DNA of 20,287 bases from Acidobacteriota bacterium. GTDB lineage: Bacteria > Acidobacteriota > UBA4820 > DSQY01. Made by a program: the position numbers and the translations under genes. The stretch's first letter is position 1. Each line of letters starts with the position of its first letter. Positions 1-20,287 of this stretch are shown here, piece after piece. The DNA is taken from NCBI GenBank assembly GCA_049967655.1, contig JBMFSH010000040.1, positions 1-20,287 of the forward strand. Direction: 5' to 3'. Under the pieces are notes generated by a model. It saw only the letters and a list, made by a program, of their open reading frames with translations. It searched no databases and had not been told where the DNA came from.

Positions 1-209
1 CGACGCTCCGCCCCTCCTTCCAGACGCTCCCTCTCAGGGCGGCGGTGGAGGGGGCCCCGGGACCGCTCTACTGGTCGGTAGACGGGAAGGTGGTGGGGGA
101 GAGCCGCTCGGACGAGGCCCTGGAGTGGCCGTTGGAGCCGGGCAGGCACGTGATCTCGGCGAGGGATGGCAGCGGCCACGGAGACCGGGTGGCGGTGGTC
201 GTGCGCTGA
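1..209 (+). CDS. pbpC: Penicillin-binding protein 1C, C-terminal fragment (5'-truncated by the window edge)
   Basis: Frame starting at nt 3 reads TLRPSFQTLPLRAAVEGAPGPLYWSVDGKVVGESRSDEALEWPLEPGRHVISARDGSGHGDRVAVVVR then TGA (207-209). The W-x-VDG...W-x-L-x-PG-x-H-x-I-x-x-x-D-x-x-G pattern ending in a beta strand is typical of the PBP1C C-terminal domain. Not in the ORF track. Confidence 0.75.
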   Translation, partial: TLRPSFQTLPLRAAVEGAPGPLYWSVDGKVVGESRSDEALEWPLEPGRHVISARDGSGHGDRVAVVVR

Positions 210-310
210 GGCCGGAGCTCGGCCGGGCATGCGCGACCGCACCGCCGGGGCCATTCGGCGCGGGAGCGCGCCTTCCTTCGCGCCGGAAGGCAGGCACTTC
301 AAGGGCGAGT

Positions 311-316
311 TACAAT
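311..316 (+). promoter_or_regulatory. Putative sigma70 -10 element (TACAAT) for the intergenic RNA
   Basis: TACAAT at 311-316 in an AT-rich patch just before the structured region. No convincing -35 or extended TG motif. Confidence 0.4.
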
Positions 317-321
317 CTTTT

Positions 322-628
322 TGGACAGCTATGATCTTCGGTCTTGGGCGGCTCTCCGGCAGGCGTCCGGTGCCCTAAAAGCCTTCGGCACGGCGTTCCA
401 CGGTGGTCGTGCCATTCTGACTTCAGCCGAAAGGTTGAGAGCGCACTCATACTCCAGACTGATTACAAAGGACCGGGCGTGCCCCATATTGTTGGGGACG
501 GTTGGGCAACCTTCACGCGGCGAAGGTTGCGCGGCACGAAGCAGGAACTCGCGCCGCTCGGAATGTGCCCTTACCTTACTCCTCGATCACGGCCTCCGGA
601 CTCGTTGCTCCGGAGGCCACCTTTTTTT
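322..628 (+). ncRNA. Candidate stand-alone structured non-coding RNA (~300 nt), family unknown
   Basis: Nested stems 332-336/585-589, 346-352/553-559, 356-360/501-505, 363-371/472-480, 387-394/406-413, 416-419/455-458, 423-428/433-438 (GAAA tetraloop), 482-486/493-497, 506-514/522-530. Several G-U pairs work only on the + strand. Flanked by a -10 box and an intrinsic terminator, and lies between convergent genes. Confidence 0.6.
591..628 (+). terminator. Rho-independent terminator
   Basis: Perfect 10-bp stem GGCCTCCGGA (591-600)/TCCGGAGGCC (609-618), 8-nt loop, then ACC and seven T (622-628). Confidence 0.8.
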
Positions 629-816
629 CGGACCCCTCCTGCCGGAGAAGCTCTCCGCCGCGCGGACTCGCCCGGACCAGGCTTCCAGCGCCGCGCCCAA
701 GGCACGGCCCAGCCTCAGCAGTGATCCGGAGCCGGCAGGGCAGTTTTTTTGAACAAGCATGCCCCTAGCCCATACCCTCATCACTCCTCCCTGCCACCAC
801 CATCCCCCGTCCTGCC

Positions 817-845
817 AAAAGGGCGGGCGCTGCGGCGCCCGCCCT
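817..845 (-). terminator. Rho-independent terminator of the M16 peptidase operon
   Basis: GGGCGGGCGC (821-830)/GCGCCCGCCC (835-844) with a 4-nt loop; AAAA at 817-820 gives the U-tract on the minus strand; about 27 nt after the TAA at 872-874. Confidence 0.75.
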
Positions 846-871
846 CGTGACCACGCTGGCCGCTTGCGCGG

Positions 872-3058
872 TTACTCTTTCTTGGGCTCGGGCGGCCTCT
901 TGAAGAGATCCTCGGAGAAGCTGGCGTTCAGGGTGACCTTGCTGAGCTTGGAGGAGGTCTTGACCTCGCCCTTCACCTTCTGGGAGGAGATCATGGGAAC
1001 TTTCAGTCCGGATGTCACCTGCCATCCATCGAACACCTCGGTGACCTCCTGCGGCCCCTCCTGGGTCTTGGCGCGCTGTTTCAGCCCGAGGATCGTCAGG
1101 CCGTCGGGAGTCAGGTAGAGAGTGACGGGCTGGCCCTCCAGCCGGACCACCACGGCCTGGGAGTCCTTCCCTTCGAAGAAGGCCTTGCCGAGCGCCTGGC
1201 CCTGTAGCTTGCCCTCCAGGACCTGCTTGAGCAGCAGGGCGCAGCCCGCCTCGCTGTAGAGGGCGCGGCGCATCTCGCCGACGGCCGATTCGGGCAGGTC
1301 CTTGACCGCGGGGCCCATCTGGAACCAGCCCCTCTCTCCGTCCAGCACCTGGGTCACGGTCCCCATGGGCGTGCTGGCGTCGGCGTGGAGGCGGTTCGGG
1401 AGCACGAGCACGCTCGTGCCCTTGATCTCCATCTCACCCATGGGGGTCTTGACCGTGGTGGCGCCCTCGATGGTCATCTCCTTGAGGCCCTTCAGAGCCT
1501 GCTCGCCGGCGGCGCGGGCGGTCTTCAGGAGGAGGTCCGTACCCGCCTTCAGGGTCTCGGGCGTCGGATCGGGAATTACCTCCTTGGGCTTCGGCTCGGG
1601 GATGGTGATGTCGATGGTGGTCACTCTGCCGAAGGTGGAGAGGGGCTGGTCGAACTCGGAGCCCCTTCCGATCGCCAGCATGGTGAGAGCGGAGGGGTCG
1701 AGCCGCTTCTGGGCCACCCGCAGGATGTCCTCCTTGGTGACCTTCTCCACGGCGTCGCGCAAGTTGGTGTTGAAATCGGGCGGGTAGCCGTAGAAGTCGT
1801 AGGTCATGAGGCGGTTGATGATCTTTCCGGTGGAGTCGAAGTCGAAGGCGTACCCGTTGAGGTAGCCCTCCTTGGCCTTCTTCAGCTCCCGGTCTGAGAC
1901 GGGCCCCTCCCGGATGGCCTTGATCTCCTCCAGCATGGCCGCCATGGCCTCGTGGGTGGTGGAGGGCTTGGTGGAGGTGAAGAAGAAGAAGGCGCCGGGG
2001 TGGTCGTAGCCCGGATTCATCCACCCGCCCGCCCCGTAAGCCAGCCCCTTCTGCGTGCGGATCTTGACGAAGAGGCGGGAGGAGAAGCCGCCGCCGAGGA
2101 TGTCGCTGAGCATGGCCACGGCGGGATAGTCGGGATCATCGAGGCGGAGCCCCAGCTCGCCCATCACCACGAAGGTCTGCTCGACGTCCTTCTTCTCGAT
2201 GTAGTTGACCGAGGGTTCCTGGGGGAAGATGAAGGGCTTCTGGATCTGGGGCTTGGGGCCCTCGGCCTTCCATCCCGCGAAGGCTTCGGCGAGCTTCTTC
2301 TGCATGTCGGCCGACTGGAAGTCTCCCCAGGCGGCCAGGATCACCTCGTCGGGGCGGTAGAACTCCTTGTGGAAGGCCACCATGTCCTCGCGACTGACCG
2401 CCTCCACGTCGTCGTACTCCACCTGGCGGGCGTAGGGGCTGCCGGCGCCGTAGACGAGCTTCAGGCTCTCGCGGCGGGCGATGCCCATCACGTCGTCGTT
2501 GCGGCGCGAGATGGCGCTCATGGCCTGGGTCTTGGCCAAGTCCAGCTTGTCCTGAGCGAAGGCGGGATGGGTCATGAACTCGGCGTAGAGCGGGAGCACC
2601 TGGTCCAGGTTGGAGGTCAGCATCTTCGCGGAGAGCGTGGTGTAGGCTTCGGAGGAGTCCGACTCGATCTCCGCCCCGATGCGCTCCAGGAAGAGGTCCA
2701 CGTCATCGCCCTTCATGGAGGCGGTGCCGCCCGAGCGCAGAACCTCCGCGTAGAGGCCCACCAATCCGTTGCGGTCCTGCGGCTCGGCCACGCGTCCGCC
2801 GCGGATCATGGCCTTGAGCTGGATGACGGGGATCTCGTGGTCCTCCACCAGCAGGATCTTCATGCCGTTCGGGAGGGTCGCCCGCACTACCGCGGGAGCC
2901 TTGATGTCGTGGAGCGGAGGGTAGGTGAGCTTGTCGATGGCCAACGGGGGGCGCTTGTCGCCTCCTCCTCCGGCCGGGGTTTTCTGGGGCTCTGCGCCCC
3001 ATGCGAAGGTCACGGCTAGAAGCAGTGCCGCCGCCGTGGCCGCCAGGCGTCTTGGCAT
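872..3058 (-). CDS. Secreted M16B zinc peptidase, non-catalytic subunit with an extra C-terminal domain (728 aa)
   Basis: Start moved to ATG 3058 (AGGAG RBS just upstream); signal peptide MPRRLAATAAALLLAVTFAWGA. M16 hallmarks TLPNGMKILLVED, FYRPDEVILAAWGD, ILGGGFSSRLFVKIRTQKGLAYG (R/Y pair). No HXXEH motif. Pro/Glu/Lys linker followed by about 230 extra residues. Confidence 0.88.
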   Translation of the reverse strand: MPRRLAATAAALLLAVTFAWGAEPQKTPAGGGGDKRPPLAIDKLTYPPLHDIKAPAVVRATLPNGMKILLVEDHEIPVIQLKAMIRGGRVAEPQDRNGLVGLYAEVLRSGGTASMKGDDVDLFLERIGAEIESDSSEAYTTLSAKMLTSNLDQVLPLYAEFMTHPAFAQDKLDLAKTQAMSAISRRNDDVMGIARRESLKLVYGAGSPYARQVEYDDVEAVSREDMVAFHKEFYRPDEVILAAWGDFQSADMQKKLAEAFAGWKAEGPKPQIQKPFIFPQEPSVNYIEKKDVEQTFVVMGELGLRLDDPDYPAVAMLSDILGGGFSSRLFVKIRTQKGLAYGAGGWMNPGYDHPGAFFFFTSTKPSTTHEAMAAMLEEIKAIREGPVSDRELKKAKEGYLNGYAFDFDSTGKIINRLMTYDFYGYPPDFNTNLRDAVEKVTKEDILRVAQKRLDPSALTMLAIGRGSEFDQPLSTFGRVTTIDITIPEPKPKEVIPDPTPETLKAGTDLLLKTARAAGEQALKGLKEMTIEGATTVKTPMGEMEIKGTSVLVLPNRLHADASTPMGTVTQVLDGERGWFQMGPAVKDLPESAVGEMRRALYSEAGCALLLKQVLEGKLQGQALGKAFFEGKDSQAVVVRLEGQPVTLYLTPDGLTILGLKQRAKTQEGPQEVTEVFDGWQVTSGLKVPMISSQKVKGEVKTSSKLSKVTLNASFSEDLFKRPPEPKKE

Positions 3059-3125
3059 GGGATTACTCCTCATGGTCATCCTCGTCTTCATCGTCCCGCC
3101 CCCTCACGTTCCGGGCGCGGGCCCG

Positions 3126-4646
<1,521 letters not shown>

Positions 4647-4740
4647 CCCATCCCTCCTTTCTTGGTTCCGTTCAGTTCCCCCTGCGCACCCGAGAGACGG
4701 GTGCGGTGTGACAGACAATCCCCTTCCACTGAGGAGGGCC

Positions 4741-4769
4741 AGACTATCACCCCGCGCCCCGGCGGGCAA
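4741..4769 (-). promoter_or_regulatory. Putative sigma70 promoter of the M16 pair
   Basis: Minus strand TTGCCC (4769-4764), 17-nt spacer, TAGTCT (4746-4741) with extended TGn. Confidence 0.5.
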
Positions 4770-4833
4770 GGGAGCAGAGGGGATGCGGGAGGAGAGACCT
4801 CTCGCGGCGGTGGTCTTGATCAATTGTCCCGGG

Positions 4834-4876
4834 AAACACAAAAGCCGAGGCCCCCTTTCTCAGCGGGGGCCTCGGT
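4834..4876 (-). terminator. Rho-independent terminator after the C1A protease gene
   Basis: 11-bp stem CCGAGGCCCCC (4845-4855)/GGGGGCCTCGG (4865-4875); minus strand continues CTTTTGTGTTT. Confidence 0.8.
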
Positions 4877-4917
4877 GTTTGGACTTGGCCAGTTCAAGTG
4901 CAGAGAATCGGCCGGCC

Positions 4918-5904
4918 TCAATCCGTGACCCAGGCGGCCCCCTGTCCGACGTTGCAGACGCCGTACTGGATCCACATGAAGCCGCCAATACCCCAGTTCG
5001 GTCCCCAGGAGTTCTTCAGCAGCCACGCACCCTTGCTGTCGTCCCACCCCACGAGCACGATGGCGTGGTTGGTGGAGCGGTACTTCTTGCTGCTGGTGAA
5101 GACGCCGCCCGTGTAGGCCTGGAAGAAGCGGTCCGCATAGACGTACGCGGAGACGCTGCCGTAGGTGTAGATGGCGGTCTTGATGGCGGTGACGGTGGGA
5201 GTGGTGGTGCCGCTGGTCAGGAAAGCCCAGTTGGTGACGGCCGTGTAGGTGGGAGAGGGGCAATAGGAGCACGTGGCGTTGGCGGCCACGTAGGGAAAGC
5301 AGGTCTCGGTCATGGCGCCCGGAAAGTATCCCGTGGAGCCGACGTTGGACGGCATGAGCATGTCATAGGCGATGTTGCCGCCGTTGCAGCCCCAGCCCCA
5401 CGGATTGCAAGAGACGAGTTGCTGCTCCGAGAGGTCGGGAACGCTCCCGCTCACCGAGATGGTCCCGTTGGAGGTCACGTAAGCCTCTGGAGCGCCGTTC
5501 TTTTTGAGGACGGCTCCTTCCAGGTTGCCGATGGTGGAGAAGGCCCAGCAGCTGCCGCAGCTTCCCTGGTTCTTGATGGTGCTGCACCAGCCCACATAGG
5601 CGGCGGGGAGCGTGACCATGGGTTTGATTTCGGGGTATCCCGGCTGCCCGGCGTTGTGGTAACGGAAGGAGCTGGGCTCGAGCTCCGGCCGGAACCCGGT
5701 CAATTGGCTGAGATCGTACTGCATGGCGGCGTTGGGGCCCACCGTAAAGTTCCAGCCGTTGGCCTTGATCTGGGCCTGCATCTCCTCGATCTCCTGCCGG
5801 ACGCGAGAGCCAAGATCGTTTGCCGGGTTCCACGGTGGCTGGGCCCAAACCACCAGCAGGCAGGCCATAGCGAGCAGAGCAACCAAGAACACCAGTTTTT
5901 TCAT
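4918..5904 (-). CDS. Secreted papain-family (C1A) cysteine protease, 328 aa
   Basis: IKNQGSCGSCWAF (oxyanion Gln, catalytic Cys), DLSEQQLVSC, GCNGG, TNHAIVLVGW (His), LLKNSWGPNWGIGGF (Asn); signal peptide; GGAAGGAGG RBS. Confidence 0.95.
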   Translation of the reverse strand: MKKLVFLVALLAMACLLVVWAQPPWNPANDLGSRVRQEIEEMQAQIKANGWNFTVGPNAAMQYDLSQLTGFRPELEPSSFRYHNAGQPGYPEIKPMVTLPAAYVGWCSTIKNQGSCGSCWAFSTIGNLEGAVLKKNGAPEAYVTSNGTISVSGSVPDLSEQQLVSCNPWGWGCNGGNIAYDMLMPSNVGSTGYFPGAMTETCFPYVAANATCSYCPSPTYTAVTNWAFLTSGTTTPTVTAIKTAIYTYGSVSAYVYADRFFQAYTGGVFTSSKKYRSTNHAIVLVGWDDSKGAWLLKNSWGPNWGIGGFMWIQYGVCNVGQGAAWVTD

Positions 5905-5990
5905 TGCCGCACCTCCTTCCGAACACGCCTACTTTAAAGCCCAGGAACCCCCACTTCGTCATCGCTCTGGTCATCACCGGTTGCGCTTAC

Positions 5991-6020
5991 ATCTTATCCC
6001 CAGTTGAGGGGAAAGCGCAA
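5991..6020 (-). promoter_or_regulatory. Putative sigma70 promoter of the C1A protease gene
   Basis: Minus strand TTGCGC (6020-6015), 18-nt spacer, TAAGAT (5996-5991). Confidence 0.55.
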
Positions 6021-6144
6021 GCGGGGTGGGGGTCGCCAGCACCCTGTTCCCTGTGGAGCATGCGGGAGGGGTACGACGAACCGAGGCCCCGGAGCAAGGG
6101 GGCACGCAGCTTTCCATCAAGGGAGATCAGGGGACAAAGGGCGG

Positions 6145-6921
6145 TTATTCCGTCCGGGGGGGCTCGGAATCCTGCCAGTCGGCGCGGTTGCTGTAGGTTT
6201 TGCCCCCGGAGCGCGCGGCGAGCTCGGAGACGGTGACGGGGGTCAGGCCGCGGGCGCGAATGCCGGCCAGGATGAAGGGCAGGGCGGCCACGGTCTCGCT
6301 ACGGTCTCCCCCGTGGATGGTGTTGTCCCCGTCGTGCAGCAGGATGATGTCCCCTGGCTTGAGGTGCTTGAGGGTGCGGCTCACGATGCGGTCCACTCCC
6401 GGCTTCGTCCAGTCCCGGGACATCTTGGACCACTCGGCGACGCGCAGGTCCTCGCGGCGGGTCTTGGGGAATAGCCTCGGATCGCGGGTGCCGTAAGGCG
6501 GTCTGAACCACCGGGGAGCGATTCCGGAGATCTGTTCGAGGACGTCCTGCGTGTGATCCACCTGCCAGGCCATCTTGGAGCCGCCCTCCTCGATGAGGCG
6601 GGGGTGGGTGAAGCTGTGATTCCCGATCTCGTTCCCGTCCCTCACGATCTCCCGGACTGTGCCCGGGTAGGTGAGGGCGTTCTCCCCGATGAGGAAGAAG
6701 GTGGCGTGAGCATGGTCCGCCTTCAGGATGCGGAGGATCTCGCTGGTGTACGGCTCGTTGGGTCCGTCGTCGAAGGTGACCGCCACGCAGTCGCAGTGAC
6801 GGCTGGCGTGAGAGAAGACGGGGCCCCACATGCGGGAGCGGGGAGCGAAGGTGGAGTGGGCAATGAGAGCGAGGACGAGAAGTGTGATGCCGAAATCGAA
6901 GAAATGGAGGGAACGCTTCAT
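6145..6921 (-). CDS. Polysaccharide/peptidoglycan deacetylase (CE4, NodB domain), membrane-anchored, 258 aa
   Basis: TFDDGP, ATFF, EIGNHSFTH, FRPPYG, SRDW, GDIILLHDG motifs; N-terminal hydrophobic segment; ATG at 6921 preceded by GAGGA. Confidence 0.92.
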   Translation of the reverse strand: MKRSLHFFDFGITLLVLALIAHSTFAPRSRMWGPVFSHASRHCDCVAVTFDDGPNEPYTSEILRILKADHAHATFFLIGENALTYPGTVREIVRDGNEIGNHSFTHPRLIEEGGSKMAWQVDHTQDVLEQISGIAPRWFRPPYGTRDPRLFPKTRREDLRVAEWSKMSRDWTKPGVDRIVSRTLKHLKPGDIILLHDGDNTIHGGDRSETVAALPFILAGIRARGLTPVTVSELAARSGGKTYSNRADWQDSEPPRTE

Positions 6922-6965
6922 TCGCTTCCTCTGCGCCTCCACGGAGGCAGCGCAAAATCCTGAGT

Positions 6966-6994
6966 ATTATGCGTCGTTGCGCCTTGAAACGCAA
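6966..6994 (-). promoter_or_regulatory. Putative sigma70 promoter of the deacetylase gene
   Basis: Minus strand TTGCGT (6994-6989), 17-nt spacer, CATAAT (6971-6966). Confidence 0.6.
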
Positions 6995-7179
6995 GCGCTC
7001 ACCCCGAACCTAACGGCCGCAGGGCGAAAAAATGCCCGGCGACGGCTCCCGCCCAGGCCTTCGCGCGGGGCGCGAGAGGCAGGGCGCGGGGCGCCAGAGG
7101 CAGGAGGCTGAGGTTATGTGGGGGGTGGAGAGGCCGAGGTGGACGTTCCCCAATCCCCAATCCGCTTGCCCTTCCCTCC

Positions 7180-7209
7180 TTGGAGGGCCGGGAGGGTGCG
7201 TGCTATCCT
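7180..7209 (+). promoter_or_regulatory. Putative promoter of the M16-dut-MBL-purB unit
   Basis: Extended -10 TGcTATCCT (7201-7209) with TTGGAG (7180-7185) 18 nt upstream of the hexamer. Confidence 0.4.
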
Positions 7210-7229
7210 CGGCGCATGAAGGAGGTTCC

Positions 7230-8510
7230 ATGCGCGACGGCGCGAAGATCGAGCGGGAGGTTCTGCCCAACGGCCTGACCCTGGTGGTGGAGCGGATGGC
7301 CCACTTCCCCTCCGTGACCGCCGGCGTGTGGGTCAAGAGGGGCTCCCGCCAGGAGCCGGCCTCGGCCAACGGGGTGAACCACTTCATCGAGCACCTCGTG
7401 TTCAAGGGAACCCCCACGCGCTCCTACCAGGAGATCTACAAGACCTTCGACCGCATGGGCGGGGTTCTGGACGCCTTCACCTCCCGGGAGATCATGGGCT
7501 TCTACTTCCGGGTCCAGAAGGCCCACTTCCCCGAGGCCTTCGAGGTCCTCTCCGACATGCTGGCTCATCCCACCTTTCCCGAGGGCGAACTGGAGCGGGA
7601 GAGGGGCGTGATCCTGGAAGAGATCAAGATGGTCAACGACAGCCCGTCGGACCTGGTGGCCGACCTCTACCTCCAGCGCGCCTACCCGAACCACTCGCTG
7701 GGCCGGCCCATCCAGGGCACGGCCGAGTCCGTGGATGCCATGAGCCGCCGGCAGGTGCTCTCCCACTACCACGCCATCATGAGGCCCGAACACCTGGTGG
7801 TCACCGCCACGGGGGACACCACCCTCGCCGAGCTTCGGCGGCACGTGGCGCCGGTACTGGCCAAGCTCAAGCCGGGCCCCGTCAAGGGAGAGAGGCCGCC
7901 CCTGTTCAAGCCGGGCCTCACCGTCTTCCAGCGCAACCACCTGGAGCAGGCCCAGATCGTGATCGGTTTCGAGGGGGAGCGGGCCTCGGGAAGGAATCGG
8001 TTCGCCCTGATGGTGCTCGCCAACCTTCTGGGAGGCACCATGTCCTCGCGGCTCTTTACGGAGATTCGCGAAAGGCGGGGGCTGGTCTACTCCATTTCCG
8101 CCGAGCACATGTCCTTCATGGACGCGGGCCTCTTCGTGATCCAGGCGGCCACCAGCCACGACAAGGCCGCAAGGACCCTCCGGGAGACTCTGACGGTGCT
8201 GGCCGATCTCGTGAAAGACGGAGTCGGCGAGGAGGAGCTGACGGTGGCCAAGGAGAACCTCCTGGGCGGCCTCATCCTCTCGATGGAGTCGCCCTCCTCG
8301 CGCATGGGCCGGCTGGCCAGGAACGAGCTCTACTTCTCCCGCCAGCGGCCCGTCTCCGAGATGATCCGCGGGGTCGAACGGACGGACGAACGGATTCTCC
8401 ACAAGCTGGCCCGGCGGATCTTCCGACCCGAGCGGGCGCTGATCGGCGTGCTCGGGCGGGAGAGCGCGGTGAAGGGAGCCCCCCTCTCGATCCTGGGCGG
8501 AAAACCATGA
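7230..8510 (+). CDS. Cytoplasmic M16B zinc peptidase (YmxG/processing peptidase-like), 426 aa
   Basis: ATG 7230 after [26 protein letters not shown] (HXXEH), [40 protein letters not shown]; no signal peptide; ATGA overlap with dut. Confidence 0.93.
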
Positions 8511-8950
8511 CCACCGTACTGCTCAGGCGACTGCCCCACGGCGAGGGGCTACCCTTGCCGGCCCGAGCTACGCCCGGTGCGGCGGGTCTGGACCTCTGCG
8601 CGGCGGTGGCCCGTCCCCTTTTCCTCGCGCCCGGAGAGCGTGCCCTTGTTCCCACCGGCTTCGTCTGGGAGATCCCCCAGGGCTACGAGGGACAGGTGAG
8701 GCCGCGCTCGGGCCTGGCTCTGAAACACGGGCTCACCCTGCTGAACGCTCCCGGAACGGTGGATTCGGACTATCGCGGGGAGGTATGCGTGATCCTGTGC
8801 AACCTGGGGAGTGAGCCCTTCGTGGTAGAGCGCGGCGCGCGGATTGCCCAGATGGTGGTGGCACCCGTGGTCTCAGCCGAGCTCGTGGAGAGGGCGGACC
8901 TGTCTGAAACGGACAGGGGGGCGGGCGGCTTCGGCCACACGGGCCGGTAG
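8507..8950 (+). CDS. dut: dUTP diphosphatase, 147 aa
   Basis: All five trimeric dUTPase motifs: [35 protein letters not shown]. It is the 3' part of the spurious 7328..8950 ORF. Confidence 0.96.
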
Positions 8951-8963
8951 AGGGGCGCAATTC

Positions 8964-9023
8964 ATGTACCACAAAGAAAAAGCCCATCACACTTCCCACT
9001 TCTGCCACGGGCCCCGCCCATGA
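8964..9023 (+). CDS. Putative 19-aa His-rich micro-ORF (MYHKEKAHHTSHFCHGPRP) coupled to the next gene
   Basis: GAGGGG (8950-8955) 8 nt before ATG 8964; its TGA (9021-9023) forms an ATGA overlap with the MBL start at 9020, which has no RBS of its own. Confidence 0.4.
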   Translation: MYHKEKAHHTSHFCHGPRP

Positions 9024-9790
9024 GCCTGCGCGTGCACGTTCTCGCCTCGGGCTCTTCGGGGAACGCCACCCTCTACAGCACCGGGGGGACCCACGTGCTG
9101 GTGGACTGCGGCCTGTCAGCGCGGGTGGTCACGGCGCTGCTTCGGCTGGCGGGAGTGGAACCCGAGGAGCTCTCCGCGGTGTTCGTCACCCACGAGCACA
9201 CGGACCACATCAAGGGGCTGCCCGTCTTCCTGAAGCGCCGCCGGATACCGCTCTTCATCGCCCCCCAGTGCCTGGAGTCGCCCGCCCTGGCGGGCAGCTC
9301 CTTCTGGGGTGTGGAGCCCCTCGAAGCGGGGCGCGGAATCAGGCTGGGGCGGCTGGCCGTGAGCCCCTTCCGGGTTCCCCACGACGCGGCGTGCTGCTTC
9401 GGCTTCACCTTCGAGGCCGGCGGCGTGCGGGCGGTCCAGGCGACGGATCTCGGGCAGCCCACTCCCGCCGTGCGCCGGGAGTTGAAGGGGGCCCACTGTG
9501 TGCTCCTGGAGTTCAACCACGACGTGGACCGGCTGATGGAGGGAGCCTATCCCATGCACATCAAGCTTCGTGTCCGCAGCGCCCTGGGCCACCTCTCCAA
9601 CGAACAAGCGGCGGGGCTCCTGGCGGAGACGTCGAACGGCTCCACGCAGGCCCTCTACCTGATGCACCTCTCCCGGGAGAACAACCTCCCGGCGCTGGCG
9701 CACCTGGCGGCCCAGGAGGCTCTGGCGGGGAGGCCTGTCCGCGTCGAGGTGACCAGGCACTTGCAGCCGGCGCCGCCGTGGGAAGGCTAG
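9020..9790 (+). CDS. Metallo-beta-lactamase-fold hydrolase (YycJ/WalJ-like putative nuclease), 256 aa
   Basis: LASGSSGN, LVDCG, VTHEHTDH (HxHxDH), VPHDA, ATDLG, LEFNHD, GHLSN, LMHLSRENN motifs. Confidence 0.9.
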   Translation: MSLRVHVLASGSSGNATLYSTGGTHVLVDCGLSARVVTALLRLAGVEPEELSAVFVTHEHTDHIKGLPVFLKRRRIPLFIAPQCLESPALAGSSFWGVEPLEAGRGIRLGRLAVSPFRVPHDAACCFGFTFEAGGVRAVQATDLGQPTPAVRRELKGAHCVLLEFNHDVDRLMEGAYPMHIKLRVRSALGHLSNEQAAGLLAETSNGSTQALYLMHLSRENNLPALAHLAAQEALAGRPVRVEVTRHLQPAPPWEG

Positions 9791-9844
9791 AGGGGCGAAG
9801 AATTGGGGGCACGGGGCATGAAACCTTAGAACGGGAGGGGTGAG

Positions 9845-11137
9845 ATGATTCCACGATACGCGAGGCCCGGAATGGTCGCCCACTGGTCGGACGAGAACCG
9901 CTACGCCACCTGGCTCAAGGTGGAGCTGGCCGTGGTGCAGGCGCAGGCGGAACTGGGCATCGTCCCTCAGGAGGCGGCGGGGGAGATCGTCCGAAGGGCC
10001 CGCTTCGACGTCCAGCGTATCGAGGCGGTGGAGGAGGAGGTGAAGCACGACGTGATCGCCTTCACGACCTCCGTGGCCGATTCCATCGGAGACCTCTCGC
10101 GCTACTTTCACTACGGTCTCACCTCCTCCGACGTGGTGGATACGGCCCTGGCGCTGCTCACGCGCAACGCGCTCGACATGATCCTCGAGGATGTGGACAA
10201 CTTCCGCGAGATCCTGAAGCGGCAGGCCTTCGCCTACAAGGGGCAGGTCATGGTGGGCCGCACCCACGGCATCCATGCGGAGCCCACCACCTTCGGCCTG
10301 AAGTTCGCCCTCTGGTACGCGGAGATGGGGAGGAACCGCAAGCGGCTTCGGGCCGCCCGCGAGTCCATCGGAGTGGGCAAATTGTCCGGGGCCGTGGGCA
10401 CCTTCGCGCATCTGCCGCCGGCCCTCGAGGAGCTGGTGTGCCGGAGGCTGGGCCTCAAGCCGGACCCCATCTCCACCCAGGTGATCCAGCGAGACCGGCA
10501 CGCCGAGGTGATCGCCGCCCTGGCCTTGACGGGGACGACGCTGGAGAAGATCGCCACGGAGATCCGCCACCTGCAGAAGACCGAGCTCCGCGAGGTGGAG
10601 GAGCCCTTCTCCAAGGGCCAGAAGGGCAGTTCGGCCATGCCCCACAAGCGCAACCCGGTGGGCTGCGAGAACATCACGGGGCTGGCCCGCCTGCTGAGGT
10701 CCTACCTGGTGCCGGCCTACGAGAACGTGGCCCTCTGGCACGAGCGGGACATCTCCCACTCCTCCGCCGAACGGGTCATCCTTCCCGACTCCACGACGCT
10801 CCTGGACTACATGCTCAACCGCCTGGGGGGCATCCTCGACGGGCTGCTGGTCTACCCCGAGGCCATGCGGGCCAGCCTGAACAAGACTCGTGGTCTCATC
10901 TTCAGCCAGCAGGCCCTGCTGGCGCTCACGCGCTCGGGTCTGAGCCGCGAGCGCGCCTACGCCCTGGTGCAGGAGCAGGCTATGCGGTGCTGGTCCGGCG
11001 AGGGGGATTTCCTGGACCTCCTGCTGGCCCAGCCCGAGGTGTCCGAGAGGATCTCCCCGCAGGAGCTGCGCAAGGCCTGCGACCCCGGCGCCTACCTCAC
11101 CCACGTGGACGAGCTCTTCGACCGCGTCTTCGAATAG
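9845..11137 (+). CDS. purB: Adenylosuccinate lyase
   Basis: MIPRY start, KHDVIAF, HYGLTSSDVVDT, GRTHGIHAEPTTFG, signature GSSAMPHKRNPVGCE, LWHERDISHSSAER. Confidence 0.97.
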   Translation: MIPRYARPGMVAHWSDENRYATWLKVELAVVQAQAELGIVPQEAAGEIVRRARFDVQRIEAVEEEVKHDVIAFTTSVADSIGDLSRYFHYGLTSSDVVDTALALLTRNALDMILEDVDNFREILKRQAFAYKGQVMVGRTHGIHAEPTTFGLKFALWYAEMGRNRKRLRAARESIGVGKLSGAVGTFAHLPPALEELVCRRLGLKPDPISTQVIQRDRHAEVIAALALTGTTLEKIATEIRHLQKTELREVEEPFSKGQKGSSAMPHKRNPVGCENITGLARLLRSYLVPAYENVALWHERDISHSSAERVILPDSTTLLDYMLNRLGGILDGLLVYPEAMRASLNKTRGLIFSQQALLALTRSGLSRERAYALVQEQAMRCWSGEGDFLDLLLAQPEVSERISPQELRKACDPGAYLTHVDELFDRVFE

Positions 11138-11211
11138 GGCGCCATTCTTCCGCGCGAAATTCGACCGCGGAATGGGGGGAGGCCCCCTCTGTGGCAAAGG
11201 GCCCTCCGCTC

Positions 11212-11275
11212 TGCTACCATGACCTCTCCACCCGCGGTGGTGCACGCTGCGGGATTCCTTTTTTCCGGAAGGAGA
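11212..11275 (+). promoter_or_regulatory. Putative internal promoter and structured leader of purSQL
   Basis: Extended -10 TGcTACCAT (11212-11220); hairpin 11231-11237/11247-11253; TTCCTT (11255-11260) complementary to the RBS AAGGAG (11269-11274). Confidence 0.4.
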
Positions 11276-11281
11276 CCCTGC

Positions 11282-11527
11282 ATGAAGGCCCGGATTCACG
11301 TGTTTCTCAAGGAGGGGGTATTGGATCCGCAGGGCAAGGCCGTCATGAACGCCCTGAGGACCCTGGGCTTCGGCGAGGTCCAGTCGGTCCGCCAGGGGAA
11401 GTTCTTCGACGTGGAGACGGAACCGGTGGCACCCGGCGCGGCCGAGGAGCGCCTGCGCGAGTATTGCCAGAAGCTCCTCGCGAACCCCGTCATCGAGAAC
11501 TTCCGCGTCGAGGTCCTGGAGCCATGA
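11282..11527 (+). CDS. purS: Phosphoribosylformylglycinamidine synthase subunit PurS, 81 aa
   Basis: MKARIHVFLKEGVLDPQGKAV, VRQGK, LLANPVIE motifs; AAGGAG RBS. Confidence 0.95.
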   Translation: MKARIHVFLKEGVLDPQGKAVMNALRTLGFGEVQSVRQGKFFDVETEPVAPGAAEERLREYCQKLLANPVIENFRVEVLEP

Positions 11528-12264
11528 AGGTTGCCGTCGTTCAGTTCTGGGGCAGCAACTGCGACCACGACGCCATCGAATGGGCGCCGCGGGTCCTGGG
11601 CCTCGCGAGCGAGGTGATCTGGTACGAGGAGCGGGACCTGAAGGGGGCCGATCTGGTGGTGCTTCCGGGAGGCTTTTCTTACGGCGACTACCTGAGGCCG
11701 GGCGCCATGGCGGCCCGGACGCCCGTCATGGAGGCGGTCATCGCCCACGCCCGCCGCGGCGGGCTCGTGATAGGCATCTGCAACGGCTTCCAGGTGCTGT
11801 GCGAAGTGGGCCTGCTGCCGGGTGCCCTCCTTCGCAACCAGACCCTCACCTTCCTTCACCAGGAGGTGGTCCTGCGCTGCGAGACGACGGGGTCGCCCTT
11901 CACCGCCGGCATCGGAAAGGGGCGGCTGCTGCGGATGCCCATCGCCCACGGAGACGGGAACTACTTCGCCGACGAGCAGACCCTGAAACGGCTGCTTGGT
12001 GAAGATCGCGTGGCCTTTCGCTACGTCAGCCCCGAGGGAGCGCTCGATCCTGCGCATAACCCCAACGGCTCCCTCGACGCCATCGCGGGCATTCTCTCCG
12101 AAGGCCGTAACGTGCTCGGCATGATGCCCCACCCCGAGCGGGCCAGCGAGGCTCTCCTCGGCTCCTCGGACGGAGCGGAGATTCTGCGCTCGGTCCTGGG
12201 CTCTTTCCAGCGCGCCGGGAGGATGGAAGCAGGGAAACAGGAAAACAGGGAGACAGGGAGATGA
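11524..12264 (+). CDS. purQ: Phosphoribosylformylglycinamidine synthase glutaminase subunit PurQ, 246 aa
   Basis: ATGA overlap with purS; GSNCD, PGGFSYGDYLR, GICNGFQ (catalytic Cys), PIAHGDG, NPNGS, GMMPHPER. Confidence 0.96.
   Translation: MKVAVVQFWGSNCDHDAIEWAPRVLGLASEVIWYEERDLKGADLVVLPGGFSYGDYLRPGAMAARTPVMEAVIAHARRGGLVIGICNGFQVLCEVGLLPGALLRNQTLTFLHQEVVLRCETTGSPFTAGIGKGRLLRMPIAHGDGNYFADEQTLKRLLGEDRVAFRYVSPEGALDPAHNPNGSLDAIAGILSEGRNVLGMMPHPERASEALLGSSDGAEILRSVLGSFQRAGRMEAGKQENRETGR
12230..12261 (+). repeat. Four tandem degenerate 8-mers (CAGGRARA)
   Basis: CAGGGAAA CAGGAAAA CAGGGAGA CAGGGAGA at the very end of purQ. Confidence 0.75.
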
Positions 12265-12315
12265 AGGTCCGTCACTTCTCACTGGCCCCAAGCGGGCCCC
12301 ACGCGGAGTTCCGCC

Positions 12316-14535
<2,220 letters not shown>

Positions 14536-14657
14536 TTGTGGCGATGCCGGCGTACGGGGATGGCGGATACCGACCGCATCTCCTCCTCCCGGCCTCCGGA
14601 TGAGCTGAGCGTCAGACCGCCTTGCCCCGGCCCTCGTTGGCGTCTTCGGAGGTCTCG

Positions 14658-16043
14658 ATGTGCGGGATTTTCGGGATCTACAGGCATTCGGAGGCGGCCA
14701 ACCTTGCGGTGCACGGCCTGTACGCCCTCCAGCACAGGGGGCAGGAGTCCGCGGGCGTGGCGACCTGCGACGGCGGTCACCTCCACCTCGTCAAGGGCAT
14801 GGGGCTGGTCTCGGAGGTGTTCGGAAACCGGGACCTCTCGGACCTGCCGGGGGACTCCTCCATCGGCCACGTCCGCTACTCCACCTCGGGCAGTTCCCAC
14901 GTCCGCAACGCGGGCCCCATCTTGGCGACCACCCAGCACGGGGAGATGGCCCTGGCCCACAACGGGAACCTGGTGAACGGGCTGGGCCTCCACGAGGAGC
15001 TGGAGAAGCAGGGAGCCATCTTCGCCACCACCACCGACTCCGAGGTGATCCTCCACCTCTTCGCCCGGTCGAGCCAGGCCGATCCGGTGGATGCCCTGGT
15101 GGACAGCCTCCTGCGCCTCAAGGGCGCCTTCAGCCTGGTCATGCTCATGGGCAACAGCCTGGTGGCCGTGCGCGATCCGTGGGGCTTCCGGCCCCTGGTC
15201 CTGGGCGACCTGGCGGGCTCTCCCGTGCTGGCCTCCGAGACCTGCGCGCTGGACCTGCTCAAGGCCGAGTACGTGCGGGAGATCCGGCCCGGCGAGGTGC
15301 TGATCGTGTCGGAGAAAGGGATGCGCTCCCTCTTCCCCTTCCCTAAGATCGTCCAGGTGCCCTGCATCTTCGAGTACGTCTACTTCGCCCGCCCCGATTC
15401 GGATCTGTTCGGACGGGTGGTCTTCCCGGTCCGCGTCGCCATGGGGCGGAGACTAGCCCAGGAGAGGCCGGTGGAGGCGGACGCCGTGGTGCCCGTACCG
15501 GACTCGGGGGTCCCGGCGGCCATCGGCTACTCCGAAGAAAGCCGCATTCCGCTGTTGTGGGGGCTCATACGGAACCATTACGTGGGCCGGACCTTCATCG
15601 CGCCGCGGCAGTCGGTGCGGGACATGTCGGCGAGGCTGAAGCTCAATCCCGTCCGCTATCTCCTGCAGGGCAAGCGGGTGGTCCTCGTGGACGACTCCCT
15701 GGTCCGCGGTACCACCTCCCGCAAGATCGTCCGCCTGGTTCGGGAGGCCGGGGCCTCAGAGGTGCACCTCCGCCTCTCGAGCCCGCCCATCGTGAACCCG
15801 TGCGTCTACGGGATCGACACGCCGGAGCGCTCCGAGCTGGTGGCCGCGAACATGGACCTGGCTTCGATCTGCGCCTTCGTGGAGGCGGACTCCATCGGCT
15901 ACCTGAGTCCCGAGGGGATGCACGAGGCCGCCGGACTTCAGATGGGCCAGGCCTGCCACGCCTGCATGGGAGGGGAATACCCGGTCCGCTGGACCGAGCC
16001 GAAGGGCGCCCAGCGGCTGCTCTTCGACAAGACCCACCGATAG
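14658..16043 (+). CDS. purF: Amidophosphoribosyltransferase, 461 aa
   Basis: ATG 14658 after GGAGG giving MCGIFG (Ntn Cys); LQHRGQE, GHVRYST, AHNGNL, VLVDDSLVRGTT; Cys pattern (PCIFE, PCVYG, CHAC) of the Fe-S-binding type. Confidence 0.97.
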   Translation: MCGIFGIYRHSEAANLAVHGLYALQHRGQESAGVATCDGGHLHLVKGMGLVSEVFGNRDLSDLPGDSSIGHVRYSTSGSSHVRNAGPILATTQHGEMALAHNGNLVNGLGLHEELEKQGAIFATTTDSEVILHLFARSSQADPVDALVDSLLRLKGAFSLVMLMGNSLVAVRDPWGFRPLVLGDLAGSPVLASETCALDLLKAEYVREIRPGEVLIVSEKGMRSLFPFPKIVQVPCIFEYVYFARPDSDLFGRVVFPVRVAMGRRLAQERPVEADAVVPVPDSGVPAAIGYSEESRIPLLWGLIRNHYVGRTFIAPRQSVRDMSARLKLNPVRYLLQGKRVVLVDDSLVRGTTSRKIVRLVREAGASEVHLRLSSPPIVNPCVYGIDTPERSELVAANMDLASICAFVEADSIGYLSPEGMHEAAGLQMGQACHACMGGEYPVRWTEPKGAQRLLFDKTHR

Positions 16044-16154
16044 GCGGGGACCGAGCGCCGAATGCCGAGCATTCCGCCCTCGGCGCCATGGGCTTTTGAG
16101 ATCTTGGCGACGGTTTCCCCGCTTTCCGAATTCCCTCCTCCCGCCTCCCTTTTC

Positions 16155-16184
16155 TTGCTCCCCGCAGGGTAGCCAGCGTACAAT
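16155..16184 (+). promoter_or_regulatory. Putative sigma70 promoter of the chemoreceptor (and purM)
   Basis: TTGCTC (16155-16160), 18-nt spacer, TACAAT (16179-16184), 50 nt before the ATG. Confidence 0.6.
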
Positions 16185-16233
16185 GGGCGCAGTGCAAGGT
16201 CGGGGACGATCACCCGCGAGGGAGGGAGAGCCG

Positions 16234-18783
16234 ATGCCCTGGTTCAAGTTCAAGACGAAGAAATTTATTTACGATCTGGTGCCGGTTCTCTTCGCCCTGG
16301 TGGTGTCCCTTCTCTACTTCCTGTCGGTGGTGCCCAATACGCGGCCCTTCTGGCAGAAGTACGTCCTGACCGTCTTGGGCCTGCTCATTCTCGACCGCAT
16401 CATCATCACCTGGTACGCCCGTCACAAGATCATGCCCCCCATCATCGCCTACAAGCGCGGAAAGCGCGCGGGCCGGGTCTTCACCCGGGCCGAGCTGGAG
16501 GAGTTCTACCGGGACTTCGCCTCGCACGTGCCCAGGTCGCAGATCATGACGAGTGTGTCCTGGGCGATCGCGGCCACGGCCTTGGCGACCATCAGCTACC
16601 TCTGGATCCAGCGGAGCTGGATCGTCTTTTTCGGCATCCTCTTCACGGGCATCATCGCGGCCGCCATCTCGTTGGGCTTCGCCTACTTCCTCCTCAAGAG
16701 CCAGATCCGCCCCCTCATCGAGGAGGCGGCGGCTTCGCTGGACCGCCTGCCCGACGTATCGGAGGTGAGGCTCAGCTTCATTCTCAAGATCGGGGCCTCG
16801 GTCATCGGAATCGCCCTGGTGGCCTTCCTCTCCTTCGGCGTCATGGTCTACTCCCGGTTGAGCATGGAGCTGGACCGGTTCGCCCTCCAGTCGGGGGCGC
16901 GGGCGGCGCAGGAGCTGGCGCGGCGGCTTCAGCAGAGCCCCGAGGCGCAGTGGGGGGACGTGCTGAAGGCCAGCGCCAATCCGCTCTGGGTCGTCGTGCC
17001 GGTGGATGCCAACGGGCGTGTGCTCCATGCCGAGGCGAGCGGCCCCTATTCCGGCCGGGCCGTGCTAAGCGCCCTCCAGCAGCTCAGCGGGCCTCCCGCG
17101 GATCACGAATTCCTCACCACCTACGGGCGGGTCCGCCTGATACCGGCGGGTTCCCAGCGGTACCTGGCGCTGCTGGCCAACGAGGGCTACCTCAGCGACG
17201 TGGTGAAAAACCTGAGCCTCGTGGGAATCATCTTCCTCATTGCGACCCTGGTGGTCTTCAGCGGCTACATCCTCTGGCTGGGCAGGGACACGGCCCGGAC
17301 CCTCGAGGAGACGGCCGCCTTCAACAAGCGCCTGGCCGCGGGCGACCTGACCCGCATACCCGCCATCTGGTCAGACGACGAGCTCGGAGTCATGGCCGAC
17401 GACCTGCGCTCCACCTTCCAGGGGCTGGGCAAGCTGGTCCGCGAGGTGGCCGGCGCTTCGGCCGCCGTGGACGAGGAGGTGGGCCAGACCCTCGGCGTGA
17501 CGGAGGGGCTCCGCCATCACGTGACGAGCCAAGCCGCGTCGGCGGAGCGCACCACGCGATCCATGAAGGTCATGGAGGAGGGGATGCAGCGGGTCTCCAC
17601 CGCCATGACGCAGGTGGCCAACTCCACCCAGGAGGTCTCCTCGGCCATCCTCCAGATGCAGGCGAGCGTGGAGGAGATCGCCAGGAACGCGGACGTGCTG
17701 ATCCACTCGGTGGAGAAGACGGCCTCCTCGTCCAACGAGATCCTGGCCACGGCCGAGGAGGTGAAGGGCGCCACGGACCAGCTCTACACCGGAAGCCAGG
17801 AGGCGGTCTCCTTCCTGAACGAGTTGGACGCCTCGCTGGAGGAGACCCGCCGGAACGCCGCCTCCCTCTCCGAGACGGCGGGGCGCGTCACCCGCGACGC
17901 CGAGGCCGGCTTCACGGCGGTGGCGGCGGTGGAGGAGCAGATCCTCCGGACGCAAAAGGCCAGCGAGCAGGGTCGCTCCACGCTGGAGGAGCTCCTGCAC
18001 TCCATCGAGAGGATCGGACGCATCGTCGAGCTGATCCAAGACGTGACGGAGCAGACCAACCTCCTCTCGCTCAACGCCTCCATCATCGCCGCGGGCGCCG
18101 GTGAATACGGGAAGCCCTTCGCCGTGGTGGCCACGCAGATCCGGGAGCTGTCCGCCCGAACGGCGGGCAACGCCAAGGAGATCCGGACGGTGATCCGCTC
18201 CCTCACGGAGAGCGGAGAAGAGATGGCGGGCTCTATGGACCGGACCTTCCAGGTGGTGGAGGGCAGCGCCGAGCTCTCCGGGATGGCGGGCAAGGCCCTG
18301 AGGACCATTCTGGAGTCGGCCTCCTCGCAGGAGGAGAACTCCCGGCGCATCGCCTCTGCCACGGAGGAGCTGGCCCACGGCGGCCAATCGGCCAACCGGG
18401 CCATGCACCAAATTTTCGAGATGATCCAGGGAATCGCTCGCGCGGCCCAGGAACAGGCCCAGTCCACGCGCTACCTGAACGAAGAGGCCGAAAAGGTCCG
18501 AGAGGTCGCGCGCCAACTGAGAAATGCCACGGACGAACAGGCCAAGGGCAGCCGGGTGATCAGTGAGGCCGTGACCCGCATCATGGACGACAGCCGCCAG
18601 ACCAACCAGGCCGTGCAGCTCCAGGCCCAGGAGGTCTCGGGCATCTACGACGCCATGACGCAGGTGGCCGACACGGCTCAGGCCATCGAGCAGGCCTTCA
18701 GCCAACTCATGGAGGCCTTCTCCCGCCTCCAGAAGAGTTCGGCGCTCCTACGGCAGGAGGTCCAGAGCTTCAAGCTGGTCTAG
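16234..18783 (+). CDS. Methyl-accepting chemotaxis protein with six predicted TM helices, HAMP and a very long signalling domain, 849 aa
   Basis: ATG 16234 after GGAGG; six hydrophobic stretches; HAMP-like LAAGDLT...SDDELGVMA; hairpin tip EQTNLLSLNASIIAAGAGEYGKPFAVVATQIRELSART; EE/QE methylation-type pairs. Confidence 0.92.
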   Translation: MPWFKFKTKKFIYDLVPVLFALVVSLLYFLSVVPNTRPFWQKYVLTVLGLLILDRIIITWYARHKIMPPIIAYKRGKRAGRVFTRAELEEFYRDFASHVPRSQIMTSVSWAIAATALATISYLWIQRSWIVFFGILFTGIIAAAISLGFAYFLLKSQIRPLIEEAAASLDRLPDVSEVRLSFILKIGASVIGIALVAFLSFGVMVYSRLSMELDRFALQSGARAAQELARRLQQSPEAQWGDVLKASANPLWVVVPVDANGRVLHAEASGPYSGRAVLSALQQLSGPPADHEFLTTYGRVRLIPAGSQRYLALLANEGYLSDVVKNLSLVGIIFLIATLVVFSGYILWLGRDTARTLEETAAFNKRLAAGDLTRIPAIWSDDELGVMADDLRSTFQGLGKLVREVAGASAAVDEEVGQTLGVTEGLRHHVTSQAASAERTTRSMKVMEEGMQRVSTAMTQVANSTQEVSSAILQMQASVEEIARNADVLIHSVEKTASSSNEILATAEEVKGATDQLYTGSQEAVSFLNELDASLEETRRNAASLSETAGRVTRDAEAGFTAVAAVEEQILRTQKASEQGRSTLEELLHSIERIGRIVELIQDVTEQTNLLSLNASIIAAGAGEYGKPFAVVATQIRELSARTAGNAKEIRTVIRSLTESGEEMAGSMDRTFQVVEGSAELSGMAGKALRTILESASSQEENSRRIASATEELAHGGQSANRAMHQIFEMIQGIARAAQEQAQSTRYLNEEAEKVREVARQLRNATDEQAKGSRVISEAVTRIMDDSRQTNQAVQLQAQEVSGIYDAMTQVADTAQAIEQAFSQLMEAFSRLQKSSALLRQEVQSFKLV

Positions 18784-18858
18784 GGGCCGGCGGGATAGCG
18801 GGCCCCAAAGGCCCTCGGCGGGCGGCTCGTCAGCCTCGGATACTGGAGCGAAGGTGCC

Positions 18859-19899
18859 ATGGAAGATAAGCGAGGACTGACCTACAAGAGCAGCGGCGTG
18901 GACATCGATGCCCAGGACCGGGCGCTGGCCAAGGTGAAGGCCATCGCGCGCTCCACCTTCACCCCAGGCGTCCTCTCGGAGATCGGCCTCTTCGGCGGGC
19001 TCTTCGCCCTGGAGCCGGACCGGGAGGATGGCCCCGTCCTGGTGGCCTCCGCGGACGGTGTGGGGACCAAGCTCAAGGTGGCCCAGATGGCGGGCCGTTA
19101 CGACACCGTGGGGCAGGACCTGGTGAACCACTGCGTCAACGACATCCTGGTGCAGGGGGCGAGGCCGCTCTTCTTTCTGGACTACTTCGCCGCCGGCAAG
19201 CTCATCCCCGAGCGCCTGGCCTCCGTCGTCGAGGGCCTGGGAAAGGCCTGCCGAGAGAACGGCTGCGCGCTCATCGGCGGGGAGACGGCCGAGATGCCGG
19301 GCCTATATGGCGGAGAGGACTTCGATCTTGCCGGCTTCATCGTGGGCGTGGTCGAGAGGAGCGAGCTTCTCCCGCGTGACGTCCGGCCGGGCAACGTCCT
19401 TCTGGGACTGACCTCCACGGGGCTGCACACCAACGGCTACTCCCTGGCGCGCAGGCTCTTCTTCGAGCGGCAGGGGATGAGGGCGGATTCGCGGGTCGAG
19501 GAGTTGGACTCCACGGTGGGGGAGGCCCTGCTCGCCGTGCACCGCTCCTACCTGCGGACGCTGTCGGGACTGCTGGTGAGGGGCCGAGGCGTGACGGCCC
19601 TGGCCCACATCACGGGCGGGGGAATCCCCGACAACCTGCCCCGGGTGCTCCCCGAGGGAGTCCAGGCCCTGATCCGGCCGGAGGCCTGGGAGGAGCCGCC
19701 CCTCTTCCGCTACATCCGCCGCGAGGGGTCGGTGCCGGAGGAGGAGATGCGGAGGACCTTCAACCTGGGCGTGGGAATGGTGCTCTGCGTGGAGGCCGCG
19801 TCGGCGGGAAGCCTGAAGGCCGAACTGGAGTCCCGCGGGGAAAAGGTCTTCGCCATCGGGGAGCTGAGGGAGGGGCCGCGCGGCGTGGTTTTCAGCTAG
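18859..19899 (+). CDS. purM: Phosphoribosylformylglycinamidine cyclo-ligase (AIR synthetase)
   Basis: TYKSSGVD, GLFGGLF, DGVGTK, NHCVND, PLFFLDY, GGETAEMPG, STGLHTNGYSL, AHITGGG, RTFNLGVG. Confidence 0.97.
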   Translation: MEDKRGLTYKSSGVDIDAQDRALAKVKAIARSTFTPGVLSEIGLFGGLFALEPDREDGPVLVASADGVGTKLKVAQMAGRYDTVGQDLVNHCVNDILVQGARPLFFLDYFAAGKLIPERLASVVEGLGKACRENGCALIGGETAEMPGLYGGEDFDLAGFIVGVVERSELLPRDVRPGNVLLGLTSTGLHTNGYSLARRLFFERQGMRADSRVEELDSTVGEALLAVHRSYLRTLSGLLVRGRGVTALAHITGGGIPDNLPRVLPEGVQALIRPEAWEEPPLFRYIRREGSVPEEEMRRTFNLGVGMVLCVEAASAGSLKAELESRGEKVFAIGELREGPRGVVFS

Positions 19900-20222
19900 T
19901 CCCCTCTGGCTCCGCCTGCCGCCCGAGGAAAGGGGCGGTAGCAGGCCCGAACGAGCCGGAAGGCCCCCCTTCCGCCTCCATCACCAATCATCACGCGCGT
20001 CCAAAATAGACCGCTTTGCCGGCTCCGACCTACGGCTGGGTCCGGGCCGCGCCTTTGGCGCGGCGCTTGGGGGCTTGGTCCGGGCGCGTCCACGCCAGCG
20101 TGGCCGCGCTCCGTCCGCAGTCCCTCCGCCGCCCTTTGGGCGCCAGCCCCAGCCTCATCGAATACGAACCGTCCCCCCACCCTCCACGGGTGCGCCGGCG
20201 GCGACGGACCTCCTGCTGCGTC

Positions 20223-20284
20223 AGCCTTCGGCGGCCGCATCCTCAGCGTACATTCAGTACGCTTCCGGTGCGGCTGCCTCGGCT
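20223..20284. repeat. Long imperfect palindrome, possible REP/MITE-like extragenic element (may extend past the window edge)
   Basis: AGCGTAC (20245-20251)/GTACGCT (20257-20263) nested in a 12-bp stem 20230-20241/20267-20278 and AGCC/GGCT (20223-20226/20281-20284). Confidence 0.5.
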
Positions 20285-20287
20285 TCC

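Follow-up and report, generated by a model that had tools for sequence, protein, structure and literature searches.

Genomic context of the locus

The DNA analyzed here (the window) is a stretch of 20,287 nucleotides on contig C40 of the 3.1-Mb, 67% G+C genome of an Acidobacteriota bacterium (G000). The locus lies between the penicillin-binding protein 1C (PBP1c, pbpC) gene upstream, which is kept beside it in all three congeners without being part of the element, and an M16 peptidase gene downstream (Table 1). An earlier reading of the same DNA, made from its letters alone (the sequence-only reading), had placed an RNA gene in this intergenic position facing a convergent gene, and the placement was borne out by the PBP1c stop at 209 and by the peptidase on the minus strand. 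On the minus strand, a GC-rich hairpin with a short run of T after it (820-845) probably terminates transcription of the convergent peptidase gene, and beyond that gene a second M16 peptidase is found on the minus strand (3126-4841) as two ORFs, the N-terminal domain at 4083-4841 and the C-terminal domain at 3126-4013, split or frameshifted near 4083. Our search of relatives' genomes found the locus in 3 of 3 congeners (G001, G002, and G003) and in none of the 37 other relatives searched; in G003, a long array of 7-nt tandem repeats lies 3' of the terminator (L003:1760-1950). Three RNA runs had zero coverage of positions 1-3200, coding genes included, and were hence uninformative on expression.

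Two pieces of a dispersed repeat flank the element. A longer copy on contig C3 (near G000:C3:100287-100680) has both pieces as its ends, with matching terminal sequences, and the repeat therefore looks like a MITE; a further fragment lies at about 19999-20153 of the window, and the upstream piece is deleted in G002. The hexamer TACAAT (311-316), formerly taken as the promoter or 5' end of a large RNA, is indeed present but falls within the upstream repeat end, and it occurs at the equivalent position neither in any of the seven other repeat copies printed nor in the G001 orthologue. On this comparison, TACAAT is a drifted repeat position, and the previously proposed 5' end is a repeat remnant.

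Table 1. Features at and around the locus, in window coordinates unless a contig is named
Feature	Position	Strand	Comment
3' end of PBP1c (pbpC) gene	3..209	+	PF06832 BiPBP_C, E 7e-13
End fragment of dispersed MITE-like repeat	249..337	.	15 other blastn matches in own genome, E<=0.01
Conserved 11-mer upstream of operator	411..421	+	With variants in 7/8 promoter families; absent from C3 family
Operator site 1, palindrome (predicted)	422..439	.	Center about -66.5; T423, C428, G433, A438
Operator site 2, palindrome overlapping -35 (predicted)	446..463	.	Center about -42.5; T447, C452, G457, A462
Weak -35 hexamer ATTACA	462..467	+	A and C at -32, -31 in 8/8 families; A at -30 in 7/8
-10 hexamer CATATT	485..490	+	Exactly 17 bp after -35
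Predicted small RNA, 132 nt	497..628	+	Start placed 7 nt after -10
5' hairpin of predicted RNA	506..530	+	Keeps 9, 9, and 8 of 9 pairs in congeners; in consensus fold
Second, weaker hairpin of predicted RNA	about 531-558	+	
C/U-rich tract, putative seed	568..584	+	Complementary to Shine-Dalgarno-like sequence
Intrinsic terminator	591..628	+	10-bp stem and T7; keeps 10, 9, and 10 of 10 pairs in congeners
Fragment, other end of dispersed repeat	660..761	.	24 other blastn matches in own genome
M16 peptidase gene, downstream neighbor	872..3091	-	Convergent to locus
Second small-RNA candidate (predicted)	G000:C3:73231-73405		L029:1546-1720; also L022, L024, L089

The region does not fold as one large RNA

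The sequence-only reading had joined nine helices into a single multibranched RNA of about 305 nt, possibly of a new class. All nine can pair as given, but the long-range ones are disfavored in the ensemble and broken in congeners. The proposed structure has an energy of -98.5 kcal/mol against -125.9 for the minimum free energy (MFE) fold (27 kcal/mol worse), and mean pair probabilities were 0.07 for 332/589, 0.00 for 346/559 and 356/505, 0.001 for 363/480, 0.013 for 416/458, and 0.50 for 387/413, the favored elements being local only: the hairpins 423/438 (0.90), 482/497 (0.99), and 506/530 (0.99) and the terminator (1.0). Compared with shuffles, 322-628 folds at z -2.10 on the plus strand and at -3.65 on the minus strand. 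The modest plus-strand value is due to the terminator, since z falls to the background level of -0.4 for 322-590 (70 of 200 shuffles fold as well) and 322-496 alone gives +0.7 to +0.81. The argument that G-U pairs mark a plus-strand RNA fails for the region as a whole because the minus strand folds better.

Comparison with the congeners points the same way. Pairs kept in the three congeners numbered 4, 3, and 0 of 5 for helix 332/589, 6, 4, and 0 of 7 for 346/559, 4, 4, and 0 of 5 for 356/505, 8, 8, and 4 of 9 for 363/480, 4, 5, and 4 of 8 for 387/413, and 2, 2, and 1 of 5 for 482/497, counts in which the G003 5' alignment is probably non-homologous. In G002, few or no pairs survive in four helices that draw on the 5' part, 387/413 and 482/497 are broken in all three congeners, and 416/458, 423/438, 506/530, and the terminator are kept. 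Sequence common to the genus starts near 408: positions 210-380 are almost entirely missing in G002 and replaced by different sequence in G003, though 338-407 is still 0.77 identical in G001. The best case for a large fold is helix 363/480, in which one pair is double-changed from T-A to C-G in two congeners, the sole covariation-like signal. The hairpin at 423-438, once described as GNRA-capped, is instead a palindromic predicted protein-binding site (operator site 1), with a TAAA loop in one orthologue and mismatched arms in paralogues, and the middle of the proposed RNA is reused as a promoter elsewhere.

A large multibranched noncoding RNA is thus not supported at this locus, which folds at background without its terminator and has no set of covarying helices; a 305-nt RNA starting from TACAAT is barely credible and largely refuted. 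What survives of the claim is an independent RNA, likely on the plus strand and ending at the terminator, with its size, start, and class revised. Three neighboring elements account for the supposed 300-nt RNA, namely a repeat tail, a promoter under protein control, and what is probably a regulatory RNA of ordinary kind, about 130 nt long, and the claimed new class of large structured RNA is thereby removed.

Known RNA families give no better account. Rfam 15 covariance models had no match in the window at the gathering threshold and only chance-level matches at E<=10 (best E of 0.12 within 150-900), and ARAGORN returned nothing in the window. The view that the element is not RNase P, tmRNA, SRP RNA, or a riboswitch held up; the genome's own copies of the three housekeeping RNAs are located elsewhere (RNase P on G000:C13, SRP on C4, and tmRNA outside the window). 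An IS110 bridge RNA, an omega/HEARO RNA, a group I intron, and a ribozyme, each weighed by its familiar motifs, were dropped, having neither an Rfam match nor a recognized transposase nearby.

A recurring operator-promoter module

The conserved core at 408-490 recurs at unrelated loci, and all aligned copies share one layout, two palindromes 6-7 bp apart followed by a weak -35 and, after exactly 17 bp, a -10. Both palindromes fit T-N4-C-N4-G-N4-A, and none of the eight motif positions varies among the 11 aligned copies. Eight unrelated families agree closely along the operator and the -35 (ATGACA, AAGACA, or similar in paralogues), conservation falls to about 0.18 within the spacer, and it recovers at the -10, where A at -11 is kept in all eight families and T at -7 in seven. 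The weak -35 explains why a consensus promoter scan missed this promoter. The motif is that of LiaR, which like VraR uses such primary and secondary sites (PMC7191749), and site 2 is one mismatch from the CesR box (PMC4447274), with 0-4 mismatches across the eight families. From these features, 408-490 is predicted to be a DNA operator-promoter of the LiaR/VraR/CesR type containing two putative binding sites. The operator coordinates assume a +1 at 497; a site centered at -42.5 is typical of activators contacting sigma70, and our literature search for NarL or LuxR sites at -42.5 returned nothing relevant.

Among the genomes searched, the module is confined to the genus. With a sequence model, 13 sites were detected across the four genus genomes (11 training and 2 new) and none in G004; a weight matrix run on both strands found only 2 sites in the host genome, and no score in the reversed genome exceeded 10 bits; and the exact operator pattern occurred in 4 of 401 phylum genomes, all in the host genus. 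Nine metagenome matches comprised one true copy, seven actinobacteria-like tandem boxes, and one intragenic site. At these seven loci (L087, L088, and L090-L094), which by eye seem to derive from low-GC actinobacteria, two similar palindromes stand in tandem in the space that separates divergent genes downstream of secA, probably as another NarL-type operator. Eleven matches in a viral scan were read as chance since all lacked the flanking module, and blastn found no match to plasmids and three chance pieces in phages.

Six promoter families precede unrelated, genome-specific genes whose N-termini resemble signal peptides by eye. In the congeners, the module precedes genes at L027, L028, L031, L032, L044, and L045, including one RHS-type-like protein (by eye), and two of the secreted-looking proteins had no NCBIfam family match. 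This distribution could also suggest that 408-490 is a recombination site or the end of a mobile element, with four recombinase half-sites carrying cassettes: the copies stand at variable loci before genome-specific genes, one RNA cassette has a different neighborhood in G001, and the inner inverted repeat with its 6-7 bp spacer is like the cores of tyrosine recombinases, which are built in this way. Against this stand the -10 at a fixed 17 bp in eight unrelated families, the orientation of every copy into a downstream gene or RNA, the exact fit to the LiaR motif, and the lack of a transposase or integrase recognizable by eye among ORFs within 1.5 kb, and we consider such a site highly improbable.

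A predicted small RNA of about 130 nt

The recurring promoter module makes a transcript of about 497-628 likely, and we regard its transcription as quite probable. The predicted RNA is about 160 nt in two congeners through a 27-nt insert, which falls in the loop of the 506-530 hairpin and spares its stem. At the 3' end, the terminator described by the sequence-only reading stood, with a hairpin at 591-618 and T7 at 622-628. No reading frame is conserved, as 1-nt indels between orthologues break every frame; a small ORF from ATG 564 was rejected, as it reads on across the terminator and carries a frameshift in G001. With a predicted promoter of its own, an intrinsic terminator, and no conserved ORF, the element has the attributes expected of a trans-acting small RNA (sRNA).

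Homologues of this RNA are restricted to close relatives. An RNA model searched in 30 class genomes gave strong matches only in the four genus genomes; seven weak matches in five other class genomes were terminators or coding DNA. A scan of 185,579 species genomes with the seed found 3 matches, all in Acidobacteriota. Across the four orthologues, 16 of 17 positions of the C/U tract are invariant, and the promoter, the C/U tract, and the terminator are 0.92-0.97 identical (0.73 for the terminator in G003), with the DNA on both sides deleted or replaced. The body of the RNA is 0.82-0.86 identical, above flanking intergenic DNA (0.50-0.60) and below four-fold synonymous sites (0.89-0.93), which the seed at 0.93 merely equals. 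Including the terminator, 497-628 folds at z -3.61; without it, z for the body is between -1.2 and -1.5 in this genome and ranges from +0.34 to -1.62 in the congeners, whose RNAs even at full length get no further than -0.8 to -1.15. Among the four closely related sequences available for comparison, none of 36 pairs is double-changed, so that the compensatory changes looked for in homologues did not appear; one-sided changes favor the plus strand in six pairs, and four breaks are A-C, which would be pairable on the minus strand.

Our most likely reading, which we favor by a modest degree over its opposite, is a response-regulator-activated, genus-specific small RNA gene of about 130 nt. A dimer of a NarL/LiaR-type regulator would bind the tandem palindromes, and the proximal one, overlapping the weak -35, would recruit sigma70 polymerase to the -10; transcription would begin near 497 and end at the terminator, yielding an RNA of about 130 nt. 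The C/U tract would then most likely pair in trans with ribosome-binding sites of mRNAs and block translation, probably with Hfq as a partner: Hfq is encoded in all four genus genomes, with two Hfq-like genes in each. An anti-Shine-Dalgarno role for the tract has, in our estimate, slightly better than an even chance. Positions 576-590 are unpaired with a probability of 0.87-1.0, and 566-575 are mostly paired. The two best predicted targets encode a PilT-family ATPase (pilT) and YbgF/CpoB (ybgF/cpoB). The signal is marginal: the best score of -36.4 kcal/mol compares with -29.9 to -36.0 for 23 shuffled seeds, the mean energy is no different, and scores in congeners are weaker (-28.7 to -31.7), in a scan of 2,293 ORFs and 3,687 start regions that used a crude gene caller and ignored target accessibility.

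The same data may be read as a real promoter with a functionless RNA, in which a cassette was left behind after loss of its cargo gene and the terminator mainly ends the upstream pbpC operon. This would be in keeping with the six promoter families that precede genes, with a body no better conserved than synonymous sites, weakly folded, and lacking covariation, and with the listing of no other plus-strand terminator from the pbpC stop to 591. It does not readily explain why promoter, C/U tract, and terminator are retained amid deleted or replaced flanks, why a 27-nt indel spares the hairpin stem, or why a second promoter copy also precedes a structured element that contains a C/U loop and no gene, and we think it unlikely. 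Alternatively, the small RNA may be real but bind a protein, as a Csr/Rsm-like sponge or a short 6S-like decoy, instead of an mRNA. The invariant loop CAGGAA and another stretch, GG(A/G)AUG, are consistent with this role, an orphan NarL-type regulator with two sRNAs recalls GacA-RsmY/Z, and 6S RNA (RF00013) was matched neither in the window nor in any of the four genus genomes (G000-G003), in a search that matched only 5 of 14 controls. Yet CsrA is encoded in none of the four genomes, GGA motifs are few with a single one in a conserved loop, the consensus fold consists of short hairpins without the long rod and central bubble that are the hallmark of 6S RNA, and the C/U tract is the best-kept part, all of which leaves a protein-binding RNA distinctly unlikely.

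A second RNA candidate and a candidate regulator

The only other operator in the host genome lies on contig C3, near 73186, upstream of a gene-less element of about 175 nt that we predict to be a second small RNA. This element, found four times, combines long stems with a loop rich in C and U and with a GC hairpin that no U-run follows; its z scores lie between -1.9 and -7.3, several changes between G-C and G-U pairs were seen, and in G001 its neighborhood is different. It had no Rfam match and was not found in G003, and the model of the 497-628 RNA matched neither it nor 17 other loci (0/18).

The host genome has two GerE-domain matches, one in an ECF-type sigma factor (by eye) and the other in the genome's only full-length GerE-domain response regulator, an orphan NarL-type protein encoded beside ftsK on G000:C56. 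Its closest solved structures are VraR (the nearest), NarL, and ChrA, and it scores below every NCBIfam equivalog cut-off, making it a regulator without a named orthologue. All three congeners encode orthologues with 75-87% identity, and the best match among the 26 other class genomes has 46%. This range matches that of the operator (4 of 401 phylum genomes), shared range among kin being weak evidence. No operator was seen beside the regulator gene in the weight-matrix scan. We judge the chances evenly balanced that this protein regulates the module. HisKA_3 kinases are the usual partner class of LiaS/NarX type; the host genome encodes none, and thus lacks the cognate kinase of a LiaRS system proper, and all three congeners have them at other loci. 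G001 also holds a paralogue of the regulator with 54% identity, 1.5 kb from similar tandem boxes: at L084:6520-6560 (G001:C244), tandem CTCACCC-N4-GGGTGA boxes lie at this distance from the NarL-type paralogue and its kinase and adjoin a hydrogenase-like gene cluster.

Relation to known regulatory systems

Taken together, these predictions offer a modest, testable lead in the Acidobacteriota, consisting of a predicted sRNA, an operator, and a candidate regulator; a literature search on small RNAs in this phylum found no paper. The operator would define a small regulon that also takes in the second sRNA candidate and genes for secreted proteins, and it shows that a LiaR box of the Firmicutes type occurs in a phylum far removed from them. 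One could extend this to a regulon specific to a genus of uncultured Acidobacteriota: a LiaR/VraR-like orphan regulator with no HisKA_3 kinase would drive two unrelated anti-Shine-Dalgarno sRNAs along with a shifting collection of secreted-protein genes gained by horizontal transfer, each arriving with the same portable promoter of about 80 bp, and the sRNA described here would damp translation of pilT (twitching) and ybgF/cpoB (envelope) during the program. We think this speculative picture rather unlikely to hold in full.

The module is like the LiaR, VraR, and CesR promoters of Firmicutes (PMC7191749, PMC4447274) in its two tandem T-N4-C-N4-G-N4-A sites, in a proximal site close to the CesR box, and in a candidate regulator nearest to the VraR structure. 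In contrast to those systems, the host belongs to the Acidobacteriota, the candidate regulator gene beside ftsK is an orphan, neither LiaS nor LiaF being seen next to it, this genome has no HisKA_3 kinase, and the predicted outputs are sRNAs and secreted-protein genes and not Lia envelope-stress genes.

A closer parallel in logic is offered by the CiaR-dependent csRNAs of Streptococcus, which were predicted from promoter and terminator logic and then confirmed by Northern analysis (PMC3091779). The csRNAs have an intergenic response-regulator site, a spaced -10, and a terminator, are 51-202 nt long with an unpaired anti-Shine-Dalgarno tract between stem-loops, and number more than one per regulon, features that the locus as predicted has in common with them. 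CiaR is an OmpR-family regulator acting on a direct repeat, whereas the locus has LiaR-type palindromes. Unlike in the csRNAs, the tract contains no CAU anti-start codon, Hfq is present, no sequence or Rfam match exists, and the two RNAs are dissimilar to each other under our model. Lacking both the CiaR direct repeat and csRNA sequence, the RNA does not belong to the csRNA family proper.

RsaE/RoxS act through a C-rich single-stranded seed against ribosome-binding sites. A seed of this kind, putative here, and control by a two-component regulator would be common ground between RsaE/RoxS and other C-rich sRNAs of Firmicutes and the predicted RNA, which differs in the regulator family and in having no Rfam or sequence similarity to them. 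GacA/UvrY are orphan NarL-family regulators whose main outputs include two small RNAs (RsmY/RsmZ or CsrB/CsrC), an arrangement like the one predicted here of an orphan NarL-family regulator with two small RNAs; the genus studied here differs in being without CsrA, in the few GGA motifs of the RNA, and in its operator sequence.
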